IMG/VR virus record: IMGVR_UViG_3300028549_001120
Direction: 5' to 3' (one strand)
DNA: 64,000 nt
From: a virus
Both the position numbers and the translations under genes were made by a program. The notes under the pieces were generated by a model, which made no database searches, was not told where the DNA came from, and saw nothing but the letters and a program-made list of their open reading frames with translations. This document shows positions 1 through 64,000 of the stretch, in pieces (the stretch's first letter is position 1; each line of letters starts with the position of its first letter).

Positions 1-256
1 CTTTGGAAGTTTCAATCATTAACTCCATTACTGTATCTTTTGCCCTAAGTTCTTTTTTGGCTTCAGTCAAAAAGTTTACTAAATTTACTTCTGAAGGAAT
101 GTATTTGAATTTTTTCACGTAAGTTTGAATTGCTGAAAATATAAATTTATGCTCCTGCAAATCAAATAAATTTGAATCTACTTCCTCTATGTAATTTCTC
201 GATTCCCTATTTTGAACGAAGTACCTTAGTAGGTTTTTTTGAAATTCTATTGTCAT
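1..256 (-). CDS. 5' part of a gene that runs off the left edge of the window; tentatively DnaB-type helicase N-terminal domain
   Basis: ATG at 256-254 and the frame stays open to base 1 (85 codons: MTIEFQKNLLRYFVQNRESRNYIEEVDSNLFDLQEHKFIFSAIQTYVKKF...). The F-x3-H-x-F-IF-x-AI pattern resembles DnaB N-terminal domains. Absent from the ORF track because there is no stop inside the window. Confidence 0.4.
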   Translation of the reverse strand, partial: MTIEFQKNLLRYFVQNRESRNYIEEVDSNLFDLQEHKFIFSAIQTYVKKFKYIPSEVNLVNFLTEAKKELRAKDTVMELMIETSK

Positions 257-298
257 ATTCTGTTCATAATTTGAAAGTTTGTGAGGGTAACTTATATA

Positions 299-324
299 AG
301 ACTATATACTATAGTATATAGTCT
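299..324. repeat. Perfect 26-bp palindrome AGACTATATAC-TATA-GTATATAGTCT
   Basis: Read directly: 11-bp arms around a TATA centre, with imperfect palindromic flanks (cttatata / atataatataag). Lies 43 nt upstream of the ATG at 256. Confidence 0.9.
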
Positions 325-445
325 ATATAATATAAGTTCCCTTCAATTTTTACTTCGTTTTCTTGATTTTTTAACTTCACTTTTAATTTTCTCCTTAAAC
401 TTCTCCAAATTTCTATTGATATTGCTTGAAAAAAGATATTGAATA

Positions 446-505
446 ACAATAGAAAAATATTTGCAAATATACAAAATATATTGTAAAACAATAGGAAAAT
501 ATTTG
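446..505. repeat. Two 18-nt direct repeats ACAATAG(A/G)AAAATATTTG spaced 42 nt apart (iteron-like)
   Basis: Copies at 446-463 and 488-505 differ at one base. Between them sits the inverted pair TACAA-AATATA-TTGTA. Confidence 0.8.
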
Positions 506-620
506 AATAAAATCCATCCAATTTTATTGATTTTTTAATGAATCTTAAATTGATTATGTTATTCGTTTGAAATTCCATTTGATATATGTTTATATGGTTT
601 TTAAATTAAAATCGAATTAA

Positions 621-647
621 AATAGAAAAGAGAGCGAATTAGCTCCC
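621..647 (-). terminator. Rho-independent terminator candidate after the DUF932 gene
   Basis: Minus strand reads GGGAGC-TAATTC-GCTCTC (one G-U pair) followed by TTTTCTATTTT. It starts 18 nt after the stop at 665. Confidence 0.6.
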
Positions 648-664
648 TTTTCTATCTATTTTGA

Positions 665-1531
665 TTATACCAACTCTGTTAAGAATTCGTATGCTCTTTT
701 ATTTATTCTTGCTCCTGTTCCTAACATTAGTTTTTGAACCTCTGCATTTTCTCTATCTGCAAAACTATCTTTATGATTCGTCCAGTAGGTAACTCCATTG
801 AAAAGTCCCCAAACTGTTTTACCTTTTTGGTTGATCTCGGAGTGAATGGTTTCCTCTATCTCACGTGCTTTGTTAATTGAACGTGTAGAAAATCCTTCAG
901 TCAATTGAATTTCTGGTAATAATAAATCTACTCCGGAAATTTCATTGATTAGGTTTTTGATTTGTTTGTCACTTACCTTAATTTCTGCCCATTTTTGGAA
1001 ATTTTCATACATTTCAATTTCCTCAATTCTTTTTAACTCTAATTCCATTAATGCTGAATCTACTCTATTTCTGTAGGTTTTAGTGTGACGGAATTTCATT
1101 TGTGCTTCTTTGTAGAATTTGAAAAATTGATTCTGGCAACTCCAAACTTTATTAGAGGCTCCAAATGCTAATGAAGTAGTTCCATCGTGAGAATTGATTG
1201 CAAATACGTATCTAGATACTGTATCATTTCCGATTGTGATATTTCCATCCAAATCTTCCATTTGTACAAATATCTTTTTACCTCCATCGATTGCGCCTCC
1301 TTTTACAATTTTAAGATTTGCACCTTTAGCGATTTCTTGTAAAAATCCTACGGTTTCTGAATTTTGAACTGGTTCGTAAGTTTTTTTACAAGTTGATAAA
1401 ATGCTTTGATTGTCACTTCTTAAGATTCCAAAGAAGTCTGAATCAATATATTTACCTTCTGTAGTTTTACCTGCCATTGGGATTTTATTTACTTCCCAAT
1501 TAAGTCCGATTTGATTTAAAATTTGTTCCAT
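665..1531 (-). CDS. DUF932-type phage/plasmid protein
   Basis: Track ORF 665..1600 trimmed to the ATG at 1531 because the conserved promoter cassette (1560-1591) lies inside the longer ORF. Motifs GLNWEV, YEPVQN and NSHDGTTSLAFG are typical of DUF932. Confidence 0.65.
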   Translation of the reverse strand: MEQILNQIGLNWEVNKIPMAGKTTEGKYIDSDFFGILRSDNQSILSTCKKTYEPVQNSETVGFLQEIAKGANLKIVKGGAIDGGKKIFVQMEDLDGNITIGNDTVSRYVFAINSHDGTTSLAFGASNKVWSCQNQFFKFYKEAQMKFRHTKTYRNRVDSALMELELKRIEEIEMYENFQKWAEIKVSDKQIKNLINEISGVDLLLPEIQLTEGFSTRSINKAREIEETIHSEINQKGKTVWGLFNGVTYWTNHKDSFADRENAEVQKLMLGTGARINKRAYEFLTELV

Positions 1532-1559
1532 TTTTAATATTTTTAATTGTTTAACGGAG

Positions 1560-1591
1560 CAAATGTAGAGCTTTTTATTTAGATAAAAAAA
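1560..1591 (-). promoter_or_regulatory. Early-type promoter cassette (TTTTTTATCTAAATAAAAAG ... TACATTTG)
   Basis: Minus strand shows the A/T block TTTTTTTATCTAAATAAAAAG, then -7 box TACATTTG (TAnnTTTG), then leader CTCCGTTAAACAAT. Same architecture as 10 other sites. Confidence 0.65.
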
Positions 1592-1598
1592 TTTTTCC

Positions 1599-1623
1599 AA
1601 AAAAAGTGTTGTTTTTCAACAAC
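1599..1623 (-). terminator. Rho-independent terminator candidate after the lysis cassette
   Basis: Minus strand: GTTGTT-GAAA-AACAAC, then ACTTTTTTT. Lies just after the stop at 1639. Confidence 0.55.
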
Positions 1624-1638
1624 TTTAACGGTTTTACT

Positions 1639-2097
1639 CTATTTAGCAATTAAAAATATTCCAAGAACTCCACTTAAAACAATTGTAGTAGTTCTCCAGA
1701 AACGCTTAGTACGATTAGTTTTCAACAAAGAATTCTCTAATTTTAATATTTTGTCGTCTTGAATCTTAAAATCTTCCTCTAATTTTAAAATAAATTTAGA
1801 ATTTTCTGAATCCTTCAATTTTAGTTTTTCTATTACTAATTTATTTTGACTTTCTATTAGATTGTAGGTAGAATCAATTTTAATATTAAATTTCTTTATG
1901 CTATCTATTCTAGTAGTAAGCTCTTCAATTTTAAATCTTTGTTGGATTTCTGATTCCTGAGTTTGAACCCAAAGTTTTTGTCCAGTTATAAATTTCTGTC
2001 CTATTTTTAAGGTATCGGATTGATTTATTATAATTGGCTTTATTTGTCCGTATACCAACGAACTTATAAAAAATAATATAATACTAATTGCTTTCAT
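1639..2097 (-). CDS. Secreted or membrane-anchored coiled-coil protein of the lysis cassette (spanin-like candidate)
   Basis: N-terminal hydrophobic signal-like segment (ISIILFFISSLVYG), K/E/L-rich middle, C-terminal TM (TTTIVLSGVLGIFLIA). Overlaps the upstream gene. Confidence 0.45.
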   Translation of the reverse strand: MKAISIILFFISSLVYGQIKPIIINQSDTLKIGQKFITGQKLWVQTQESEIQQRFKIEELTTRIDSIKKFNIKIDSTYNLIESQNKLVIEKLKLKDSENSKFILKLEEDFKIQDDKILKLENSLLKTNRTKRFWRTTTIVLSGVLGIFLIAK

Positions 2098-2428
2098 TTT
2101 GCATTTGTTTTAATATCCTAATTCGAGTTGTATCATCCATCTTTAATGGCTTGTAATATAAATCTCTTTCGAGTTTCAATTTCTTTAAGGATTTTTCTAA
2201 ATAAACTTTCTTTAGAACCTCTTTTTCAATTATTGAATCCCTATAAATTTGCTTTTTCTTGAAAGAGTCAATTTCCTTGTAGACTGGATTTTCTTTCTTT
2301 TGATTTTCATATTTTAGTTTTTCTATCCTATTCCTTTGAAAATAAATCCAAAAAGCCATTATAACAAAAATTGCTATAATGGCATAAATAGAATAGGTTT
2401 TAAGCTTCGTTTTGAGAGACTGTTCCAT
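2084..2428 (-). CDS. Single-pass membrane protein of the lysis cassette (holin/spanin-type candidate)
   Basis: One N-terminal TM (YSIYAIIAIFVIMAFWIYF) followed by a charged tail. Overlaps the endolysin gene by 29 nt. Confidence 0.45.
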   Translation of the reverse strand: MEQSLKTKLKTYSIYAIIAIFVIMAFWIYFQRNRIEKLKYENQKKENPVYKEIDSFKKKQIYRDSIIEKEVLKKVYLEKSLKKLKLERDLYYKPLKMDDTTRIRILKQMQNESN

Positions 2429-2933
2429 CTGAATTTAATTTTATTACTCTTACATTAGAAGGTTGTTTGATTTGCCATTCGCATCTTCTGATTCCAATAC
2501 ATCTACTTTTTAAAATTCTGGTTGAATTTACCATATTAGATTGATTTCCCCCTAATACGTGATAGCAAGTAGAATCTTCCCCTACATAAATACCAACGTG
2601 TCCTCCGCCACCGGGTCTAGTAAATATTAAAATATCCCCTAGCATTGCTGTCGTTTGTTTTGTACCAAAATTATTCCAATTTTTTGCCCAAAGGGGATTT
2701 TCAACTACAGAATATCCGGCTCTTTTTACTACAATAGCAACAAACAATCCGCACCAAGCTATTTCGTCTGCCGTATAAGTTTTTTCTAATCCTAATTCTT
2801 TTGCCCACCCTAAAATCTCTTTAGAATGTTGTTTTCCTACAATTTCTTTAGTTCCATAAAGTTTTACTGCTTCAGTAATTATTTTAGGTCCTTTTTCATT
2901 TTGTAGAAATTGATATTGTTTTTGGTGAATCAT
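2400..2933 (-). CDS. Endolysin, NlpC/P60-CHAP-like cell-wall hydrolase (TIGR02594-type)
   Basis: Papain-like Cys/His motifs EIAWCGLFVA, GGGHVGIYVG and VLGGNQSN. Followed by small membrane proteins. Confidence 0.7.
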   Translation of the reverse strand: MIHQKQYQFLQNEKGPKIITEAVKLYGTKEIVGKQHSKEILGWAKELGLEKTYTADEIAWCGLFVAIVVKRAGYSVVENPLWAKNWNNFGTKQTTAMLGDILIFTRPGGGGHVGIYVGEDSTCYHVLGGNQSNMVNSTRILKSRCIGIRRCEWQIKQPSNVRVIKLNSDGTVSQNEA

Positions 2934-2943
2934 ATTTATAATT

Positions 2944-5697
2944 TTAATGGTGTCCCATAGTAATTTGTCTAGTTCCTAAAACATTATTATTTATATCATA
3001 GGCTATAAAAGTAATTCCGCAAGTTTTAGTTGGAGGAATATTATTCAAATCAATCCAAATCATTACATTACTAGAACCTGAATTAAATACTGTGGTAATA
3101 TCTCTTTCTACCCCAACTGCCGGTGAATAATATTGCAATTGATTTGCTCCCGGAGCTGCCCCAGCTACTTTAAAATAAAAATCATTTACTTGTGAAGCTC
3201 CAGCTATATTATAATAGTCGGTTCTAGCTACCAATCTATGAACTGCTGCTATAGGAGTTATACTTAATTGTGCAAAAGTATTAAACATTCCAGAACCCCC
3301 AGAAATAATAGTCATAGTCATATTTGCAGAAGGTACATTAGTTGCTGTAAGTCCAAATTGTAGTGAATTGCTCCAATCTGAAATTCCCCCAAAATTGTCT
3401 TTTACTCTTACTCTAAATTCATAAGTTCCAGAACCCCCCATTCCACTTACATTAGGGGGAGAATCTGCAGTTAATGGTAAGCTTGGAATATTTTTTATCG
3501 GATTCGGTGTATTTGGAAAGGTAGAGGAATTTGTATCAATATCGTACCAACCGAATCCATCCCCACTTACTTTTCTCCATTGCCAATGGTAACCTATAAT
3601 TGTACCATCAGCATCAGAACTGAATCCTCCTTGTAACGCTATTGGAAATACCGGATTCGTAAAAGCATTTACAGTATCAGTCTTAGGAGTATCTGTATTG
3701 TCCAGTGCCCATTTAGCAATAGCCGTAGGAAGTAAATTTGAAATTTCAGCAATATTAAATGTAACCTCATCATAAGCAGTATCTCCATTTGAATTTTCCC
3801 CATTTAGCCTTAGTACATAGATTCCAAAAACATCTGTAATAAAGAAAGTGTTTTCAGAATTAATATCATCAATAGTTGGATTAGAACCTGAAGGAGAAGA
3901 TATAAATTCCCACTCTGTATTTGTTACAGTTGCTCCAATACTTTCAACCAATCCATTTAGATTAAATTGTCTATAGGTAATTTGACTTGTTGGACTTCCT
4001 GTTGCATTCCAAATATATCCAACAGCTCTATTTGTTAAGTCTACTTGAATCGTGTTACTTTCTAAAACTAATCCAAGAACTTCACAAACTACTTTTATAT
4101 AATAAAATCCATCCATTCCAGGAGGGGGAGTAGTCATAGTATCAGGAATGTAACCGGCAACCCCTAAAGAAGGGTAGCTATCGAAACGCTTCCAATCATT
4201 CCAAGTATTTCCTGCTTGTGAATTTACTCTTTTTGCATACATTTTGAAGGTTCCGAGATTATTACCTAGTCCTAAAGTTATATTAGCTTGTAATAGTGGA
4301 AGTGAAGAGGGATATACTCCCTGTGGTCCACTACTTCCGGGTGGTAAAACTCTTTCAATGCTATTTAAAACTGGAGTTCCCCATCTTAAAAGTCTATGTG
4401 ATTCACTTACGTCTACTCCTGCATTCACATTTAAAATTGAAGGGGGTTGAACAATATCTGCTTTCACCCAGAAAACAATCCAACCTCTATTTGGCAGAGT
4501 ACTAGAATTATAATCTGTATAAGTTCCTGCACCCATATCAATAGTGATATTAGAACCATCAATAGAAATATTAGGAAGATTTCCATTTGCATTGTTATCT
4601 CTTCGTGTATTGCTATCATCAATAAAAATACATTCAGAGGCTACGACTTTTGGCCACCAATCATAAGTATGTGGAATTATGATAGTTAAATTTGAATCCA
4701 AATCCCAACTACCGATTTCTACAATTTGTTGATTTAATCCTAAAAATTGTTTTAGTTTAAAAGGAGTAACTATTGTAGAATCATCTGTACCAGCATCAAT
4801 TTCTGCTTGTGTAGCAATCCTTGCAATCCCAGTTCTTGATTCAGTAGCTGTACGATTATGGAGGGTTTTCGGAGTGATAAATTTACCATCTTCTGTACCT
4901 AAATTTACTTCAGCTTGACTAGCTGTTCTGTTTTCAATTTTCTTTTGAAGCTTTAAAGGAGTAATTGCTCTTTGGTCGTCTACTCCGTCTAAGGTTTCAG
5001 TTAAATCTGCAATTTCAATTACTCCTCTATTAGTTTCTGTTGCTGGGGGAGTATTTGTTGCAATTGCCCAATCTACATAATATTTAGTAGCTGCATCTTG
5101 AGACTGGGTAGGATTCTGAAGATTTATAATTTTATTGCCTTCTGCACTTAAATCAGTAATAAAGAATCCATTTTCTTTTTCAATAAAATCGTGATTATTT
5201 GCAAACGTGGGAGCTTTATACTTCGTAAAAATTGCACCATTAGAAAGATTATTACAATTGTCTGGCAGATATAATTCCCCAATCGGAATTTGAATTGAAG
5301 GATTAGTCAAATCCGGGACTACTCCTATTGCTGTACCCTCAATTATTTTATAAATTCCAGGAATTCCCCCTTGAAGCTCTTTATATTCGTGTTCAAATAC
5401 GATTAAATCGATTCTTGAAGTTGTACTTGGAACTACTGTAAGTTCAATTTGTGCATCTTCTTGAACTACCACTCCTTGCTTAGTTACCAATACTCCAAAA
5501 TTAGAACTGAAAGTTTTATCGATTTTAGTTCTAATTGCTCCAGTAGTGGTATGTTGCAATAATAATTGTAGATTGTTAAAGTATGGGTCGAATCCCCTAT
5601 AAACCCCAGCATCTATCAATCCTATGTGCCAACGGGAAAGGTCGAACGTGCTATCTTCGTCCAACCAATTCCAAAATCTTTTTTGTGTTGTACTCAT
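2944..5697 (-). CDS. Tail fibre protein
   Basis: 917 aa. Carries the motif GNKIINLQNPTQSQDAATKYYVD and three tandem ~30-aa repeats ending ITP-x-x-L, as in many phage tail fibres. Lies downstream of the baseplate genes. Confidence 0.8.
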   Translation of the reverse strand: MSTTQKRFWNWLDEDSTFDLSRWHIGLIDAGVYRGFDPYFNNLQLLLQHTTTGAIRTKIDKTFSSNFGVLVTKQGVVVQEDAQIELTVVPSTTSRIDLIVFEHEYKELQGGIPGIYKIIEGTAIGVVPDLTNPSIQIPIGELYLPDNCNNLSNGAIFTKYKAPTFANNHDFIEKENGFFITDLSAEGNKIINLQNPTQSQDAATKYYVDWAIATNTPPATETNRGVIEIADLTETLDGVDDQRAITPLKLQKKIENRTASQAEVNLGTEDGKFITPKTLHNRTATESRTGIARIATQAEIDAGTDDSTIVTPFKLKQFLGLNQQIVEIGSWDLDSNLTIIIPHTYDWWPKVVASECIFIDDSNTRRDNNANGNLPNISIDGSNITIDMGAGTYTDYNSSTLPNRGWIVFWVKADIVQPPSILNVNAGVDVSESHRLLRWGTPVLNSIERVLPPGSSGPQGVYPSSLPLLQANITLGLGNNLGTFKMYAKRVNSQAGNTWNDWKRFDSYPSLGVAGYIPDTMTTPPPGMDGFYYIKVVCEVLGLVLESNTIQVDLTNRAVGYIWNATGSPTSQITYRQFNLNGLVESIGATVTNTEWEFISSPSGSNPTIDDINSENTFFITDVFGIYVLRLNGENSNGDTAYDEVTFNIAEISNLLPTAIAKWALDNTDTPKTDTVNAFTNPVFPIALQGGFSSDADGTIIGYHWQWRKVSGDGFGWYDIDTNSSTFPNTPNPIKNIPSLPLTADSPPNVSGMGGSGTYEFRVRVKDNFGGISDWSNSLQFGLTATNVPSANMTMTIISGGSGMFNTFAQLSITPIAAVHRLVARTDYYNIAGASQVNDFYFKVAGAAPGANQLQYYSPAVGVERDITTVFNSGSSNVMIWIDLNNIPPTKTCGITFIAYDINNNVLGTRQITMGHH

Positions 5698-6320
5698 TAC
5701 TCTTCTTTTTTAGGATTTTCTAATTCCTCATCATTTTCGCCTTCTACTATATTAAATGAATCATCTATCTTACTAATTGCTTTTCTTTGAATTGCTGAGA
5801 GTAATTTTTCCCAGAATCCAAAAATTGGGGGCTTGCTTCCAGAACGTTTTTCTAGATTTTCCCCTATTGAATGAAATTCAAATCCGCAGGCTATAACCCA
5901 AAACCAAGTTAAAGCCCAAATTCCTATTGATTGCATCCATTCAGCTTTCATTATCTCTGTAATTATTGAAAGTATCATCAGCATAAAAGTTACTAATAAT
6001 ATTCCCATAAATTTCCAAGTAGTTCTATATAATTTGTAAGACTTTATATAGGTCTTTTTCGGGTTTGCTGATTTACCATTTAGGTATTTAGCTGCTTGAA
6101 GTCCTGTAATTAAATCTAGAGACGAAAACAAAATAAATATAAAAATGAAACTTATTTCTATTAATACTGGCATATAAAGATTTTTTTTATCTACTCCGTC
6201 CGTAAAAATTCCTAAATAATATACAAATGTAGTAGCCGGCAAAATAGCCAATAATGAAAGTGCACCTTTCTTAAATGAAAGGATTTTTGCTACGAATCCT
6301 ATTGCAACTTTGAAAACCAT
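5697..6320 (-). CDS. Multi-pass membrane protein, holin-family-like (weak)
   Basis: About 4 hydrophobic segments. The DLITGLQAAKY motif is reminiscent of the phage_holin_4 family. Acidic C-terminal tail. TAATG overlap with the fibre gene. Confidence 0.4.
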   Translation of the reverse strand: MVFKVAIGFVAKILSFKKGALSLLAILPATTFVYYLGIFTDGVDKKNLYMPVLIEISFIFIFILFSSLDLITGLQAAKYLNGKSANPKKTYIKSYKLYRTTWKFMGILLVTFMLMILSIITEIMKAEWMQSIGIWALTWFWVIACGFEFHSIGENLEKRSGSKPPIFGFWEKLLSAIQRKAISKIDDSFNIVEGENDEELENPKKEE

Positions 6321-6757
6321 CTACATAATTTTAAAAAGGTTAATACTACAATCGAATTAAGCACTAATACATAAATCATACTTAAATAAGATATGATTTC
6401 TATATGAAATATAATTGCTAATACGTTAATCAAACATATAAGAAAATACAAATGGCTTATTATTTTTGAATATATACAAGCTTTATATCTATAGACTTTC
6501 AAAACAAAAAAGATTGAAAATAATAAAAGTGAAAGTTGTACAAATAAAGGGTACCAAAATATCAAATATTTATCTCCGTACGATTTGAATGTTGCAGGAT
6601 TAGAATCATCTGGAAAGAAAAAAGATACTAATTCTATAAGAGTTACCAAAAAGATTACTAGAGCCATCATAAAATCGAGGCATTTTTTATCATTTGAAAT
6701 GGTTTCTTTAAAACTTATTCGGGCTTTTTGTAAAACCTCATTTGGTATTCTAGGCAT
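6299..6757 (-). CDS. Integral membrane protein, unknown function
   Basis: 152 aa with 4 long hydrophobic stretches. Overlaps the downstream gene by 22 nt. Confidence 0.6.
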   Translation of the reverse strand: MPRIPNEVLQKARISFKETISNDKKCLDFMMALVIFLVTLIELVSFFFPDDSNPATFKSYGDKYLIFWYPLFVQLSLLLFSIFFVLKVYRYKACIYSKIISHLYFLICLINVLAIIFHIEIISYLSMIYVLVLNSIVVLTFLKLCRWFSKLQ

Positions 6758-6761
6758 AATA

Positions 6762-7589
6762 TTAGGGGATTAATTTATTTATAAGTTTAAATTTTTCTGG
6801 GTGCTCCATTTTCACAATAGATTCAATTCTAGTAAACCAATTGTCATCGTGTTTTGCTCCCCATATATGAATACATCCTAACTCATTCATTTTATCTATT
6901 ATGAAAGGTTCCGATAAATAATTAGGTTCTATATTCATTTGTGCTGCTACTGTTGCCGCTATATACTGTTCAAAAATTACACAATATAATCCAGCAACCC
7001 CAGTTTGGGTGATTAGCTCTTGATTATTATTAACTAATTCAAATGCTTGCTTACAATATTCTTTATTATATTCAAGATTATTACAAAGGTAAATTCCGCA
7101 ATTTAAAGCATAGGTAACATTTCCCCAACTATCTGGTAAAATTCCATTTTTACTTAAGTGTTCGTATTGTCCTCTGTAACTATTTTCGAACCAGTCTGCT
7201 GCTTCTTTATTCTGGAATAAGATTTCGGATTGTAAAAACTTTTCAGCTAATGGTTGAAATAAAATAAAATCGTTATCTATATGAACAAAAGGTTTATCTT
7301 GTAATTGATAGGCTTTAATTTTACCTAAAGCCCATAATTTTTTGTTATATCCCTTTTCATTCAATTCGTCCAAATCTGTCCTAATACTGGTAAACGGAAG
7401 TCCAAGTTCTTTGAATAATTCTGCAGATTTACTATCTGTAACTATTTCAACCTCTTCGAACCATTTAGCAGCTTGGGACACTGCAAGAACCCAACTATAT
7501 AAATGGAATTTTGGATTTTTCCAATTAGTTGCTGCAATTAGTGCATTTCCTGTAGTGTCCCAAAAACTAAATACTGCTTTTTTTATCAT
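6762..7589 (-). CDS. Hypothetical protein with a DxD-like motif (possible nucleotide-sugar transferase fold; weak)
   Basis: 275 aa, soluble. KPFVHIDNDFILF has a hydrophobic strand followed by D-x-D. No other motif recognised. Confidence 0.35.
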   Translation of the reverse strand: MIKKAVFSFWDTTGNALIAATNWKNPKFHLYSWVLAVSQAAKWFEEVEIVTDSKSAELFKELGLPFTSIRTDLDELNEKGYNKKLWALGKIKAYQLQDKPFVHIDNDFILFQPLAEKFLQSEILFQNKEAADWFENSYRGQYEHLSKNGILPDSWGNVTYALNCGIYLCNNLEYNKEYCKQAFELVNNNQELITQTGVAGLYCVIFEQYIAATVAAQMNIEPNYLSEPFIIDKMNELGCIHIWGAKHDDNWFTRIESIVKMEHPEKFKLINKLIP

Positions 7590-8899
7590 TATATTATGGC
7601 ATTAAAAGTTACACTTAAAGTTGTTAAATCCAATAAGTCTTCGTTCTCTCCACTTGGTAGTATAATCCTTCCTAAATTTCCGCTAGGACTCCCTGCATAA
7701 TTTAATAGTAATTCTGTAGCTACTAAGTCTGTAAAATTATACAAAGTATTATAATATCCTAGGGTACCATACAAAATTGCGTTTCTTTGTTCGTTTTGTA
7801 ATGCTCTTTGGTTTATGAGTACATCGTGTATTGCCCCGTTTCTTAAAACTAATAAATCTTTATTAGTTTTAACAAAAGTTTTCATAGTTGTACCCACTTT
7901 GTGTAAAATTACTCTCTCAATCAAGAAGTTAGGGTTTTGGGGTATGGTACTAAAATTAGTTAATATTTGTCGTTTCCAAATATATTGTCCAGAAGTATAT
8001 AAAATTCCACCAGCATTATATGCTGGAATAGAAATTTGTATTTCCTTAATATCGTCTAGGTTTATAGTTTGTGTTGTAAATCTAAATGTTCCATTAATAA
8101 ATTGTGTTGTATTAAAAGGTATTAAATCTCCATTATAATTTAAAAGATTCCCACTCCAAGAATTAACTTGACTAATTCCAGTTGAACTAAATTCTCCGGT
8201 TAAAATATCCGTTCCCTCTAATTTTGCAATTCTAGCGTATGGTCCCATTTGTGCTCCTCCAAATAAAGCATCATTAGAAGTTCCTATGGGTAAATAATGT
8301 GCATTTAGCCAAGCATCTATAACTCCTCCGCCACCTCCATTAGAACCTTCCCCAGAACCCGAACCACTTCCAGAACTTGCTGAAGTTTCTCGCACTCTAC
8401 ATAATACTAAAGGAACTTCTTTTGTACCTTCTAATCTAAGCCAAAAAGCATCTCCAGGTTTTAATCCCATTTCAATTGCTTTTAAGTTTGCTCTATATTC
8501 TAAAGCTACTACAAATCCAGAACCATATAAATCTTCTACGTTAACGATAGGCAAATTATTTAGGCAGTTTTTGAAAGAATTACAATTATTTGTATTCTGA
8601 TTCAATAAATATTCCAAAATACTTGCTCCTCCTAATTGTCCTAATCCAGCTTGAATTTCTGTAGTATTTAAACTACCAAATGCAAGTTGCTTGATTAAAT
8701 TCAATTCTTGTAAAGTCTGTCCTGTTAAAGGTACCCATTGATTTGTTATAAAATCAAAATACATAAGTTGGTACGACACTGGAGTAGTATGTAATTGTTT
8801 TGCCCAAATTACATATCTCTTTTCAGTACTACCATCTGCTTCTTTTGGAGGATTGATTCCTCGAACCACTCCTGCCACGTTCCCTAAATTTTTAGCCAT
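7589..8899 (-). CDS. Tail fibre / distal baseplate structural protein
   Basis: Start moved to the ATG at 8899 (MAKNLGNV), giving an 8-nt overlap with the upstream stop. A Ser/Gly linker (SGSGSGSGEGSNGGGGG) separates two domains. Lies in the fibre block. Confidence 0.55.
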   Translation of the reverse strand: MAKNLGNVAGVVRGINPPKEADGSTEKRYVIWAKQLHTTPVSYQLMYFDFITNQWVPLTGQTLQELNLIKQLAFGSLNTTEIQAGLGQLGGASILEYLLNQNTNNCNSFKNCLNNLPIVNVEDLYGSGFVVALEYRANLKAIEMGLKPGDAFWLRLEGTKEVPLVLCRVRETSASSGSGSGSGEGSNGGGGGVIDAWLNAHYLPIGTSNDALFGGAQMGPYARIAKLEGTDILTGEFSSTGISQVNSWSGNLLNYNGDLIPFNTTQFINGTFRFTTQTINLDDIKEIQISIPAYNAGGILYTSGQYIWKRQILTNFSTIPQNPNFLIERVILHKVGTTMKTFVKTNKDLLVLRNGAIHDVLINQRALQNEQRNAILYGTLGYYNTLYNFTDLVATELLLNYAGSPSGNLGRIILPSGENEDLLDLTTLSVTFNAII

Positions 8900-9644
8900 C
8901 TTGAAATAAATTAGCGTTATTATCGATAAAAATATGATTATCATTAGTATATAAATCCCCATTTTCTAGTAAATTAAAATCCGTAAATACATCTGAATCA
9001 GCATCGTAGATTAAATCCCCGTTACTGTCTATAAATATAGTAAAGTTTTCTAATTCTAATTCATTGTAGTAAACTTTTTTCAATTTTGCATTTATAGGTT
9101 CTACCCAATATACTGCTGCTAGTATGATTTGTAATTGTTCTGAAGTAATAGTTGAATAAGGTCCTGTAAGATATAAATCATAAGGAGAACAAGGATAGCA
9201 ATCTCCAGAATCAAATGTTCTTATTGGGTCATCGAAAGTAATTATGCTATCGAATGTAAGTCTAGGATAGTATTCTACTATTTCAACAGTAGAATATCCT
9301 AGAATTTTAAAAACAATTTCATAAGAAAGTTTGGTTCCTTTTACTTTTAAAATATTGAATATATTTTTAATTAGTTTTCTACGAATTTCAATATCCGAAC
9401 TTAATGCTGGAATTCCATATAAATCTTCCAAGTAGGGAATGAATCTATCTAATACCGTATCTGGAACAGAAATATTGTCTAAGAAATTTTCTAAATATGG
9501 AATTAATTCTACATCCATATCTGAAGCTAACATTTCCTCATACCTTTGGTGAAGTCCTTTTCCATTTGCATCCTTATTTACGTCCATTCTATAATCGAGA
9601 GGAGTAAATAGTGAAAATATTATATTTTTAAGATTAAAAGCCAC
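8892..9644 (-). CDS. Baseplate wedge protein (gpI-like by position)
   Basis: 250 aa immediately after the gpJ-like gene, as in P2/Mu-type baseplate operons. No motif recognised. Confidence 0.45.
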   Translation of the reverse strand: MAFNLKNIIFSLFTPLDYRMDVNKDANGKGLHQRYEEMLASDMDVELIPYLENFLDNISVPDTVLDRFIPYLEDLYGIPALSSDIEIRRKLIKNIFNILKVKGTKLSYEIVFKILGYSTVEIVEYYPRLTFDSIITFDDPIRTFDSGDCYPCSPYDLYLTGPYSTITSEQLQIILAAVYWVEPINAKLKKVYYNELELENFTIFIDSNGDLIYDADSDVFTDFNLLENGDLYTNDNHIFIDNNANLFQDG

Positions 9645-11289
9645 CTGTAGAATTTATTTGAATATTAGTATTATATAAAGCAAATACACTTGGTTCCTCT
9701 AATTGAATTGAATCATTATAGGGATAGGTATAAAATTCCCAAGAATCTCCAACCAAATAAGCTTGAGGATTTACAGTGAATTCAATCTCCGGAAGATTTA
9801 TTAAAGTTCCTAATGCGTGGGTTCCAGCATAAATTCCATTCTTTGTAAGTTCGTATTCTCCAGTAGAATTTATTTTAATTTCCCATTTGGTATTGATTGT
9901 GCTACCAGGTTTTAAAATACGTGTCCAATCTAATACCGAAATTCCTGAAGTAATTCTTGCATAAGGAAGTGCTTGAATTAAAGAAATTTTAGAATGTTGT
10001 ACTCCTCTTGTATTTTCTACAATTTCATATAAGTTACCTATTTCTACACTCCCCGAAACTTTTCTATTTGTTTGGTTTATGTATTGAATCAGATTAGATT
10101 TTACTAAATTTTCTGTTACAGTTCTATTGAATGTATTTAAAACTTTCAATTCAATTTGAATTTTTAAAGCTATTTCTCCGGCTGCTAATACACGTACTTG
10201 TGTAGTTACCATTCTAGTTTCATCGTAATAAGCATCTCTGACTTCCTCTAATAAAGTTTCAGAAGCAATACCTCCTCCTTCGGGTACAATATACACATCT
10301 ACTGTTTTTCCACATTTGAAAACTACCCCAGCTGATTCTACCCCTGGTTGAAGTTCTGCAATATCTTGATAATCTTGCCAAGTTACGGCTCGATTAAGGG
10401 TTCGTATTGATAGTGGGATTCTTTTCTTTAAATCTGCTAAAGATTCCAAATCTGCGCCTCCAGAAGCACGATTTAAGTTGTCTACTGTAAGTGTATTAGT
10501 TTCTGGAAAAGTTAAATTAGTAGTCAATATAGTAATTGAATGCTCTGCTAAATTTCCTAAGGAACCAGAACTGGTTGAATAACTTACAAATATTTGGATT
10601 GTATTAGCTGGGATTCTACCTTGAATATTGTCCCCGAATATAATTTCCAAATTTCCATCTTCATTTGTAGAAGTTGTATAATGTTTATCCGTAGAATTTG
10701 AATAAGCTAAAGTTTCTTGAAAAATCCAAGCTTCACTGTTAATAATGATTTGAACTGATTTGTCTACAATATCATTACTTAATTCGAATTTTTGATTTTT
10801 AAGTCCATTTGAAGTTCCTAATAATTCAGTAGATACTAAAACCTCCTGTTTACAAGGGATTATTTTTTCAACGTTTCCTGCTAAAATAACTTGGTCTGAA
10901 ATAGTAATAAAAGGAATTCCATCTACAGTAGAAACCTTAGTCCCCGAAGGTATCAAATAATCTACAGACATCGGATTCATTAAGGTAAAAGTTACATCAG
11001 CAGTTGCACTTTTAATCCCCCTAATCCTATAGTCAAAAGTTTTAGCAATTTTGATTGCTGATTCATATTTTTGTGCGGTCGATAAAAAAGTTTCTTTTGC
11101 TGCATTATCTATATAATAGCCCAATTGTTCTGTAAGTCCAGCCCAAACTCCTACCATCCTTACAAATATATTGTTATCTGTATGGTCTGTAAGTTCTGGA
11201 ACTTCCTGAGGAAATTTTAAAAGTATTGCATTTTTAATTTGCAAATAACTTCTTTGTATGTAACCGACCCAAGTATTTTCTAAAGCCAT
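9634..11289 (-). CDS. Baseplate J-like protein (P2 gpJ / T4 gp6 class)
   Basis: 551 aa directly downstream of the gp25-like gene. Size and position fit the gpJ class. Confidence 0.6.
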   Translation of the reverse strand: MALENTWVGYIQRSYLQIKNAILLKFPQEVPELTDHTDNNIFVRMVGVWAGLTEQLGYYIDNAAKETFLSTAQKYESAIKIAKTFDYRIRGIKSATADVTFTLMNPMSVDYLIPSGTKVSTVDGIPFITISDQVILAGNVEKIIPCKQEVLVSTELLGTSNGLKNQKFELSNDIVDKSVQIIINSEAWIFQETLAYSNSTDKHYTTSTNEDGNLEIIFGDNIQGRIPANTIQIFVSYSTSSGSLGNLAEHSITILTTNLTFPETNTLTVDNLNRASGGADLESLADLKKRIPLSIRTLNRAVTWQDYQDIAELQPGVESAGVVFKCGKTVDVYIVPEGGGIASETLLEEVRDAYYDETRMVTTQVRVLAAGEIALKIQIELKVLNTFNRTVTENLVKSNLIQYINQTNRKVSGSVEIGNLYEIVENTRGVQHSKISLIQALPYARITSGISVLDWTRILKPGSTINTKWEIKINSTGEYELTKNGIYAGTHALGTLINLPEIEFTVNPQAYLVGDSWEFYTYPYNDSIQLEEPSVFALYNTNIQINSTGGF

Positions 11290-11293
11290 AATT

Positions 11294-11680
11294 CTAATAA
11301 TTTAATTTTCTATAAAATGGAAATATAAAATTGAAAGCTTCACTTGTAGATAAAATCTTATAGGAAATGTTGCATTCTAAAGTCTCTTCATTTTGATAGA
11401 AATTTACGTCTATAAACTTAATTCTTTTTTCCCATTTATCTATAGCTTCTTTTATAAAAGTATAAGCTAGCTTAAAAAGTATTTCGTCATTTTGTTCAAA
11501 CATTAATTCGTGTAGTCTACTTCCGTATTCTGGTAAAAAATACCTACTCCCAATTTCTGTTCCTAATATTGTCAATAACGATTGCTCTATTGCTTCTTTA
11601 GAATCCCCAATAGCAATCTTCCCATTTACTACTTGTAAAGGGAATTTTAAAGATTGTCCTAAATATTTTAATTCACTCAT
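11294..11680 (-). CDS. Baseplate wedge protein, GPW/gp25 family
   Basis: LGQSLKFPLQV...IEQSLLTILGTEIGSRYFLPEYGSRLHELMFEQ matches the conserved gp25/GPW core. Confidence 0.8.
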   Translation of the reverse strand: MSELKYLGQSLKFPLQVVNGKIAIGDSKEAIEQSLLTILGTEIGSRYFLPEYGSRLHELMFEQNDEILFKLAYTFIKEAIDKWEKRIKFIDVNFYQNEETLECNISYKILSTSEAFNFIFPFYRKLNY

Positions 11681-11684
11681 CTCT

Positions 11685-11909
11685 TTAAGTTATTGTTGCA
11701 TTAGCTATCGGTCCTCCATTTGAACAAATTCCACCATTTACTTTTGCTTGTGCTAAAAAGGTTTCAAATGCTTGTCTTATAGCTTCCGCAATTCCTTCTG
11801 CTTGTAATTCTAATGCTTCGTCTATCGTTGAAGCACCCCTCGCACTTTCTGAAGCTGTTTTAACTCCTTGTTTTGCTGCTGATTTTATTGCTGATAAACT
11901 TACTGCCAT
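11685..11909 (-). CDS. Small Ala-rich baseplate-associated protein, unknown function
   Basis: 74-aa ORF tightly packed between the spike and gp25-like genes. Confidence 0.55.
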   Translation of the reverse strand: MAVSLSAIKSAAKQGVKTASESARGASTIDEALELQAEGIAEAIRQAFETFLAQAKVNGGICSNGGPIANATIT

Positions 11910-11920
11910 AATTTTAATTT

Positions 11921-12628
11921 TTAACTATCTAATGAAACTTTTTCAGATTTAAAGTCTTCCCATTTACTTTCCCATTTTGATTTTACTGTACCCCAATTTG
12001 CTGCTGTTTGAATAGCATCAGTAACTCCATTAGAAGTTACAATGGTCTCTAAGCTTCCAATATCATTAAAAAATTCTTTTAATAACTCGTGTAGTGTATC
12101 TCCTAAAACTGCTGGTTCCTCACTTCCATTTAAAGTACCCAAACTAATTTTTTCAGAAATTATAGAAACGCCTTCTGAATTTAATTCTATTATATTTCCG
12201 TGTTTGTCTTTAATTCGAATCAATTCATTTTTATCATCTAATTCTATTTTGTGCCCAGACTTAGACTGTAGTATAAAATTATTCGGTTTTATTCCATCTA
12301 CTTTAGCATCTTCTGGAACTTCGTTTTCTCTAAAGTTTCCATATTCCCAAACGGGGAAGCGAGGGTCGCCGTTCTCGAAAGCGACCCAAACTCCATCCCC
12401 GACGGACGGAATAGCAAACAGTCCGATATTTTTACCTGAAGGCATTCCTTTAGGCCAAGCCCAATATTCTGGAACATCTTCTCCATATACTTCCGGAACT
12501 TTTATTTTCAATCTTCCCAAAAATTTAGGGTCTTCATTACTTACAATCTCTCCCCTATAGAAAGAATAATATCTCCCAAAATATTCAAGTCCGTGCTCTA
12601 TGATTATATTTTTAAGTTCTGCTATCAT
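11921..12628 (-). CDS. Baseplate central spike (gpV / gp5 / VgrG OB-fold type)
   Basis: YRGEIVSNEDPKFLGRLKIKVPEVYG ... GDGVWVAFENGDPRFPVW is the conserved gpV/VgrG N-terminal motif. Confidence 0.75.
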   Translation of the reverse strand: MIAELKNIIIEHGLEYFGRYYSFYRGEIVSNEDPKFLGRLKIKVPEVYGEDVPEYWAWPKGMPSGKNIGLFAIPSVGDGVWVAFENGDPRFPVWEYGNFRENEVPEDAKVDGIKPNNFILQSKSGHKIELDDKNELIRIKDKHGNIIELNSEGVSIISEKISLGTLNGSEEPAVLGDTLHELLKEFFNDIGSLETIVTSNGVTDAIQTAANWGTVKSKWESKWEDFKSEKVSLDS

Positions 12629-13827
12629 CTTTCGTTTGCATTTACATCATAATTATAAACTTTAGCTTTTTTTGTAGGTATCTTTTTTGTATTAGATTTT
12701 TTATCTGGTCCAACCGATTTATTGGTAGAACCTTTTTTAGGAGTTTTCCCAATGTTCCCAGCATCATTTGTTCCATTAGTTTTCAATTCTAGAGTAGTAG
12801 TGAATCCACTTCCAGAAATTCTATGTTTTACTTCTATAATCTGCCAATTTCCAGAATGGCGATTTGCTACTCCTTTCATTGTAATAATCTCCTTGGGTTC
12901 TAATAATGGATTTCCTTCTATAATCAATGTAGCTTCATTCGAATTAAGATTCTCCTTCTTATTCATATTATTGCTAATATTCTTGGCTTCATTTTTATTT
13001 TGGGTCTGTTTTACCATCGTTTTAGAACGTCCTGGGTCTTTTTTTACGGTAGTATTTAAAGGATTCCCATTTGCATCATAGTTATATGATTTATTGTTCA
13101 GAACCTTAGGTTTGTCTTGAGTTTCTGTTTTTAAAGTTTCTAAATTTGATTCCCCAGTATAAGGATTAGTTTGTGTAAGTTTTACAGTAGAATTTGAACC
13201 ATCCCTTCCTGTAGTTCTTTGTTTGGGTGCAAACGAAATTACTCTATCATCTTCTCCATAAGTATAAGTGATTTTACTTTCATTATCTAATCCACGTTTC
13301 TTAAAATATAAGGTACCGGAACGGATATAACAAACATAATCATCTTCCAAGTTACAAAGCTTCTTAAGAAAATGTAAATCCGATAAATTTCCTTGTGGCA
13401 TATTTTCCCACTTTTCTGTAGTAGAATCAATATCGCTAGAAATTCCCCTGTCATTTGCAATTTCATAAGCTATCTCAGAACTTGTTTTATTTTTAAATAC
13501 TTTATTATTTGAATTCTTTTTTAAATAGTGTCCTGCATCTAATGCTTTTAAGGTAACTTGAATCCCGTTTTGGTCATATTTAGCATCAATATCTTGGATT
13601 TTTGCTAATTGAGTTTGGGACATTTGGCCTTGTAAAAATCCAAACTTAAATTTTAAATCCGAATTTACAGTAACATCTTTTCTATTTAGAAATTCTAGTG
13701 CATTTTTAGGGTGTATTCTAATGCTTAATAATGAATCTTTTTCCAAACAATCGTCATAAGAAAAATCAGATATAAAATCTGAAATATCTTCTGTTCCGAG
13801 TAATATGTTATAAAAAGGACTTTTCAT
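12625..13827 (-). CDS. Baseplate hub protein (P2 gpD / Mu gp44-like by position)
   Basis: 400 aa between the LysM-like gpX-type gene and the spike gene. ATGA overlap with the spike gene. Confidence 0.5.
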   Translation of the reverse strand: MKSPFYNILLGTEDISDFISDFSYDDCLEKDSLLSIRIHPKNALEFLNRKDVTVNSDLKFKFGFLQGQMSQTQLAKIQDIDAKYDQNGIQVTLKALDAGHYLKKNSNNKVFKNKTSSEIAYEIANDRGISSDIDSTTEKWENMPQGNLSDLHFLKKLCNLEDDYVCYIRSGTLYFKKRGLDNESKITYTYGEDDRVISFAPKQRTTGRDGSNSTVKLTQTNPYTGESNLETLKTETQDKPKVLNNKSYNYDANGNPLNTTVKKDPGRSKTMVKQTQNKNEAKNISNNMNKKENLNSNEATLIIEGNPLLEPKEIITMKGVANRHSGNWQIIEVKHRISGSGFTTTLELKTNGTNDAGNIGKTPKKGSTNKSVGPDKKSNTKKIPTKKAKVYNYDVNANER

Positions 13828-14141
13828 TATATTTGTACTAAAACTCTTAAAATATCCGGTATTACTATTCTCTTGCCAATATAGTCTTTTAAATCTAGTG
13901 GATTGTAGATTTCATTCGCATCTGCGATTACCCACCAATATTTAGAAGCATCCTCGACTTTTTCTTTCCAATATTTCCAAGCTAACGTATCTAATCTATC
14001 AAATTGAGTTACAGTATGATAAATATTGGTGGAATGATTTTCAAATAAAATTGGCTTTCTTAGAAGCTCTGAAGTTCCATCCTCGTACTCGTATACTGTA
14101 CCAGTTATGTATAAATCATTATTATTTAATTCTAATTCCAT
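13827..14141 (-). CDS. LysM-like tail protein (P2 gpX-like)
   Basis: 104 aa. C-terminal WWVIADANEIYNPLDL..GKRIVIP resembles a LysM segment. Position matches gpX. Confidence 0.5.
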   Translation of the reverse strand: MELELNNNDLYITGTVYEYEDGTSELLRKPILFENHSTNIYHTVTQFDRLDTLAWKYWKEKVEDASKYWWVIADANEIYNPLDLKDYIGKRIVIPDILRVLVQI

Positions 14142-14785
14142 TACATTAAGTGTGTATTATTATCTAATCTAATATCTTCCCAAGCTGAATTAGTTTCCGT
14201 ATCTAACATTAAGGAAATATCTACATAAGCTTGTTGGGGCAGAAAACCCTTTTCACGATTAAAGTTACTTAGCTTTGTAGTTACATTATTTACTACCCAA
14301 ATTTCAGAAGTAAATAAATCCCCAAAAACTAATTTAACTTTTTGTGCTGGTCTTTTATACCCGTCATTGTAGGTTAAACTTTCTAGCCATCTAACTTTTT
14401 TAATTACATCCAATCTATCCTCATCCTTTGCATAAAAATCTAGTTGAAAAGTCAATGTGCTTTCTCCTCCTGTAAATTGGTGCAAAGGTTCATTCCTCCC
14501 TATGATTTGAATTTTAGCGATATTCGCTTGTCTACCAAGATTTAATTCTGGAACGAATTGAATATCTAACCTATCTAAAGTCGTGAGTGCTACAAAATAT
14601 AATTTACCTTCCGTGGTACTTGATTTTATAGAAGCTTCTGACTGCTTTGTATTTTCTGGAAATTGTTTTCCATATTCTTTATTCCTTTTCTCTTCTCTTT
14701 CAGTTAATTCCTCTATAGTTTTAGGTCTGGATTTAAAATTCAGATTTTTAAAAGACATTCCAAATATTTGTGTAAAATCTATCAT
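14141..14785 (-). CDS. Tail/baseplate protein after the tape measure (tube-initiator-type candidate)
   Basis: 214 aa immediately downstream of the tape measure gene with an ATGA overlap. No motif recognised with certainty. Confidence 0.4.
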   Translation of the reverse strand: MIDFTQIFGMSFKNLNFKSRPKTIEELTEREEKRNKEYGKQFPENTKQSEASIKSSTTEGKLYFVALTTLDRLDIQFVPELNLGRQANIAKIQIIGRNEPLHQFTGGESTLTFQLDFYAKDEDRLDVIKKVRWLESLTYNDGYKRPAQKVKLVFGDLFTSEIWVVNNVTTKLSNFNREKGFLPQQAYVDISLMLDTETNSAWEDIRLDNNTHLM

Positions 14786-17382
14786 CTCCTAGAATTTTCT
14801 AAATTATTTCTATCATTTACATTATTTTGAATAACTTCACCATCTAAATAAACATTAGTATAAGTTGGTCCACCCGTAAAGTTTGCATTTACACTTGGAT
14901 TCCATCCTCCTATAGCTCTTGCGGTATTTGTATTTGCAGTGGCTAATTGTGCAGAACCTACTGAATGGTGATAAATATTATTAGAAGCAGAAATAGAACC
15001 TTCCTCTCCATCTCCGAACCAATTAGAAGGATTTAACTTCTTTTTAAGATTTTCCCATTTCCCTTCTAGCCATTCAGTAAAAGAATCCCATTTACTTTTT
15101 ACCCCTTCCCATATACTTTCAACTAATTGTTGTCCCCATTCTTTAACTCTTCCGGGAATACCCTTAAGCCAATCCATAAACTGTTGCCATTTAGCTTTAA
15201 TCCAATCAATCATTTGTTGCCATTTCATAGCAACCCAATCTTTAAACTCTGCCCATTTTTGACTAATCCAATCTACGATTTCTCCCCAATGTACAATTGC
15301 ATAAATAATCAAAGCTATTACTGCAATAATCAATAATATAGGCCAAACAGCTGCTAATACTGCAATAGCTAAAGTAAACATTTGAACTATTAGCAAAATG
15401 ATTACTGGGATTAAGATTGCAAGTATTACATATCCTAAAATTTTACCAGCTTCTCTCCAATCTGACATTTTTCCAGTAAGTTTTCCAATAGGAATTCCTA
15501 ATGATTCTAAAACTTCAAAAAATTTGTCTTTGATTTTAGTTAAAGTTGGTTTTATCTTTTCCCAAACTTTAACAACCTCTTCCCATACCGCTTTGAAAGT
15601 ATCTCTAATTCCTCGGAACATTTCTTTAATTCTTACAATCCAGGTTCCTAGAGTAAGTACTAAATCTAAGATTCCGAGTTCTTTTAATTTGTCGTGCATT
15701 TCACCAGACAAAGAAAATCCTTCAGAAGTAGCTGAGTTCCAAATTTCCATTACTCCTCCAATTACTCCCCCAATTTTAGCTAAGATTCTTTGGAAGCCTG
15801 TAAGATTTTTTAATTCTGATGCTGTTTTACTACTGAATAAATCAAATCCTTTTTTAGCAATATAAAAAGCTGCTCCTAATGCTGCTATTACAAGTACAAT
15901 GGGAATTATAATAGGTAAAAGTGGTGCTAAAGCTGCCCATATTTCTGCTCCCATTACCATTGCTTGTCTTCCGGCTAATTTGAATGCTACCCCTAATCTT
16001 CCAGTTGCAATTGCGTGAGCTATTATTGGTCCCTTTGTTCCAAATAATGTAAGTGAAAGTTTAATCAATCCAATACGAAACATTCCTGTAGCTATTCTAG
16101 TAAGTCCTATAATAGTAAGTAAAACTGCTAAGGACATTATAACTCCGGTGATAAATTTACCAATTGGAGAAGCTATAAATCTAGCTATTACATTTAATAA
16201 TTTAGTAAGTCCTATAACTAATTTATTGAAAGGTCCACCTGAGGTATCTCCTAAGCTCACCCAAATATTGTCCCAAGATTTTTTTAATTTATCTAGATTA
16301 GCACCAAGTGTAGAATTTTTAATTTCAAATTCCTTTTGCAAAGAACTTCCTTCAGAATAGGCTTGATTTGCTAATTTTTGTTTTTCAGTTACTAAAGCAG
16401 TTTTTTCTGCAAGGATTGCCATAGTTTTTTGCAATCCGACCCCATCAATTCCCATTTGTTTTAAAGCAGAATTGAATGAAAGAGTATCTGGATATTTTTC
16501 TCTAAGTGTTTTTACAAAATTTAATATGGTTTCGTTCGGTTTGTCTAATAAACCTCTTGACAAATCTTTTAGATTTATTCCTGCTACTTTAGCTGCTTCT
16601 GCAGTTCCTGTAGTCAATACTCCGAATAATCTTTGAAAACCTGAAGCAGCTTCCTCTGGATTTACTCCCATCTCTTCAAATACAGCAGCTAATCCCATTA
16701 CATCAGCAGCAGTCATTTTTGCTTGCTTAGCAATAGGTCCCAATCTTTGTGTAAAGTCGGTAAGGAATGGTCCAGTTGCAATACCAGCTGCTCCTAACTC
16801 ATTAATCGCAGAGCCTATCTTCAATAAAGCTTTTTCATATCCAAACTCTTCAGCTGTACCGAACACGGTTGCAATCTTACCTAATTCGGATGATATTTGT
16901 TCTGCTCCTCCTGTAAATTCGTCTCCTAATGCAACTACTGCTTTGTCAACAGATTTGGTAAATCCTTCCAATTGATTCTGTGCTACTCCAATTTGTCCCC
17001 CAATTTTAGCAATATCTAAAAGTTCATTTAAGGAAGTTCTACTATCAAATGATTGTATTGTTTTCCTTAAATCTATTACAGCTTCATTCGTGAGTCCTGA
17101 AGTTTTTCTAATATCCGCTAATTTATCGGAAAGTTCTGCTGCTCTATTTATTGCTGGAATAAATCCTGCTGCCATAGCAACTCCGACCCCTGTTAATAAG
17201 GTGCCGGAGCCTATAAGATTCATACTTTTGCTAACGTGTGCTTGAACTTGACTTACTCTAGAATCTAATCTGTCTAAGGATTCATTTATACGGCGAGAAG
17301 GTCCGGTAAAGTTGTCCACTAAAGACATTGCTAATCCGAATCCTAATCCTCCACCACTAAATGTACCTAAGCCACCTGTCAT
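14782..17382 (-). CDS. Tail tape measure protein
   Basis: 866 aa, Gly/Ala/Leu-rich with hydrophobic central segments and an 11-residue Trp-periodic repeat. Located between the chaperone and the baseplate genes. Confidence 0.85.
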   Translation of the reverse strand: MTGGLGTFSGGGLGFGLAMSLVDNFTGPSRRINESLDRLDSRVSQVQAHVSKSMNLIGSGTLLTGVGVAMAAGFIPAINRAAELSDKLADIRKTSGLTNEAVIDLRKTIQSFDSRTSLNELLDIAKIGGQIGVAQNQLEGFTKSVDKAVVALGDEFTGGAEQISSELGKIATVFGTAEEFGYEKALLKIGSAINELGAAGIATGPFLTDFTQRLGPIAKQAKMTAADVMGLAAVFEEMGVNPEEAASGFQRLFGVLTTGTAEAAKVAGINLKDLSRGLLDKPNETILNFVKTLREKYPDTLSFNSALKQMGIDGVGLQKTMAILAEKTALVTEKQKLANQAYSEGSSLQKEFEIKNSTLGANLDKLKKSWDNIWVSLGDTSGGPFNKLVIGLTKLLNVIARFIASPIGKFITGVIMSLAVLLTIIGLTRIATGMFRIGLIKLSLTLFGTKGPIIAHAIATGRLGVAFKLAGRQAMVMGAEIWAALAPLLPIIIPIVLVIAALGAAFYIAKKGFDLFSSKTASELKNLTGFQRILAKIGGVIGGVMEIWNSATSEGFSLSGEMHDKLKELGILDLVLTLGTWIVRIKEMFRGIRDTFKAVWEEVVKVWEKIKPTLTKIKDKFFEVLESLGIPIGKLTGKMSDWREAGKILGYVILAILIPVIILLIVQMFTLAIAVLAAVWPILLIIAVIALIIYAIVHWGEIVDWISQKWAEFKDWVAMKWQQMIDWIKAKWQQFMDWLKGIPGRVKEWGQQLVESIWEGVKSKWDSFTEWLEGKWENLKKKLNPSNWFGDGEEGSISASNNIYHHSVGSAQLATANTNTARAIGGWNPSVNANFTGGPTYTNVYLDGEVIQNNVNDRNNLENSRR

Positions 17383-17567
17383 CTTGTTTTATTTTTTGCT
17401 TGTTCAACTTCTGCATTTTCTTTGTCTTTTTGGTCTTTCATTAAGTCGTAAAATTTCTTTATACGTCCTAAAGTTAAATTCTCGAACTCTGTTAATGTAA
17501 AACCTAACCCCCCGTAGGAAAGATAAAAATAGAGTTCGTCTAAATCGCCTGCGAGGGAAAGAAAAAA
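17379..17567 (-). CDS. -1 frameshift extension of the tail assembly chaperone (gpGT / gpE+E' analogue)
   Basis: From the slippery site, the -1 frame is open for 60 codons (LSLAGDLDELYFYLSYGGLGFTLTEFENLTLGRIKKFYDLMKDQKDKENAEVEQAKNKTR). It ends in a TGA that overlaps the tape measure ATG (ATGA at 17382-17379). Confidence 0.6.
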   Translation of the reverse strand, partial: FFLSLAGDLDELYFYLSYGGLGFTLTEFENLTLGRIKKFYDLMKDQKDKENAEVEQAKNKTR

Positions 17568-18352
17568 GCCAGTTGTCCAACCAAATCTACAGTGACATCT
17601 TTTTCTCCTGCACTTTTGAATTCAGCTTCTGGGTGTTCAAATATAAATTCTGTATCGATAGAACCTTCTACTTGCTTGATAGTTGCTCTTAAAATTTCAA
17701 TATCTTTATAAGGCAAATTATCTAAATTCAATTGAATCCAAACATCTCCTCCCTTCTTAGTAGGAGCTTTATATTGGGGGTTTCTCATTAAAATAGCAGT
17801 ATGTGAGCTTCTTTGATTTTTTGGAGTAGTCATTCCCCTAAGTTCACCGTGTCCATCTAAAAGATTAAATCTTACTTCAGAACCAGATTTCGGTAGAGTA
17901 ATGTAGATTGTTTTTTCAATCTCGGCATATTCTTTATATTCACAATCAATCCAAGTTTCAGTTTCTCCCTCATCAGTTTTTAACTTACCCCATTTTTTAA
18001 GTGGAACTTCATTAAATCCATCAGATAAATCTACTTGAAATGGGAAACTTGCTTTTTCTCCTAATCGGTTCTTATAATCATAATCAAATACAAAAGTGGG
18101 TTCGAAGTCCATTGTAAATTGTCGAACTTCAACTAATGCTTTTTTTCTATCAATAGCAAGCATTCCCAATACAAACTGTTTATCTATATTGGTATTGCTT
18201 CCTACTCTAGTGATTACATCTGCTAATACTTCATTCAAATTCTCGGACAAATTTGAATTCTTTTGCTCCGTAAGCATTCTTTGGTGTTTACCAATTAAAG
18301 GCTTTACTTCGCATTCTACTCCTGAAGGGAGTTTAAAAGTGTGAGTTGTCAT
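17540..18352 (-). CDS. Tail assembly chaperone (zero-frame product)
   Basis: 270-aa ORF between the tube and tape measure genes, carrying the slippery site near its 3' end. Confidence 0.6.
   Translation of the reverse strand: MTTHTFKLPSGVECEVKPLIGKHQRMLTEQKNSNLSENLNEVLADVITRVGSNTNIDKQFVLGMLAIDRKKALVEVRQFTMDFEPTFVFDYDYKNRLGEKASFPFQVDLSDGFNEVPLKKWGKLKTDEGETETWIDCEYKEYAEIEKTIYITLPKSGSEVRFNLLDGHGELRGMTTPKNQRSSHTAILMRNPQYKAPTKKGGDVWIQLNLDNLPYKDIEILRATIKQVEGSIDTEFIFEHPEAEFKSAGEKDVTVDLVGQLAFFFPSQAI
17561..17567 (-). other. Slippery heptamer T_TTT_TTC for programmed -1 ribosomal frameshifting
   Basis: Minus strand reads GCT TTT TTC in the zero frame of ORF 17540..18352, 7 codons before its stop. 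This fits the X_XXY_YYZ pattern. Confidence 0.6.
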
Positions 18353-18375
18353 TTGCTATTCCTATTTTTAATTTG

Positions 18376-18831
18376 TTACAATTGTTCGTAAACATCTACT
18401 GAAAGTTCCACTGTTTGGATTACATTGTCTGAAGACATACGGTCCAAATCATTTTGTGAAATTTTAGTAGGCCAACATCCAGTACAAACGTGTCGATTGA
18501 TAGTTACTGTTCCAGTTACATCCATCTCCTTAATAATAAGGATTTTTTTGTAAACTGCAGCTAACGTACCTCCTCCTACTATTTGTGATTGAGCCATTCT
18601 CATCCAATCCCAAGCTGAAGTATCTGAATTTGGGATTCTTTTTAACTTTTCTAAAGTTAAATTCCCTACAGTTACTTGTCCTGCTGTTTTGATTTTATGA
18701 TTGGTATCTCCGTGCTCTACTTGTTCAACCGTAACTTCTGGTAAGGTTACTTTTTGAACTTCAAACTGGTCAATTCCATCTATTTCTATTCGGAATTGGA
18801 ACACTTTACGTGCATCAGCTACTTTTGCCAT
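18376..18831 (-). CDS. Tail tube protein (T4 gp19-like family)
   Basis: N-terminus KVFQFRIEIDGIDQFEVQKVTLPEVTVEQVEH matches the conserved contractile-tail tube motif. Directly follows the sheath gene. Confidence 0.8.
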   Translation of the reverse strand: MAKVADARKVFQFRIEIDGIDQFEVQKVTLPEVTVEQVEHGDTNHKIKTAGQVTVGNLTLEKLKRIPNSDTSAWDWMRMAQSQIVGGGTLAAVYKKILIIKEMDVTGTVTINRHVCTGCWPTKISQNDLDRMSSDNVIQTVELSVDVYEQL

Positions 18832-18843
18832 CTTATATTATTT

Positions 18844-20409
18844 TTATACGGTTAAACTTTCAAAATCTACTCCTGAATTAGTAAGGATTACCTTCACTCC
18901 TAAGTATTTCATAGCAACCTTAGGTGCTACAAATAAGTGGAATACGTATATACCTTTGTCTACATCATCCGGATTGTTTATTTGTGCTTGTGAAATATTA
19001 TCAATATCTTGGTCACCTTGATATAAATATTTCCAAATTCCTCTACCTTCAACTACTGAATCCATAAGTCCTTTAACTTTACGGTAAATAGTTTTCCAAG
19101 TTTCAATATCATTTGGTTCGAACAATTCACTCTCTATAAGAGGTTTTAACTCCCTAGTAAGGTAAACCATTAAATCAGCCACGTTATCGTGTTTAAGCAA
19201 AGTATTTGCTCTCTGAAGAGTTGAATTTCCCCAAAGAACTGTACCAAATGAAGGGTGTTCAATTACTGGGTTGATTCCAAGGGTATCAATAACATCAGCT
19301 TCTAATTGTCTAGCTGCAGAACCTAAATTGTAAACTACTCCGAGAGCATTTCTTACTAATCCTCTTTTTGGTCCTGCTGCTGAAAACCATTCTGCATACT
19401 GATTATCTTTTCTAGAATAACATCCCATTACATCTCCGATTTCTGGGATTTCTATTTTCTCCCCAGTTACTGGATGATTGATTTTTAATCCTCCAGTAGT
19501 TATAGAAGCTCTCCAACTATCATAAGGTTGGTGAGAATAACTTCCTGTTCCATTTCTATAATCTTGAATTCCTACTTCATTAAGTCCTACTGGAGTTCTT
19601 AATAAAGCTCTTACATCTTTTCTGTTTTCTACGTAAGCAATTAAAGCAGAATCTACAATAGGGTCTGCAATTGCTGGTGCTGCAATTCTAAAAATATCTA
19701 CAATATTGTCAAATGCGTGGATTCCGTTTCCTTGAGTAGAATCCCCTACATAATCTTGTGCTGTATAAGAAGTTGGATTAGTACCTATTAAACTAGGACT
19801 TGATATTGTTGAAAATAAAGCTACCCCTTCTGTTAAAGGAGCTTCTATCTCTACAATATTTACAAGATTAGATTTATTGTTAAATTCTATAACTGAAATA
19901 TCACTTAAGGTAGTTGCATTTCCTTTAAAATCATTAAAGGTTTCAGTTAATTCCGGAAAGCCTTCTAATTCAATTACTAGTTTAAAGGTTCCAGCAATAT
20001 TCAATGAAGGGGTAATACTAATTTTTAGTTTATTTCCCCAAGTCCCTAGGCTTTTGGCTTGAAAATGGTACCCTGGTTGTCCACTTCCATCTACGTCTTG
20101 ATTAAACCAAGCTGCTTGTCCTTCTAATGTAGAAGCATCTGTAATATCCGTATAATGGCCTAATCGGCTTACACGTAATTTGGCACCGGATTCTAAAGCT
20201 CTCCTACAAAGTAATGGGAAAATGTTATCATTTTGCAATCCCCCAAAAATTTGAGTGAACTTAATCCACGAACCAACTAAGATAGGCTCACCAATCGGTC
20301 CTCTTTCAGTTGGCCCTACCACTCCAATAATACCTTTAATTCCGGTATTTCTTAATATCGACTGGTCTTGGATTTCAATAACAGTCTTAGCTTGTCCTGA
20401 TAAGTTCAT
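18844..20409 (-). CDS. Contractile tail sheath protein
   Basis: 521 aa upstream of the tube gene. The C-terminal segment GINPVIEHPSFGTVLWGNSTL resembles the sheath C-terminal domain motif. Confidence 0.8.
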   Translation of the reverse strand: MNLSGQAKTVIEIQDQSILRNTGIKGIIGVVGPTERGPIGEPILVGSWIKFTQIFGGLQNDNIFPLLCRRALESGAKLRVSRLGHYTDITDASTLEGQAAWFNQDVDGSGQPGYHFQAKSLGTWGNKLKISITPSLNIAGTFKLVIELEGFPELTETFNDFKGNATTLSDISVIEFNNKSNLVNIVEIEAPLTEGVALFSTISSPSLIGTNPTSYTAQDYVGDSTQGNGIHAFDNIVDIFRIAAPAIADPIVDSALIAYVENRKDVRALLRTPVGLNEVGIQDYRNGTGSYSHQPYDSWRASITTGGLKINHPVTGEKIEIPEIGDVMGCYSRKDNQYAEWFSAAGPKRGLVRNALGVVYNLGSAARQLEADVIDTLGINPVIEHPSFGTVLWGNSTLQRANTLLKHDNVADLMVYLTRELKPLIESELFEPNDIETWKTIYRKVKGLMDSVVEGRGIWKYLYQGDQDIDNISQAQINNPDDVDKGIYVFHLFVAPKVAMKYLGVKVILTNSGVDFESLTV

Positions 20410-20436
20410 ATTTATTCTATTTTTAGATTATAACTA

Positions 20437-20462
20437 TTGTCTATAAACATATAAAACTTTTT
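20437..20462 (-). promoter_or_regulatory. Late-type promoter motif (minus sense AAAAGTTTTATATGTTTATAGACAA)
   Basis: This ~25-nt motif is shared with sites at 25182-25207 and 26774-26798. Each lies 25-30 nt upstream of a structural-gene ATG. Confidence 0.5.
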
Positions 20463-20467
20463 TAACT

Positions 20468-21160
20468 TTAAAAAGAATTTATAGTAAAATTTATTTTTTG
20501 TATATTCGGGGAACTTCCTCCACTTGATTCACTTTCACTATCTTCTCCACTCGGAATACCCGTAATAGTTGGATTGATTTCAGTAATTTGTGGAATATTT
20601 TCTAAAATTAATTCGTTCTCTTCTAAATAAACATCTTTTACTGTATACCTAAAATAATGTTCTAACAATCCGTTCGAAGATAGATTTGAATAATTTTCTA
20701 ATAATAGAAGATGATTCGAACCATTTAACATACTTAGAAAATTTTGATTTTTTAAAGTAGTAATAATCAAATCAAGCCCAATCCTTTCTGCTTTTATAGA
20801 ATTTGTTATCAATCTTACTTCATATCCTAAGTCATATATTTTTGACGGGAGTTTAAATTTATTGTACGTGTTGTCTGAATTTTTTTTAAATTCAGTAACT
20901 CCAAACGAACCGATTTCACCATCAACAAAATTTATTCTATCAATTGTAATTCTTGAAGCTCTTTTTTCGTCTCTAGATTCACTATTACCTACCCCAAAAA
21001 CTTCTAATAAAATTTTAGTATTATTTAAAATTGAAGTTTTGGCATTTTCAAAATCAGTCTTATTATTAAATTCAGTAATATCTGGGAACAATCCCAAGTT
21101 TACAGATTTTAACCTAAGTGCTTCAAAAATACTTCTATCTATGTTTTCTAAATTAGTCAT
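20468..21160 (-). CDS. Virion structural protein, unknown role (neck/tail terminator region)
   Basis: 230-aa ORF between the connector genes and the sheath gene, with an ATGA-type overlap upstream. Confidence 0.55.
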   Translation of the reverse strand: MTNLENIDRSIFEALRLKSVNLGLFPDITEFNNKTDFENAKTSILNNTKILLEVFGVGNSESRDEKRASRITIDRINFVDGEIGSFGVTEFKKNSDNTYNKFKLPSKIYDLGYEVRLITNSIKAERIGLDLIITTLKNQNFLSMLNGSNHLLLLENYSNLSSNGLLEHYFRYTVKDVYLEENELILENIPQITEINPTITGIPSGEDSESESSGGSSPNIQKINFTINSF

Positions 21161-21636
21161 AATAAATTGAAAAATATGTGAACTGGATTTAATTTCTTGT
21201 CAACTTCAATTTGTGCTTTTACTTCACTTAAAGTAGGTTGCCATAAAGGTCGTGCTGGGATATTCCTAGAAGGACTCCCAAATTCGTGAATTGCTGCAAT
21301 ATTAGCTATAGATTCTCCATCTGCATATTTAGCTTCTCTTTTTACTCCTGCATATACTTTGTCGCCTTGTACATAGGAAGTAATGGAACGGAAATATGTA
21401 GAAGACGAAACTAACGTTTTTTCTGAATAGCCTAATCTAACTTTAGCTGAAATAGTTTTTGGTTTTAAATTTTCCCAATTTAAGTCTTGTGAACTGATAT
21501 GTTTTACTGCTATTCTTTCAGCTAAAAGCCCCCATCGTTTTAAAGCAATCTTCTGGGCTTTTTCCAGATTCGAATTCAGTCCATTAACTAATCTATGAAC
21601 TCCTTCCCAATCTCCTATTCTTTCGCTTCGTATCAT
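21157..21636 (-). CDS. Head-tail joining / tail completion protein candidate
   Basis: 159 aa. Position and size are like HK97 gp10-type adaptors. No firm motif. Confidence 0.4.
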   Translation of the reverse strand: MIRSERIGDWEGVHRLVNGLNSNLEKAQKIALKRWGLLAERIAVKHISSQDLNWENLKPKTISAKVRLGYSEKTLVSSSTYFRSITSYVQGDKVYAGVKREAKYADGESIANIAAIHEFGSPSRNIPARPLWQPTLSEVKAQIEVDKKLNPVHIFFNLL

Positions 21637-21929
21637 ATAAATCCAGTTAAATCAATTCCAAATGAATTTTTAAAATATGCTTTCCCGTAACTTTCTAAAG
21701 TAGTATATCCTTCTATATTTTCTACAAGTCCATTCTGGTCAAAATAAGATTCACCAATTTTAGTGATTACGTGGTCCGAATTATAATATCCTACAGCTTC
21801 TGGGAATGCAAATTTTAATAATCTATAAAACTTTAAACATCCTTTAGAATAAGATTCGTATTTACCATAAGTACCATTTAATAAACTAATGTATTGTAAA
21901 ACTTTAAATTTCGAGGTCCCCATTTTCAT
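21633..21929 (-). CDS. Hypothetical protein in the connector module
   Basis: 98-aa ORF overlapping both neighbours. Confidence 0.55.
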   Translation of the reverse strand: MKMGTSKFKVLQYISLLNGTYGKYESYSKGCLKFYRLLKFAFPEAVGYYNSDHVITKIGESYFDQNGLVENIEGYTTLESYGKAYFKNSFGIDLTGFI

Positions 21930-22509
21930 TTACATTTATTGGAATTGAACTATTTACTATAAAATCTCCATTGTCGTCTACTTCGAATGAAGTTTCCTCT
22001 TGTATGATTTGTCTACTTACTACTTCACTTAAAGGTATTTCAGTTCCATCATTTACAATTTGATTAAACTCTACATTAGAATCTTTACTAATAATTCCTT
22101 CTACAATCAATAAAACGTCTTTAGAATCTAACGGTCCATCATAATATAAATCTGAAATTCTATAAAGCTGTCCTTTCACTGAAAAATAATCCTTAGTCTG
22201 GTTCCCCTTCCATTTAAAATCTGAAGTAATTAGATTTTTACTTTCCAAATCTTCTAAATTGAAAGTTAATTTTATATCTAGATTGTCTTCAGTTCCTTGT
22301 AAATTGGGTTTAAGTTCTAAAGTTTGTCCATATTCAACTAAAGCATTTAATTCTATAGAAAAATATGATTGCTCTGTTTGGTCTTCATTCCATCTATCAA
22401 ATCTACTTCCTGCGAAATGATACAATATAGGGGTTACCATAAAAGTATCGGTTACTAATTTGATAGCATCCCTGATTTGTCTCCTTTGATTATTCCCTAA
22501 CAGTGCCAT
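21904..22509 (-). CDS. Head-tail connector module protein
   Basis: 201-aa ORF in the connector block. Confidence 0.5.
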   Translation of the reverse strand: MALLGNNQRRQIRDAIKLVTDTFMVTPILYHFAGSRFDRWNEDQTEQSYFSIELNALVEYGQTLELKPNLQGTEDNLDIKLTFNLEDLESKNLITSDFKWKGNQTKDYFSVKGQLYRISDLYYDGPLDSKDVLLIVEGIISKDSNVEFNQIVNDGTEIPLSEVVSRQIIQEETSFEVDDNGDFIVNSSIPINVNENGDLEI

Positions 22510-23101
22510 AATTTCTTTCTATAATTTCTAAAGTTTCTCCTGTTCCTCTACTACATCCACTATGGAATATAAAAGGGGTACCAGAATCCAAAGTTAAATA
22601 ATTCAGAGAACCCGAATCATCAATATCAATCAAACATCCTAATTGTGCTGCCTTATTTATTGCATTATTTTTTAAATACCTAAATAAGGTTTCTCCGGAC
22701 ATTGCTAAAGTTGCATTTTCTTTTAAACTGAATGGTCCAAATTCTACTTCTACGGAACCAGCTTTTGCTTTTTTCAAAAAAGTAGTAAGTGGTTCTGTAC
22801 CTGCTGTTGCATTCCCACCAGTTGCTTCTAATGCTGCTACTAATAACACTTGTAGGCTTGTTAAATCGGCTATTAGGGATTGTTCTACGATTGAATAATG
22901 TATTTCTATAGCAAATTGTTCCGTTGGCTTATTTAAGCACTTATTCAATACAGCCATTACCTCTAAAATAAAAGACGAAAGCAAATTTTGGTTCTCTAGA
23001 GTATCAGCTAAAATTGGAAGTCTATTCAATACCATTGTGTAGATTGATAGGGTTTCGTTATTATGATTAGCTGTAGATTTATCTTTTATTGTATCTGCCA
23101 T
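22490..23101 (-). CDS. Head-tail connector module protein
   Basis: 203-aa ORF, first gene after the strong terminator at 23115-23154. Confidence 0.5.
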   Translation of the reverse strand: MADTIKDKSTANHNNETLSIYTMVLNRLPILADTLENQNLLSSFILEVMAVLNKCLNKPTEQFAIEIHYSIVEQSLIADLTSLQVLLVAALEATGGNATAGTEPLTTFLKKAKAGSVEVEFGPFSLKENATLAMSGETLFRYLKNNAINKAAQLGCLIDIDDSGSLNYLTLDSGTPFIFHSGCSRGTGETLEIIERNYGTVRE

Positions 23102-23114
23102 AAGTTTGTAAATT

Positions 23115-23154
23115 AAAAAAGCCTCCTGCCTATTTTTATAGGAAGAGGCTTTTT
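23115..23154 (-). terminator. Strong rho-independent terminator after the capsid operon
   Basis: Minus strand: AAAAAGCCTCTTCCTAT-AAAAA-TAGGCAGGAGGCTTTTTT. About 12 bp of GC-rich imperfect stem with A- and T-runs on both sides. Confidence 0.8.
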
Positions 23155-23178
23155 GTTATCAAATATCAAAAACGGAAA

Positions 23179-23502
23179 TTACTTGTTGTCTTCTGGAGCT
23201 TCTAAAAGTTCAATTAAATCGTCTTTTTTTAATCCTTCAAATGAATCTTCGTCAAATCCTTTTTCTTTCAGTAACGTTTTTAATTCGTCAACCTTCATAG
23301 ATTTAAAATTTGGTTTATCATCTTCAGTTTTAGTTTCAGACTTTTCTGACTCCTTAGTTTCCACTTTCACGATAGCTCCTCCTAAAAGTCCATTTCGGAT
23401 AGTATCAGTCATTTTAACTTCTACTGCTTCTTTTCCGATTACTGTAACCCCTTGTATTGAATCGTGGAAGATTGAACTAGGGTCTTTTAATTTAACTTTC
23501 AT
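23179..23502 (-). CDS. SAP-motif-containing acidic protein next to the major capsid gene
   Basis: MKVDELKTLLKEKGFDEDSFEGLKKDDLIELL is a SAP / Rho-N-like helix-extended-helix motif. Confidence 0.5.
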   Translation of the reverse strand: MKVKLKDPSSIFHDSIQGVTVIGKEAVEVKMTDTIRNGLLGGAIVKVETKESEKSETKTEDDKPNFKSMKVDELKTLLKEKGFDEDSFEGLKKDDLIELLEAPEDNK

Positions 23503-23515
23503 TTTCTTTCAGTTT

Positions 23516-24724
23516 TTAGGTTAAACTTACTCTTTGTGCTGCAAGAGCATCAAAGTGAGAAGGATATGGCTTAGCTGCCAAAGTTTGCGAACCATCAATA
23601 AGCAATCTAGCATCATTGAATAAATTAGCAAATCCGGTTACAATTGATACGTAAGTACCAGTGATTTGTCTTTCTGCAATTCTTTCTGATTCTACTCTTA
23701 AAGCAGAAGCATTAAGTTTGATTAAAGCCGAAGCTGAATCGATTAACATAATCTTGTTACCTGTTGGCATTGCTCCGTGTACCCAGTATTTTTGTGAAGC
23801 TGGAACTGGAGTTTCCAATTCTAGTTTCATTTTTTGTACTAGTCCATTGTAACCTTTGAATTCTGGTAATGCTAGAATTTTCAAAGCTGCCTCTTCTCCT
23901 GAAAGGATTCCGGTTGGGGTTTTACCAAGCAAGCCCATTTTCATCCAAGCTCTTAATAAATCCTTGTCATAAGTAATACCATTGGCTACAGTATCTACTC
24001 CTACAACTGAAATTGCATTAGAGTTATCTTTTTGGTCCCCGTTGATTAAAGTTTCGATTGCCAAAGCATCTAAAGCTAAATTCAATTGAACTCCTACATC
24101 CTGTAAATACAAAGATAAAAGATTCAAAGCAACATACTGTCTAACCTCATCTGTAATTTTCAATCCAATCGTAGATTTGAAAGTTGAAACAGATTTTTGT
24201 TGGAAGCTTACAGAACCTGTTTGAATAGTTTCTGCTTCTCCAGTTTTCTTAGGAGTTGCTTGGCTTGCATTTATACTTGGCATAATTACAGTTGGTTGAG
24301 AAACTGATTCCTCTGCTGCAATTAATGAAGGATAGATAGGATTTTTTCTTAATCCCAATTGGATTGCTCCTCTGATTACCTCTGGTGCAATCCATCTGTA
24401 ACCTTCTGGAAATTCTGGCATTGTCATTAAGCTTTCTAAAGTGTGTCTTCCTGGGTCTACTCCTAAAGCTGCATATAACGTATCTGGTGAACCGTTATCT
24501 GAAGGAGCGAATCCCCATTTCTCTTTTGCATAATCTGCGAAAGATAAATCGATAGGACGTCTTTGGTCTCCCCCTGCTCTAAGTGAGTCAAGTTGTTTTA
24601 CTGCCGAAGGCATTTCAAGCAAGATAGATTCTTTTACAGAAGAAAAATCTTCTTGCTTCGGTGAGTAAGTACCTTGATTTTCTGATACTTTCTTTTTTAC
24701 ATCGTTTGCTGATAATCTACTCAT
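23516..24724 (-). CDS. Major capsid protein
   Basis: 402 aa located after the protease/scaffold and decoration-like genes and followed by a strong terminator. No other capsid-sized candidate in the module. Confidence 0.7.
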   Translation of the reverse strand: MSRLSANDVKKKVSENQGTYSPKQEDFSSVKESILLEMPSAVKQLDSLRAGGDQRRPIDLSFADYAKEKWGFAPSDNGSPDTLYAALGVDPGRHTLESLMTMPEFPEGYRWIAPEVIRGAIQLGLRKNPIYPSLIAAEESVSQPTVIMPSINASQATPKKTGEAETIQTGSVSFQQKSVSTFKSTIGLKITDEVRQYVALNLLSLYLQDVGVQLNLALDALAIETLINGDQKDNSNAISVVGVDTVANGITYDKDLLRAWMKMGLLGKTPTGILSGEEAALKILALPEFKGYNGLVQKMKLELETPVPASQKYWVHGAMPTGNKIMLIDSASALIKLNASALRVESERIAERQITGTYVSIVTGFANLFNDARLLIDGSQTLAAKPYPSHFDALAAQRVSLT

Positions 24725-24729
24725 CTTGC

Positions 24730-25155
24730 TTATTTTTTATAAGTTGTTCTTAAAATTCCAATTTGTGCTTCAGAACCTGCTACTGTGTCTGTTAAAGCAA
24801 TTGCTGTTACAAAATTCCCAGTAGCTGCTTTTGAAAATGTGTCTTGAGTAGAATCAGTAGAATCTACTGCTTCAAAACAAACTTCGTCGCCTGGTTTTAC
24901 ATCTACGGTTACTTTAGCACTAATCTTTGCACAAAATTGTGAAAGTACTGTAACTCGTTCCCCGGTTTTACCGCCTTTAACGATAACTCCGAATGGTCTA
25001 GTATTTTTGTCGGCAACTTTTTCCAAAGTGCCATCGTCCTTTAAGGAAACTATGTTCCCTAAAGCCAAATCTACCGAAGCCGGAAAGCCTAGAGCAAGAG
25101 CATAAGACTCTTCTAACGGCATTTTAGTTTTGGTGTTGTTACCTAATGTATTCAT
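24730..25155 (-). CDS. Capsid decoration/cement-type protein (DUF2190-like)
   Basis: 141-aa Gly/Val/Ala-rich beta-type sequence (PFGVIVKGGKTGERVTV...VKPGDEV) just upstream of the capsid gene. Confidence 0.45.
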   Translation of the reverse strand: MNTLGNNTKTKMPLEESYALALGFPASVDLALGNIVSLKDDGTLEKVADKNTRPFGVIVKGGKTGERVTVLSQFCAKISAKVTVDVKPGDEVCFEAVDSTDSTQDTFSKAATGNFVTAIALTDTVAGSEAQIGILRTTYKK

Positions 25156-25181
25156 TCTTTAAATTTTTAAAGTTAAACTTT

Positions 25182-25207
25182 CTTGACTATAAACATATAA
25201 AACTTTT
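25182..25207 (-). promoter_or_regulatory. Late-type promoter motif
   Basis: Plus strand cttgactataaacatataaaactttt. Near-identical to 20437-20462 and 26774-26798. Lies 27 nt upstream of the ATG at 25155. Confidence 0.5.
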
Positions 25208-25228
25208 TGAAGTAAAAAAATTTTTTAC

Positions 25229-26749
25229 TTATTTTTTACTGTTTTTACCTGGGAACATAGAAGGCTTGTCATACTTCGCCATTAAATCAGAGAAAGAAGC
25301 AGATTCTACTTTAGTTTCTCCTTTGTTATCATCTTCCCCATCTTCAGTACTTGAACGAAATTCTACTTTATGGCTTCCGCATTCATTACAAGTTCCAGTG
25401 AATTGTTCTGATACTGACTTACCATATTGTTTAAGCAATCCGTCTAATTGATTTGGCTTAGCAGAACTAATCAATTCGATTACAGATTCGTCTTCATTTT
25501 TACCAGCTTGAATTTTATAAAGACGAATTGCTTCATTCTTTTTAGCTTCAATAACTGACTTTCCAAAAGTAGCTTCAGTTTCTAAAGCTGCTTTTTCTGT
25601 TTCTAAGGTAGATTTTTCTGTTTTAAGCTGTTCTACTTCTGTAGTAGCTGCTCTTAAACCTTCAAAATCTGTTTTAGCTAACATTACATATTCTCCTTCT
25701 TTTACTTCAGAAGGTTTTTCAATGGCATCTCCCAAAGAATTGAATGCTTCCAATTTCTTAAAATTCTCTAAAGCTTTGTCGGCTTCCGGGTTACTTAGAG
25801 TAAGTTTAGAAAGTTGTTCGCTTTTTAATTCCTCAGATTCACCAAGCCCTAGTAATTTTCTAAGAGCTAATTCGAATTCTTTGTTCATATCGATTGAAAT
25901 TAAATTATTACGATTTTTATACACTGGTTGTGGTAGTGAAAAAGAAATAGAAAATTTCCCTTCTTTTTCATACTGATTTTTTACTTTTTCTTTTTCTAAA
26001 TTATAAGTAGATGATTCGTCTATATTTACTAAAGTACCATTCTCATCTAATATTTTAGCGTATGGGTCTGCACCAAGCCAAACTAATGAAGTCTCGTGGT
26101 AGTCATAAATTTCAGTAACTACTCTTCGAATCATCTTCCCGTCTGTTGGGTGAAGTGTACCTAATTTATTTTGAAATTCATAAGGGTCATCGAAACTGTG
26201 AGAAGGTACCCAATCAAATTCTACTGTAACTGAGTTTGAAAAGATTGCTTTTAGTAAAACCCCTCTAGCTATTTTAGGATTAGTCTTAGCATCTATAGCT
26301 AAAAGTCCGTTAATACCTGCAGGTACGTCTCCTTTTTTGTCTTCCCAAGTTACCTCTTCGATTATACCTGCCCAATTCATTAAGCTTGTATCGTGGTCTG
26401 TGTATACTGGTTTTCCTTTTAATTTGTCTGTAGATTGTTTTAAGATTTTAGCGTTACTAAAATCAGTAGCTTTCCAAGTACCTGCTCCAACAGTAGTAGC
26501 TGATAAAAGTCTAAAAGGTACACGAATAAAATCTTCTGGCTTTGGCATTACCTCTTCCGGAACATCTAATCCAGGATAGAAAGTATTAGGATTCCCATTT
26601 GCCCCGAAAAGTCCTAATGAAACTTTTTCTGGTACTTTAAAATATGATAGAACTTGAGGAGTGAATGGTGTACTAATACCAGAAGTTCCTAAGTTCAACA
26701 TTGCCTTCTCGAAAGACAATTTAGCTCTATATTTTTTGATTGTGTTCAT
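25229..26749 (-). CDS. Prohead protease / scaffold fusion candidate
   Basis: Start trimmed to the ATG at 26749 (MNTIKKY). The N-terminal half has the protease-like GKPVYTDHD. The C-terminal half is a coiled-coil E/K/L/A-rich, scaffold-like region (LRAATTEVEQLKTEKSTLETEKAALETE). Confidence 0.5.
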   Translation of the reverse strand: MNTIKKYRAKLSFEKAMLNLGTSGISTPFTPQVLSYFKVPEKVSLGLFGANGNPNTFYPGLDVPEEVMPKPEDFIRVPFRLLSATTVGAGTWKATDFSNAKILKQSTDKLKGKPVYTDHDTSLMNWAGIIEEVTWEDKKGDVPAGINGLLAIDAKTNPKIARGVLLKAIFSNSVTVEFDWVPSHSFDDPYEFQNKLGTLHPTDGKMIRRVVTEIYDYHETSLVWLGADPYAKILDENGTLVNIDESSTYNLEKEKVKNQYEKEGKFSISFSLPQPVYKNRNNLISIDMNKEFELALRKLLGLGESEELKSEQLSKLTLSNPEADKALENFKKLEAFNSLGDAIEKPSEVKEGEYVMLAKTDFEGLRAATTEVEQLKTEKSTLETEKAALETEATFGKSVIEAKKNEAIRLYKIQAGKNEDESVIELISSAKPNQLDGLLKQYGKSVSEQFTGTCNECGSHKVEFRSSTEDGEDDNKGETKVESASFSDLMAKYDKPSMFPGKNSKK

Positions 26750-26773
26750 ACTTATGGTTGCATAATAACTAAA

Positions 26774-26798
26774 GTTGTCTATAAACATAAACAACTTT
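26774..26798 (-). promoter_or_regulatory. Late-type promoter motif
   Basis: Plus strand gttgtctataaacataaacaacttt. Shares with 25208-25228 the following aagtaaaaaaattttt block. Confidence 0.5.
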
Positions 26799-26838
26799 CC
26801 ATAAGTAAAAAAATTTTTCAGTTATTTTTTAAAAAAGT

Positions 26839-27003
26839 TTAATCTAAAAGGTCATAGAATCCTTTTCTCTCCGGGTATTTTTCTCTCAGTTTTTTCTTAC
26901 CTTCCTCGGAAGATTTTAAATACTCCGCTTCCCATTTACGGGTTTCTGATTTACCAGAATCATCTATGAATGATTTTAAAAATTTATTAAGTATTGATTT
27001 CAT
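26839..27003 (-). CDS. Small hypothetical protein (54 aa), not in the ORF track
   Basis: ATG at 27003: MKSILNKFLKSFIDDSGKSETRKWEAEYLKSSEEGKKKLREKYPERKGFYDLLD. Overlaps the preceding small ORF by 17 nt. Confidence 0.4.
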   Translation of the reverse strand: MKSILNKFLKSFIDDSGKSETRKWEAEYLKSSEEGKKKLREKYPERKGFYDLLD

Positions 27004-27166
27004 TTTCTTTTATCCATTTTAGTGAACAGGTAAATCCAATAGTTCCTGGGAATTCTAATCTAAAATCTCCATTTGATTCTACCTTTGTTATTTTATAATC
27101 CCTTAATATTCCAAAATCGTCTAATTTAATAATAGAACCTTTTCCGTAAATTTTATTTGTTGACAT
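26987..27166 (-). CDS. Small hypothetical protein (59 aa), not in the ORF track
   Basis: ATG at 27166, preceded by a full promoter/leader cassette: MSTNKIYGKGSIIKLDDFGILRDYKITKVESNGDFRLEFPGTIGFTCSLKWIKENEINT. Confidence 0.5.
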   Translation of the reverse strand: MSTNKIYGKGSIIKLDDFGILRDYKITKVESNGDFRLEFPGTIGFTCSLKWIKENEINT

Positions 27167-27230
27167 TTTGATAAATTTTATTTGTTTAACAGGGCAAACT
27201 TACTTCTTTTTATTTAGATAAAAAAATTTT
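27155..27230 (-). repeat. 76-nt segment identical to 52590-52665 (promoter, leader and first 4 codons)
   Basis: Base-by-base comparison: atttgttgacattttgataaattttatttgtttaacagggcaaacttacttctttttatttagataaaaaaatttt occurs at both sites. Confidence 0.9.
27195..27227 (-). promoter_or_regulatory. Early-type promoter cassette (-7 box TAAGTTTG)
   Basis: Minus strand: TTTTTTTATCTAAATAAAAAGAAG-TAAGTTTG-CCCTGTTAAACAAAT, 28 nt before the ATG at 27166. Confidence 0.65.
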
Positions 27231-27253
27231 AATCAAACTTTAACGTTTTACAG

Positions 27254-30200
27254 TTATTCCAATTGTTTTACCTTCACTTTTATTAAATTCTGGATTTTAT
27301 CTAAGTCTACTGAAATAATTTCATAATCAAATGAATCCCCTATAATAGTTTCAAACTCTGAATATTTCTCATATTGATTACTTTTTTCCGTATTAAATAT
27401 ATGGCCAATTCTAAAACCTTTAATCCCTTTATCATTTACAAATTCCATTTGCATTGAATATTCGTCTTTACTCCAGTTCCTAGAAAATTTATCTACTATT
27501 TTTTGACTAGTGGTAGCCGAATTTAACCTTAAATCAAAATTATCCGAATTCCCTATCCTTCCTTCTTTCCCAAATTTAATAACTTTCTGTTCTCTGATAG
27601 AATTATAAATCTCTTCAAATTTATCATCATTTATTCCTAAGAAAAAAGTTCCTCTTTTAACTTCTGTTTGATTAGTTCTATTATTTTCTACCAACCAGGT
27701 TAACATTCTTTTCCTAATATCTTCCTCTTCCCAGCTTCTAACTATTTTACTATCAGCTACCCAAAAATTCATAGCTTCCATAAATTTATTGGGTTTACCT
27801 TCTAAATTTACTGATTCACAATAGTCTCTAAATTCTTTTCTATTTAAAAATTCGTCATTATTAAATTTATCTAGAGTTTCCTGAGTAAGCCCATAATCTT
27901 GAAATTCTTGTGGAATTTCTAATTTAGTAATTCCAGAACCTTCAGTAATTACTTCTGAGAATACAGCTACAATCCTATCTCTGCAATTAGGGTGGTAAGG
28001 CGGAACATCTATTCCTTGTGCTTGTAATTCTGCTCCTGACTTCCCTTTTATCTCTTCTGGATTTTTGAATACTGAATTTATGAAAGGTGCATCTGATTTT
28101 ACAAAATCGGGTTCGCTAGAAACTACTTTTTCAATTTTTCCTAAAGCTGTTTTTACATTAAAAGTAACCCCTTGCAATCCTCTACAATATTCGCATTGCA
28201 ATCTATCTGGAATTCCTACGATTTCAAACTCTTCTATTAAAGCTTGATTCATATAGGAAACTGCAGAATAATTTCTAATTTTAGATACTGTTGTTTGGAT
28301 TATCCTGTTAATTTTCCAGTCTTCCCCTTTAAGAACGTCTCCAAATTTTTCTCTAAATGCTTTTAAAGTTTCTGGGTCACGATTAGAACCTAATGGTAGA
28401 TTATTCCCAATGTATTCTTTTTTAATAAAATCAGTAATTGCTTTTCTAGTATCGGTATCTTGAATAAATTTCCCTAAATATAATTCGTCTAAGCTTTTGA
28501 AATATTCAATTGCTCTGTTATCAATTACACTAAATACAGAATCTGGAACTTGTTTTTGATTGATTTGGTCTAATGATTCAAAAATAGATTTGTCACTTCT
28601 TAGTCTAGAATAAATATTAGAAATTTCTTTATTACTAACTTTTACTTGTTTATCTGTAAATCTTTTATTCCAATCTTTATACAAATGATAGAAGATTAAA
28701 TCTTGAAGTTGTTCCAAACTTGGATTATCTCCTAAGTCATTTAATCCCGTTCCTATTGCTCTTACTGAATCTTCTACTGCTTGGGAATACGTTGAAAGTG
28801 TTTTTTGTAAATATCCCATTAAAAGTTTCTCATATAGGGATTCACCTTTTGCTAATTGCTCTATTTCTTTATGTAGGGGCGTATGCGAGTGAGTAGAACA
28901 AGAACATTTACTGTCTAAGCAATAATCAAATTCCTCTATTTCAGAAATATATTGCCTCCAGTTAAAGTTTTTTTTTAAAGAATCTTCTGGGTTGTCTTCA
29001 TTTGAAGGAGCTGGGTCTGGTGTATTAGGTTCTAAAGTAACTTCTTGTCTTGGTCCTTCAGAATCTGCTTTCTCATATCCTACTAATTGTGCAAATTGTT
29101 CTTGACTTATGATTCCAGCTTTATAAAGTTTTTGGGCGTTATCAATCTCTTTAGAATAAGCTTCCGCATCTTTGCTTTTATCCGTTATAAGTGGTTTTTC
29201 AAAAGTAACTTTTAAAAATTCAATATTGATTCCATTAAGTCTTAAATGAAGTTTAAATAAATATTCTAAAAAGCTTGCTACTGTATCTTGATAGTTTGTA
29301 ATTTGGGTTCCTAATTTTGCTAATACTACTCTTGATTGAGTTTCAGTGGTAGAAAAATTCCTTCCTAACATAGAAGGGTCTTGCTTTAATCCAGCTATTT
29401 TAATCTCAGTATTCAATTGAAATAATTCCTTTGCACCTTGTACATTGGAATTTATATTAGCCATTTCTATTTCGTGATTACCTTTAAATCCTAACATAAA
29501 GCCTTTTTTAACTGCTTTTTCTGCTTCTGGAATTTGAGAGGATAGATAACTTTTACATCTATTGTAATAAGCTTCGTCTGATTCTCCAGGTTTTTTAGCT
29601 GGAGTATTTACCATTATTTTTAAGAATCCCAAAATTCCTAATTTGCTTGTCACGTGCTTCAAATCTTCAATCATTGATTTTTCAATTGAAATGTGCTCTA
29701 ATGCTGAAAGGAAGGGAGGGATTCCGTACGGTTTATCTGAATGCTTTCTTAATGCTATGTATCTATATTGGATTGGATTAAGCTCGATTAAGGTTTGTGT
29801 AGTCTTATTTTTTGTTTGTTGGTAAGGTTTATATTTAGAAATTTGTTTGTCCCAAATAAATCGAATCTTTTTAGGAGCTACTAAAACTACAGATTCTACT
29901 CCTCTTAATCCATTATTGGGTATACATTCCGCTGAAATTGCACCATTAATACAAACTTGAGTAAGTAAATCATTTATAAGTGAATTTGTACCAGACGAAT
30001 AATCATACCATTTACTAGAATCCTTTCTAATTAAATCTAAAGCTTTTTTCTTTAAACTTTCCGGAGCAGAGTCCTCGAATTCTATCATATATGGGGTATT
30101 CCCTAAAGTAACTACATTTTCTACTGCATAACTTACATCTGGATTGTAGATAGCTAATTTTTCAATAACCTTCAAAAGTTCTACTTCAAAATCTGGCAAT

Positions 30201-30328
30201 GAAGCACCTAATTCTGAAAGTAAAGAACTAAAACTTACTGTATCATCTTCACTTTCAGAGGAACGCTTGCTTTGAAGCGGTAATTTTCCTATGTTTTCTT
30301 TTTTAAACCAGTTATCCCAAAACGCCAT
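27254..30328 (-). CDS. Portal protein fused to a MuF/SPP1-gp7-type head-morphogenesis domain and a C-terminal ADP-ribosyltransferase-like domain
   Basis: 1024 aa and the only portal-sized gene in the head module. MuF motifs are QCEYCRGLQG and PPYHPNCRDRIV (aa ~711-790). The C-terminal ~225 aa carry an R-S-E pattern: KRG (aa 891-893), SATTS (937-941), EFE (991-993). Confidence 0.6.
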   Translation of the reverse strand: MAFWDNWFKKENIGKLPLQSKRSSESEDDTVSFSSLLSELGASLPDFEVELLKVIEKLAIYNPDVSYAVENVVTLGNTPYMIEFEDSAPESLKKKALDLIRKDSSKWYDYSSGTNSLINDLLTQVCINGAISAECIPNNGLRGVESVVLVAPKKIRFIWDKQISKYKPYQQTKNKTTQTLIELNPIQYRYIALRKHSDKPYGIPPFLSALEHISIEKSMIEDLKHVTSKLGILGFLKIMVNTPAKKPGESDEAYYNRCKSYLSSQIPEAEKAVKKGFMLGFKGNHEIEMANINSNVQGAKELFQLNTEIKIAGLKQDPSMLGRNFSTTETQSRVVLAKLGTQITNYQDTVASFLEYLFKLHLRLNGINIEFLKVTFEKPLITDKSKDAEAYSKEIDNAQKLYKAGIISQEQFAQLVGYEKADSEGPRQEVTLEPNTPDPAPSNEDNPEDSLKKNFNWRQYISEIEEFDYCLDSKCSCSTHSHTPLHKEIEQLAKGESLYEKLLMGYLQKTLSTYSQAVEDSVRAIGTGLNDLGDNPSLEQLQDLIFYHLYKDWNKRFTDKQVKVSNKEISNIYSRLRSDKSIFESLDQINQKQVPDSVFSVIDNRAIEYFKSLDELYLGKFIQDTDTRKAITDFIKKEYIGNNLPLGSNRDPETLKAFREKFGDVLKGEDWKINRIIQTTVSKIRNYSAVSYMNQALIEEFEIVGIPDRLQCEYCRGLQGVTFNVKTALGKIEKVVSSEPDFVKSDAPFINSVFKNPEEIKGKSGAELQAQGIDVPPYHPNCRDRIVAVFSEVITEGSGITKLEIPQEFQDYGLTQETLDKFNNDEFLNRKEFRDYCESVNLEGKPNKFMEAMNFWVADSKIVRSWEEEDIRKRMLTWLVENNRTNQTEVKRGTFFLGINDDKFEEIYNSIREQKVIKFGKEGRIGNSDNFDLRLNSATTSQKIVDKFSRNWSKDEYSMQMEFVNDKGIKGFRIGHIFNTEKSNQYEKYSEFETIIGDSFDYEIISVDLDKIQNLIKVKVKQLE

Positions 30329-30345
30329 AATTAGGTAAGCTACTA

Positions 30346-30365
30346 TTTGTGTCCATAAACTTAAT
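30346..30365 (-). promoter_or_regulatory. Degenerate late-type promoter motif upstream of the portal gene
   Basis: Minus strand AAGTTTATGGACACAAA resembles the late core ATGTTTATAGACAA. Lies 18 nt upstream of the ATG at 30328. Confidence 0.3.
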
Positions 30366-30373
30366 CAAATTTT

Positions 30374-30862
30374 TCAAAAAGGAAAATCATCTTCTGAATT
30401 ATTTTCGATTTCTGGGGAAAAATATTCAACTTCTGGTAAATCTTCCGGATTAAAATCATCTGGAACTTGGTCTTGGAAATAAGGAACAAATCTTCTACGA
30501 ACATTTTCACTACATTCCAAAATCCTTATATTATCTATTTCGTAACCTCTGTTTGGATTTATTCTATCAATATGGAATTTCCCTTTATTACGTCCCTTCT
30601 TTTCTAAATATCCTGATTCATTTACAAAGCTTTCAAATTCATCAATTGTAATAGTGAAAATCTTTCCCCTACGCTTTGCATTTTGTTTTAGATTAGAATA
30701 ACTATATTGGATTGGATTTCGTATTGCCTCAATTTGTTTACGGTGTTTATGGCAATACTTTTTACCGTTTGCAGGCTTATTCTTACAATACAAAATACAG
30801 CAAATCCCTTTAATAGGTTTTGCTGTATCTATTTTGAATCCATATTGATTGGTTTCTACCAT
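30374..30862 (-). CDS. HNH endonuclease
   Basis: Cys/His cluster CCILYCKNKPANGKKYCHKH plus HIDRINPNRGYEIDNIRILECSENVRR (H-N-N core). Confidence 0.65.
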   Translation of the reverse strand: MVETNQYGFKIDTAKPIKGICCILYCKNKPANGKKYCHKHRKQIEAIRNPIQYSYSNLKQNAKRRGKIFTITIDEFESFVNESGYLEKKGRNKGKFHIDRINPNRGYEIDNIRILECSENVRRRFVPYFQDQVPDDFNPEDLPEVEYFSPEIENNSEDDFPF

Positions 30863-31314
30863 TAAAATACAATATCCGAAAATTTAGTTTCAGTAATTTG
30901 TTTGATAGAATAATCAACTTGATATTCCTTAGCTAAAGTTCTAATGGTCTTTACAGCATCTTCTACTTCTGAAGCATCTATTAGCCAAGTAGTAGTTACT
31001 TTTTTAGTAGAACCGTTTTCTCTTTCGTGCAAAAATTCTACTTTAGAATTATAGAATTTAATGTTTTCGTCTTCACCATAGTTCTCTTCAAATCCCTGTG
31101 TTGGGATTCTAGATATATTTATTTTGGAAAGATTACTAACTTCTGCATTTTTAAGTGCGTGAGTTTCGATATATGAAGCTATTTTAGTTTCTGCATCTGT
31201 ATAACTGATTGCAGGTACTAAAAGTTCCATTGATTTTTTTACATTCATTGATTCATTCGCACTTGTCTGAATCAAAACATAATGGTCTATTTTTACTTTG
31301 AAAAATTCGTTCAT
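30862..31314 (-). CDS. Hypothetical protein
   Basis: 150-aa ORF. TAAATTTG box at 31336-31343, 21 nt upstream of the ATG. Confidence 0.6.
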   Translation of the reverse strand: MNEFFKVKIDHYVLIQTSANESMNVKKSMELLVPAISYTDAETKIASYIETHALKNAEVSNLSKINISRIPTQGFEENYGEDENIKFYNSKVEFLHERENGSTKKVTTTWLIDASEVEDAVKTIRTLAKEYQVDYSIKQITETKFSDIVF

Positions 31315-31516
31315 TTTTATATTTATTTAAGGTTACAAATTTAATTCTTTTTTGGAAAACATTTATCATAAATCTCAGAATCTAATTCTTTCAATTATTT
31401 TGTTAATTCAACTATTTCCAAATCTATTTTATCTCGCTCATCAAGTAGATTCAATTTTCTTTCTAAAAGTAAATTCCAATCATTTCGCATTTGAGTTACT
31501 GTAGGAGTTTGATTTC

Positions 31517-32092
31517 CTACAGTTTTACAACTAAATGGTCGTTCTTGAGAGTTTGCCATAATTCATACATTGCGATTACATCATACATTGCATCGTGAGC
31601 ATTTTCTAGTTTGATATTAAATACTTCCACTATTTTAGAAAGCTTAAAGCTTTCTACGTCTTGTCTTACATCAAGTAGAACATATCCTACTAATGTGTGA
31701 ATATCTATAAAATTCTGGTAGAACCAACTTCCAAAGTATTTGTCTTTATTTCTATCGAACCATTTTCTAAGAAATAAATCATCAAATCTAGCATTATAAG
31801 CTATCAATTGAAGTTTATCTTTCGAATCGAATTTATTTACGTGGTCTCCTAGCATTTCTAAGAACATTTTAAAAACCGATTCTTGAGTATCGAATTCCTC
31901 CAAATCTTCTACAGTAAGATTATTCAGTTCTAATGCTTCCGGAGAAATTTCTACATCTCCTGGATTCATATAGAAGTCAAAATCTTCTACAATTTTACCA
32001 TCTATTTCTATCCTTCCGGCTATTTGCCAGATTCCGTGTTTTGTAGCATCCAATCCTGTGGTCTCTACATCAAAAAATAATAACTTTGCCAT
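31517..32092 (-). CDS. DEDDh 3'-5' exonuclease (DnaQ-like)
   Basis: FFDVETTGLD (Exo I), IAYNARFDDLFL (Exo II), HDAMYDV (Exo III, H-x4-D). Confidence 0.8.
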   Translation of the reverse strand: MAKLLFFDVETTGLDATKHGIWQIAGRIEIDGKIVEDFDFYMNPGDVEISPEALELNNLTVEDLEEFDTQESVFKMFLEMLGDHVNKFDSKDKLQLIAYNARFDDLFLRKWFDRNKDKYFGSWFYQNFIDIHTLVGYVLLDVRQDVESFKLSKIVEVFNIKLENAHDAMYDVIAMYELWQTLKNDHLVVKL

Positions 32093-32093
32093 T

Positions 32094-32471
32094 TTATCTT
32101 GGTTTATTGTTAACTTGTTTTATTTTAAAGTAATTCCTAAATTCATTATATACTGATTGCTTTTCTGCTTCTCCAAATTGTCCAAACTCTTCTAAAAACA
32201 TTAGTAAGCTTTCTGGACTGAATACAAAAAGTTCTCTTCCAATGGTTTCAGTTCCATCCGTTTCCATTAAAGTTCCTTCTACTTCTTTTATAGGAATTAC
32301 TGAATTGATTTTCTCCCCAAGTTCATTATTCATTCTCCTTTCCATATCTTGGCACATCATTTCGTATACCTCATCTGTGGTTTGCTTATGCAAATCCTTA
32401 CTTCTTTTATATTGTTGTCTAAAAAGACTTTTAAAGAAGATTTCTCTAAAGTTGCTCATCATTAAGTTCAT
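32094..32471 (-). CDS. Hypothetical protein
   Basis: 125-aa ORF. The start may be one of the internal Met residues (MNLMMSNF). Confidence 0.6.
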   Translation of the reverse strand: MNLMMSNFREIFFKSLFRQQYKRSKDLHKQTTDEVYEMMCQDMERRMNNELGEKINSVIPIKEVEGTLMETDGTETIGRELFVFSPESLLMFLEEFGQFGEAEKQSVYNEFRNYFKIKQVNNKPR

Positions 32472-32664
32472 TTGAAAATTCTAAAATTGTGTCATACATA
32501 AAAATAAGTCGTTCGGTATCTTCCTTATAGTCAATACCATTTTCAGATTCGTGCCATTGTTCGTGTCTAAGATTCTGATATTCTTTTCTTGCTTCAATAT
32601 CTTTGTCCAAATCAGCTACAAATTTTTTAAATTTCTTAGCTACTATAAGTCTGGTTGCTGCCAT
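32446..32664 (-). CDS. Hypothetical protein
   Basis: 72-aa ORF coupled by TAATG to the upstream small ORF. Confidence 0.55.
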   Translation of the reverse strand: MAATRLIVAKKFKKFVADLDKDIEARKEYQNLRHEQWHESENGIDYKEDTERLIFMYDTILEFSNELNDEQL

Positions 32665-32828
32665 TAGTTTAAAGTAAGTTTAAAAAGTTCTACACATTTT
32701 TGAAAATCATTTACGTATTTTAAATCCATATTATTGAATTTAGCTATTGTACGTAATTGTGGAAGTGCTGTACTCAGTTTCATTTTCGATAAATCTGGAA
32801 GTACTACTGGAAATATTTGTGCTTTCAT
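32664..32828 (-). CDS. Small hypothetical protein (54 aa), not in the ORF track
   Basis: ATG at 32828 directly downstream of a promoter cassette: MKAQIFPVVLPDLSKMKLSTALPQLRTIAKFNNMDLKYVNDFQKCVELFKLTLN. Its stop overlaps the next ATG. Confidence 0.45.
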   Translation of the reverse strand: MKAQIFPVVLPDLSKMKLSTALPQLRTIAKFNNMDLKYVNDFQKCVELFKLTLN

Positions 32829-32846
32829 TTAATTAAAATTTATTAG

Positions 32847-32879
32847 CAAATATAAATCTTTTTATTTAGATAAAAAAAA
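32847..32879 (-). promoter_or_regulatory. Early-type promoter cassette (-7 box TATATTTG)
   Basis: Minus strand: TTTTTTTTATCTAAATAAAAAGATT-TATATTTG-CTAATAAATTTTAATTAAATG. Confidence 0.6.
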
Positions 32880-32895
32880 TAATTAAAAAAATTTT

Positions 32896-33714
32896 TCATT
32901 TTTTATAGAAAAATAATTTTTGTTCTGGTCTTAGGTAAAATCCATCCTTAATTCCTTCTAGAAATGCTGCATTTTTAGGATTCTGTAATTTCATAGGTTG
33001 TGTAGTCAAATTTTCAAAATCTTTTTCAATAGCCGATTGCAATTCAAGTGCTGTAGAAGTCAATATAAGCCCAGAAGTTTCTATTTGTTTACAATCTTCT
33101 ATACTATCTTTTAAGATTTGGTTGTAGAATCCTGTAATTACTCCCTCATAGTAAGATTTTTTAAATTCACTTTCATTCATTACAACTCCGTCTTTTATCA
33201 GTCTATCAAAATTATTAAGTATATAGGCACGTTCGAATTTTCTACTTAATCCTTTTTTTACATTCTCTAAGTAAGTTGAATATCTAGCTCTTCTAAGTGC
33301 TCTGTATTTTTTAAGGAGGATTCTAAAAAATTCTATAACAAGCTCACGATATTCTTTTTTCCCATACACATACAAATACATTCCAATCAATACAGATTTT
33401 CCCTTTACTTCTGACTTATAACTTGAATAATCTTTTTCAGCTATTACTTTACAAAAATATTTTTCTGAAAGTAATTGCATTATACTCCAAGGCCAGTGTA
33501 ATATATCTTCACATTCTCCTTGTGTATATCTTATTACATCGCGTTCTACTGGATTATTTTCCTCGAAGCAATGGTTTTCTAATTTATATTGTTTGATTAG
33601 CTTATTCGCCATAGATACAGCTACTAAGACTTCATTCTCAGTAGCTGCAGAATCTCTAGCCATTGCCATTAACTTTTTGATTCTCTCTATAATTTTATTC
33701 CCCTTCATCTCCAA
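32896..33714 (-). CDS. DUF2786-like protein, paralog B
   Basis: N-terminus IIERIKKLMAMARDSAATENEVLVAVSMANKLIKQYKL matches the DUF2786-type motif and the neighbouring paralog. Confidence 0.55.
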   Translation of the reverse strand: MEMKGNKIIERIKKLMAMARDSAATENEVLVAVSMANKLIKQYKLENHCFEENNPVERDVIRYTQGECEDILHWPWSIMQLLSEKYFCKVIAEKDYSSYKSEVKGKSVLIGMYLYVYGKKEYRELVIEFFRILLKKYRALRRARYSTYLENVKKGLSRKFERAYILNNFDRLIKDGVVMNESEFKKSYYEGVITGFYNQILKDSIEDCKQIETSGLILTSTALELQSAIEKDFENLTTQPMKLQNPKNAAFLEGIKDGFYLRPEQKLFFYKK

Positions 33715-34540
33715 TCATTTTAGTGTTGTGGTCTGTTTTTCCATCCTTGATTCCTTCTTGAAAAGCTTCCTCACTGTAGATAACTGTATTTCCTAGCTTA
33801 TTGGATTCTTTTATTTTATTTTGGAATAATTCTGGTAACCTTAATGCTATCAATTCGTCGTGTCTTTTTACAATCAATCCCCAAGTATTTCTATCTGATT
33901 CAATTTGTAAAAGTTCGCTTTGTTGGGATTTCAAATAAGCTTTTATCCCTTTGATTGTACCAGCTAAATAAGAGGTTACCCAAGTTGGCTTTGCTGTCAT
34001 TTGTCTAATTCCTTGGAAATATTGTACTGTAATTCCTTTGGTATCAAGCCCCATTGCTTTTAATTCAGCAACGAGTTCATTTTTTCTTTTTACTTGATAT
34101 TCCTTGTATCGGATTTCTGAAAGTGTAAGGAATTTCTCTACAGTAGTTTCGTAAAGTTCTTTTACAACCATTCTATTTTCCTCCGTACCTACTATTGAAA
34201 GTCTTACTGCTTTTGTATCTTTCCAATTAGGTGCATCAAAATCATAATTCGTTCCGTGGTATATTTTGCAATTGTAAAAATTTGCGATTGTGTCAAGTAA
34301 CTCCCATTCAAAATTAGTGGATTTGTATTTGAAAGATTTCCAAAGTTGTGAAAAGATTACTTCCTTATTTATATCTGAAGGGTGGATTTGAATATCTCCC
34401 TCCTGAATATTATGTTCCATCATTAGCTTCTGAGCCATCTTCATACAGATTTCTACTTCGTTTTCTGCTGAAGCTGGGTCTTTCGCCTTAGCTAACATCT
34501 TTCTGATTCTTGAAAGTATTTTATTGTCTACTGATTCCAT
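33695..34540 (-). CDS. DUF2786-like protein, paralog A
   Basis: N-terminus ILSRIRKMLAKAKDPASAENEVEICMKMAQKLMMEHNI. Same architecture as 32896..33714. Confidence 0.55.
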   Translation of the reverse strand: MESVDNKILSRIRKMLAKAKDPASAENEVEICMKMAQKLMMEHNIQEGDIQIHPSDINKEVIFSQLWKSFKYKSTNFEWELLDTIANFYNCKIYHGTNYDFDAPNWKDTKAVRLSIVGTEENRMVVKELYETTVEKFLTLSEIRYKEYQVKRKNELVAELKAMGLDTKGITVQYFQGIRQMTAKPTWVTSYLAGTIKGIKAYLKSQQSELLQIESDRNTWGLIVKRHDELIALRLPELFQNKIKESNKLGNTVIYSEEAFQEGIKDGKTDHNTKMIGDEGE

Positions 34541-34542
34541 AT

Positions 34543-34890
34543 TTAATCGTGATATACAAGTGAAATTGAATTATTTGAAATTGGACAGATAGGCATTGGA
34601 ACCTTAGCAGTTCTTAATGATTTTTCTAAATTCTTTTTTTGAATTTCGGATAAATTAGAAAGGTCTACATTCAAATAAACTCTATAATATAGTTTTGATT
34701 CTCCTATTAAAGATTTATCTACAAAAGTATTTTCCTCTGGATTGATTACTCCTACTTTATATTTAGCTAACGCTGGTATAATATAAAAATTCAAATCATC
34801 TATAAATTTCTGATTTTTTTCTTTTGCAAAGTTAATAGTTGTATTTAACTCTTCTTGCATTTTTGCGATTTGTTGTTCTAATCTAGTCAT
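34543..34890 (-). CDS. Hypothetical protein
   Basis: Track ORF trimmed to the ATG at 34890 (MTRLEQQ) because the promoter -7 box (34919-34926) lies inside the longer ORF. Confidence 0.6.
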   Translation of the reverse strand: MTRLEQQIAKMQEELNTTINFAKEKNQKFIDDLNFYIIPALAKYKVGVINPEENTFVDKSLIGESKLYYRVYLNVDLSNLSEIQKKNLEKSLRTAKVPMPICPISNNSISLVYHD

Positions 34891-34918
34891 TTGAATAATA
34901 TTTGATTGTTTAACGAGG

Positions 34919-34948
34919 CAAATATACATCTTTTTATTTAGATAAAAA
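34919..34948 (-). promoter_or_regulatory. Early-type promoter cassette (-7 box TATATTTG)
   Basis: Minus strand: TTTTTATCTAAATAAAAAGATG-TATATTTG-CCTCGTTAAACAATC. Confidence 0.65.
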
Positions 34949-34981
34949 TAATTCCATAGAAAATTTTCAAACTTTAACGTT

Positions 34982-35395
34982 TTACAACTGTATTTTTATA
35001 CATTCAATTCCGGCTTTCCTTAAGAATTCTAATCCTGTAGTGTCTCTGTACTCTTCTAAATAGAAAACTTTTATGATTCCAGATTGGTAAATCAATTTAG
35101 CACATTCTGTACACGGACTTAATGTTACATATAATGTAGAACCTTCCGAATCTTGATTGCTTTTTGCTATTTTAGCAATAGCATTAGTTTCGGCGTGTAA
35201 TACATACCATTTAGTTGTTCCATCATCTAATTCGCAAGCATTTTCGAATCCTCTTGGCGTGCCATTGTACCCATCAGATATAATAGTTTTGTCTTTTACT
35301 AATAAACAACCTACCTTTCTCCTTTCACAGTGAGACATATTAGCCCATTCCTGAGCCATTTTCATATAAGCAATATCGAATTTATTTATTTCCAT
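34982..35395 (-). CDS. dCMP deaminase
   Basis: Zinc-binding motifs HAETNAI and PCTECAKLI, plus GYNG. 137 aa. Confidence 0.85.
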   Translation of the reverse strand: MEINKFDIAYMKMAQEWANMSHCERRKVGCLLVKDKTIISDGYNGTPRGFENACELDDGTTKWYVLHAETNAIAKIAKSNQDSEGSTLYVTLSPCTECAKLIYQSGIIKVFYLEEYRDTTGLEFLRKAGIECIKIQL

Positions 35396-35640
35396 TACTT
35401 TAGGATTTTAAAACTTCTAACTCCGGAACGAATTACTGTACTTCCCCTATGTAAATCTCCTTCGTCTAATACAAAACATTTACAAGAAGCATTATAGCTC
35501 ATATCGTAATAGTAAAAAGCTTCTTTTTGCCCGTTTGCATAGGTAACTTCAATTTGAGTTTCTACCGGTTTATCCCGTCTACAAGAAATAAATAAAAATG
35601 CTAATAAAGCAATTGCTAAAATTTTGATTACTGTTTTCAT
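35395..35640 (-). CDS. Small lipoprotein candidate
   Basis: MKTVIKILAIALLAFLFISC is a signal peptide ending in a lipobox-like FISC. 81 aa. Confidence 0.55.
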   Translation of the reverse strand: MKTVIKILAIALLAFLFISCRRDKPVETQIEVTYANGQKEAFYYYDMSYNASCKCFVLDEGDLHRGSTVIRSGVRSFKILK

Positions 35641-35774
35641 TATTTAAAAAGTTTACTTAATAATTTACCTAATATTCTATTTTTCAATCTGGGTAGAATC
35701 TTTCCCTTTTGTACAGCATTTATATCTCCTAATATTTTTGCTGTTGTGTATAATGCACTTCTAAATTTTCTCAT
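35640..35774 (-). CDS. Small basic hypothetical protein (44 aa), not in the ORF track
   Basis: MRKFRSALYTTAKILGDINAVQKGKILPRLKNRILGKLLSKLFK. Its stop overlaps the next ATG (TAATG). Confidence 0.45.
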   Translation of the reverse strand: MRKFRSALYTTAKILGDINAVQKGKILPRLKNRILGKLLSKLFK

Positions 35775-35922
35775 TTAAGGATTTTATTAAATTATCTAAA
35801 TGTTCTTTTTGCTTATGTTCAGTAATTTCCCCATTGAATTGTACAAACATAAACCAATCCCCTTGTGGATTAAAAATTACCCAGTGATTAGCATCTCCTT
35901 GTTCTTTATAACTGTATCGCAT
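35761..35922 (-). CDS. Small hypothetical protein (53 aa), not in the ORF track
   Basis: ATG at 35922 starts immediately after the upstream stop: MRYSYKEQGDANHWVIFNPQGDWFMFVQFNGEITEHKQKEHLDNLIKSLNEKI. Confidence 0.45.
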   Translation of the reverse strand: MRYSYKEQGDANHWVIFNPQGDWFMFVQFNGEITEHKQKEHLDNLIKSLNEKI

Positions 35923-35923
35923 T

Positions 35924-36262
35924 TTAAAAGTCGTCTATATTTCTAAATTGTTCTGGATTACCTAATGTAAGTGCTGTTTTTACCCATTCACGCAATCTTT
36001 TATCTTCGGGAACTAATCCAGAATTATGAATAGCCATTAAATATCCTCTGCATACGTGGATAGCTTTTGTTCTAACGAATCTTTCCAATCCTTCTCTTGT
36101 AATATCTACATCATCGGGAACTGAATTGATACACGGCATATAAAAGTCCGTTATCATAAGTTCTGGTATATCTGCTGGATTGATATAACCTTTGAAGTCG
36201 ATTACTTTAGTACTTTTTTTGAATGGGCATTGCTTACAGTACCCGCATTTTATTTGTTCCAT
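35924..36262 (-). CDS. Cys-rich hypothetical protein
   Basis: 112 aa with N-terminal CGYCKQC and further Cys residues. Confidence 0.6.
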   Translation of the reverse strand: MEQIKCGYCKQCPFKKSTKVIDFKGYINPADIPELMITDFYMPCINSVPDDVDITREGLERFVRTKAIHVCRGYLMAIHNSGLVPEDKRLREWVKTALTLGNPEQFRNIDDF

Positions 36263-36273
36263 ATTAGATAGTA

Positions 36274-36552
36274 TTAAGAAATAGGCTTATATTCCTTTCG
36301 GATTACAGTGTCTATTTTGGTTTCCAATTCGGTTAAATAAGTAGACTTCATTACTCCTTCTACTCCATAAGCATTTTCTACTATCTCTTCACAATATTTA
36401 AGTAAGTTGTTTGCTGCTTCTTTAAATCCTTCGTGAAATTCTCCCTCCCCTCCTACCTCGTCTATTGCATTTATCAATATGGAAGACCTTACTACTAATT
36501 TGTGAGTAGCTCTTGCCATTGCTAAAGGAGTCTTTTTTACTTTACTTGACAT
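36274..36552 (-). CDS. Hypothetical protein
   Basis: 92-aa ORF directly downstream of a promoter cassette. Confidence 0.65.
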   Translation of the reverse strand: MSSKVKKTPLAMARATHKLVVRSSILINAIDEVGGEGEFHEGFKEAANNLLKYCEEIVENAYGVEGVMKSTYLTELETKIDTVIRKEYKPIS

Positions 36553-36573
36553 ACTAATGATTATTTAACGGGG

Positions 36574-36605
36574 CAAATATAAATCTTTTTATTTAGATAA
36601 AAAAA
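36574..36605 (-). promoter_or_regulatory. Early-type promoter cassette (-7 box TATATTTG)
   Basis: Minus strand: TTTTTTTATCTAAATAAAAAGATT-TATATTTG-CCCCGTTAAATAATC. Confidence 0.65.
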
Positions 36606-36612
36606 TATTTTA

Positions 36613-36647
36613 CAAAAAAAATCCAAAGAATTTTAAGTTCTTTGGAT
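36613..36647 (-). terminator. Rho-independent terminator
   Basis: Minus strand: ATCCAAAGAA-CTTAAAA-TTCTTTGGAT (10-bp stem) followed by TTTTTTTT. Confidence 0.8.
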
Positions 36648-36670
36648 TCTTAATGGTTTTTATATTCTTA

Positions 36671-37018
36671 TTAGCAGTTGTTCCGGCAATAATTCCTAAA
36701 ATTGTACTTTATATCTGGACTTTGGTAAGTAATAAATTTGTCCGGATAGCTGTTTTGTACATTGGCAGGGTTAAAATAGTTTGTCGGTTGAAATGTTTGT
36801 AATATAATAGTCAAATGGGTTTGCCTTTCCAGTACGATAGGCTTAATTTGAAATACTTCTACTACTTGAATTTCTTTTACAGTTTCTACTGCACTAATTT
36901 TGAATGTGTCCTCTGTTTTGCTAAAACAGCTTTTATCCTTAGTTTCTGTCACTCCTGTGGCAGCGTAACTAATCGAGAATCCGATAAAAGCCAAAAACAT
37001 AAAAATGAATCGCTTCAT
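36671..37018 (-). CDS. Secreted hypothetical protein
   Basis: N-terminal signal-like MKRFIFMFLAFIGFSISYA. A TATATTTG box at 37048-37055 lies upstream. Confidence 0.6.
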   Translation of the reverse strand: MKRFIFMFLAFIGFSISYAATGVTETKDKSCFSKTEDTFKISAVETVKEIQVVEVFQIKPIVLERQTHLTIILQTFQPTNYFNPANVQNSYPDKFITYQSPDIKYNFRNYCRNNC

Positions 37019-37064
37019 AAGTTAAAAAATTTAAGTTAAACAATAATGCAAATATATAAAAATT

Positions 37065-37232
37065 CTATTTACGTTCTATCTTTTTAAGCATCTTTTCAGT
37101 AGTTGGTTTCGGACAACTTTCTGTTGGTGCTAAATATGGATTAAAATCCTTAATCAATTGGGTAGAATATCCTAGACTACATCCTTGATTTATTAATGCT
37201 TTACAGCCCTTACAATTTATTTTAGACTTCAT
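37065..37232 (-). CDS. Small Cys-rich protein (55 aa), not in the ORF track
   Basis: MKSKINCKGCKALINQGCSLGYSTQLIKDFNPYLAPTESCPKPTTEKMLKKIERK. Overlaps the upstream gene by 11 nt. Confidence 0.4.
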   Translation of the reverse strand: MKSKINCKGCKALINQGCSLGYSTQLIKDFNPYLAPTESCPKPTTEKMLKKIERK

Positions 37233-37491
37233 ATAAATGGTATACTAATGATTCGTATTCTAATGTTCCCCTATGAATTGCTTTATCTGGAATTTCACTT
37301 CCAGTAAAGTAGATTTGTAAAGTCAAATCATTTACTGCTTCCTTATTTGGCAATGTAGGCTTTTCTACCCATACTGTTGCTCTTCCATCTTGTACTCCAA
37401 AATGAACTACTTTACTTCTTACTGGAATTGATTCTATTGTAAGTCCAGAACCGTGTCCCAATCTTGTTTGATACTTGTGTACTGTCTTCAT
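37222..37491 (-). CDS. Hypothetical protein
   Basis: 89-aa ORF with an ATGA overlap upstream. Confidence 0.65.
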   Translation of the reverse strand: MKTVHKYQTRLGHGSGLTIESIPVRSKVVHFGVQDGRATVWVEKPTLPNKEAVNDLTLQIYFTGSEIPDKAIHRGTLEYESLVYHLYEV

Positions 37492-37763
37492 ACGTTGAAA
37501 AATATCCCTATTAAAAATCTAACTATGAAGTAAACTACTGCAAGGATTAAAAATCCCCATTGTATTTTACCTATTGTGCTGAGTTTGTTTTTTGATTTCA
37601 TTGGTTCTAGATTAAATAGTTGAACTGCTTCGTGAAAATTGATTACATCCCTTTCCTGTTTACCAGTAAGGTTTAAGCTTCTAGGGATTACTTTCCCTTT
37701 ATGAACTTTTGAATAGATTCCATTTATGAAATATCTATTTCCTCCTACGTGCTTTATAGTCAT
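37488..37763 (-). CDS. Membrane-anchored hypothetical protein
   Basis: 91 aa with a C-terminal TM (IQWGFLILAVVYFIVRFLIGIFF). Confidence 0.6.
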   Translation of the reverse strand: MTIKHVGGNRYFINGIYSKVHKGKVIPRSLNLTGKQERDVINFHEAVQLFNLEPMKSKNKLSTIGKIQWGFLILAVVYFIVRFLIGIFFNV

Positions 37764-37956
37764 CTTTGAATTTTTTGATTATTACTTTTCTATTCTCTTC
37801 TGTATTTTCTAATTCCATTTCTTTTAGGATTCTGGTAACTAACATTCCTCTTCCTAATTCGGATAACTTGTCCCAGTTCTTTCTATTGTTAAATATTAAG
37901 AATCTGTGTCTAAGTTCTACTGTTCCTGCATCTTTTCTTTCTTTTCTACGTTCCAT
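37735..37956 (-). CDS. Basic hypothetical protein
   Basis: 73-aa Arg/Lys-rich ORF. Confidence 0.5.
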   Translation of the reverse strand: MERRKERKDAGTVELRHRFLIFNNRKNWDKLSELGRGMLVTRILKEMELENTEENRKVIIKKFKDDYKARRRK

Positions 37957-38129
37957 ATTGATTCGTATTGATTAAATTTATGTTGCCGGATAGGTCTTAC
38001 CATTGGTTCTGTTTTGAAATACAATAGTAAGCATTTTTCTTTAATATGATTATAACTTTCAACAAACTCGAATCCTGTAAGTTCGTTGTTGTCAATTCTT
38101 TGCTTTATTCTTTGGTGGTACGGGTACAT
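37917..38129 (-). CDS. Hypothetical protein
   Basis: 70-aa ORF. Confidence 0.5.
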   Translation of the reverse strand: MYPYHQRIKQRIDNNELTGFEFVESYNHIKEKCLLLYFKTEPMVRPIRQHKFNQYESIWNVEKKEKMQEQ

Positions 38130-38130
38130 T

Positions 38131-38556
38131 TTACTTCTCTAATAAATATTCAGTCATATAAAATTGAAGCGCAGTTTGTATCTGGTCTGTTTTCAAATAC
38201 TCTTCTAATACTTGTTTTGGGACTTCCATTCCGAACCATTCTGTAACTTTAAATCCCATTTTACTGGAAGTTACATCAGTGCAATATCCTGTAGTACCAT
38301 CATAATTAAAAGCGTGCTCTAAAGGAAAACCCAATTCAGTTACATAATATCCTTCGTAATAAGCTATATTTGCAGCATAAGCCATCAATATGGAATTCTT
38401 ATAACATTCCTTAGCATTTACAGGGAAAGGAGTTTTCTCCCATAAGGTTACACATTTAGTGAATAATGTTCCCCTACTTCTTAATAGTTGAAAATATTCC
38501 TTCTGCTTTTCTGAAGTGAGTTCTATTAATTGGTCTAGATATTCGATTGTAGTCAT
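38131..38556 (-). CDS. Hypothetical protein
   Basis: 141-aa ORF with a TAATG-type junction upstream. Confidence 0.65.
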   Translation of the reverse strand: MTTIEYLDQLIELTSEKQKEYFQLLRSRGTLFTKCVTLWEKTPFPVNAKECYKNSILMAYAANIAYYEGYYVTELGFPLEHAFNYDGTTGYCTDVTSSKMGFKVTEWFGMEVPKQVLEEYLKTDQIQTALQFYMTEYLLEK

Positions 38557-38822
38557 TACTTTTTAAGGATTTTATATTTTTTTAAAATTGCAAGAACTTG
38601 TTCTCTTAGAAAATCATTAAATAATATCCATTCCTTTGAATCATTATACATTACTATATCTTTCTCGTTATAATTTAAGTGGCCGTGGCAAACCGAACCG
38701 AAATACTCTATAGAATCCTGTCTGTTACAATAAATATTCCAGGTTTCTTTAGTAAAACTAAATTCCAATTCTATTTTAGATTTACCTATTCTAACTAATA
38801 TTATTTCTTGATTTGTTGACAT
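38556..38822 (-). CDS. Hypothetical protein with the shared MSTNQEI N-terminus
   Basis: 88 aa. The first 7 codons and the promoter are shared with 51978..52601. Confidence 0.65.
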   Translation of the reverse strand: MSTNQEIILVRIGKSKIELEFSFTKETWNIYCNRQDSIEYFGSVCHGHLNYNEKDIVMYNDSKEWILFNDFLREQVLAILKKYKILKK

Positions 38823-38851
38823 TTTAAATATTTTTTGATTGTTTAACAGAG

Positions 38852-38883
38852 CAAACTTACTTCTTTTTATTTAGATAAAAAAA
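38852..38883 (-). promoter_or_regulatory. Early-type promoter cassette (-7 box TAAGTTTG)
   Basis: Minus strand: TTTTTTTATCTAAATAAAAAGAAG-TAAGTTTG-CTCTGTTAAACAATC. Confidence 0.65.
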
Positions 38884-38892
38884 TTTATTTAC

Positions 38893-38919
38893 AAAAAAAT
38901 GAAACTTTAACGGTTTCAT
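38893..38919 (-). terminator. Hairpin plus T-run after the terminase gene (conserved AAACCGTTAAAGTTT element)
   Basis: Minus strand: ATGAAAC-CGTTAAA-GTTTCAT followed by TTTTTTTGT. Confidence 0.5.
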
Positions 38920-38949
38920 TTTTCATTATATACTACGTATATAAGATTT

Positions 38950-40632
38950 TTAGGCCATTAGTGGTACAGCGAAGTCATATCGGCTTCTATAACCTTTTCT
39001 CATCCAATTCCAATAAGCCATACAGTCTGCTAAGTTTGGCGAACCTCCTAATCTTTGTTTGATTTTATCTTTTTTCTCTATAGCTATTGAATTCTCACGG
39101 AGTTCAAATCTAATAGTTACTAATTCCTTTTTTAACTTCTTAATTGTATCAATTGGAATTTCATTGGAAATAGTTACTTTCCCTTTTCTAAAATCTTCTC
39201 TAAGTTCCCAATACATTTGTGCTCTTAGGTTTAAGAACTTATACATTGGATTGTCTTCATTGTCTTTTGGTATAACTTCCTCCCAAGGTTTATCTCCTCC
39301 ACCTAAGCTTGTAACTTGAAAACCTAGATTTGTAAATGTATTGACTGTTGAAGCACCTACCCCTACACTATCTATACCGACATTACTAGCAACTATTTCC
39401 ATTTGTTCAAGTGTATCTATGGGATATTCTAAAATAAGTTCTAATTCGCGCTTATTTAAGTCCTCGTGGCTTAAGAAGTCTCGGATTGCATACACTCCCC
39501 TAGTTTTCACATCTTCTCTAATCTTTTGGATTTGTCTTTTATCATAAAGTAAGTTGTAAGCAATATCTGAAGCTGAAGGGCAATTAAATTCAATCAATTT
39601 TACTAATTCAGAACCCTTGCCGTATGCTAATGCTGCCTCATCCCCATTTGCCGAATTAGCAACGTCTACACCTAAAGCATTATAGTAGGTTATATCATCT
39701 TCGATTGTTGCCCCTATAGCCATTTCAATCCAATCAAGTTTAATCAATGAATTGGAACTTTGCTTAGGAGTGATTCCTCGTACCCTTGAATTAAATAATG
39801 GGGAGCCTTCTCCATATTTACTTCTCCTTCTTTCGATACTTGGTATTGATACTGCTCCAGGAAAGATTTCTTTCTGAAGTACAACATTCGGATAGTCATA
39901 AGCAGATAGTCTAAAATCCAATACTTCCAATTGTGCACCGAATTGTGCAAGTTCGTCCAATTCATTATCTGGGTTACCTACTGCTACAATAATGTTATTG
40001 CTACCAGTACAAGTATTTTGGAATGCAGTCATTACAGCGGAGTTCATTCCTGGAGTTTCCTCTGTAATGATTAGCATATTTTCTCTGTGGAACCCTTGTG
40101 CTTTTGTAGCTGATTGTTCGTCTGCACCAACTCCAGCTACGAATCCTACTGCTTGCCATCCTTCGTATTCATTCTTTCCTTCTTGGCCAATGGTAAGTTT
40201 TAATGAAGTCAATGTAGCTTCTGGACGTATTGCTTTGAATTTATTAAATACCTTCCCTATCTCACTCCATAAGTGAAGCTTAAGTTGTGGTTCCTTTGGT
40301 GCTGAGGTTACTACTAATGAATCTGGGAAGCAATCTAAAAACCAAAGTACTAATCTTGATAGGAAATAAGTTTTAGAAGTACCTGTTGCAGCGGATATTG
40401 CTACCCATTGCTTTTCTGCTACTGCTTCCCAAGCTTGTTTAAGTGGTGAAGGACTTCCGTCCCATTTATGATTCTTATATTCTGGGAATTGCTCCCAATC
40501 AAAGTTTTTAGAATCTTCTTGAAAACGCTCTGAAAGCCAAGCTAAAGGATTTTTTTGATAGTACTTTAGTTTGGCTCTCTTTAATTGCTCTTCTAGTAAT
40601 AGTCTGTGATTCAGTTTTTCAATTTCATTCAT
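38950..40632 (-). CDS. Terminase large subunit
   Basis: Walker-A-like AATGTSKT and LIITEETPG. C-terminal RNase-H-like nuclease Asp motifs (GVDVANSANGDEAA, IDSVGVGAS, DCMAYW). 560 aa. Confidence 0.85.
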   Translation of the reverse strand: MNEIEKLNHRLLLEEQLKRAKLKYYQKNPLAWLSERFQEDSKNFDWEQFPEYKNHKWDGSPSPLKQAWEAVAEKQWVAISAATGTSKTYFLSRLVLWFLDCFPDSLVVTSAPKEPQLKLHLWSEIGKVFNKFKAIRPEATLTSLKLTIGQEGKNEYEGWQAVGFVAGVGADEQSATKAQGFHRENMLIITEETPGMNSAVMTAFQNTCTGSNNIIVAVGNPDNELDELAQFGAQLEVLDFRLSAYDYPNVVLQKEIFPGAVSIPSIERRRSKYGEGSPLFNSRVRGITPKQSSNSLIKLDWIEMAIGATIEDDITYYNALGVDVANSANGDEAALAYGKGSELVKLIEFNCPSASDIAYNLLYDKRQIQKIREDVKTRGVYAIRDFLSHEDLNKRELELILEYPIDTLEQMEIVASNVGIDSVGVGASTVNTFTNLGFQVTSLGGGDKPWEEVIPKDNEDNPMYKFLNLRAQMYWELREDFRKGKVTISNEIPIDTIKKLKKELVTIRFELRENSIAIEKKDKIKQRLGGSPNLADCMAYWNWMRKGYRSRYDFAVPLMA

Positions 40633-40862
40633 TTGTTTGGAACTTTCGTACTTCTAAATATTACTAACTGATTTAACTTTTCACAATGAACTCTTTTAGC
40701 TTTCATTGTTTTAGTGGATTCGTCTACTAGCTTTTTATCAATTGCCTTTTGAACAGTAGTCTTTGGGATTTGAAGTTGGCTAGCACAATCATTGATAGAA
40801 GTAAAAGTTTGAATAAGTTCCATTGTATTGGAATATACGTAGATTGTTCTAGCTTGCTTCAT
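40629..40862 (-). CDS. Small HTH-like DNA-binding protein
   Basis: 77 aa. INDCASQLQIPKTTVQKAIDKK looks like a helix-turn-helix. ATGA overlap with the terminase gene. Confidence 0.4.
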   Translation of the reverse strand: MKQARTIYVYSNTMELIQTFTSINDCASQLQIPKTTVQKAIDKKLVDESTKTMKAKRVHCEKLNQLVIFRSTKVPNK

Positions 40863-40863
40863 A

Positions 40864-41310
40864 CTACTTATTTTGGTATTTGTTTATTTCTGCAAGTAAC
40901 TCTTCGTCGGTCATTTTACTAAGTCCCGTTACCTTCATATCAATCTGTTGTACATCAAGTCCATTTAGCTTGTCTAACTCCTTCTGGGCTAACCTTACAT
41001 TCTCCCAACTTCCCTTTTCCCGACAGTTACGAATAAAAGTTTCCCATCGCTCCTTACTTTTCTCTAACAATTCACTTTTAGTAAGTTCTTGGGCATTTTG
41101 AACCTTTTTCTCTTCAGTTACTTCTTTAAGAAGTTTACTGATTCTGTTCTGTGGAATGTTAAACCATTGATACTCATCACTTCCATCAAATCCTCCATTT
41201 TGTAAATAATGTTTTATCTGAAATAAATTGAATCCCCATACGTGATAATCGTATATTAGGGTTTTAATTCTATTTATATCATTCTTAGTTGGTTTTTTTA
41301 ATTCACCCAT
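40864..41310 (-). CDS. Possible terminase small subunit
   Basis: 148-aa ORF upstream of the terminase large subunit gene, with a coiled-coil C-terminal half. Called on position only. Confidence 0.3.
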   Translation of the reverse strand: MGELKKPTKNDINRIKTLIYDYHVWGFNLFQIKHYLQNGGFDGSDEYQWFNIPQNRISKLLKEVTEEKKVQNAQELTKSELLEKSKERWETFIRNCREKGSWENVRLAQKELDKLNGLDVQQIDMKVTGLSKMTDEELLAEINKYQNK

Positions 41311-41381
41311 AACTATATATTTTGCTATTTAGGTCGTAAAAGTACAAATTCTACGGTATTTATGATAAAAACCTTTTAATT

Positions 41382-41591
41382 TTAATCAATTACCTTGGCT
41401 TTCTTGCCTTCTATCTGTTCCCTTATGTTCTCTCCCCATCCATTCATACCGTTTCTGGCTGTGAATGTTTTATTGTCATCTGATACATCAAATAATATAC
41501 AGAACTTTCCGTTGAAGTCTACTTCTATTTGGTTGTTCTTTATATCTTCTGTGTTTATCTCTCTGGTCTCTTGGTTGAATTTAAGTTTCAT
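41382..41591 (-). CDS. Hypothetical protein
   Basis: 69-aa ORF. Confidence 0.55.
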   Translation of the reverse strand: MKLKFNQETREINTEDIKNNQIEVDFNGKFCILFDVSDDNKTFTARNGMNGWGENIREQIEGKKAKVID

Positions 41592-41625
41592 ATAGTGGGA
41601 ACATTTTTAAATTTACTTTGAATTT

Positions 41626-42066
41626 TTAGTTTTCTTTAAGTAAAGATTTCTCAAATAAAATTTTTCTAAGTAATTTCTCATTTAATTCATTACTGAATAA
41701 TCTTATATAAGGACCTTTCCCAGAATACCCTTTCATATATCCTACTCCAGATTCTGAAATAACTAATAATAATTCCCCGGAAGGATTTACTAAAAGGGGA
41801 TATTCAATAAGTGAATTTCCATTATAACATTTCAAATTAAAAGATTCTAATAATTTATAGAATTCTAACTCTTCTCCTGATATTAAACTAATATACCAAA
41901 AAACATTAGTATAAAGTAATTTATCTATTCTATAATTAAAGGGTTGTTGATTTAAGTCTTCTTTAAACATACTTGTGGTTTTAATATCAAACTTCCCTTT
42001 ACGTAATGTAAAAGGAAGCTTTCCAATTTCTAATACTTCTACGTCTTCGTCCCTAAAGGTCTTCAT
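41626..42066 (-). CDS. Hypothetical protein
   Basis: 146-aa ORF overlapping the groES-like gene by 14 nt. Confidence 0.6.
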   Translation of the reverse strand: MKTFRDEDVEVLEIGKLPFTLRKGKFDIKTTSMFKEDLNQQPFNYRIDKLLYTNVFWYISLISGEELEFYKLLESFNLKCYNGNSLIEYPLLVNPSGELLLVISESGVGYMKGYSGKGPYIRLFSNELNEKLLRKILFEKSLLKEN

Positions 42067-42325
42067 TTGGAATTATTGCAATTACGTCTGCTTCACGCAT
42101 TACTAACAAATGTTGCTTTTCTACTTCAATTTCATTTCCTGCGAACTTTCCATATAGGATTGTATCTCCTTCTTTTAATTCAACACATTTTATACCTGCT
42201 GCTATTACTTTGCCTTTCTTAGGCTTTTCTTTAGCACTGTCCGGAATGATTATCCCTCCCTTTGTTATTGACTGCCCTTCTATTGGTTCTACTAGAACTC
42301 GGTCTTGCAATGGTTTTACTTTCAT
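42053..42325 (-). CDS. groES: Co-chaperonin GroES homolog
   Basis: MKVKPLQDRVLVEPIEGQSITKGGIIIPDSAKEKPKKGKVIAAG...EGDTILYGKFAGNEIEV...LLVMREADVIAII aligns along its full length with bacterial GroES (MNIRPLHDRVIVKR...GGIVL...GEVLAVG...VGDIV...). Confidence 0.85.
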   Translation of the reverse strand: MKVKPLQDRVLVEPIEGQSITKGGIIIPDSAKEKPKKGKVIAAGIKCVELKEGDTILYGKFAGNEIEVEKQHLLVMREADVIAIIPNEDL

Positions 42326-42381
42326 ATCTCTTGTTTATTACTTTGATTGATTTGTTCTGTTGAATATTACTGTTAAACCTT

Positions 42382-42678
42382 CTAAGCATTTTTACTTTTA
42401 CAGTTTTCGCAGTTACCGTCGCATTTTCTTACTTCGAATCTTCTTACCTCTGCATTAGGGAACATTTTCAATAGTTCTTTTATTGGCTCTGGTAAATCTT
42501 CCTCTTGCTCTTCTGGTTTTACAACTTCTGGTTGTTTTACTTCCATTTGGTTTATTGCAATCTGTGTATTGATTGATAGAAGTTTTACTTTTTTCTTTTC
42601 TAACAATATTTGAATTGCTTCGAATGTAGTCAAATCTGGGAATTGACTTTTTAATTTTTGGATTTTCTTTCCGTTCAT
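42382..42678 (-). CDS. Hypothetical protein
   Basis: 98-aa ORF with C-terminal CDGNCENC. Confidence 0.6.
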   Translation of the reverse strand: MNGKKIQKLKSQFPDLTTFEAIQILLEKKKVKLLSINTQIAINQMEVKQPEVVKPEEQEEDLPEPIKELLKMFPNAEVRRFEVRKCDGNCENCKSKNA

Positions 42679-42956
42679 TACTTTATAATTTGAGTTAACT
42701 TTTCGTATGATTTTTCTGCTTCCATTGCTTTTGCTTTTGCATTAGCTGTATTTGTCAATACTTGCTCTAATACAAAATCTCTAATTTCGTGAAGTACACT
42801 TGGTAATTCTGAATAGTGGAAGCTTATTAATAGATTATTTTTTATCTCTTGTAATGTTGCTTCCCTTTTACTTTGATATTCAGCTGAGCATTCAATTGGT
42901 TTTTGAAGTTCATTTTCTACTGCTTTTTCTAAAAGCTCTTTAAAATTTATTTCCAT
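42678..42956 (-). CDS. Hypothetical protein
   Basis: 92-aa ORF with a TAATG junction. Confidence 0.6.
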   Translation of the reverse strand: MEINFKELLEKAVENELQKPIECSAEYQSKREATLQEIKNNLLISFHYSELPSVLHEIRDFVLEQVLTNTANAKAKAMEAEKSYEKLTQIIK

Positions 42957-43408
42957 TATTTCTGTTTTAAAATATAATCTGGGTATCTTACCTCTTCAAA
43001 TGAACGTATTCTAATACAAGGTACTGCATTTGGAATTACTTTTCTCGTGCAATCTGAAACTAAAATACAGTTATCATCTTCTATTACTCCTAAGTGAAAA
43101 TCTATTATTGCTGGATGATTTATAATCGTTCCATCTTCTAAGATTTCTGAAGGTACTGAAATTTCATTTTGCTTTCTACTCCACGTTACTACTGTACCTT
43201 TAGAAGCATTTCTTGGGTCAAATGGTAAAAATTCAAAATCAGATTCAAGTTGTTGTACCCATTTAACTTTGGATTTTATTCCTGCCCTTTTAAAAGCATA
43301 AGTCAAACAAGTTTCTTTCTTGTCTACTCTAGTTCTATGTAATTTTTTAACTTCCATTTTCTCCGAACTTATATTTCCTTTCCCATCTGAATAGTAATAA
43401 TGCGCCAT
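42956..43408 (-). CDS. Hypothetical protein, possible papain-like Cys/His hydrolase (weak)
   Basis: 150 aa. ETCLTYAF ... DFHLGVIEDD suggests a Cys-His pair. Weak. Confidence 0.3.
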   Translation of the reverse strand: MAHYYYSDGKGNISSEKMEVKKLHRTRVDKKETCLTYAFKRAGIKSKVKWVQQLESDFEFLPFDPRNASKGTVVTWSRKQNEISVPSEILEDGTIINHPAIIDFHLGVIEDDNCILVSDCTRKVIPNAVPCIRIRSFEEVRYPDYILKQK

Positions 43409-43420
43409 TTAGATTCATTT

Positions 43421-44012
43421 AAAAAGGGACTTACTAAAAACTGCTGAGTGAAACATCAGTCCCAATGTTTGCTATCAAAGCCAACTGAATAACTTATTGT
43501 CGTATACTTCGTAAAGTTCCCTAACTCATTTATTGCTTTGCTGCTTTGTACTATAAAGAAGATTCGAACTTCAATCCTGGGTCCCCTATTTGCTATTACT
43601 AGCCATCTTAGTTCTCCTGTGCACCATTACACCATATAGCTCCCCAAGTTTCGAACCTTGGATTATGAAAACCGCTAAGTCTTCATTTTTGTGGGGGTAG
43701 ATAGGACTTGAACCTATAAGGATTGTTTTCTGCTCTGTGGAACCCCGTCACTTATATAGCTTCTTTCTCACTAATGGTCAAGATTTGCCCACCTCGGCGA
43801 GGATTACTCTCCATATACCCGTCGATATACTTGTTTACCAATTTCAACACTCCCCCAAATTTATAAAACCTTTAGGTCACATCGCCCAGTTTTCATTCTA
43901 TCGCTAAATAGACGTTCTAGTTGCTCCTACTTGCGTTTTCAGACTTGGCTAAAACTCTTCTGCTGTCACTGCTAAAGGTTTATATTTCAATGAACTTCTT
44001 TATATAATTTTG
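43421..44012 (-). ncRNA. About 0.6 kb non-coding transcription unit with tRNA-like (T-arm / D-arm / acceptor-like) modules; class unknown
   Basis: No ORF of 60 aa or more on either strand, and the region looks G/C-richer than its flanks. Promoter cassette at 44019-44049; hairpin GGGACT...AGTCCC plus TTTTT at 43421-43463. T-arm-like ATAGG-TTCAAGT-CCTAT (43701-43717), GAAG-TTCGAAT-CTTC (43558-43572) and CCAAG-GTTCGAAA-CTTGG (43644-43661). GNRA hairpin GCTA-GTAA-TAGC (43592-43603). Confidence 0.5.
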
Positions 44013-44018
44013 ATAGGG

Positions 44019-44049
44019 CAAATATACGATATTTTTATTTAGATAAAAA
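44019..44049 (-). promoter_or_regulatory. Early-type promoter cassette driving the non-coding unit
   Basis: Minus strand: TTTTTATCTAAATAAAAATATCG-TATATTTG-CCCTATCAAAAT. Confidence 0.6.
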
Positions 44050-44066
44050 TAAAAATATAAAAATTT

Positions 44067-44285
44067 TTAAACTAATTTGAATTTTTTTTCTGTTTTAGAA
44101 TTTTCTAATCCGATTCTAGTTTCTATAATGTGATTACAAACGTCCTCACAAAGTGAATCAAAATCTGAATTAGTAAATTTTCTTTTTAAATGTTGGAAAT
44201 ACAAAATAAAATTTCCATCTTTGTCTATAGAAATTGCAAATGTTGCATTTGTAGTTTCTAAAATCAATTCCTTTAATCTTTTCAT
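44067..44285 (-). CDS. Hypothetical protein
   Basis: 72-aa ORF with an ATGA overlap upstream. Confidence 0.6.
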   Translation of the reverse strand: MKRLKELILETTNATFAISIDKDGNFILYFQHLKRKFTNSDFDSLCEDVCNHIIETRIGLENSKTEKKFKLV

Positions 44286-44881
44286 TTTTTCAAAACAGTA
44301 TATGGGTAAAAATCTATATTAAAAAAGTCAACTTGTACGCCAATTCCCATAAGTCCAGCAATTGCTATTACTCTTCCTTCCTTACCTATTGAAGTTTTCA
44401 TTGAATCAGTCCATTCATTCAACCATCCTTCGGAATTAGTATCTTCTGGGACAATTTTTACCTTGTCTCCTACATTGATTCCGGATTTGATTTGATTTTC
44501 TATATACAATTTTTGTGCATCTGTAGCATTCTCCTCTGTAATAGAATCCAATTGTGTAGGCATTTTTGGGAATTCAAATGTACTTGATATTTTCTGAGTT
44601 ACTAAATTATAGAAAAATACAGTTAAATATTTTTTATGAACTGCATAAGTAATTGAATCCGGGAATTTCCATACAGACAATTTTTCGTCTTTTCTCTTGA
44701 GTTTTATTTCCTCATAATTTCCTCTACCAAATAGTCTAACTTCTGGTCTACTTCCGTAAAATTCTATTTGCATTAGTTTATCATAGAATCTAAAGGAATT
44801 GCTCATACTACATAAATTTAGAAAAGCTTGGTGAACTCCTTCTAAATGTAAAACTTCGGCTGGTTTATTTTCAGAACTCAT
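44282..44881 (-). CDS. Hypothetical protein
   Basis: ORF 44282..44890. The ATG at 44881 (MSSENK) is the likelier start. Confidence 0.6.
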   Translation of the reverse strand: MSSENKPAEVLHLEGVHQAFLNLCSMSNSFRFYDKLMQIEFYGSRPEVRLFGRGNYEEIKLKRKDEKLSVWKFPDSITYAVHKKYLTVFFYNLVTQKISSTFEFPKMPTQLDSITEENATDAQKLYIENQIKSGINVGDKVKIVPEDTNSEGWLNEWTDSMKTSIGKEGRVIAIAGLMGIGVQVDFFNIDFYPYTVLKK

Positions 44882-45266
44882 AAATAGCAACTAATTTAGA
44901 TTTGTTAAAAGAACGCCAAGCTTTAGATTGTAAATCGAAATACGTTTGAATTTCTGGATTTGATTTTCTTTCCTTAGGTTCTACTGGAGCAAAGTGTCCA
45001 TTTAGTTCCTTTGTAAGGGTTTCGATAGCTTCTACTTTTTCAGTTCCTGGGTCCATATTTAAAATATGGTAAGCTGCTTCTAAAGTCTGATTTTTCTTTT
45101 CTAGGACTTTTTTATCTATCGGAATTAAATCTTGATTTAATGTTCCAATAGCTAATCTAACTTCGCCGTCTGTTTTTTCGAATTCGAAAATAGTAACTCC
45201 ATTCAATAGTTTTTCATAAACTAAAGTTGAGTCTTCTGCTGGGTTTTTAATTTCTGTACGTTTCAT
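44871..45266 (-). CDS. Hypothetical protein
   Basis: 131-aa ORF. Confidence 0.6.
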   Translation of the reverse strand: MKRTEIKNPAEDSTLVYEKLLNGVTIFEFEKTDGEVRLAIGTLNQDLIPIDKKVLEKKNQTLEAAYHILNMDPGTEKVEAIETLTKELNGHFAPVEPKERKSNPEIQTYFDLQSKAWRSFNKSKLVAIYEF

Positions 45267-45286
45267 TTGATATTTGATTTTAATAA

Positions 45287-45520
45287 TTATAAATCCATTC
45301 TAGTCCGATTTTTACTTTCTATCGGATTGTAAGTTTTTGTTTTAGTGGTTAATACTACGAATTTGTCCCTTCCTAATTGTGTCCAATCAATTTTGTCTTC
45401 ATTCATTGCGTAATGAATAGCTGGAACAGTAAGGCCAGGGTGATATTGGTCGATAAATTCTTTTACCGTTATAAAATCCAATCTTTTCTTGAGTACTTCA
45501 CTCTTAGTCATTTTTGCCAT
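45287..45520 (-). CDS. Small HTH DNA-binding protein (Xis/AlpA-like; weak)
   Basis: ITVKEFIDQYHPGLTVPAIHYAMNEDKIDW looks like a winged-HTH. First gene after a promoter. Confidence 0.4.
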   Translation of the reverse strand: MAKMTKSEVLKKRLDFITVKEFIDQYHPGLTVPAIHYAMNEDKIDWTQLGRDKFVVLTTKTKTYNPIESKNRTRMDL

Positions 45521-45546
45521 AATCGCTCTGAATTTTGTTTATTTAG

Positions 45547-45580
45547 CAAATGTATGTATTTTAATCTAAATATAAAAATT
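45547..45580 (-). promoter_or_regulatory. Variant promoter cassette (-7 box TACATTTG)
   Basis: Minus strand: AAATTTTTATATTTAGATTAAAATACA-TACATTTG-CTAAATAAAC. Confidence 0.5.
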
Positions 45581-45583
45581 TAG

Positions 45584-46084
45584 CTATTTAAAATTACGTC
45601 TACCGTATTCAGATAATAATAAAGAATCTACTATCCCGTCGTGAATTTTCTTGGAACGTTCTGTTAAAGTAGGGATTTGAAATTCCGGAAAGATTCTATT
45701 TACTGCTACTTCTGCTGTTTTCTTTGTATCGAGTTTCCCATCCCCTTTAGCAATCAATTTTACTCCTTCGAACATTTCCTTTTGCCATTTCTTAGGTTGA
45801 ACAGCTGTATAAGGTATTTTATTAAGATTCAAAATGGATTTTATTACTGCATAGTGTCCACCGAAACTCCAATTTCCTTTTGCTCCCCATATAGGCATAC
45901 AATGTAAGCTTTCTATTGTACAGTATTTGTCTCCCTCTATTGAATTTAGGATTGCATTTAATTCAATAATGTTTATATCTCCGTCATTCAATAATGGCAT
46001 CGTATACGTCTTAATTCGTGTTCCTTCTAAGATAGAAATACCTCCATTGGTACCAATATCAATTCCTAAATAAATTTTATTCAT
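45584..46084 (-). CDS. RuvC-like Holliday junction resolvase
   Basis: Trimmed to the ATG at 46084 (MNKIYLGIDIGTNGG), 5 nt after the MTase stop. Acidic motifs GIDIG, TIESLH and HDGIVDSLLLSEYG fit the RuvC fold. Confidence 0.65.
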   Translation of the reverse strand: MNKIYLGIDIGTNGGISILEGTRIKTYTMPLLNDGDINIIELNAILNSIEGDKYCTIESLHCMPIWGAKGNWSFGGHYAVIKSILNLNKIPYTAVQPKKWQKEMFEGVKLIAKGDGKLDTKKTAEVAVNRIFPEFQIPTLTERSKKIHDGIVDSLLLSEYGRRNFK

Positions 46085-46089
46085 TTGTT

Positions 46090-46674
46090 TTAGTTTATAA
46101 ATTTTAGAATAGGATCTCCCATAAATCCCTTCTCCCAAATATACCAAGCATAAGCTACTGCACCTTCCCCTTTTATGGGGATTCCGTCTTTATAGCAAGC
46201 TATACGGCTTGACATAATACATACATATTTAGGAGGATAAGACTTAAAAAATTCTTTTCTTTTATTACTTTCTAGCCAAAGTACTTTCAAATAAAGATAT
46301 AGAAAATTCCCAGGTTTTAAAAGTTCCATCGACTTCTTAGCAAATTCCAATGATAAATTATATGGTGGATTTGTTAATAGGTTTCCATTATATTCAGAAT
46401 TTATATTTAGAAAATCTACCCCACTTTCTCCAAATCCATAGTCATATAAATCGGTAGATTTTACATCATACCCTAATTCTAACAATTTATTGGATAAATC
46501 TCCTTTTCCACAAGCCATTTCCCAAATGGGAAGATTTTTATTTGGAATTACTTCTGGTAAATCTCTGAATAAAACCTCTATAGCTTTCGGCTGAGTAGAA
46601 TAAAAATCTACTTCTTGTCTATCTTCCCCTACGTGATTACTAGCTCCCATAGTTGTAAAAATTTTTCTACTCAT
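46090..46674 (-). CDS. N6-adenine DNA methyltransferase (small phage type)
   Basis: Motif I-like WEMACGKGDLS and motif IV LLTNPPYN. Confidence 0.75.
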   Translation of the reverse strand: MSRKIFTTMGASNHVGEDRQEVDFYSTQPKAIEVLFRDLPEVIPNKNLPIWEMACGKGDLSNKLLELGYDVKSTDLYDYGFGESGVDFLNINSEYNGNLLTNPPYNLSLEFAKKSMELLKPGNFLYLYLKVLWLESNKRKEFFKSYPPKYVCIMSSRIACYKDGIPIKGEGAVAYAWYIWEKGFMGDPILKFIN

Positions 46675-46900
46675 TTTCTAAATATTCTTTATAATTTTTC
46701 TCTGTTAATTCATTGATTGAAATAATTACGATAGTAGCATTTTCTAACTCCTGTTCTGGTAAAAGCTCTAAAATTTCTGAAATAATAAATTGCCTACTTG
46801 GGAATTTATCAAAAGTAGAAATATGGAGTTCACCAAAACCTGTGATTCTCCCACTTATTGTATAAGTAAAAGAAATAAGAAAAAATCTATTGTCCTTCAT
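46667..46900 (-). CDS. Hypothetical protein
   Basis: 77-aa ORF overlapping both neighbours. Confidence 0.55.
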   Translation of the reverse strand: MKDNRFFLISFTYTISGRITGFGELHISTFDKFPSRQFIISEILELLPEQELENATIVIISINELTEKNYKEYLENE

Positions 46901-47204
46901 AATATTTTATTTTATCAATCATATAACTCTCATCAAACTTTACTCCATTTGATTTTAAAAAGATGTAGTGGGTTTCAAATAAATATTTCATATAATGCTT
47001 TTTGTCCCCGTATTCTACGTGCTCTTCTCGAGTAACTGCCATTAAATTTTCAATCCGGTCTTTGTCTCCTAAAGGATTTCCCCCGCTGCCTTTGCACTCG
47101 ATATGGTGAATATCTACTGCTCTATTTCCGGATATTTCGGAGGGAATAAAATCTTCCCCCGAATATCCTAACGCTTTCATATAAATTTTTGTATGATTTT
47201 TCAT
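46887..47204 (-). CDS. HNH endonuclease-like protein
   Basis: AVDIHHIECKGSGGNPLGDKDRIENLMAVTREEHVEY (H-H ... N ... H). ATGA overlap with thyA. Confidence 0.55.
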   Translation of the reverse strand: MKNHTKIYMKALGYSGEDFIPSEISGNRAVDIHHIECKGSGGNPLGDKDRIENLMAVTREEHVEYGDKKHYMKYLFETHYIFLKSNGVKFDESYMIDKIKYYEGQ

Positions 47205-48370
47205 TTAAGTCCTGTTGAAAGTTTTGCTTTAATATGTGGATGCGGATTGTAACCTTCTAATCTAAATAAATCCGAATCCCATTGTTGTATTGAGTCTAGG
47301 AATAATTTTATGGATTCCTCTGCAGTACAATCTTTATGATTACAGTTATCAATCATATAATGGAATTCATCCTTAAATTCTAAAGTTGGTAGGTCCTTAA
47401 TATCTCTAGACAATTGCTCGTCTACCTGTTCTTTATGATTTTCATAGATATGTACATCCCCGAAAGTATGTATGAATTCCCCTGGTATCATATTACAGAA
47501 TTTTGCAATTATTTCAGTAAGCAAAGAATAACTAGCTGTATTATATGGAACGCCTAAGAATATATCTGAACTTCTTTGATACATCTGGCAATCTAAATAG
47601 TATTTTGGAACTTTATGTTTATCTAAAAATTCCATATATTCAGTTTCAGACATTACATTCCTATTCCAATATTCGTTACTAATTTGCTGTGTTATTAAAT
47701 CATACCGGTCTTGATTTGATAATGGTCTGCAATTGAATTGAACTAAAGCGTGACAAGCATTTAAAGCCATTTGATTTAAAGTAGCCGGATTCCAAGCTGT
47801 AATAATGTGCCTTCTACTTTCCGGATTTTTCTTTAATCCTAAAATAAGTTCATAAAGTTGGTCTACTCTTTCTGAGGTCTCTACAACACTTCCGGGGGAT
47901 TTAATTATAGTTTCTAATACCCTATCTCCCCAATCCCTCCATAATTTACCATATTGAATTCCACAGTCCCCAAAAATGTAACCATTATTGAAATGGGTTT
48001 TCGAAAGTTCATTTAATCCCATTACAGATTCACGTCTTACAATCTCTACAAAATCTTCAAATGTTACTGAATTTTGACTAATAGCTTTACACGATTTTAA
48101 ATAATAGTTATAAGCATCTTCATTCCAGATATTACAACCATTCTCTACTAAGAATTTAATATTGGTATCGCCTTTCAAAAACCAAATCAATTCTATTACA
48201 ATATTCTTGAATGAAAGTTTTTTGGTTGTAAGTAATGGAAAACCTTTACTTAAATCGTGTCTAAATTGTGCACCGAATAAACTTATTGTTCCGGGCATAT
48301 TTTCTCTTGCTGGGGATTTATAAGTTCCCTTAGATTTAATCTCTTCTAAAAGTTTATGATACTGTTCCAT
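47201..48370 (-). CDS. thyA: Thymidylate synthase (ThyA) with three insertions
   Basis: GFPLLTTKK, ELIWFLKGDTN, SRRHIITAWNP, catalytic ALNACHALVQF, MYQRSSDIFLGVPYNTASYSLL, GDVHIY. 389 aa versus about 264 for E. coli ThyA. Confidence 0.85.
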   Translation of the reverse strand: MEQYHKLLEEIKSKGTYKSPARENMPGTISLFGAQFRHDLSKGFPLLTTKKLSFKNIVIELIWFLKGDTNIKFLVENGCNIWNEDAYNYYLKSCKAISQNSVTFEDFVEIVRRESVMGLNELSKTHFNNGYIFGDCGIQYGKLWRDWGDRVLETIIKSPGSVVETSERVDQLYELILGLKKNPESRRHIITAWNPATLNQMALNACHALVQFNCRPLSNQDRYDLITQQISNEYWNRNVMSETEYMEFLDKHKVPKYYLDCQMYQRSSDIFLGVPYNTASYSLLTEIIAKFCNMIPGEFIHTFGDVHIYENHKEQVDEQLSRDIKDLPTLEFKDEFHYMIDNCNHKDCTAEESIKLFLDSIQQWDSDLFRLEGYNPHPHIKAKLSTGLK

Positions 48371-48372
48371 TT

Positions 48373-50277
48373 TTAATCTATTAAAGTGTTATTATTTTCT
48401 TTTATTAAGTCAATGTGTTTGCAATTTAAAGAATCTATATTTTTAGAATGGGTAATTACATAAAGTGTTTTTCCTTCAGCTTTTAATCTCATTAAATCAA
48501 AAGCATCTTCAATTCCTGATTCGTCTAAGCCTTCGAATATCTCGTCCATTATTAAAATGTTAATATTCGAATTTGTAGAGACTACATCGTGAATAGCAAA
48601 AGCAGTTGCAATATCTATTCTTGCTTTCTCTCCCCCTGAAAATTCCTCATAATCTAATTCTACTTTGTCTGCATTGAAGCATTTAGTTAAAAATGGTTTG
48701 CTTGCCTTCTCCATATCAATTGAGAATTGTACCAAGAATCCAAGCCTAGAAGCATACTTTACAATTGATTTATTAAGTAAATTTAGCATTGCATTAAATA
48801 TGAAGCTTTTTAATCCTCCAGAACCAAATCCCTTTTTAATCCACCAATCTGTATCTTCCTTCTCCTGTAATAAGAATTCTTGTCTATTTTCGAATTCTTT
48901 ATTAGCTGATTTCAAATCCTTAATTTCCTTTTCTATAGACTTTAAATCCAATTTAGGAGGGTTTTCATTTTCAATGGATTCAATATCAGATTCTAAATTT
49001 TTGATAGTTTTTTTGGAATTTTCTACATTAGCATTGATTACTTTTATATCAGAATTTATATCTGAAAGTTCATTTTCGCAATTCTTAAATTCCTGTAAAA
49101 CTTTAGTATCTAATTTAGATTTCAACTTTTCAATCTCTTTTTTACAAAGGTCTAAATTCTTTGATAGGGTTTTTTCATTCTTTTCTTGTTCTACTATTAC
49201 TTCCCTTTCTGAATCAATTTTAGATTGAATAGATTTTTTAACAGTTTCTATTTTCTCTTTTGGAAGTGGCTGAGTACAAGAAGGACAAGTTTCCTTTACA
49301 GTAGTGATTTCTAATTCGTACCCATCCATCCTATTTCTAGCGGTTTTAATTTCCTTAATAGTTGAATTGATATTATTAGAAATGGTATCTAATTCGCGTT
49401 CTTTTATTCGAATTTTCTCCTGTAATTCAGTTTGATTGTTTACCTCTAATTTTTTCTTTTCGATTGATTCCTGTAAATCTTTTTGAGAATCTAAAAACTC
49501 TTCTAATTCCTTCTCCAATTTCCTTAGATTAGATTTTTCAGACTTGAGGGAATTTTGTTTTCCTTCTATCCTTTCCTTTCTAGAATCTTCAAAAGATTTT
49601 AGAAGTTCTTTGTATTTAGATTCTTGACTTATTAAAGTTTCTATCCTATTGGTATTATTATCTGATTTAATTTTATTGGAAGTATATTCAGATTCCAAAT
49701 CCGTCATATATCCTTTAGCATTTTCTTTAGCAAGTTCTACAAAATCTGCTTCAAATATGGATTCAAAAATAGTTCTCTTTTCAGCTGGACTTGCTTCGAT
49801 AAATCTCTTCATTCTTTGTCCGAATAAAATAGAAGATAAAAAAGCTTTCGAATCTAACCCAAGAATTTCATTGATATAACTTTGCATATCTGACTTATGA
49901 AGTTCGTCACTTAAAAGTTGTCCGGATTCAAAAATCATAAGCTTAGAACCTCCTTCCATTTTAGAAGTAGTTCCTGTAAAAGAAATGTGCCTAACTATAA
50001 GATATTTTTTATCATCTACAGTTATTGAAATAGCTACTCTGGTTCCCCGCCATTCTTTCGTTCTATACTTTTTAAGGGTAGGTAATTTAGATTGAACTAC
50101 CCCTTTTAAATTCTCCCCGTAAAGCCCCCAAAATAAAGCATTAAATAAAGTAGTTTTACCTGCTCCATTAAAGCCTCTTAAAATGTGAATCCCGTCTCTC
50201 TGGAGTTGAAAAGTTCTATCCGTTATAAAAGAACCAAATCCTTCTACACGTATATTGTTAAAAGTTATATTTTTCAT
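48373..50277 (-). CDS. SbcC/Rad50-like ATPase (T4 gp46 class)
   Basis: Walker A GFNGAGKTTLFNAL, long coiled coil with a CPSC zinc hook, signature SGGEKARIDIA, Walker B ILIMDEIFEGLD. Confidence 0.85.
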   Translation of the reverse strand: MKNITFNNIRVEGFGSFITDRTFQLQRDGIHILRGFNGAGKTTLFNALFWGLYGENLKGVVQSKLPTLKKYRTKEWRGTRVAISITVDDKKYLIVRHISFTGTTSKMEGGSKLMIFESGQLLSDELHKSDMQSYINEILGLDSKAFLSSILFGQRMKRFIEASPAEKRTIFESIFEADFVELAKENAKGYMTDLESEYTSNKIKSDNNTNRIETLISQESKYKELLKSFEDSRKERIEGKQNSLKSEKSNLRKLEKELEEFLDSQKDLQESIEKKKLEVNNQTELQEKIRIKERELDTISNNINSTIKEIKTARNRMDGYELEITTVKETCPSCTQPLPKEKIETVKKSIQSKIDSEREVIVEQEKNEKTLSKNLDLCKKEIEKLKSKLDTKVLQEFKNCENELSDINSDIKVINANVENSKKTIKNLESDIESIENENPPKLDLKSIEKEIKDLKSANKEFENRQEFLLQEKEDTDWWIKKGFGSGGLKSFIFNAMLNLLNKSIVKYASRLGFLVQFSIDMEKASKPFLTKCFNADKVELDYEEFSGGEKARIDIATAFAIHDVVSTNSNINILIMDEIFEGLDESGIEDAFDLMRLKAEGKTLYVITHSKNIDSLNCKHIDLIKENNNTLID

Positions 50278-51260
50278 AATCCTTGTATAAATTTAAGTCC
50301 TAATTCAAGCCTTCTAGAATTCTTTCCGTCTACATTTTCCCAATAGCTTTGAACTAGGTCTGATTTTTTATTATTTACAGTAAATTTTTCTACTTCAAAA
50401 TCGTCATCCTGAGTGTTTTCAATTTCAATTATAGGAACAACAAAATCAGTAGAATCGGGGTCTACTACCTTACTTTTAATAAATTTTGGGTAGCCTTGTG
50501 TCAATACTCTTTCTGGTCCAAAAGTAGGTAAATCTAAGTCTAAAACTAAAAATCCTTTTTCTAATCCCTCATCTCCCAAATCTCTATGTAAGGGTGAACC
50601 GATTAAGTAAAATTTTTCAGTAAGCTTTTCGTAACCGTGAATGTGTCCGCAAAGTACCAAGTCAAATGATTCGAATAACTCATCATCCGGTAAGACATCA
50701 TAAGGTATAAATGGATTAGAATGCTTTGGAGTTTGGTGAATCATTAGGATATTATAAGATTTTTTATATCCCCCTTCCTCTAATTCACAATTTGCAGATA
50801 CTAATTGTTCTTGGAAATGTTCTTTATACTCATAATAAGGGATTCCAAAAATATTCACATCCTGGTCTTTGATAGAATGAACCGAATCATCTATCAAAAT
50901 AAACTCTCTAGGAAATACCTCCGTAAGGTGAGTTAAAGCAGTTTCGGATTTTTGATTCAGAATATTTTTGCTTGCTTGGTCGTGGTTTCCAGAAATTGCT
51001 ATAATTTTTTGGTCTGGGAATTCATTAAAAAGTTCTGCTAAAGTTTTTATAGTTTCATTTACTACTACTGTAGGAATATTCTTTTGCTGGTCGTATAAGT
51101 CTCCTCCGAATAAGGTGAATTTAATCCCCTTTTTATGATTAAATTCAAAAATATCCCTTAAGATTTTAAGTGTATTTTTTAATCTAGAACCCTTCTCATC
51201 ATATTTTTTATAGTTGTGAATATGAAGGTCTGAAAATACTGTTATTAAATTTGTTCCCAT
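50274..51260 (-). CDS. SbcD/Mre11-like nuclease (T4 gp47 class)
   Basis: Phosphoesterase motifs FSDLHIH, GGDLYD, SGNHD, IMIHQ, CGHIHG. Confidence 0.85.
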   Translation of the reverse strand: MGTNLITVFSDLHIHNYKKYDEKGSRLKNTLKILRDIFEFNHKKGIKFTLFGGDLYDQQKNIPTVVVNETIKTLAELFNEFPDQKIIAISGNHDQASKNILNQKSETALTHLTEVFPREFILIDDSVHSIKDQDVNIFGIPYYEYKEHFQEQLVSANCELEEGGYKKSYNILMIHQTPKHSNPFIPYDVLPDDELFESFDLVLCGHIHGYEKLTEKFYLIGSPLHRDLGDEGLEKGFLVLDLDLPTFGPERVLTQGYPKFIKSKVVDPDSTDFVVPIIEIENTQDDDFEVEKFTVNNKKSDLVQSYWENVDGKNSRRLELGLKFIQGL

Positions 51261-51997
51261 ATATTGTTAAAATTTGATATTTGATTATGGTAAATTTTTA
51301 GATTGTACTGTACAAGTGTTGTATTTCTTTTAACTTCCTCTAATTTTTGAAAATCATCCTTAAAAATAGATTTGTAAACTTGTGAAGGGATTCCATTATT
51401 TTCTTTATAAATCTTATTTACATAAGCTTCTCCTAATCCCTTTGGTAAAATTCTTGGAACGTTATCTTTTACATCCCCCAATAAAACTTTTTTTACAGTT
51501 TCCAATTTATAATCTATCTCGTCTGAAATGAACTTTTTACTTTGATATTTATAAAAAATCGTAGTAGGCTTTTGAAGCATTAGCAAACAATCGTTGTCAT
51601 TCGAAACTAAGATAGTATTTTCATATTTTAAAGAATTCAAATAAAGCAAGTCATCAGATTCTAATCCATCGAATCCTTGTATTGGCTCATCTTCTGAAAT
51701 TAAATATTGAATTACTCCGGGTTTCAATGCTTCTATTTCTAGATTAGGTTCACGTTGTGCTTTATAATCATCAAAAAAATCTTTTCTAAAATTGTGAGAA
51801 TCAATACAAATTAAATAACTTGAAATTGGATATTTTTTTTGGATTTCTAAAAGAATATTCTGTATCTGTTGTTGAACTCTGGGGTAAAATTTTTCTGGTA
51901 CAATATTGCCAAACGACCTTACTATATGATAATTTGCATATATCAGAATAGTAAGGTCGAATACGGCTAAATATTTTTTACTGTTTGGCATTCTCAA
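51245..51997 (-). CDS. 5'-3' exonuclease / flap endonuclease (RNase H-type)
   Basis: ICIDSHNFRKDFFDDYKAQR, GLESDDLL, H3TH-like LLGDVKDNVP. Confidence 0.75.
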   Translation of the reverse strand: MRMPNSKKYLAVFDLTILIYANYHIVRSFGNIVPEKFYPRVQQQIQNILLEIQKKYPISSYLICIDSHNFRKDFFDDYKAQREPNLEIEALKPGVIQYLISEDEPIQGFDGLESDDLLYLNSLKYENTILVSNDNDCLLMLQKPTTIFYKYQSKKFISDEIDYKLETVKKVLLGDVKDNVPRILPKGLGEAYVNKIYKENNGIPSQVYKSIFKDDFQKLEEVKRNTTLVQYNLKIYHNQISNFNNIWEQI

Positions 51998-52601
51998 GTC
52001 TTTTTACTGAAATTTGAGACTTTTGAAAAGTTCCAAATCCTTCAACTTTCACTCTGCAATATCTTCTACCGGCTTTGTCCAAATCGTTTACATTTAAGAC
52101 GTATCCTTTGAAAATTTTTCCCTTTTCTGGGGAATTATTGGCTGCTTCAAATTCTACCAAATCTCCTTTTGCTAAGAATGGAATAAATTCTACGTCAATC
52201 CCATTTTCCTTCAAAAATGATTTTCTTTCCTCCAATGCTTCCCCTACTAATGTAGGCAATTCTTGAATTTTGGAATTTAATTCTGAATCCTCCGAACGAA
52301 TTACGGCTGTAGAAGCTTCTTTTCTAACCTTTGCAGGAGCTTTTTCTTTTTTCTCCTTTTTAGGCTTCTCTACTTTCGGTTTTTCTACTTTTGGTTTTGA
52401 TTCTGATTTTTCTTTCGTAGGAGTTTCAGTTTCCTTAGGAGTTTCTTTTGTTGGAGTTCCTCCTTTTTTTGCCCGTCTTTCTGCTAAAATAGATTCTATA
52501 GCTTCTCGCTTGTCATCTTCTTTAACTCTAGTTACTAATAACTCCAATTGTGAAGTCGAATAGTTTTTGTACTTCTGAATAATTTCTTGATTTGTTGACA
52601 T
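51978..52601 (-). CDS. Lys/Glu/Pro-rich protein with the shared MSTNQEI N-terminus
   Basis: Central low-complexity tract TPKETETPTKEKSESKPKVEKPKVEKPKKEKKEKAPAK. Function unknown; could be nucleic-acid binding. Confidence 0.6.
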   Translation of the reverse strand: MSTNQEIIQKYKNYSTSQLELLVTRVKEDDKREAIESILAERRAKKGGTPTKETPKETETPTKEKSESKPKVEKPKVEKPKKEKKEKAPAKVRKEASTAVIRSEDSELNSKIQELPTLVGEALEERKSFLKENGIDVEFIPFLAKGDLVEFEAANNSPEKGKIFKGYVLNVNDLDKAGRRYCRVKVEGFGTFQKSQISVKRLENAKQ

Positions 52602-52665
52602 TTTGATAAATTTTATTTGTTTAACAGGGCAAACTTACTTCTTTTTATTTAGATAAAAAAATTTT
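52590..52665 (-). repeat. 76-nt segment identical to 27155-27230
   Basis: See 27155-27230. In addition, 52582-52604 is identical to 38803-38825 (codons MSTNQEI). Confidence 0.9.
52630..52661 (-). promoter_or_regulatory. Early-type promoter cassette (-7 box TAAGTTTG)
   Basis: Identical to the cassette at 27195-27227. Confidence 0.65.
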
Positions 52666-52670
52666 TTACT

Positions 52671-52697
52671 AAAAAAGTGAAACTTTAACGGTTTCAC
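52671..52697 (-). terminator. Hairpin plus T-run after dut (conserved AAACCGTTAAAGTTT element)
   Basis: Minus strand: GTGAAAC-CGTTAAA-GTTTCAC followed by TTTTTTAGT. The stem changes relative to 38899-38919 are compensatory. Confidence 0.55.
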
Positions 52698-52705
52698 TTT
52701 AATTT

Positions 52706-53152
52706 TTATGCTCCAGTACTTCCAAATCCCCCGGAACCTCTTTCACTCTGATTTAATTCCTCTTCTGTAAATAAATTTGATTCGTCTACCAATTCTACAG
52801 AATCATAAAATACTGGAATTAATATACATTGAAGTAATTTTTTCCCGGGTTGTAAAGTTATAGGAGAGGTTCCTGTATTGATTACATTTAAGTGGATTTC
52901 ACCTGTATAATCTTCGTCAATTACATTAGCTCCGACTACCATTCCTTCTTTAGTAGTAACCCCACTTTTATTATATGCTATTAAAGCATACCCTGTAGGA
53001 ACATTTGCACGAATTCCAGAAGGAATATTGATTCTATCCTGAGGATATAAAATGCAAGGTGCAAAATCGTCGGGTATGAAAAAGTCAATTCCGGCACTTC
53101 TATTGGTTCCTCTTTCTGGTGTTTTTACTGGTCTTACTTTTGATATTTTCAT
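52706..53152 (-). CDS. dut: dUTPase (trimeric family)
   Basis: RSAGIDFF, GANVIDEDYTGEI, C-terminal ERGSGGFGSTGA. Confidence 0.85.
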   Translation of the reverse strand: MKISKVRPVKTPERGTNRSAGIDFFIPDDFAPCILYPQDRINIPSGIRANVPTGYALIAYNKSGVTTKEGMVVGANVIDEDYTGEIHLNVINTGTSPITLQPGKKLLQCILIPVFYDSVELVDESNLFTEEELNQSERGSGGFGSTGA

Positions 53153-54480
53153 TTTGAAAAATTTATTTGATTAAACATATTTTGAAATTCATTTTGATAA
53201 TCTGTCTTATTTAAAGCCATTTTATCATTTCTTAATGGAGTTTTAGTCCTAGATAAAATCTCTACTGGAATTATATCTTTAAAAGTTTCTTTTAAAATTT
53301 TCTTACCCCTTCTAGATTCATAGGGAAGATTTAAAGCATATCTTACAATTTCGTGACTCAGAAAAGGATTACGGATTTCTTTAGTAAATCTCATTCCCAT
53401 TCTATCTAACCTAATATTGTGATAATATGGGAGTTCTGTAAATACATCAAAATTTTGGGTATCTTTGATTTGTGCTCTACTGTACCCAGAAAAAAGTTCG
53501 TCTGCACCGTCTCCAGTAAAGATTACAGAACCCCTACTAAATTCTATCAGTTTTGATTGTTGAAATAAACTTCCCTTTTCTATAGGATATTCGTAGGACT
53601 TAGCAATTTTTTGAATCTCCTGTACATCTCTTAAATCTGGCTTAGAAATAATTTCAATTTCACATTTATAAAAATCTTCAATATAAGGCAAATAAAAAGA
53701 ATCGTTTTGGTTTTCTATTGCTAATAATTGAAAGTTCCCTATAACGCCTAATTCGAATAAAATACCGAGTATAATAGTTGAATCTAATCCTCCGCTAATT
53801 AATAAGGTATTTGAATCAAAATTATTTATCAATCTCATTTGAACTGCTTCTTTCATAAGTTCTAATAAGTTATTTGATTTCGGAGGTCTTTTTAAATCAT
53901 ATAAGATTTTAGAATCTTTTTTAGGAACGATTCCATCAAAATAGTATAGCTTATTTGGTTCCAATCTATATATCCATTGAAAAGGAGTTAAAGAAGTTTT
54001 TTCAACTTCTGTTTGATTGAATTTATAATCTTTAAAATCTTCTTTCAAAATGGCTTTTATTTCAGAAGCAATGCAACCTTCAGTATTATAATAAAGTTGC
54101 TTTTTTCCTAAAGGGTCTGTAAAAGCATAAATCCCTTTAGGGGTTACAATACAAATTGCCCAAAATCCATCCCATTCATTATATTCAGAACCTCCAATAT
54201 TTTCTAGCCAGTTTTCTTTTTCGAAAAAGTTAATCAAATATTGAACGTCATTTTTAAAGTTCCTAGGAATGTTAAAGATTTCCCCATTGAATAATAAATA
54301 ATTCCCATTAGAAAGTTTTATGGGTTGATTATACTCATCGTCTAATAAAGTCTGGAAAGGGAGTTTAAAGTGAGTAAGAGAATAATCCAAAAACTCTACT
54401 GTAGTTTTTTTAACCCCTCTATGTGAAATTTTAGAGGGGTTGCAAAAACCGGACTTATATTGAATTGCTATTCCACACAT
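53149..54480 (-). CDS. Asparagine-synthase-B-like glutamine amidotransferase / PP-loop ATP pyrophosphatase
   Basis: N-terminal MCGI (Ntn nucleophile Cys2), PP-loop LLISGGLDST, FTGDGADELFSGY. Confidence 0.7.
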   Translation of the reverse strand: MCGIAIQYKSGFCNPSKISHRGVKKTTVEFLDYSLTHFKLPFQTLLDDEYNQPIKLSNGNYLLFNGEIFNIPRNFKNDVQYLINFFEKENWLENIGGSEYNEWDGFWAICIVTPKGIYAFTDPLGKKQLYYNTEGCIASEIKAILKEDFKDYKFNQTEVEKTSLTPFQWIYRLEPNKLYYFDGIVPKKDSKILYDLKRPPKSNNLLELMKEAVQMRLINNFDSNTLLISGGLDSTIILGILFELGVIGNFQLLAIENQNDSFYLPYIEDFYKCEIEIISKPDLRDVQEIQKIAKSYEYPIEKGSLFQQSKLIEFSRGSVIFTGDGADELFSGYSRAQIKDTQNFDVFTELPYYHNIRLDRMGMRFTKEIRNPFLSHEIVRYALNLPYESRRGKKILKETFKDIIPVEILSRTKTPLRNDKMALNKTDYQNEFQNMFNQINFSK

Positions 54481-54481
54481 A

Positions 54482-55387
54482 TTATGAAATTTTTTCTAAT
54501 ACAACTCCTACTTGATAGTAAGGAACTTTGACTTCTGGGAAACGTTTTGAGTAAGTTCTCATAAACATAGTTTCTGGAGTGTGTCTGTGAATATACCAAC
54601 CTAAGATTTTAAAATTTGGATTAGCTTCTAAAAAATCCCCCATTACAAATTTTTGAAGTAAAAATGGTTGTTTATTTTGAATACAATCTTTAATCAATGT
54701 GATAAATTTCCCACCTACTTTTAGATTTTTAGTAGCTGCTGTAAGAGTTTTAGTCATTTCTGGTCTAAAATCTCGTTTCCAATGTAAAATCCCCAAAGAT
54801 TTTTCTGCATTATAGTTATTAGTTTCAAATCCCTTTTCAGAATCTTTTTTAGGGTTCATAGGAGCATCTGAAGTAATATTGCCACTTATAATAGGATAGG
54901 GAAAGCCTGTGATTACCAAATCCAATTTGTCTTCTAAAGTAGGGAGAACTTCTCTACAATCTCCGTGTAAAACTTTCGTAAAAGCTTCTCTAGGATAGGA
55001 TTTTTTGATATGTTCTAAATTGTCTTGTAAAAGTTGATTGAATTCTACTTCTACCCCTATTGAATTTCTACCTTGTAAATATGATTCAATCATAGTAGTT
55101 CCAGAACCTACAAACGGGTCTAAAACTATTCCACCTACAGGTGAAAAGTGTTCTACTCCAAAAGAATATCCTTGGAAGTGTCCTTCGTCTAAATGTTTTT
55201 GCTCAGACTTAGGTCTGTAAGCTCTTCCACAATTTCTAGAATAATATTTACCTTCCCTGTTACAGTAAATTTCACCAAAAAATTTATGTTGTTTTAAGTC
55301 TTCCCAATGGAAGTCTTCTGGAATTTCCATTCTGAATTCTAATGATTCTCCTGGATTATTTAATTTGTTTACATATACTGTGCTCAT
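54482..55387 (-). CDS. SAM-dependent amino-methyltransferase-fold protein with motif I before a degenerate motif IV
   Basis: VLDPFVGSGTTMIESYLQGRNSIGVEV (motif I), then HGDCREVL...DLVITGFPYP where D/N/S-PP-Y/F is expected. Confidence 0.55.
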   Translation of the reverse strand: MSTVYVNKLNNPGESLEFRMEIPEDFHWEDLKQHKFFGEIYCNREGKYYSRNCGRAYRPKSEQKHLDEGHFQGYSFGVEHFSPVGGIVLDPFVGSGTTMIESYLQGRNSIGVEVEFNQLLQDNLEHIKKSYPREAFTKVLHGDCREVLPTLEDKLDLVITGFPYPIISGNITSDAPMNPKKDSEKGFETNNYNAEKSLGILHWKRDFRPEMTKTLTAATKNLKVGGKFITLIKDCIQNKQPFLLQKFVMGDFLEANPNFKILGWYIHRHTPETMFMRTYSKRFPEVKVPYYQVGVVLEKIS

Positions 55388-56232
55388 TTTAATCTTTTTT
55401 TAAGTTCGTATAAATCTGATTTGAAAATATGAAGGGACTGAATATGGAAAGTAAATCGTCCCGGTTTTACTTTATTCCAATCTAATTTTGAATTCGAATT
55501 TTTTAATGATTCCAATACAAAATATAAAAGTCTAATTGCAAGATAAATATCATTTTTGAAGTGACGTATATAATCGCAAGAACGAAGATAGTAAGTTATG
55601 TGAAGATAACCTTCACGATAGGAAAATAAATATCCTAATGTACACGGAACACGTCCTTCGTGAACTACTCCAGTATCTTCTGGGAACCAAATTGGTAAAT
55701 AAGCTTGACGAGTTGTTGGATTAGAAGACAAGTGGTTTATCAAATCTTTTAAATCCCCGTAGGGGTATCGTATACCTAAATTATTTGGGTGAGTATGGTC
55801 CTTAGGAAAATCAGTAAAATCTAATTTCTTAAAAGGGTATTTTGAATCTCCTTCAAGTTCAATCATCAACGTATTTCCAGCTTTTTTAGGCCAGAATCGT
55901 TCTTGATATGTGTGGGTGAAAATTTCTTTTCTATACTCGTCTTCTTTATAATAGGGCCAATCTTTATAAGTATTACCTGGATTTGAAGGAATTCCGGAAA
56001 TACGCTCTTCAAAATGATTATCTGCCCAAGGTAAATCTGGACTGCATTGATTCTGTAGAATTTCTAAAGTGTCTGGAATATTACATCTAAAAGTTCTATC
56101 AAAAATTTCAATCATCGGGGTTTTTAATTCAAGTCCCTGCCATTTTTCGGGTTGAATTTCTTTAGCATTAGAAGATTCAAACAATCTACCTGCTTCAACT
56201 ATAATTGCTCTAGGATTTGGAAATATCTTCAT
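55384..56232 (-). CDS. Second thymidylate-synthase-fold protein (dNMP C5 methylase/hydroxymethylase candidate)
   Basis: TRQAYLPIWFPED ... RVPCTLGYLF ... YYLRSCDYIRHFKNDIY ... SLHIF aligns by eye with ThyA SRRIIVSAWN ... APCHAFFQF ... LYQRSCDVFLGLPFNIASY ... DTHLY. Confidence 0.6.
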   Translation of the reverse strand: MKIFPNPRAIIVEAGRLFESSNAKEIQPEKWQGLELKTPMIEIFDRTFRCNIPDTLEILQNQCSPDLPWADNHFEERISGIPSNPGNTYKDWPYYKEDEYRKEIFTHTYQERFWPKKAGNTLMIELEGDSKYPFKKLDFTDFPKDHTHPNNLGIRYPYGDLKDLINHLSSNPTTRQAYLPIWFPEDTGVVHEGRVPCTLGYLFSYREGYLHITYYLRSCDYIRHFKNDIYLAIRLLYFVLESLKNSNSKLDWNKVKPGRFTFHIQSLHIFKSDLYELKKRLK

Positions 56233-56524
56233 TGTCTAGTATTTTTTGGAATTCTGGAAATAACGGGACTTCATTTGTACCTAATCCTGGGATTTGTTCT
56301 GGTTTATTTCTTAAAAAATTTGCCATTTTCTCGTACCAATTTACTTTAATCAATTCTTGATTTACATCGTCTTTTTTGCCTAATCTTGCTCTATACTTAA
56401 AAGCATTCATTTCACAAAAAAGCATTACTGCTTGTGTACCCCAAATTGCTTCAAGTTGGTGGATTACATTTATTCGTTGGTCAGAATAATGTTTTGCGTT
56501 TCCTTTGTTATCGTAATTACTCAT
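56210..56524 (-). CDS. DUF3310-like phage protein
   Basis: KHYSDQRINVIHQLEAIWG...FCEMNAFKYRARLGKKDDVNQELIKVNWY resembles the conserved DUF3310 pattern. Confidence 0.5.
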   Translation of the reverse strand: MSNYDNKGNAKHYSDQRINVIHQLEAIWGTQAVMLFCEMNAFKYRARLGKKDDVNQELIKVNWYEKMANFLRNKPEQIPGLGTNEVPLFPEFQKILDNEDISKS

Positions 56525-56990
56525 TGAAATAATCGCTTATTAGTGATAGTGGAGTTGGGTCTGGAATGTTGCATCCCTTCTCTGCATAAAATCTTTGTAT
56601 TTTCTCTTTTGCTTCCATAAATTCAGCTGTACTCATATCTGAGGTTCTAATTCCTTGCATTACTAAAACTTCCTCCCCAAACATTTCTTTGTGAACATAT
56701 TTGATTCCTAATATTCTAGTACAAACGTAGATATGGATTTCCTCTGGAGTTAATTTATCTCCAAAATTTTCTAAGTGCCAAGAAGCAATACGAACGTAAC
56801 AAACCCCCCAAAGCCATCTATTTTGTGCATCAGAACGCTTTTTAGAAAGTGGTTGAACAGTTACTAAAAGTTCCTTATTCTTAAATTTAGAAAAAATCCG
56901 TTCAACAAAACTAGGTTTCTCCCAATCAAATTGTTTTATATTTGATTCTGAAATATTAGCTATAAGTTCGTATTTTTTTATGAAAGACAT
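56517..56990 (-). CDS. NinB/Orf-like recombination mediator (weak)
   Basis: KKRSDAQNRWLWGVCYVRIA resembles the NinB RS-x-x-QN segment. 157 aa. Confidence 0.3.
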   Translation of the reverse strand: MSFIKKYELIANISESNIKQFDWEKPSFVERIFSKFKNKELLVTVQPLSKKRSDAQNRWLWGVCYVRIASWHLENFGDKLTPEEIHIYVCTRILGIKYVHKEMFGEEVLVMQGIRTSDMSTAEFMEAKEKIQRFYAEKGCNIPDPTPLSLISDYFNE

Positions 56991-57007
56991 AATTAAAATT
57001 TTAAAAT

Positions 57008-57036
57008 AAGCCCGAAATTTCTCTCGGGCTTAAAAA
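57008..57036 (-). terminator. Rho-independent terminator after the SSB gene
   Basis: Minus strand: AAGCCCGA-GAGAAATT-TCGGGCTT, then ATTTTAAAATTTT. Confidence 0.7.
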
Positions 57037-57054
57037 TTGTGTTAAACAATCAAA

Positions 57055-58032
57055 CTAGTCGTCCAAGGATTCCAAATCATCTACAATTGAATTTGAAGAT
57101 TTTTCTTTTGGTTTCTCTGGTTGCTTAGTTTCTTTTTCCTCTGAAAATCTACTTCTAGTATTAGTACGTCTTCTAGGGGTTTCCTCTTCTCCTACTTCTT
57201 TAGGAGTTTCTTTTTCAGAATTTCTGGTTCTAGCTGGTTTATCTTCTGTTTTCTCTTCTTTGTCTGATTCCTCAGACTGGTATCTAGATTTTTTCAAATC
57301 TGCAGAAGGAGCAGCATCCCCATAAAAATATTGATTTAAAATTCCTTCCAAATAATCATCTGTATAACATCCCTTTTTAGAAAGTTCAATCATATTTGGA
57401 ATTGATTTATAATACTTCTCATCAATCTCACAAGGTTCGTCGACAGCTGCACTGTATTCTGTACTTAATCCGGAACCAGTTTTGGAAAGGGAAAGATTGA
57501 ATCCTTCTACTCTGTCCATTACTCCATCTTCTACGTTTTTAAGTTTACGCATAATTTTAGGAGCTAAAATTTGTTTGTTGATAGCACCAATAAGCTGTGG
57601 TCCGCATTGCATTACTTTGTATTTACCTCCGATTACTTCTACAGATTCTACTGCTCCGTCTTCGTCATACCCACAATTTAAGTGAAGCATTGGGAAGATA
57701 AAAGTTTTCTTAGGTTTTACAATTGCATCGTAAAGTCCTTGTAATTCTTTGTCCACCTTTCCTTTTTTCTTTTGAGCTTGTAGTTCTGAATCTACATCTG
57801 CCAAAAATTCCTCGATAGTACATCTATCTCCGAAAGTTGAAGGTGATACATAAGGCTTATTTGCAATCCAATAAATAGATTGTTCAAAATAGTAAAGCCC
57901 GTTAAGTTCTGGTCCCGGAGGAAGGATTCTAATGATTGTGTCTTCTCCGATTTCTTTAGCGTTGAAATAGTCATTATTCCCGGCTGAAAGATTTTTGTCT
58001 GCGTTTTTCAACGCCTCTAAATTTAGTGCCAT
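57055..58032 (-). CDS. Single-stranded DNA-binding protein (T4 gp32-like)
   Basis: IIRILPPGPE and YWIANKPYVSPSTFGDRC resemble the gp32 core. Long charged C-terminus ending in acidic DDLESLDD. Adjacent to the polymerase gene. Confidence 0.55.
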   Translation of the reverse strand: MALNLEALKNADKNLSAGNNDYFNAKEIGEDTIIRILPPGPELNGLYYFEQSIYWIANKPYVSPSTFGDRCTIEEFLADVDSELQAQKKKGKVDKELQGLYDAIVKPKKTFIFPMLHLNCGYDEDGAVESVEVIGGKYKVMQCGPQLIGAINKQILAPKIMRKLKNVEDGVMDRVEGFNLSLSKTGSGLSTEYSAAVDEPCEIDEKYYKSIPNMIELSKKGCYTDDYLEGILNQYFYGDAAPSADLKKSRYQSEESDKEEKTEDKPARTRNSEKETPKEVGEEETPRRRTNTRSRFSEEKETKQPEKPKEKSSNSIVDDLESLDD

Positions 58033-58076
58033 AAAATGAAATTAAATTGGTTAAACATTATTTTTAAATTGATATG

Positions 58077-58106
58077 CAAATATACATCTTTTTATTTAGA
58101 TAAAAA
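58077..58106 (-). promoter_or_regulatory. Early-type promoter cassette (-7 box TATATTTG)
   Basis: Minus strand: TTTTTATCTAAATAAAAAGATG-TATATTTG-CATATC. Confidence 0.65.
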
Positions 58107-58117
58107 ACTTTTTTTAA

Positions 58118-60769
58118 TTATTTTTGAAAATATTCGTCTAATGGTTTCATATCTCCCCAAGATATTTCTGAAACTTCAGCATCCATCTTCATTTTTACTT
58201 CTCCTGGGAAAATCTTAAAATATAATTCTATAGGTGGATATTCACAAGCTTTTACAATAATTGGGTGAACATATTCAAACATATCTTTTTTAATATAAAA
58301 GAATATTGAATCGTGAACAGTATTGAAAAAGAAAGTGCCTTCTGGTAACCTTTGTCTAAGAATGGCAGCTGAAAATATTGCATATTCTCCTGAAGTTCCC
58401 TGAATTGGCGAATTTATTGCTGCTCTTACATCCATTCCATAAGCACCTGTTTTAGGGTCTGCAGTTTGAATATTTAGCAATCTTCTTTTTCTCCCGAATA
58501 AAGTTCTTACATACCCGTATTTTTTTGCGAATTCAGTATAAACTTTGTGCCAACTTCTAAGCTTATTATAAGTTTGAAAGAATTTTTTATATTTTACTTC
58601 TGCTTGTTCTTTAGTTAAAATTACCCCATAATTATTTTTAGCATAATCCATATAGCCATCAATACTCATATCATAAACTAATCCAAAATTCGTTCCCTTT
58701 GCAGTATTACGATTTGCTTTGTATTCGTCTTTTGGTAGTTGTCTAAATTCCTCTAATGATAGACTTAATTCATTTGCTGCTGTGATTTCGTGAATATCAT
58801 AATCATTTTTATAGGTTTCAGTCATTACTGGGTCTCCGGAAAAATTAGCAATTACACGTAATTCTGCTTGTGAATAGTCATACTGCAACATATAATAATC
58901 ATCCCCTAGATTTGAAAAGAATTTTTTTACTTGTTTAAGGGTCCAAAGTGCTTCGTCATCTTTGAATTTTAACCTAGCAGGAATATTTTGAAGGTTTGGA
59001 TTTCGTGAACTTAATCTCCCGGAAGTAGTACCCGTAAGTAGGAAAGAAGTATGTACTTTTTTATCTACATCCATTCTTTCTAAAAGTCCTTTATAGTAAG
59101 TACTAATCATTGAACTTATAGAGCGATATGCAAGTAATTTATCCATAAAAGGGTGGTGAAGTTCATTCAAATATTCCCTTTTTGTTGTCCTTACATATTC
59201 TTTCTTAAATGGGTCATACATAAGTGGAAATTTGAACCCTTTGTCGGAAAATAATAATTCACCGAGCTGTGTTACACTTTTGAAATTAATTCCTTCATAT
59301 AAATTCACCTCACCAGTTTTCAATTGTTTTAACTGCTCTTTATACTTTCTTTTAAGTGCCGTATCTTTCCCAGGGAATTTTATTTCCTGGGCTTCTAATT
59401 TAAGGGTCAAAGCATCTATGGAAGATTTTAATTTTTCTTTGGATTGTTCTAATTCAAATTTCTTTACTTCCGGGAAAGCTAGAAGTTCATTCATTTTAAT
59501 TTCCAAAAAACCTTCAGCTTTTTCTATAGATTCGTAAATTAATTTATCGTCCAACTTTGCTCCAAAATGTTCTGCATCAAATAAAGCTAAAAATGCTGGC
59601 ATACTAAGATTTCTATAAAGTATATAAAGTCTATGGTCCATCATTTCTAACTTTTCTAAATATTCTACAGAATGTAATGGAATTCCATTTTCGTCTAGTT
59701 TCCTTCTAATAGTTTGGATTTGTTTTAATGGGAGTTTATCTTCAATCAATAAATCCTCGAAATAATCCCTTAGTCTAAGTGTTAAGTCTGTATCTAATGC
59801 AGCATATCGAGAAAGTAAATCTAAAGGAACCTCATCCCATTTATATTTGCCAACCCCGTCTTCATACCCAGTAAATTTGATAAAATATTTTCTAGCAAGT
59901 TCCTTTAATCCATTTTTAGTATTTTCGTCTAAAATATGGCTCATAATCATAGTATCATCGAATCTTCCATCAAATTTTTTGCATCCATATTTTACTACCC
60001 AGTGCAAATCAAATTTTAAGTTGTGAGCTATTTTATTTACTTTGGGATTTGAAAAAATCTCTCGTTCTAAAATTTGAAAAAATTCTAAAACATCTTCCTC
60101 AGTAAAAGGAGAATCAAAATGTAAAAGTGGTAAAATATAAGAATATCCGTGCTGGAAAGAAATAGAAAGAATTGTAGCTTTTTGCTCTTCACGGAACCAA
60201 TCGAGTCCTGTTGTTTCAAAGTCAAAACAAAATGTTCCAGTTTGTTTACAAAATTCTAAAATTTCTAAAAACCTAGATTTTTCAGTAATAATTTCATATT
60301 GAGTTTCACTTTTAAAATCCATTCCATTTGCTAAGAATAACGCTTTATTAGTGGTATCTAAAAGCTCTTCATTTTTATCAAATCCTTGCTTTTCATATAA
60401 CCTTAAAGAACCTAAGTAAAATATTGGAAACTCTTTTTCTCCTATTTTATAAGTTGATTGTCTTCCTCTAGATTTTGCAAAAGTATTATTCGATAAAAAT
60501 TCGGTTGCAGATTTACCAAAAACCATAATGCAAGTAGGATTCAATTCAGTTATTTCAGATTTAATAGTTTCCCATCTATCCCAGAATCTTACGGATTCTA
60601 CAAATTCTTTTGTAGTTACCTGTCCTTTAGTTTTAGGCCTTTCACTGAGTAAAAAATCCCCATTTACATCCTTTCCTAATTCTAATCCAAATAATTTAGC
60701 CCAAGTATCTAATTGTGCTAAAGGGGTTGAATATTCCCCTTCATAGATTACATATATTTTAGTCTGCAT
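58118..60769 (-). CDS. Family A DNA polymerase with 3'-5' exonuclease domain and an extra N-terminal domain
   Basis: Exo motifs FDFETTGLD, HNLKFDLHW, YAALDTDL. Pol motif A DYSQAELRVIA, motif B RNTAKGTNFGLVYDMS, motif C VHDSIFF. About 170 aa precede Exo I. Confidence 0.9.
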   Translation of the reverse strand: MQTKIYVIYEGEYSTPLAQLDTWAKLFGLELGKDVNGDFLLSERPKTKGQVTTKEFVESVRFWDRWETIKSEITELNPTCIMVFGKSATEFLSNNTFAKSRGRQSTYKIGEKEFPIFYLGSLRLYEKQGFDKNEELLDTTNKALFLANGMDFKSETQYEIITEKSRFLEILEFCKQTGTFCFDFETTGLDWFREEQKATILSISFQHGYSYILPLLHFDSPFTEEDVLEFFQILEREIFSNPKVNKIAHNLKFDLHWVVKYGCKKFDGRFDDTMIMSHILDENTKNGLKELARKYFIKFTGYEDGVGKYKWDEVPLDLLSRYAALDTDLTLRLRDYFEDLLIEDKLPLKQIQTIRRKLDENGIPLHSVEYLEKLEMMDHRLYILYRNLSMPAFLALFDAEHFGAKLDDKLIYESIEKAEGFLEIKMNELLAFPEVKKFELEQSKEKLKSSIDALTLKLEAQEIKFPGKDTALKRKYKEQLKQLKTGEVNLYEGINFKSVTQLGELLFSDKGFKFPLMYDPFKKEYVRTTKREYLNELHHPFMDKLLAYRSISSMISTYYKGLLERMDVDKKVHTSFLLTGTTSGRLSSRNPNLQNIPARLKFKDDEALWTLKQVKKFFSNLGDDYYMLQYDYSQAELRVIANFSGDPVMTETYKNDYDIHEITAANELSLSLEEFRQLPKDEYKANRNTAKGTNFGLVYDMSIDGYMDYAKNNYGVILTKEQAEVKYKKFFQTYNKLRSWHKVYTEFAKKYGYVRTLFGRKRRLLNIQTADPKTGAYGMDVRAAINSPIQGTSGEYAIFSAAILRQRLPEGTFFFNTVHDSIFFYIKKDMFEYVHPIIVKACEYPPIELYFKIFPGEVKMKMDAEVSEISWGDMKPLDEYFQK

Positions 60770-61190
60770 AAGCTAATCCACTTTTAAAAGTTACTTTATA
60801 CTCCACTTTGAAATTTTTAATATTTTGAATAATACTTTCGTGGTCATCCGATTTCGAACGCTGTTTTACCCAATTGTATACTTGTTCTGTAGTGAGTTTT
60901 CCTGGGTCTGATTGTATTTCATTGTAGAGCCTTTCCCAAGGAACTCGTTTGAAATTTACCTCATCTAAGAAATTTATTCCTTGGTGTTCTTTAACTTTTT
61001 GGACTTTCTTTTTTATATGAAAATTTCTATATAAAGTTCCACAAACTTCAATATCAGCACAAAGTGAACATTCCGTACTATCGGGTTTCCATTCGTTACC
61101 AAAACAATCGGACTCATTTAAAGTAAAGTCGTCTAAATTAAGTGGTCTTGATAAATCTACTTCCGTTTTTGTATTTTTCTTTTCTCTCAT
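60759..61190 (-). CDS. Hypothetical Cys-containing protein
   Basis: 143-aa ORF with CFGNEWKPDSTECSLCADIEVC. Confidence 0.6.
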   Translation of the reverse strand: MREKKNTKTEVDLSRPLNLDDFTLNESDCFGNEWKPDSTECSLCADIEVCGTLYRNFHIKKKVQKVKEHQGINFLDEVNFKRVPWERLYNEIQSDPGKLTTEQVYNWVKQRSKSDDHESIIQNIKNFKVEYKVTFKSGLAYAD

Positions 61191-62584
61191 ATTGGTACTC
61201 CTAATTTTGAATGTTTATATTGAAATTCTATTTCAAATTCCTCTTTTTGATATATTTTTAATCTATCCTTAGAATGTTTACTAACCCAACCTCCACGGTC
61301 ATAAAAATCTATGATTTCAACAGAATCATTAATCCCGTCGTGTCTTAAAGCTCGCCCGATAAACTGTTTTATTCTAATAGTTGATTTACCTCCGTGTGCC
61401 AAAATTAAAGTATTGATATTTGGAATATTGATTCCTTCTTGGAGAATCATTGAAGCTATTAAAATATGGATTTTACCTTCCTTGAAAAGTTTTATTTTCT
61501 CTTCTCTTTCCCTATCTTCTCCGTGAACTATTTCTACAACTCTATCTGAAATTACAAATGATAGTTTATCGTATAAAAATTGCCCATGTTCAATCTCTAC
61601 AAAACTTATTAAAATCTGTTTATCTTCTCGATTTTTGCAAATCTCTACAATCTTATTCGTACGTTCTTTATTGTACATTATAAAATCTTCGTATGCTTCT
61701 CTATAGTCTAATTTAGGAACCATTTGTTGTCCTGCATCAAATAACTTTATAATAGGTTTTTGACTGAATCCAGATTCTATCATAAATTTATTTTCTATCT
61801 TTGTGAGAATCTTCCCAAAAGAAGCTACTAATTTTATCTTTTTCATTTCTGATTCCATTTCTAAAGCAGTTCCTGAAAACAAAAGCCTAATTGGTGCATC
61901 AATATATTCTAAGATTTGCTGATATTCTTTAGAAGCAGCTCTGTGTCCCTCATCTACCATTAAGATTTCAACCTCAGATAAATATTTTTTAAGATTAAAA
62001 TCTTTCTTAGTAGAATTCAATAAGCTTTTTACCATCGCTATAGTTAAATTCTCCAATTCTATTTTACCTGACTTTATTACTCCTACTTTATACTTTTCTG
62101 AAAAAAATTCTACTGCTTTATTAAAAATTGAAGTATTGTGAATGATTATTAAAGTCTTTCCCTTGATATTTCTATAAATATTTTCCATTATATAATCCTT
62201 TCCAGCATTAGTAGCTGCATCCATAATCCCTCTTAGATATGGAATATTTTCTCCAAGGAATGATTTTTTTAAAATCTTCTTTATAGTATCTTCTTGATAT
62301 TCACGAACATCAGAAAAATCCCAATTTTCTGGAATTGGTATTACATTATTTCGCATATCTATGATTTCTACTTTAGATTCTATTTTTGATAAAACCATTG
62401 GAAGCATTCCAGTAGGAAATTCATTATTACTGTTTAAGAAATATGTGATTCCATTCCAATTTGAATTTTTTAAGTGTGTAGTATCTGATTTGAATGATAG
62501 ATAGTTTCTAAGTTCTCGAACATAAGAAAATTCACCTTGTTCAAAGATGATTTTACTTTTAATATTTCGGATTACTATTTTCAT
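61187..62584 (-). CDS. SF2 DNA helicase (DEAH / ResIII-type)
   Basis: Motif I ATNAGKD, motif II MVDEGHRA, motif III SGT, motif VI FIGRALRH. Confidence 0.8.
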   Translation of the reverse strand: MKIVIRNIKSKIIFEQGEFSYVRELRNYLSFKSDTTHLKNSNWNGITYFLNSNNEFPTGMLPMVLSKIESKVEIIDMRNNVIPIPENWDFSDVREYQEDTIKKILKKSFLGENIPYLRGIMDAATNAGKDYIMENIYRNIKGKTLIIIHNTSIFNKAVEFFSEKYKVGVIKSGKIELENLTIAMVKSLLNSTKKDFNLKKYLSEVEILMVDEGHRAASKEYQQILEYIDAPIRLLFSGTALEMESEMKKIKLVASFGKILTKIENKFMIESGFSQKPIIKLFDAGQQMVPKLDYREAYEDFIMYNKERTNKIVEICKNREDKQILISFVEIEHGQFLYDKLSFVISDRVVEIVHGEDREREEKIKLFKEGKIHILIASMILQEGINIPNINTLILAHGGKSTIRIKQFIGRALRHDGINDSVEIIDFYDRGGWVSKHSKDRLKIYQKEEFEIEFQYKHSKLGVPI

Positions 62585-62588
62585 ATTG

Positions 62589-62620
62589 CAAATGTATATC
62601 TTTTTATTTAGATAAAAAAA
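62589..62620 (-). promoter_or_regulatory. Early-type promoter cassette whose -7 box ends 4 nt before the helicase ATG
   Basis: Minus strand: TTTTTTTTTATCTAAATAAAAAGATA-TACATTTG-CAAT-ATG. Confidence 0.6.
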
Positions 62621-62622
62621 AA

Positions 62623-63444
62623 TTAAGACTTAAATTTTTCTAAAAATTTACTAGGGTCATATAACTTGTCTTTATTTTTAGATTCTTTCGTCAAAGTTAA
62701 TAATGAATCTTTATAACGCTTTAAAGCTGCTTCTCCATAAAGTTGATTAGGATTTGGAACCCTATCTACAAATTCTAGTTTTTCAAATTGGGATTTCAAC
62801 CATTTCTTAATTTCAGCCCCGTTTTCCAATATTTGATTTTTACAGTAAATAAAATTTACATAATCTTCTAGAGTTTCAATTTCAAATTGAATTCCTTTAG
62901 ATTCTAGTAATTCAGAATAGTTCTGGATTACCTGATTTACATTATATAAATTGTCTTTAGCTTTCTCTTCCTCAATTAAAAATTCCCATTCTTTAATCTG
63001 AAATATTTTCTCTTTGTAATATTTGAATTTATTAAGTGCATACTTCTTGTTCATAAGTTCAATCCCAATCTTACAAAAATCTAAATAGCCTTCACGCTGA
63101 CTTAAATTGAAAACCTGATTGAATTCGTCTGAAAGGTTTGAAATTTCCTTAAGTTGTTCATAGTCTCTAGAATTTTTAAGTATGGGAGAAAACCTGTGTC
63201 CTAATAAACTCCTAACTGTTGAAAGAATTCCGTTAAAGACTTCTACATTTCCCTCGGTATTTAATTTTTTTTGGATTCTATCGATTGTAGCTTTTTTATT
63301 AGAAAGTAAAATAGTTCTATTTTTAATCCTTAATTTAAAAGCTTCCCCTAAAATAGAATTCCAATCTGAGTCCTTTAGTGTTACATAAGAACTTAAAACA
63401 GATTTTAGGTTTTCTAAAGTAATATGTAGGCTTGGATTACGCAT
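62623..63444 (-). CDS. Hypothetical protein of the replication module
   Basis: 273-aa ORF between the primase and helicase genes. Confidence 0.65.
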   Translation of the reverse strand: MRNPSLHITLENLKSVLSSYVTLKDSDWNSILGEAFKLRIKNRTILLSNKKATIDRIQKKLNTEGNVEVFNGILSTVRSLLGHRFSPILKNSRDYEQLKEISNLSDEFNQVFNLSQREGYLDFCKIGIELMNKKYALNKFKYYKEKIFQIKEWEFLIEEEKAKDNLYNVNQVIQNYSELLESKGIQFEIETLEDYVNFIYCKNQILENGAEIKKWLKSQFEKLEFVDRVPNPNQLYGEAALKRYKDSLLTLTKESKNKDKLYDPSKFLEKFKS

Positions 63445-64000
63445 ATAATTCGATTGCTTTTGAATAAGTTAAAAATTCTAATTCTGGCAATCTTTCTAAG
63501 AAAAAATCTTTGCCAATTTCATTTACATCCTTTCCATCCAATTCAAAATCTTCAATTGGAAAGATTCTGACTTTTTTATGTGGAATTAGTTTCATTCCAA
63601 TTTGTGCAGCTTTCTGAGTAAAAGATACATTTTGATTTAAACTTCCTTTGTCTGGTATAATATTTATGATTTTTACTGGACTTTTTAAAATCTTTTGAAT
63701 TTGAACTTCTGATAGATTCCATCCTAAAGAAGCTATAGAATTTTCCCCTAAAGTATGTGCATCTGCCCAACCTTCAGTCAAATTTACTTCCTGATAGATT
63801 TGCAAAGCATCTTCATTGAAAAAGATTTCTGATTTGCCGGTTCCAAAATCAGAGGGTGGATTTTTATACTTTAAATAATTCCCAATAAAATCTCTAGCAA
63901 TCCAATAGACTAGGTTTCCATTTTGTTTAAATGGAATAATTATGTAGCCAAAATATTCAGAACTCCTCTCCCCAATATAACCGAATCCCATTAAGTCTAA
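63437..64000 (-). CDS. DnaG-type primase, C-terminal part (5' end beyond the window)
   Basis: YIIIPFKQNGNLVYWIARDF...KYKNP matches the DnaG RNA-polymerase core. Toprim motifs LTEGWADA and IIPDKG...GKDVNE. The frame remains open upstream of the first Met out to base 64000. Confidence 0.7.
   Translation of the reverse strand, partial: LDLMGFGYIGERSSEYFGYIIIPFKQNGNLVYWIARDFIGNYLKYKNPPSDFGTGKSEIFFNEDALQIYQEVNLTEGWADAHTLGENSIASLGWNLSEVQIQKILKSPVKIINIIPDKGSLNQNVSFTQKAAQIGMKLIPHKKVRIFPIEDFELDGKDVNEIGKDFFLERLPELEFLTYSKAIELYA

Follow-up and report, generated by a model that had tools for sequence, protein, structure and literature searches.

Phage T4 carries, within its tRNA cluster, the stable non-tRNA species 1 and species 2 RNAs (rnaC and rnaD), which are processed along with the tRNAs and whose function is still not established; these RNAs are not known to derive from tRNA-Leu. 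In mascRNA of MALAT1 and in mitochondrial tRNA punctuation, a tRNA-shaped fold serves as a cut signal for RNase P and RNase Z, with no need for the anticodon region. The acceptor/T-arm stack and the elbow, rather than the anticodon, are what RNase P, RNase Z, and the CCA-adding enzyme read, and bacterial LeuRS likewise does not read the anticodon. Cellulophaga phage Calle encodes 20 tRNAs and a tmRNA (PMC8776804), and marine phages carry two-piece tmRNAs (PMC9004378). Phage tRNA genes partly counter host defenses that cleave tRNAs, and these tRNAs still decode (PMC10264068, PMC11464382, PMC11555353, PMC13056530). YrlA and other bacterial Y RNAs end in a long Ro-binding helix at the position of the anticodon stem, with the acceptor closed (PMC4201824). 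A CDS-less, TLD-only tmRNA of mycobacteriophage DS6A is reported to inhibit host tmRNA when expressed in E. coli (cited in PMC11915505).

Here, we describe a cluster of tRNA-shaped RNA genes in the 64,000-nt stretch of viral DNA that was analyzed (IMG/VR record IMGVR_UViG_3300028549_001120; hereafter, the window), which derives from a flavobacterial-type phage. The cluster fills an ORF-free gap (43409-44066; 658 nt) that, window edge aside, far exceeds any other, the next-longest ORF-free stretches being 157 and 127 nt, and the view of a preliminary description that this is the sole long ORF-free stretch is therefore borne out. The unit in the gap is promoter-driven, ORF-free, and non-coding. 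It was also described as richer in G+C than its neighbors, which agrees with a G+C content of 0.39 in the unit and 0.45 in its tRNA-like module vs. 0.31 in the entire window. Like the tRNA/tmRNA clusters of tailed phages, the unit forms a dedicated non-coding island within the early or replication region, and at the corresponding position relatives of the locus have a tRNA-Met and a permuted tmRNA. Unlike those clusters, the island in the window comprises only non-decoding look-alikes, with zero canonical tRNAs or tmRNAs. The resemblance to the T4 species 1 and species 2 RNAs is one of description, both being non-tRNA RNAs in a phage tRNA gene cluster.

By its sequence, the module that we denote M1 (43693..43856, minus strand; delimited by covariance model and covariation) is a diverged class II tRNA-Leu derivative. 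Its parts, all on the minus strand, are the 5' acceptor strand (43850-43856), U8 G9 (43848-43849), a D arm TTG-AAATTGGTAAA-CAA (43831-43847), a 5-bp anticodon-like stem (43825-43829 with 43814-43818) that encloses the loop CGACGG (43819-43824), a variable-arm base formed by GG (43811-43812) with CC (43720-43721), a T arm ATAGG-TTCAAGT-CCTAT (43701-43717), and the 3' acceptor strand (43694-43700, or 43693-43700 with A43698 bulged). The body is thus that of a canonical tRNA, with a 7-bp acceptor that has one defect, a D arm with G18G19, and a T arm with a GTTCRANYC loop. All motifs of the preliminary description are present exactly where they had been placed, as rechecked for GGGGG (43852-43856), CCCCC (43693-43697), CCTC-GCC-GAGG (43792-43802), and the T-arm-like motifs at 43644-43661 and 43558-43572, and its account of a tRNA-like acceptor, D, and T core without a canonical tRNA was correct. 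It erred in the interpretation of the remainder. About 110 nt had been thought to replace the anticodon arm, where we find a 5-bp stem with a non-decoding loop; what had been read as an ATAT stem closing CGACGGGT is the equivalent of the anticodon arm, and its 5-bp stem covaries in all homologs. The extra nucleotides reside instead in the variable arm, as an 89-nt insert (43722..43810, minus strand) between the invariant GG...CC base.

To place the insert, we relied on alignments of homologs, which carry 5 to 39 nt at the same site. The insert itself is lineage-specific: neither the window nor any fetched locus yielded a homolog of it, and its folding (z = +0.7) reveals no excess stability and no structure signal. 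The CCTC-GCC-GAGG hairpin falls within this non-conserved segment. Folding energy is uninformative for M1 (z = +0.06), for the whole unit (z = +0.8), and for variable-arm inserts, with both M1 and the unit folding no better than shuffled sequence.

Evidence that M1 is more than a chance resemblance came from a covariance model (R2) built from five metagenomic homologs with the window excluded. R2 identified M1 with 52.2 bits (E = 4.8e-13) as the lone strong match in 64 kb, and a second model, R1, scored it at 64.3 bits. Six homologs, taken from different contigs, pair in 99.2% of cells, with compensatory changes at 16 of the 22 cloverleaf pairs; none of 500 shuffles scored as high, and slid controls were only 39-53% paired. 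The M1 module is a real, conserved RNA, far beyond chance. Relative to L127, the closest homolog, the window copy has changed at all five pairs of the anticodon stem and at one pair of the T stem without loss of pairing, which indicates that structural selection acted in the lineage of the window.

M1 homologs apparently form a small class of phage tRNA look-alikes that was undescribed before and that has so far been seen only in metagenomic contigs of flavobacterial-type phages. We propose that members be recognized by a class II cloverleaf, the D loop AAAYWGGUAAA, a covarying 5-bp anticodon-like stem, and a GG...CC variable-arm base. The family keeps the 7-bp acceptor, U8, the D arm, G18G19, the T arm, and mostly A73 (four of six members), and its variable arm accepts inserts of 5 to 89 nt. 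Every acceptor pair varies, whereas five members have exactly the same loop, CGAUG, although this invariance rests on few sequences, since the family comprises only six distinct members. The non-decoding loop is common to members with perfect stems and is not private to the copy in the window.

The window copy has the family cloverleaf, as its R2 score from a model built without it attests, and deviates from the invariant CGAUG loop closed by G-C. Its loop CGACGG, closed by U-G, differs from that of the family by a U to C change plus one extra nucleotide and spans 6 nt (8 nt with the U-G pair open). The acceptor contains either a G5-A68 mismatch or the bulged A43698, and position 73 reads as C in one register and as A in the other. 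Pairing nonetheless persists in all four helices, and neither the D loop nor the T loop is disrupted. Owing to the acceptor defect, the altered loop, and the 89-nt insert, the window copy is the most aberrant member of the family.

Descent from tRNA-Leu is supported by three observations. The sole match in the phage database was a tRNA-Leu, namely tRNA-Leu(GAG) of Synechococcus phage S-CBWM1 (MG450654.1, 21566-21645); the D arm UGGUGAAAUUGGUAAACAC of M1 is identical to that of this tRNA; and R2 assigns 62.6 bits to this genuine phage tRNA-Leu vs. 23 bits to a tRNA-Met. M1 and the S-CBWM1 tRNA share a 7-bp acceptor, U8 G9, a 3-bp D stem, an identical D loop (AAAUUGGUAAA), a 5-bp anticodon stem, a variable arm, a T arm, and mostly A73. 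The 3-bp D stem, the D loop of Leu type, the length of the variable arm, and A73 all accord with a class II tRNA-Leu. In contrast to the S-CBWM1 loop UUGAGGA, the M1 loop (CGAUG or CGACGG) lacks U33 and a Leu anticodon (NAG or YAA), the M1 variable arm reaches up to 89 nt, and the window copy is called by neither ARAGORN nor Rfam.

Comparison with related loci reveals rapid turnover of the island. In a close relative (L151; 93% protein identity), M1 is replaced by a tRNA-Met and another tRNA-like element, and more distant relatives are without the whole island. M1 is therefore dispensable and the island is not essential. Third-codon-position identity with L151 is 90% in the adjacent gene vs. 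about 70% further upstream, and a tract of recent recombination, rather than selection, may be the reason why the island flanks match those of L151 so closely. In L004 and L005, the tag of a permuted tmRNA ends in a stop codon 28 nt ahead of the M1 homolog, and the acceptor piece of the tmRNA comes after a tRNA-Met; the flanks in the window have no significant similarity to these tmRNAs. In L091, the homolog is separated by 7 nt from the preceding ORF and by 22 nt from the following one. Other relatives bear different tRNA-likes with closed anticodon loops, among them L278 (closed loop of 4 nt; Rfam tRNA, 39 bits); in L127 and L278, tRNA-likes follow leaders of 300-400 nt and directly adjoin the start of an RNase H gene. 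In searches of GenBank phages by blastn, the 700-nt unit and the L127 homolog were unmatched, and megablast of 20 kb recovered only a short ThyA match to a Chryseobacterium phage. Protein-based and DNA-pattern scans of IMG/VR returned, among the matches listed, only chance matches in coding DNA. All genes of the window are carried by the minus strand; two plus-strand ORFs (43723-43866 and 43737-43907) overlap M1, and the segment with this overlap is swapped out in L151.

Taken as a whole, the locus is probably a small-RNA island in which M1 is a non-decoding, tRNA-Leu-derived mimic that acts through its tRNA body. A single transcript from the promoter near 44019-44049 would carry a leader (M0) together with M1 and two further modules (M2 and M3), and the anticodon loop of the M1 family would have shrunk from 7 nt to the pentaloop CGAUG. 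M1 is probably excised by host RNase P and RNase Z, after which CCA would be added. Since M1 cannot decode, it would act through the tRNA body, and two roles are plausible. It could mimic tRNA-Leu for a tRNA-binding factor, for example a host tRNA-targeting defense nuclease or LeuRS, or it could be a processing site that matures its neighbors, which would be M0 in the window and the coding piece of the two-piece tmRNA in L004 and L005. A decoy for anticodon nucleases, as the preliminary description had listed, is possible; what has been remodeled in M1 is the loop cleaved by such nucleases. More tentatively, and at well below an even chance, the family might comprise anticodon-closed tRNA-Leu mimics that operate off the ribosome with an expandable variable arm. 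Their targets might be a host tRNA-targeting immune nuclease or LeuRS, which they would decoy or inhibit, with the RNA cut out as a tRNA is and possibly leucylated; alternatively, they might be an RNase P-dependent maturation signal for phage small RNAs, including the two-piece tmRNA. The window copy with its 89-nt arm would then be a functional extended variant and not a wreck.

What sets M1 apart from decoding phage tRNAs is that a conserved, covarying tRNA-Leu derivative has lost its anticodon loop. Together with the syntenic anticodon-closed tRNA-likes, this suggests that the tRNA body is itself put to use, whether as decoy, enzyme ligand, or processing signal. If so, M1 would represent a new type of phage non-coding RNA and would account for some of the ORF-free gaps in which tRNA finders annotate nothing. 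Like M1, the DS6A RNA is phage-encoded, tRNA-shaped, and without full decoding or tagging ability, and both would act by mimicry or competition; unlike the DS6A RNA, which is tmRNA-derived, of alanine identity, and without a D stem, M1 comes from tRNA-Leu and has a full cloverleaf. The mascRNA and mitochondrial punctuation systems, by contrast, are eukaryotic or organellar.

Assignment of M1 to a described RNA class is difficult to sustain. A working decoding tRNA, such as one that carries an intron or has an unusually long variable arm, is very unlikely, even though short members of the family, with C33, are called tRNA-Ile(GAU) by ARAGORN and the L091 member passes the Rfam tRNA threshold (37.3 bits). 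A canonical anticodon loop has 7 nt, U33, and a purine at position 37, whereas the family loop has 5 nt or, if taken as the 7-nt GCGAUGC, has C33 and can pair at G32-C38 and C33-G37; the window loop of 6 to 8 nt differs in sequence and also is missing U33. ARAGORN (including its tmRNA search) found 0 genes in the window, and thus no canonical tRNA or tmRNA, and Rfam yielded no match in the whole window at the gathering threshold. At E <= 10 on 43300-44150 (851 nt), Rfam reported only a sub-threshold tRNA match of 18.9 bits (43549-43612); M1 itself was unmatched at either setting, the tRNA model RF00005 included, and no Y RNA emerged. Nor does the insert resemble an intron: it sits in the variable arm, whereas bacterial tRNA introns sit in the anticodon loop, and at 89 nt, with no stable fold and no Rfam intron match, it is below the size of a group I intron, which occupies the anticodon loop (in tmRNA, the T loop) and has a P1-P9 core of ~200 nt or more. 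A divergent tmRNA, standard or permuted, or a Ro-binding tRNA mimic of the YrlA/Y-RNA type is extremely improbable. Such readings draw on the several T-arm-like motifs in the unit and on the permuted tmRNAs just upstream of the M1 homologs in L004 and L005, which, as positive controls, scored 48.8 and 55.1 bits (gathering score, 47) and gave the ARAGORN tag GKVITPSFSTARAAA. M1, however, has a D stem and G3-C70 rather than G3-U70, it matched neither RF00023 nor the permuted RF04321, and no tag frame is conserved, the candidate in M0 being shifted by a 1-nt indel in L151. Although M1 shares with YrlA an elbow of T arm and D arm, its topology is that of a normal tRNA with ends at the acceptor, whereas YrlA ends at the anticodon-stem position, and no TROVE/Ro domain was found among the 29 window ORFs scanned with Pfam. 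The options of a tmRNA TLD and of a YrlA-like RNA raised in the preliminary description are not supported, and its degenerate tRNA or tRNA mimic comes closest.

Two other explanations accept the tRNA ancestry of M1 and differ in what became of it. According to one, M1 is a decaying, functionless tRNA-Leu pseudogene in a fast-turnover tRNA island, transcribed by virtue of its location alone. The window copy is off at invariant loop positions, has a defective acceptor and an unstructured 89-nt insert without a homolog, and folds no better than shuffled sequence; M1 is replaced in L151, the island is missing from other relatives, and M2 resembles a tRNA fragment. We nevertheless regard decay as rather unlikely, as it would not have kept six pairs that changed on both sides relative to L127 and still pair. 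Likewise, the helices and the D and T loops remain intact, the insert lies exactly where other members accept inserts, and the non-decoding loop is a trait of the family, including members with perfect stems. Even if M1 were only a decaying tRNA gene, the locus would still show rapid cassette exchange in a phage tRNA island. The other explanation, that the tRNA-like modules are mainly processing punctuation at which RNase P and RNase Z cuts at M1 and M3 free M0 or other segments, is a credible possibility, although we consider it improbable on balance. This explanation overlaps with the mimic that we favor; in a variant of it, the cuts separate upstream from downstream mRNAs. Consistent with punctuation, conservation is confined to what RNase P and RNase Z recognize, with a closed anticodon loop and a variable arm that can expand freely; the homologs in L004 and L005 directly follow the tmRNA coding piece, with a tRNA-Met ahead of the acceptor piece; the L091 homolog is wedged between ORFs; and the tRNA-likes of L127 and L278 lie between long leaders and a gene start. 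A pure processing role, however, leaves the invariant CGAUG loop unexplained, leaders differ between lineages, and M0 would have to be assumed to be a stable RNA.

Upstream of M1, the promoter cassette TTTTTATCTAAATAAAAATATCG-TATATTTG (44019..44049, minus strand) ends in TAnnTTTG, a -7 element of the Bacteroidota type. The sequence TTTTTTATCTAAATAAAAAGnnnTAnnTTTGc is repeated in eight intergenic regions of the window, with the TAnnTTTG element at 58084, 52637, 44026, 38859, 36581, 32854, 27202, and 1567. The unit thus has its own copy of the cassette, as had been proposed, and this copy is one of eight; it is 100% conserved in L151. Transcription would start a few nucleotides downstream of the cassette, near 44012. 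The leader M0 (43857..44012, minus strand; ~155 nt) is predicted to form a long hairpin closed by AAACCUUUAG/CUAAAGGUUU (-27.3 kcal/mol, z = -1.6) and is ~95% identical in L151; its 3' end would be set by the RNase P cut at the 5' end of M1. Comparison of M0 with leaders of distant relatives identified no similarity and Rfam gave no match to it; the leaders of L127, L278, and L050 had no detectable sequence in common with M0 or with one another and no Rfam match. The end of M0 (GCAAGTAGGAGCAACTAGAACGTCT) was considered as a remnant of the tag end of the L004 tmRNA, and this was rejected because the BLAST similarity is insignificant and the candidate frame, broken by the 1-nt indel, is not kept in L151.

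Downstream of M1, the module M2 (43641..43692, minus strand; supported by its fold and its identity in L151) comprises two hairpins, AUGAAGACU-UAGC-GGUUUUCAU and a T-arm-like CCAAG-GUUCGAAA-CUUGG with an 8-nt loop. M2 folds at -14.7 kcal/mol (z = -3.2), is 100% identical in L151, and begins exactly at the right border of the cassette replacement; it may be a remnant of the 3' half of a tRNA. M3 (43549..43640, minus strand) is a second tRNA-like module without an anticodon loop. It consists of an acceptor GCUAUA/UAUAGU, a D-like hairpin, a central arm with a GUAA tetraloop cap (the GNRA hairpin GCTA-GTAA-TAGC, 43592-43603), and a T arm GAAG-UUCGAAU-CUUC, the stem of which differs between the window and L151 by two compensatory changes. 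Matches of M3 to tRNA models are weak (Rfam, 18.9 bits; R1 and R2, 13 bits). The acceptor ACUAAGA, which Rfam, R1, and R2 placed for 43549-43612, is not conserved in L151, and we therefore dropped it in favor of GCUAUA/UAUAGU. M2 and M3 were also considered together as a permuted tmRNA or a single tRNA, for which no consistent pairing was found by hand.

The unit ends in a terminator-like hairpin, GGGACU...AGUCCC followed by U5 (43421..43463, minus strand), with a 6-bp closing stem and a large internal loop. The hairpin and T5 noted in the preliminary description are therefore present; as a terminator the element is weaker than had been claimed (-9.9 kcal/mol, z = -1.3), and a terminator scan made no call at 43421-43463. 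The hairpin ends 13 nt ahead of the next start codon and is identical in L151. The segment between it and M3 is a variable tail (M4; 43464..43548, minus strand) that differs from L151 by substitutions and two indels.

The island, an ORF-free gap between two minus-strand genes (43409-44066, minus strand), is bordered by a 72-aa gene (44067-44285, minus strand) and a 150-aa gene (42956-43408, minus strand). At 658 nt it is indeed the sole long ORF-free stretch of the window, where the next internal gaps measure 157 and 127 nt. Coordinates in the preliminary description proved exact when checked against the sequence, as did the excess of G+C that it had noticed (0.39 in the unit and 0.45 in the tRNA-like module, against 0.31 in the whole window). 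The early promoter cassette placed at 44019-44049 is likewise repeated, with TTTTTTATCTAAATAAAAAGnnnTAnnTTTGc present in eight intergenic regions, this one included. The cassette spans ~32 nt, reads TTTTTTATCTAAATAAAAAGnnnTAnnTTTGc(c/t)..TTAAA, and stands ahead of eight gene blocks on the minus strand (58084, 52637, 44026, 38859, 36581, 32854, 27202, and 1567). It ends in the -7 motif characteristic of Bacteroidota promoters, and a phage or host factor may bind the invariant TTATCTAAATAAAAA that lies upstream of the -7 box. The terminator-like hairpin at the other end exists but is weak (-9.9 kcal/mol, z = -1.3) and was not called by a terminator scan; 13 nt separate its end from the next start codon. 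Neither ARAGORN nor Rfam called a tRNA in the island, as had been anticipated, or detected a tmRNA or any other known family in the window; the sole Rfam match was a sub-threshold tRNA hit of 18.9 bits (43549-43612).

Homologs of the main tRNA-like element, M1, were reached via the neighbouring 150-aa protein (L004 and L005), by one metagenome DNA-pattern scan (L091 and L050, the latter identical in sequence to L110), and by one genome scan (L127). With the window they form a family of six distinct sequences that align (alignment A3) on one class II cloverleaf. Its acceptor stem has 7 bp and is followed by UG, its D stem has 3 bp and carries the loop AAAYWGGUAAA, and its anticodon-like stem has 5 bp. 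The variable arm is built on an invariant GG...CC, after which come UU, a T arm of canonical form, and N73. Across the six homologs, 99.2% of cells form pairs on this fold, and compensatory changes occur at 16 of the 22 pairs, among them every pair of the acceptor and of the anticodon stem. Not one of 500 shuffles scored as high, and slid registers were only 39-53% paired. R2, a covariance model trained on the five homologs without the window, recovered M1 from the 64-kb window at 52.2 bits (E = 4.8e-13), with no other strong match. The tRNA-like module suspected from the sequence is therefore real and belongs to a family, and covariation across homologous regions bears it out.

Of the six, the window copy departs furthest from the family. 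The preliminary description had about 110 nt replacing the anticodon arm, and it counted an ATAT stem closing CGACGGGT as part of that replacement. The stem exists, but it is the equivalent of the anticodon arm (43825-43829 with 43814-43818, minus strand; loop CGACGG at 43819-43824), and the additional nucleotides (43722-43810) are inserted within the variable arm. The tRNA-like reading stands in part, with an anticodon arm that is present. No homolog of the insertion was found in the window or the fetched loci, nor was any excess folding stability. Relative to the family loop CGAUG, the window loop carries a U to C change and one extra nucleotide. Its acceptor can be read with a G5-A68 mismatch and C73 or, as initially proposed, with a bulged A43698 and A73, which keeps the A73-C74 of the family.

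These private defects, together with the replacement of M1 in L151 (a close relative), would be expected if the window copy were a decaying gene, the main rival explanation. However, pairing is maintained in this copy. The acceptor, D-arm, and T-arm sequences of L127 are nearly identical to those of the window, yet each of the five pairs in the anticodon stem, and one in the T stem, has changed and still pairs. The M1 fold has therefore been under selection in the window lineage.

The sole similar record among 50,697 phage genomes was a tRNA-Leu of Synechococcus phage S-CBWM1; L050 and L091 have exactly its D arm (UGGUGAAAUUGGUAAACAC). This tRNA-Leu(GAG) scored 62.6 bits on R2, higher than the window element, whereas tRNA-Met scored 23 bits. 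The two differ in the anticodon loop, which is UUGAGGA in the tRNA-Leu and CGAUG closed by a G-C pair in the M1 family. CGAUG is invariant in the five non-window members, although their acceptor stems have almost nothing in common. ARAGORN labels the short members "tRNA-Ile(GAU)", a call that requires C33, G32-C38, and C33-G37; we regard the loop as non-decoding. The variable arm is expandable, its interior ranging from 5-6 nt (L050, L091) through 39 nt (L127, L004, L005) to 89 nt (window). Collectively, the island is promoter-driven and non-coding and carries a conserved, covarying tRNA-Leu-like fold with a remodelled, invariant, non-canonical loop; M1 is thus a tRNA-derived non-coding RNA of a phage, encoded within an island of tRNA-like genes.

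The acceptor/T-arm stack and the elbow are what RNase P, RNase Z, and the CCA-adding enzyme recognise, and bacterial LeuRS does not read the anticodon. Because these enzymes ignore the anticodon, M1 RNA would probably be excised and CCA-tailed and may be leucylated; decoding by it would be impossible. It may act as a body mimic of tRNA-Leu, as decoy or ligand, or as a processing signal for neighbouring RNAs. The invariance of CGAUG argues for specific recognition beyond processing, and the recurrence of different anticodon-closed tRNA-like elements at syntenic sites points to the tRNA body as the part that matters. Were a mimic function demonstrated, the significance of M1 would be higher.

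Clusters of tRNAs and tmRNAs are known in phages, including flavobacterial ones (PMC8776804), and marine phages encode two-piece tmRNAs (PMC9004378). Inhibition of host tmRNA has been reported for a phage TLD-only tmRNA (PMC11915505). Phage tRNAs also evade or neutralise tRNA-targeting defences (PMC10264068, PMC11464382, PMC11555353, PMC13056530); these still decode, in contrast to the M1 family, whose loop we regard as non-decoding. In Rfam 15, in GenBank phages, and in a limited search of the literature, we met no RNA derived from tRNA-Leu that combines a closed loop with a long arm; the family has only six members.

The island is, as comparison of related loci indicates, modular and dispensable. 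In the close relative L151/L152 the neighbouring protein is 93% identical and the homologous unit has flanks 95-100% identical, but M1 is precisely replaced, the swap beginning after GGUUUUAUAAA and stopping before ACAAAAAUGAAGAC. In its place are a 72-nt tRNA-like element (L151 5033-5105), whose acceptor has 7 bp and whose T arm is perfect but which lacks an anticodon arm, and a canonical tRNA-Met(CAU) (L151 5111-5184) called by ARAGORN, with 55 bits on the Rfam tRNA model and a U1-U72 mismatch. The 72-nt element has GGACCCAGGA and a T arm in common with M3, the second tRNA-like element of the window. L004 (152-547) and L005 (94-462) encode tRNA-Met(CAU), then a circularly permuted (two-piece) tmRNA, then the tRNA-Leu-like M1 homolog, which starts 28 nt past the stop codon of the tmRNA. 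These tmRNAs score 48.8 and 55.1 bits on RF04321, and their tags are GKVITPSFSTARAAA and GKVITPSFTSARAAA. Permuted tmRNA genes typically belong to Alpha- and Betaproteobacteria and Cyanobacteria, which makes this one unusual in apparent Bacteroidota-type phages.

Together with its five flanking small genes (202, 72, 150, 92, and 98 aa), none matching a Pfam family above threshold, the island forms a lineage-specific insert between WYL_2 and Cpn10 (42382-44890). The whole block is missing from L274, L276, and L277 (SbcC 46-53% identical), where WYL_2 adjoins Cpn10 or a nuclease gene then Cpn10. L278 carries a class I tRNA-like element (6747-6815; Rfam tRNA, 39 bits) with anticodon arm CCAC-UUAG-GUGG and a 4-nt loop, which follows an ORF-free leader of ~235 nt and sits shortly before an RNase H gene; in L127 the M1 homolog has the same position relative to an RNase H gene. 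A weak, G+C-rich, Ser-like element of 87 nt occurs in L274 (416-502; 15.8 bits on R1, another M1-family model, and 19 bits on Rfam tRNA-Sec). ARAGORN missed both.

On the minus strand, M1 is preceded by M0 (43857-44012), a leader closed by a 10-bp helix (z = -1.6), and followed by M2 (43641-43692), two stable hairpins (z = -3.2) unchanged in L151. The window and L151 agree at 90% of third codon positions within the adjacent 150-aa gene and at about 70% farther upstream, so identity with L151 may stem partly from a recent recombination tract; we therefore claim no selection for M0, M2, or the terminator. M3 (43549-43640, minus strand) has a predicted tRNA-like fold with acceptor GCUAUA/UAUAGU, a D-like hairpin, a GUAA-capped central arm, and a canonical T loop. 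Two compensatory changes between the window and L151 are suggestive of T-stem covariation in this pair of sequences.

Near M1 we also noted a second TAnnTTTG motif, TAAATTTG (43863-43856), ending at the first G of the element; it is probably a coincidence, because L151 lacks it at the corresponding position. Two overlapping plus-strand ORFs antisense to M1 (43723-43907; 47 aa with a TTG start and 56 aa with a GTG start) are probably spurious, since no other gene lies on the plus strand and the segment is replaced in L151.

The window corresponds to a 66-kb JGI metagenome contig (3300033508). It is a tailed-phage genome, with every gene on one strand, that encodes PolA, a helicase, SbcCD, a 5'-3' exonuclease, a DNA methylase, a tape-measure protein, two thymidylate-synthase-like proteins, and one Asn-synthase-like protein. 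Nucleotide searches of GenBank phages revealed no close relative, nor was one among the IMG/VR matches listed by protein-based and DNA-pattern scans. L127, a distant syntenic relative, was binned with a Flavobacterium MAG. An Asn-synthase/GATase-like gene, the DNA methylase, and a short thymidylate-synthase-like gene (282 aa) lie in a run, accompanied by a long ThyA (389 aa versus a 266-position Pfam profile), at 53149-56232 and 47201-48370; relatives add dCMP deaminase, dUTPase, or carbamoyltransferase. This set may be a DNA base hypermodification module. The window also encodes adjacent DUF2786 paralogs (33695-34540, 281 aa; 32896-33714, 272 aa), and in L004 and L005 a DUF2786/DUF7168 protein is encoded shortly downstream of the island that holds the tmRNA and the tRNA-like element.

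Follow-up and report, generated by a model that had tools for sequence, protein, structure and literature searches.

Among described systems, CmoA/CmoX/CmoY of Synechococcus phage S-B43, which makes 5-carboxymethylcytosine and its glycine amide, comes closest to the locus analysed here; there CmoY, an AsnB-family ligase, amidates 5-carboxymethylcytosine in DNA, and for a glutamine-hydrolysing CmoY subgroup the use of ammonia to form a primary amide has been predicted only (PMC12783734). Our locus is predicted to resemble that system in acting on C5 of cytosine and in using a carboxyl ‘handle’ on which an ATP-dependent AsnB-family enzyme then forms an amide. Its relatives include a C5-methyltransferase homologue in which the position of CmoX Arg350/HhaI Asn304 is occupied by a basic residue, Lys. 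The locus differs in that the window (the whole 64,000-nucleotide stretch of viral DNA analysed) carries no CmoA, CmoX or any C5-methyltransferase, in being built around a thymidylate synthase (TS)-fold enzyme and nucleotide-pool genes, both missing from the described system, and in a permuted methyltransferase that has no counterpart there. T4-type cytosine replacement, which is pre-replicative, employs gp42 dCMP hydroxymethylase, gp56 dCTPase, gp1 kinase, the cd deaminase and glucosyltransferases. Shared with T4 are an Asp177 TS-fold enzyme beside a separate TS, a dCMP deaminase and a dUTPase-family enzyme and, in module relatives, all-alpha NTP pyrophosphatase and dNMP-kinase-like genes; unlike T4, the TS-fold enzyme has Arg rather than Asp at position 143, tailoring involves an amidotransferase and a methyltransferase with no glycosyltransferase found in the block, and the window has no clear dCTPase or gp1-type kinase. 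Thymidine hypermodification (5-hmdU, 5-HMUDK, aGPT-Pplase/AADT, N-alpha-GlyT) likewise begins with a TS homologue, continues with tailoring and places amino-acid-like groups on the C5 methylene, as is proposed here, and its clusters are noted to include amidotransferase and amidoligase genes without an assigned role (PMC5889632, PMC8989533). Those pathways, however, use uracil or thymine and require a P-loop DNA kinase and aGPT-Pplase, whereas the enzyme here is of cytosine type; Pfam scans of the block and 27 other window ORFs found no P-loop kinase, and a P-loop search of window ORFs found no recognisable dCTPase or P-loop dNMP kinase. In these general scans no aGPT-Pplase was recognised.

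An earlier note on this DNA had described three tightly coupled genes between dut and a DUF3310 gene, and the ORFs were found with that position and packing. They are referred to throughout as TSL (the TS-fold protein), MTL (the permuted methyltransferase) and ASNB (the AsnB-type amidotransferase).

55384-56232, minus strand: TSL, 282 aa, divergent TS-fold enzyme (Pfam, PHROG, AlphaFold, Foldseek), predicted to modify C5 of dCMP
54482-55387, minus strand: MTL, 301 aa, circularly permuted beta-class N6/N4-type SAM methyltransferase, predicted N-methylating DNA tailoring enzyme
53149-54480, minus strand: ASNB, 443 aa, glutamine-hydrolysing AsnB-type amidotransferase
52706-53152, minus strand: dut, trimeric dUTPase-family gene (Pfam dUTPase 8.8e-18)
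56210-56524, minus strand: DUF3310 gene, 104 aa (Pfam DUF3310 5e-9; PHROG ‘nucleotide kinase’ families)
47201-48370, minus strand: canonical ThyA, 389 aa (Pfam PF00303, E 4.6e-86)
34982-35395, minus strand: dCMP deaminase (Pfam dCMP_cyt_deam_1, E 2.1e-26)

TSL and MTL overlap by 4 nt, as do ASNB and dut, MTL and ASNB are spaced by 1 nt, and the DUF3310 gene overlaps the start of TSL by 23 nt. The motifs quoted earlier (RVPCTLGYLF, YYLRSCDY, HFKNDIY, DPFVGSGTT, ITGFPYP, MCGI, SGGLDS and GDGADELFSGY) are all present in the translations, the family assignments of the block genes are far beyond chance, and the separate normal thyA, dCMP deaminase and dUTPase are each confirmed by their Pfam matches.

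TSL matched Thymidylat_synt (PF00303; E 2.8e-7, 30.4 bits against a cut-off of 24.3) and phrog_160 (E 4.6e-30). Foldseek with its AlphaFold model (pLDDT 85.8) ranked MilA CMP hydroxymethylase first (TM 0.66) and HY126 dCMP hydroxylase next, and MilA was also the best match in a profile search (E 2.6e-7). The catalytic cysteine is Cys197, and Arg217, Ser218 and Asp220 correspond to R166, S167 and D169, with equivalents of Cys146, R126, W80, Y94 and H207 also retained; Pfam, Foldseek and residue mapping agree on the TS fold with catalytic Pro-Cys and RSxD segment originally proposed. Arg194 occupies the position of ThyA L143, His224 that of G173 and Asp228 that of N177. The Asn177 equivalent had been placed on Asp by counting without an indel, which proved correct: the family profile ‘RsCDylrhfrdDiY’ aligned to MilA ‘MRANDAFRGAVSDVF’ in the same register, and residue mapping and Foldseek likewise gave a TS fold with Asp at position 177. 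With the family profile, the L. casei TS chain 1njc scored best, and it has Asp at the aligned position.

In E. coli ThyA, L143 and G173 lie within 6 Å of C5; N177D marks the use of dCMP and D169N marks 5-hydroxy-dCMP synthases (PMC13326640). Asp was present at position 177 in 23/23 module members compared, which indicates cytosine specificity for TSL, and the full signature R143/D169/H173/D177 was found in 105/120 of its closest homologues. His at position 173 is usual, not universal (Phe in the TSL of locus L103). Arg143 is invariant in TSL, in contrast to Leu143 in E. coli ThyA and in the phage's own canonical ThyA, which also keeps Asn177 and from its context would supply dTMP separately from TSL, and to Asp143 in the three hydroxymethylases compared (T4 gp42, MilA and the ViI-type dUMP hydroxymethylase). 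TSL shares its cytosine-specific TS fold and Asp177 with MilA, RB69 gp48 and HY126 AfhB, its nearest solved structures or profile matches, but MilA has Asp143, and the 5-hydroxy-dCMP synthases RB69 gp48 and HY126 AfhB combine D169N with flavin, whereas TSL keeps Asp169 and has Arg143. Judged by these residues, Arg143 (neither Leu nor Asp) together with retained Asp169 argues that TSL is neither a classical TS, a hydroxymethylase nor a 5-hydroxy-dCMP synthase, and its active site appears unprecedented.

ASNB matched Pfam Asn_synthase (1.6e-25) and GATase_7 (5.2e-7), and its profile recovered human ASNS (2.7e-30) and E. coli AsnB (1.3e-24) from the PDB. The N-terminal Cys2 nucleophile, the Cys2/Asn-Gly-Glu glutaminase residues, the PP-loop SGGLDS, the GDGADELFSGY motif and the Lys/Arg of acyl-adenylate chemistry are all kept, and the catalytic residues are invariant in 18 relatives; the description of ASNB as a complete AsnB-type enzyme is borne out by these residues and by the domain and PDB matches. 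It lacks about 100 C-terminal residues of true AsnB and scored below the NCBIfam asn_synth_AEB cut-off (126.8 vs 267.1 bits). S-B43 CmoY gave no match in tblastn with ASNB.

MTL matched N6_N4_Mtase (E 2.3e-10) only over residues 78-115. Residues 79-121 align with the C-terminal motif-I region of beta-class methyltransferases (2zie/DpnA/CcrM) and residues 142-242 with their N-terminal motif-IV region, so that the suspected permutation, with motif I ahead of a degenerate motif IV, is real. The AlphaFold model (pLDDT 88.2) has a class-I methyltransferase fold and no close structural neighbour (TM < 0.5). With the beta-class N6-adenine/N4-cytosine DNA methyltransferases (PF01555) and the HemK/PrmC NPPY amide methyltransferases, families that methylate the sp2 nitrogens of amino or amide groups, MTL shares motif I (DPFxGSGTT), the motif II Glu and motif III, and its relatives, fused MTL domains included, share the canonical motif IV (NNPPY). 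The permuted order sets it apart from both families, as does motif IV of the window's own branch, (N/T)G(T/F/P)PYP, in which Gly replaces the catalytic Asn/Asp/Ser; methyl transfer by the window MTL may be altered or absent. The family, small at only 61 representative clusters (E<1e-30), is further marked by N- and C-terminal elements of its own, in which four His and a Lys-Asp are invariant.

In relatives of this phage a homologue of C5-methyltransferases (C5MT-like) joins the module and is repeatedly fused to MTL (at least 9 of the 61 clusters); one such fusion sits with ASNB, TSL, dCMP deaminase and PolA. An invariant Lys replaces the motif-X Asn of this partner (‘QTGKFMP’ vs ‘IGNAVP’ in HaeIII), at the HhaI-N304/CmoX-R350 position that in CmoX contacts the carboxymethyl group of Cx-SAM, although the partner has GH(T/P)EC and Lys where SPPC and Arg350 define CmoX. 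Whether or not their locus includes the C5MT-like gene, ASNBs group together and share at least 50% identity, which favours a single type of substrate.

Hundreds of uncultivated phages carry the module; among the cultured phages of the searched collection, none has ASNB or MTL. A co-directional TSL lay within 2.5 kb of ASNB in 70/83 distinct loci (84%) and a co-directional dUTPase-family gene in 56/83, with at least four orders of the three-gene set across unrelated phage backbones. TSL and ASNB form the conserved core, mostly joined by a dUTPase-family gene, to which MTL adds an accessory tailoring step; ASNB was present in 12/12 distinct MTL contexts examined, and MTL was never seen without it. 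The flanking genes encode MazG/dUTPase_2 NTP pyrophosphatase, dUTPase, dCMP deaminase (also in loci L003, L010, L015 and L103), ThyA/ThyX and dNMP-kinase-like proteins. As a recurrent fourth member, dut presumably supplies dUMP and possibly dCMP, and the deaminase would, from its context, divert dCMP to dUMP as in T4. The DUF3310 gene also adjoins the module in L001, L003 and L013 and lies ~5 kb upstream in L010; its product corresponds only to the C-terminal third of the T7 gp1.7 nucleotide kinase (residues 134-186, pairwise BLASTP E 3e-5) and might conceivably act as a kinase for a modified dNMP.

Our preferred reading, about as likely as not, is that the block encodes a phage pathway by which cytosine in virion DNA comes to carry an amide-ended C5 side chain, through replacement or decoration. 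From its active-site residues and context, TSL would act on mononucleotide dCMP by the TS mechanism, with Cys197 attacking C6 and a carbon substituent added to C5. Invariant Arg194 at the position that separates methyl from hydroxymethyl transfer, where TS enzymes have Leu and all known hydroxymethylases Asp, with the usual His224 beside C5, suggests that this substituent brings a carboxylate with it or gains one directly; candidate products are 5-carboxymethyl-, 5-carboxymethylaminomethyl- (if glycine trapped the exocyclic methylene, cf. MnmEG on tRNA) or 5-carboxy-dCMP. We know of no TS-fold enzyme that installs a carboxyl-bearing group, which leaves the key step without biochemical precedent, and TSL retains Asp169 and Trp80, folate contacts in TS that speak against a carboxyl handle because they fit the ordinary methylene-tetrahydrofolate donor, which alone gives only CH2. 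Other points against the reading are the non-universal His173, the lack in the window of CmoA, a recognisable dCTPase and a P-loop dNMP kinase, the partial match of the DUF3310 protein to gp1.7 and the motif-IV Gly of the window MTL. The modified dNMP would then be phosphorylated, possibly by the DUF3310/gp1.7-like protein and host kinases, and polymerised, while dCMP deaminase, dUTPase and ThyA would hold dTTP normal. The ASNB PP-loop would adenylate the carboxylate, either on the nucleotide or on DNA, an established chemistry of the family applied here to a predicted substrate, and ammonia from the glutaminase domain would yield a neutral primary amide, by the logic proposed for the glutamine-dependent CmoY cluster. 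Finally MTL, descended from an NPPY-type DNA amino-methyltransferase, may N-methylate the product on DNA; its target would be either N4 of the same cytosine or, by HemK-like chemistry, the nitrogen of the newly formed carboxamide. Where related phages have the C5MT-like enzyme, it probably adds the same carboxymethyl handle after replication, from Cx-SAM. The modification likely helps the phage to escape restriction and other defences that target DNA. The T4-like hydroxymethylcytosine logic suggested earlier holds for the nucleotide enzymes, but 5-hydroxymethylcytosine need not be an intermediate, given Arg143 in place of Asp. The suggestion of an undescribed route stands in that a literature search found no paper on the TSL/ASNB/MTL combination, and is tempered by the partly analogous CmoA/CmoX/CmoY (PMC12783734).

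The handle might instead come from a methyltransferase: TSL would give 5-methyl- or 5-hydroxymethylcytosine, MTL would carboxymethylate a nitrogen or the 5-CH2OH oxygen with host Cx-SAM (the C5MT-like enzyme doing the equivalent elsewhere), and ASNB would amidate. This is unlikely. The motif-IV Gly of the window branch would leave space for a larger transferred group, the C5MT-like partner has a Cx-SAM-type Lys, and ASNB accompanies every MTL; yet 53 of ~95 loci have TSL and ASNB with neither methyltransferase within the ±6 kb over which these pair-only contigs were viewed, motif IV of the fused MTL domains is an ordinary NNPPY, and neither the window nor any of the loci yielded a Cx-SAM synthase (CmoA). 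The authors who described CmoX, moreover, found no N-carboxymethyltransferase candidates (PMC12783734).

Quite unlikely, too, is a classical hydroxymethylcytosine route with amination, in which TSL hydroxymethylates dCMP, ASNB activates the hydroxymethyl oxygen by adenylation so that glutamine-derived ammonia can displace it to give 5-aminomethyl-dC, and MTL methylates the amine, a DNA analogue of tRNA mnm5U. Hydroxymethylases are the closest solved relatives of TSL, phage hypermodification often ends in cationic amines, and descent from an amino-methyltransferase would suit N-methylation by MTL. Displacement of activated 5-hydroxymethylpyrimidines by amines is established in thymidine hypermodification (PMC8989533). 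Arg143 of TSL, where all three hydroxymethylases compared have Asp, speaks against this route, as do the acyl-adenylate residues kept in ASNB, and the Lys-bearing C5-methyltransferase partner and its fusion to MTL are left unexplained. PF00733 AsnB-family enzymes, furthermore, are known to adenylate carboxylates, not alcohols.

We likewise regard as quite unlikely the absence of any common pathway, with TSL an ordinary dCMP methylase or hydroxymethylase, ASNB an auxiliary metabolic gene for asparagine supply and MTL an orphan protective DNA methyltransferase, brought together only by the clustering of replication and nucleotide genes. True asparagine synthetases are the best database relatives of ASNB, asnB-like genes occur in cyanophages with no module of this kind around them, and at nine loci in large phages ASNB has no TSL nearby. 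Such clustering sits poorly with the adjacency of TSL and ASNB despite shuffled order and unrelated backbones, the occurrence of MTL only together with ASNB, the C5MT-like::MTL fusions in the same module, the missing C-terminal region and low asparagine synthase score of ASNB, and the non-canonical TSL active site. A GMP synthetase- or TilS-like ASNB that adenylates and aminates a pyrimidine carbonyl, for example converting a TSL-made 5-substituted dUMP to the corresponding dCMP, is very unlikely: PP-loop enzymes outside the AsnB family adenylate lactam oxygens and the module is embedded among nucleotide-level enzymes, but Asp177 in every TSL favours cytosine over uracil, a single N177D change would reach the same product, and we know of no AsnB-family member that aminates a ring oxygen.

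TSL homologues with Arg143 and Asp177 also occur in phages without ASNB (the cultured Serbin, PMBT14 and Gordonia phages, and locus L101), indicating that the TSL product is viable unamidated, which counts against the preferred reading.

Three minus-strand genes that an earlier note had singled out as a candidate DNA base-hypermodification block lie in the window exactly as described, tightly coupled and with every quoted motif present in the translations. The ordinary thyA, dCMP deaminase and dUTPase genes that it listed separately are also there. We refer to the three products as TSL (thymidylate-synthase-fold protein), MTL (circularly permuted N6/N4-type methyltransferase) and ASNB (AsnB-type amidotransferase).

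Genes of the block and associated genes in the window, with Pfam matches.
55384–56232, minus strand: TSL, 282 aa; Thymidylat_synt, E 2.8e-7, above the gathering score (30.4 bits, cut-off 24.3).
54482–55387, minus strand: MTL, 301 aa; N6_N4_Mtase, E 2.3e-10, over residues 78–115 only.
53149–54480, minus strand: ASNB, 443 aa; Asn_synthase, E 1.6e-25 (91 bits, cut-off 21), and GATase_7.
52706–53152: dUTPase-family gene (dut), overlapping ASNB by 4 nt; dUTPase.
56210–56524: DUF3310 gene, overlapping the start of TSL by 23 nt; DUF3310.
47201–48370: canonical ThyA.
34982–35395: dCMP deaminase.

The TSL–MTL overlap is 4 nt and the MTL–ASNB spacing 1 nt; NinB, SSB and PolA lie upstream of the block, and PHROGs assignments agree with Pfam for the block genes. 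A scan for promoters and terminators inside the block gave no signal above shuffled expectation, so nothing of either kind interrupts it, consistent with a single transcription unit. Only one hairpin lies where the gene block ends, a 27-nt stem-loop (52674–52700; 11-bp stem, 5-nt loop) on the coding strand in the gap just 3′ of dut, and it may be an operon-end terminator. The canonical ThyA, at 389 aa, is about 100 aa longer than usual, and its profile matches are split over several stretches, implying internal insertions. Elsewhere in the window, two adjacent paralogues (32896–33714 and 33695–34540) each begin with DUF2786, one of them also having DUF7168.

The window is identical in sequence to a contig of ~66 kb from NCBI WGS project JFJP01, and no cultured phage matched the block in a near-identity DNA search. 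Window PolA (58118–60769) is at most 30% identical to any cultured-phage polymerase, the nearest being those of SP-10 and SPO1-like Bacillus phages; SP-10 DNA contains hypermodified thymidine, and in SPO1 DNA hmU replaces T. PolA has an N-terminal extension of ~150–190 aa lacking a Pfam match, including any to the UDG domain suspected there from UDG::PolA relatives, and we make no claim for such a domain.

TSL belongs to the thymidylate synthase (TS) superfamily (PF00303), having the fold, the Pro-Cys and the R166/S167/D169 phosphate/pterin segment (E. coli ThyA numbering), with Cys197, Arg217, Ser218 and Asp220 aligned to the reference residues. Equivalents of ThyA Cys146, Arg166, Ser167, Asp169, Arg126, Trp80, Tyr94 and His207 are all retained. 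Foldseek matched its AlphaFold model (pLDDT 85.8) best to the CMP hydroxymethylase MilA (TM 0.66), then to the phage HY126 dCMP hydroxylase and then to ordinary TSs, with probability 1.0 against MilA and many TS structures. The Asp that had been proposed as the equivalent of ThyA Asn177 was borne out by profile alignment, which places Asp228 there with no indel needed and pairs it with an Asp both in MilA and in L. casei 1njc, the TS chain with the highest score. Position 177 is Asp in 23/23 module TSLs compared. N177D is the mark of dCMP use among TS homologues (PMC13326640), and TSL carries this defining residue of the dCMP-specific homologues.

What distinguishes TSL is the rest of the pocket. 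Position 143 is Arg in every module member compared (Arg194 in TSL), and His occupies position 173 in all but the TSL of locus L103, which has Phe, the full R143/D169/H173/D177 signature being present in 105/120 of the closest homologues. In ThyA, L143 and G173 lie less than 6 Å from C5; Leu at position 143 correlates with a methyl product and Asp or Glu with hydroxymethyl, an acidic residue here being thought to admit or activate water (PMC13326640). Asp177 and Arg143, set against the known enzymes, thus predict that TSL acts on cytosine nucleotides and that its product-determining pocket, neither hydrophobic nor acidic, is a basic one.

Four established activities were weighed against this prediction. 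Hydroxymethylation of dCMP, CMP or dUMP, the activity of the closest structural match, was rejected on residue 143, which is Asp in T4 gp42, MilA and the ViI-type dUMP hydroxymethylase (all three with Gly173) and Arg194 in TSL; classical methylation was ruled out on the same residue. A 5-hydroxy-dCMP synthase like RB69 gp48, DLP3 gp80 or HY126 AfhB would fit the second Foldseek match, but D169N is diagnostic of these flavin-dependent enzymes (PMC13326640), and TSL keeps Asp169 in its RSCD, as against RSQN in 9iqu (identified, like 9IQC, by its Foldseek description). A canonical ThyA, marked by the uracil-specificity residue Asn177 and a hydrophobic Leu143, can be dismissed on Asp177, Arg143 and the missing C-terminal folate-closing residues, and the NCBIfam TS equivalogs score TSL far below threshold (37.4 against 174.6, and 27.9 against 327). 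By its residues, then, TSL lacks the defining features of TSs, hydroxymethylases and hydroxylases alike.

ASNB belongs by PF00733 and its class-II glutaminase domain to the asparagine synthetase B family. It has MCGI with the Cys2 nucleophile, NGEIFN (the Asn-Gly-Glu oxyanion segment), the PP-loop SGGLDS, the acyl-adenylate segment GDGADELFSGY and the downstream Arg, Asp and Lys; these catalytic residues are invariant in 18 relatives and, with the Pfam match, justify its description as a complete AsnB-type enzyme. Among solved structures it is closest to human ASNS (E 2.7e-30) and E. coli AsnB, but a bona fide asparagine synthase was rejected on the NCBIfam equivalogs (126.8 against 267.1 bits for TIGR01536; 81.7 against 499 bits for PRK09431). 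At 443 aa, compared with ~520–560 aa in full-length asparagine synthases, ASNB is missing the C-terminal ~100 residues. Enzymes of this family conserve a chemistry in which ATP is used to adenylate a carboxylate, which glutamine-derived ammonia then attacks.

The permuted character of MTL was confirmed by profile alignment to beta-class N6/N4 DNA methyltransferases, which proceeds in two pieces: MTL residues 79–121 correspond to their C-terminal motif I/II region and residues 142–242 to the motif III/IV region at their N-terminus, where ‘TSPPY’ is aligned to ‘TG(t/f)PY’. This order, with motif I before IV, and ITGFPYP in place of (D/N/S)PP(Y/F) exclude a standard beta-class enzyme (PF01555). 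The model (pLDDT 88.2) is a class-I methyltransferase fold, for which Foldseek returned only generic class-I methyltransferases at TM < 0.5 and no functional clue. The family is small: 1.84 billion representatives, searched exhaustively by HMM, yielded only 61 clusters at E<1e-30. Canonical NNPPY is found in 24/61 representatives, and ~30, the window's ITGFPYP among them, have the variant (N/T/S)G(T/P/F)PYP; a Lys-Asp pair after the strand following motif IV and four His are invariant throughout. MTL is therefore descended from an NPPY-type N-methyltransferase, with the catalytic Asn/Asp/Ser of motif IV replaced by Gly in the window's branch.

The three genes travel together. A search of IMG/VR with MTL gave six informative loci, and TSL and ASNB were present in 6/6. 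Gene order is DUF3310-TSL-MTL-ASNB in the window and L001, DUF3310-MTL-TSL-[C5MT-like]-ASNB-dCMP deaminase-dUTPase in L003 (C5MT-like being a C5-methyltransferase homologue), MTL-TSL-ASNB in L004 to L006 and L010, TSL-ASNB-MTL-x-ThyX in L011, and TSL-x-ASNB-MTL in L098, whose phage carries a T4-like capsid gene. That the genes keep company although their order is shuffled and the backbones are unrelated argues strongly for a common function.

ASNB relatives numbered more than 1046 proteins at E<1e-10 and were found on 468 IMG/VR stretches by alignment-based search (a single-sequence ASNB scan of IMG/VR gave none). Among 83 distinct ASNB loci, custom profile HMMs identified, as co-directional genes within 2.5 kb, TSL in 70, a trimeric dUTPase-family gene in 56, an all-alpha MazG/dUTPase_2-type NTP pyrophosphatase in 51, MTL in 14 and the C5MT-like gene in nine. 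The core of the module is therefore TSL and ASNB, usually with dUTPase and/or NTP pyrophosphatase, and MTL and C5MT-like are accessory. The commonest form, on contigs of ~36 kb, some from human-microbiome samples, reads DUF6378, NTP-PPase, TSL, ASNB, small ORF, dUTPase. One 90%-identity cluster of ASNB relatives (P0189, 94% identical to L042 6001–7347) has 8832 member sequences, placing the ‘pair-only’ form, with TSL and ASNB but neither accessory gene in the 6 kb to either side, in a very abundant phage lineage; contigs related to P0189 come from human-microbiome samples.

By tblastn against ~50,700 cultured-phage records, neither ASNB nor MTL had a real homologue: ASNB retrieved only a distant cyanophage asnB, whose locus has no related neighbour genes, and MTL only motif-I matches. 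The TSL family, with 3664 proteins at E<1e-5, does extend to cultured phages, as proteins annotated ‘thymidylate synthase’ with 35–44% identity in phages of Serratia (Serbin), Pseudomonas (PMBT14), Brevundimonas, Gordonia, Microbacterium, Streptomyces and Mycobacteroides; their neighbours are thymidylate-kinase-like, dUTPase_2, dCMP deaminase and PolA genes, and ASNB is absent. Directly upstream of the TSL homologue, Serratia phage Serbin (gp51, L008 4192–5001) and MW202777 (L009 3923–4921, where it is unannotated) carry a degenerate second TS-like gene, whose product has ‘GFCMQT’ and ‘YYRSTE’ and no Pfam or NCBIfam match, again with no ASNB in the phage; this protein may be a heterodimer partner of TSL.

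The C5MT-like gene joins TSL and ASNB in L003, L013, L015, L020, L023, L028 and other loci. Its product is 21–25% identical to ordinary phage C5-methyltransferases, with GH(T/P)EC as motif IV and an invariant ‘QTGK(F/C)MP’ in motif X, whose Lys is placed by profile alignment opposite the Asn of HaeIII ‘IGNAVP’. An alternative register from ungapped pairwise alignment, rejected here, relies on an Asn that is not conserved and gives up the Q-x-G...P-V and helix matches. In CmoX, of the Synechococcus phage S-B43 5-carboxymethylcytosine system, HhaI Asn304 is replaced by Arg350, which contacts the carboxymethyl group of the donor Cx-SAM and mirrors the engineered M.MpeI N374K (PMC12783734). With Lys at this same position, the C5MT-like protein carries what would be the signature of a cytosine C5-carboxymethyltransferase. 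Subfamily members (L013 4013–5245, L015 8063–9253 and L003 7718–8854) have GH(T/P)EC in place of PPC and DNL in place of ENV, the Lys being invariant, and no CmoA lies near them; they are candidates for Cx-SAM carboxymethyltransferases that fall beyond the SPPC/Arg350 definition of PMC12783734.

In at least nine representative clusters the C5MT-like protein and MTL are naturally joined in one polypeptide, the C5MT-like part N-terminal with its Lys kept and the MTL part C-terminal with NNPPY (P0352, which is L103 7001–9208, and P0323, P0339, P0350, P0351, P0353, P0358, P0359 and P0362). They lie within TSL/ASNB modules, one of them in a locus that reads ASNB, NTP-PPase, x, fusion, x, TSL, dCMP deaminase, SSB, PolA, and they link MTL with an enzyme of DNA cytosine as well as with the module itself. 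Whether or not the C5MT-like gene is present in their locus, ASNBs share at least 50% identity and fall into common clusters, which suggests one kind of ASNB substrate.

The nearest described system is CmoA/CmoX/CmoY of S-B43 (PMC12783734), which would have in common with the module a cytosine-C5 target, a carboxyl handle and amide formation by an AsnB-family enzyme (in that system CmoY, an ATP-dependent amide ligase acting on 5cxmC in DNA). Two of its defining features, CmoA and an SPPC/Arg350 CmoX, are lacking here: E. coli CmoA and CmoB as phmmer queries gave no match in the window ORFs, ~100 related loci or L103, the window has no C5-MTase, and the GH(T/P)EC and Lys of related loci are analogous, not identical, to the SPPC and Arg350 of CmoX. 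Beyond the Cmo system, the module has a TS-fold enzyme, genes for the nucleotide pool and a methyltransferase dedicated to it. The resemblance of ASNB to S-B43 CmoY is at family level, and tblastn with ASNB did not retrieve CmoY. With T4 the module would share pre-replicative logic, but the T4 hydroxymethylase signature and glycosyltransferases are absent from it. A literature search found no description of a TS-homologue/AsnB/methyltransferase module or of the candidate bases considered below. We take the module to be a putative phage pyrimidine hypermodification system, and there is a realistic chance that it holds new TS-fold chemistry.

The fold, residue and family assignments, gene linkage and fusions were established computationally, and they support and extend the pyrimidine-hypermodification interpretation of the earlier note. 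In the general model, TSL would convert dCMP to a C5-substituted dCMP, ASNB would convert a carboxylate on the substituent to a primary amide, and MTL would N-methylate the amide nitrogen or N4; we consider the chances of this model about even, and those of any one specific product poor. A carboxylate is suggested by the basic pocket (Arg143, His173) together with the AsnB-type partner. Fitting chemistries would be carboxymethyl, the handle made by CmoX; carboxymethylaminomethyl, were glycine to trap the exocyclic methylene, for which tRNA cmnm5U and phage N-alpha-GlyT are precedents; or direct carboxylation driven by ATP-dependent amidation. HemK methylates a glutamine amide nitrogen. Where present, the C5MT-like enzyme could add the same handle to cytosines escaping replacement, while dCMP deaminase, dUTPase and ThyA would keep thymidine canonical, as in T4.

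This model has several weak points. To our knowledge no TS-fold enzyme transfers a carboxyl-bearing unit, Asp169 and Trp80 suggest that the TSL donor is ordinary methylene-folate, and TSL functions without ASNB in cultured phages. A further one is that the window search revealed no evident dCTPase or P-loop dNMP kinase, which in a T4-type cytosine replacement would keep out dCTP and accept the modified dNMP, nor a MazG-like pyrophosphatase, the nucleotide enzymes near the block being only the trimeric dUTPase-family protein and the 104-aa DUF3310/gp1.7-like protein; related loci do encode a MazG-like pyrophosphatase and a P-loop kinase. The DUF3310 protein is a weak candidate for the kinase of the modified dNMP, as it has in common with T7 gp1.7 only the C-terminal domain (E 3e-5).

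A bolder reading, which we hold tentatively and think rather unlikely as a whole, combines several elements. TSL would represent a fourth TS-fold product class, after methyl, hydroxymethyl and hydroxyl, placing a carboxyl-bearing carbon unit on dCMP; with ASNB, and MTL where present, it would yield a natural DNA base not yet catalogued (5-carbamoylmethyl-cytosine, its N-methyl derivative and a base with a glycinamide-type side chain are candidates), made before replication and without Cx-SAM, by a module widespread among phages, very abundant human-gut phages included. If true, this would be a new reaction outcome for thymidylate synthase, among the best-studied enzyme folds, and the first case with a defined genetic context in which glutamine serves to amidate the side chain of a DNA base, a side chain to whose tailoring the MTL family appears dedicated. 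Phage DNA hypermodifications determine escape from restriction, CRISPR and other DNA-targeting defences, and have repeatedly been a source of enzymes for epigenetic sequencing and DNA labelling. Given how common the module is in uncultivated phages (ASNB relatives on hundreds of IMG/VR stretches, TSL-family members in the thousands), such modified DNA could distort metagenomic library preparation, base-calling on nanopores and predictions of host range.

Some loci depart from the usual arrangement. Nine (L072, L078, L079, L083, L086, L088 and L092–L094), on large contigs of up to 149 kb, have ASNB relatives of ~470 aa and no TSL within 6 kb, their neighbours lacking informative Pfam matches save for an opposite-strand RimK-like ATP-grasp. 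L014 (3635–4582 and 7365–7790) has MTL and ASNB with no TSL in range, a P-loop dNMP-kinase-like domain fused to one of the UDG superfamily and, just 3′ of ASNB, a QueF-like gene; similar kinase::UDG genes are found in L054, L057 and L095. In the context of the P0254 cluster, where ASNB is absent and a UDG::PolA fusion lies downstream, a TSL homologue adjoins a C5 DNA methylase and a 233-aa class-I methyltransferase matching Methyltransf_11/12/23/25, which we take to be the type of profile match given by CmoA; this context may link TSL to Cx-SAM chemistry.
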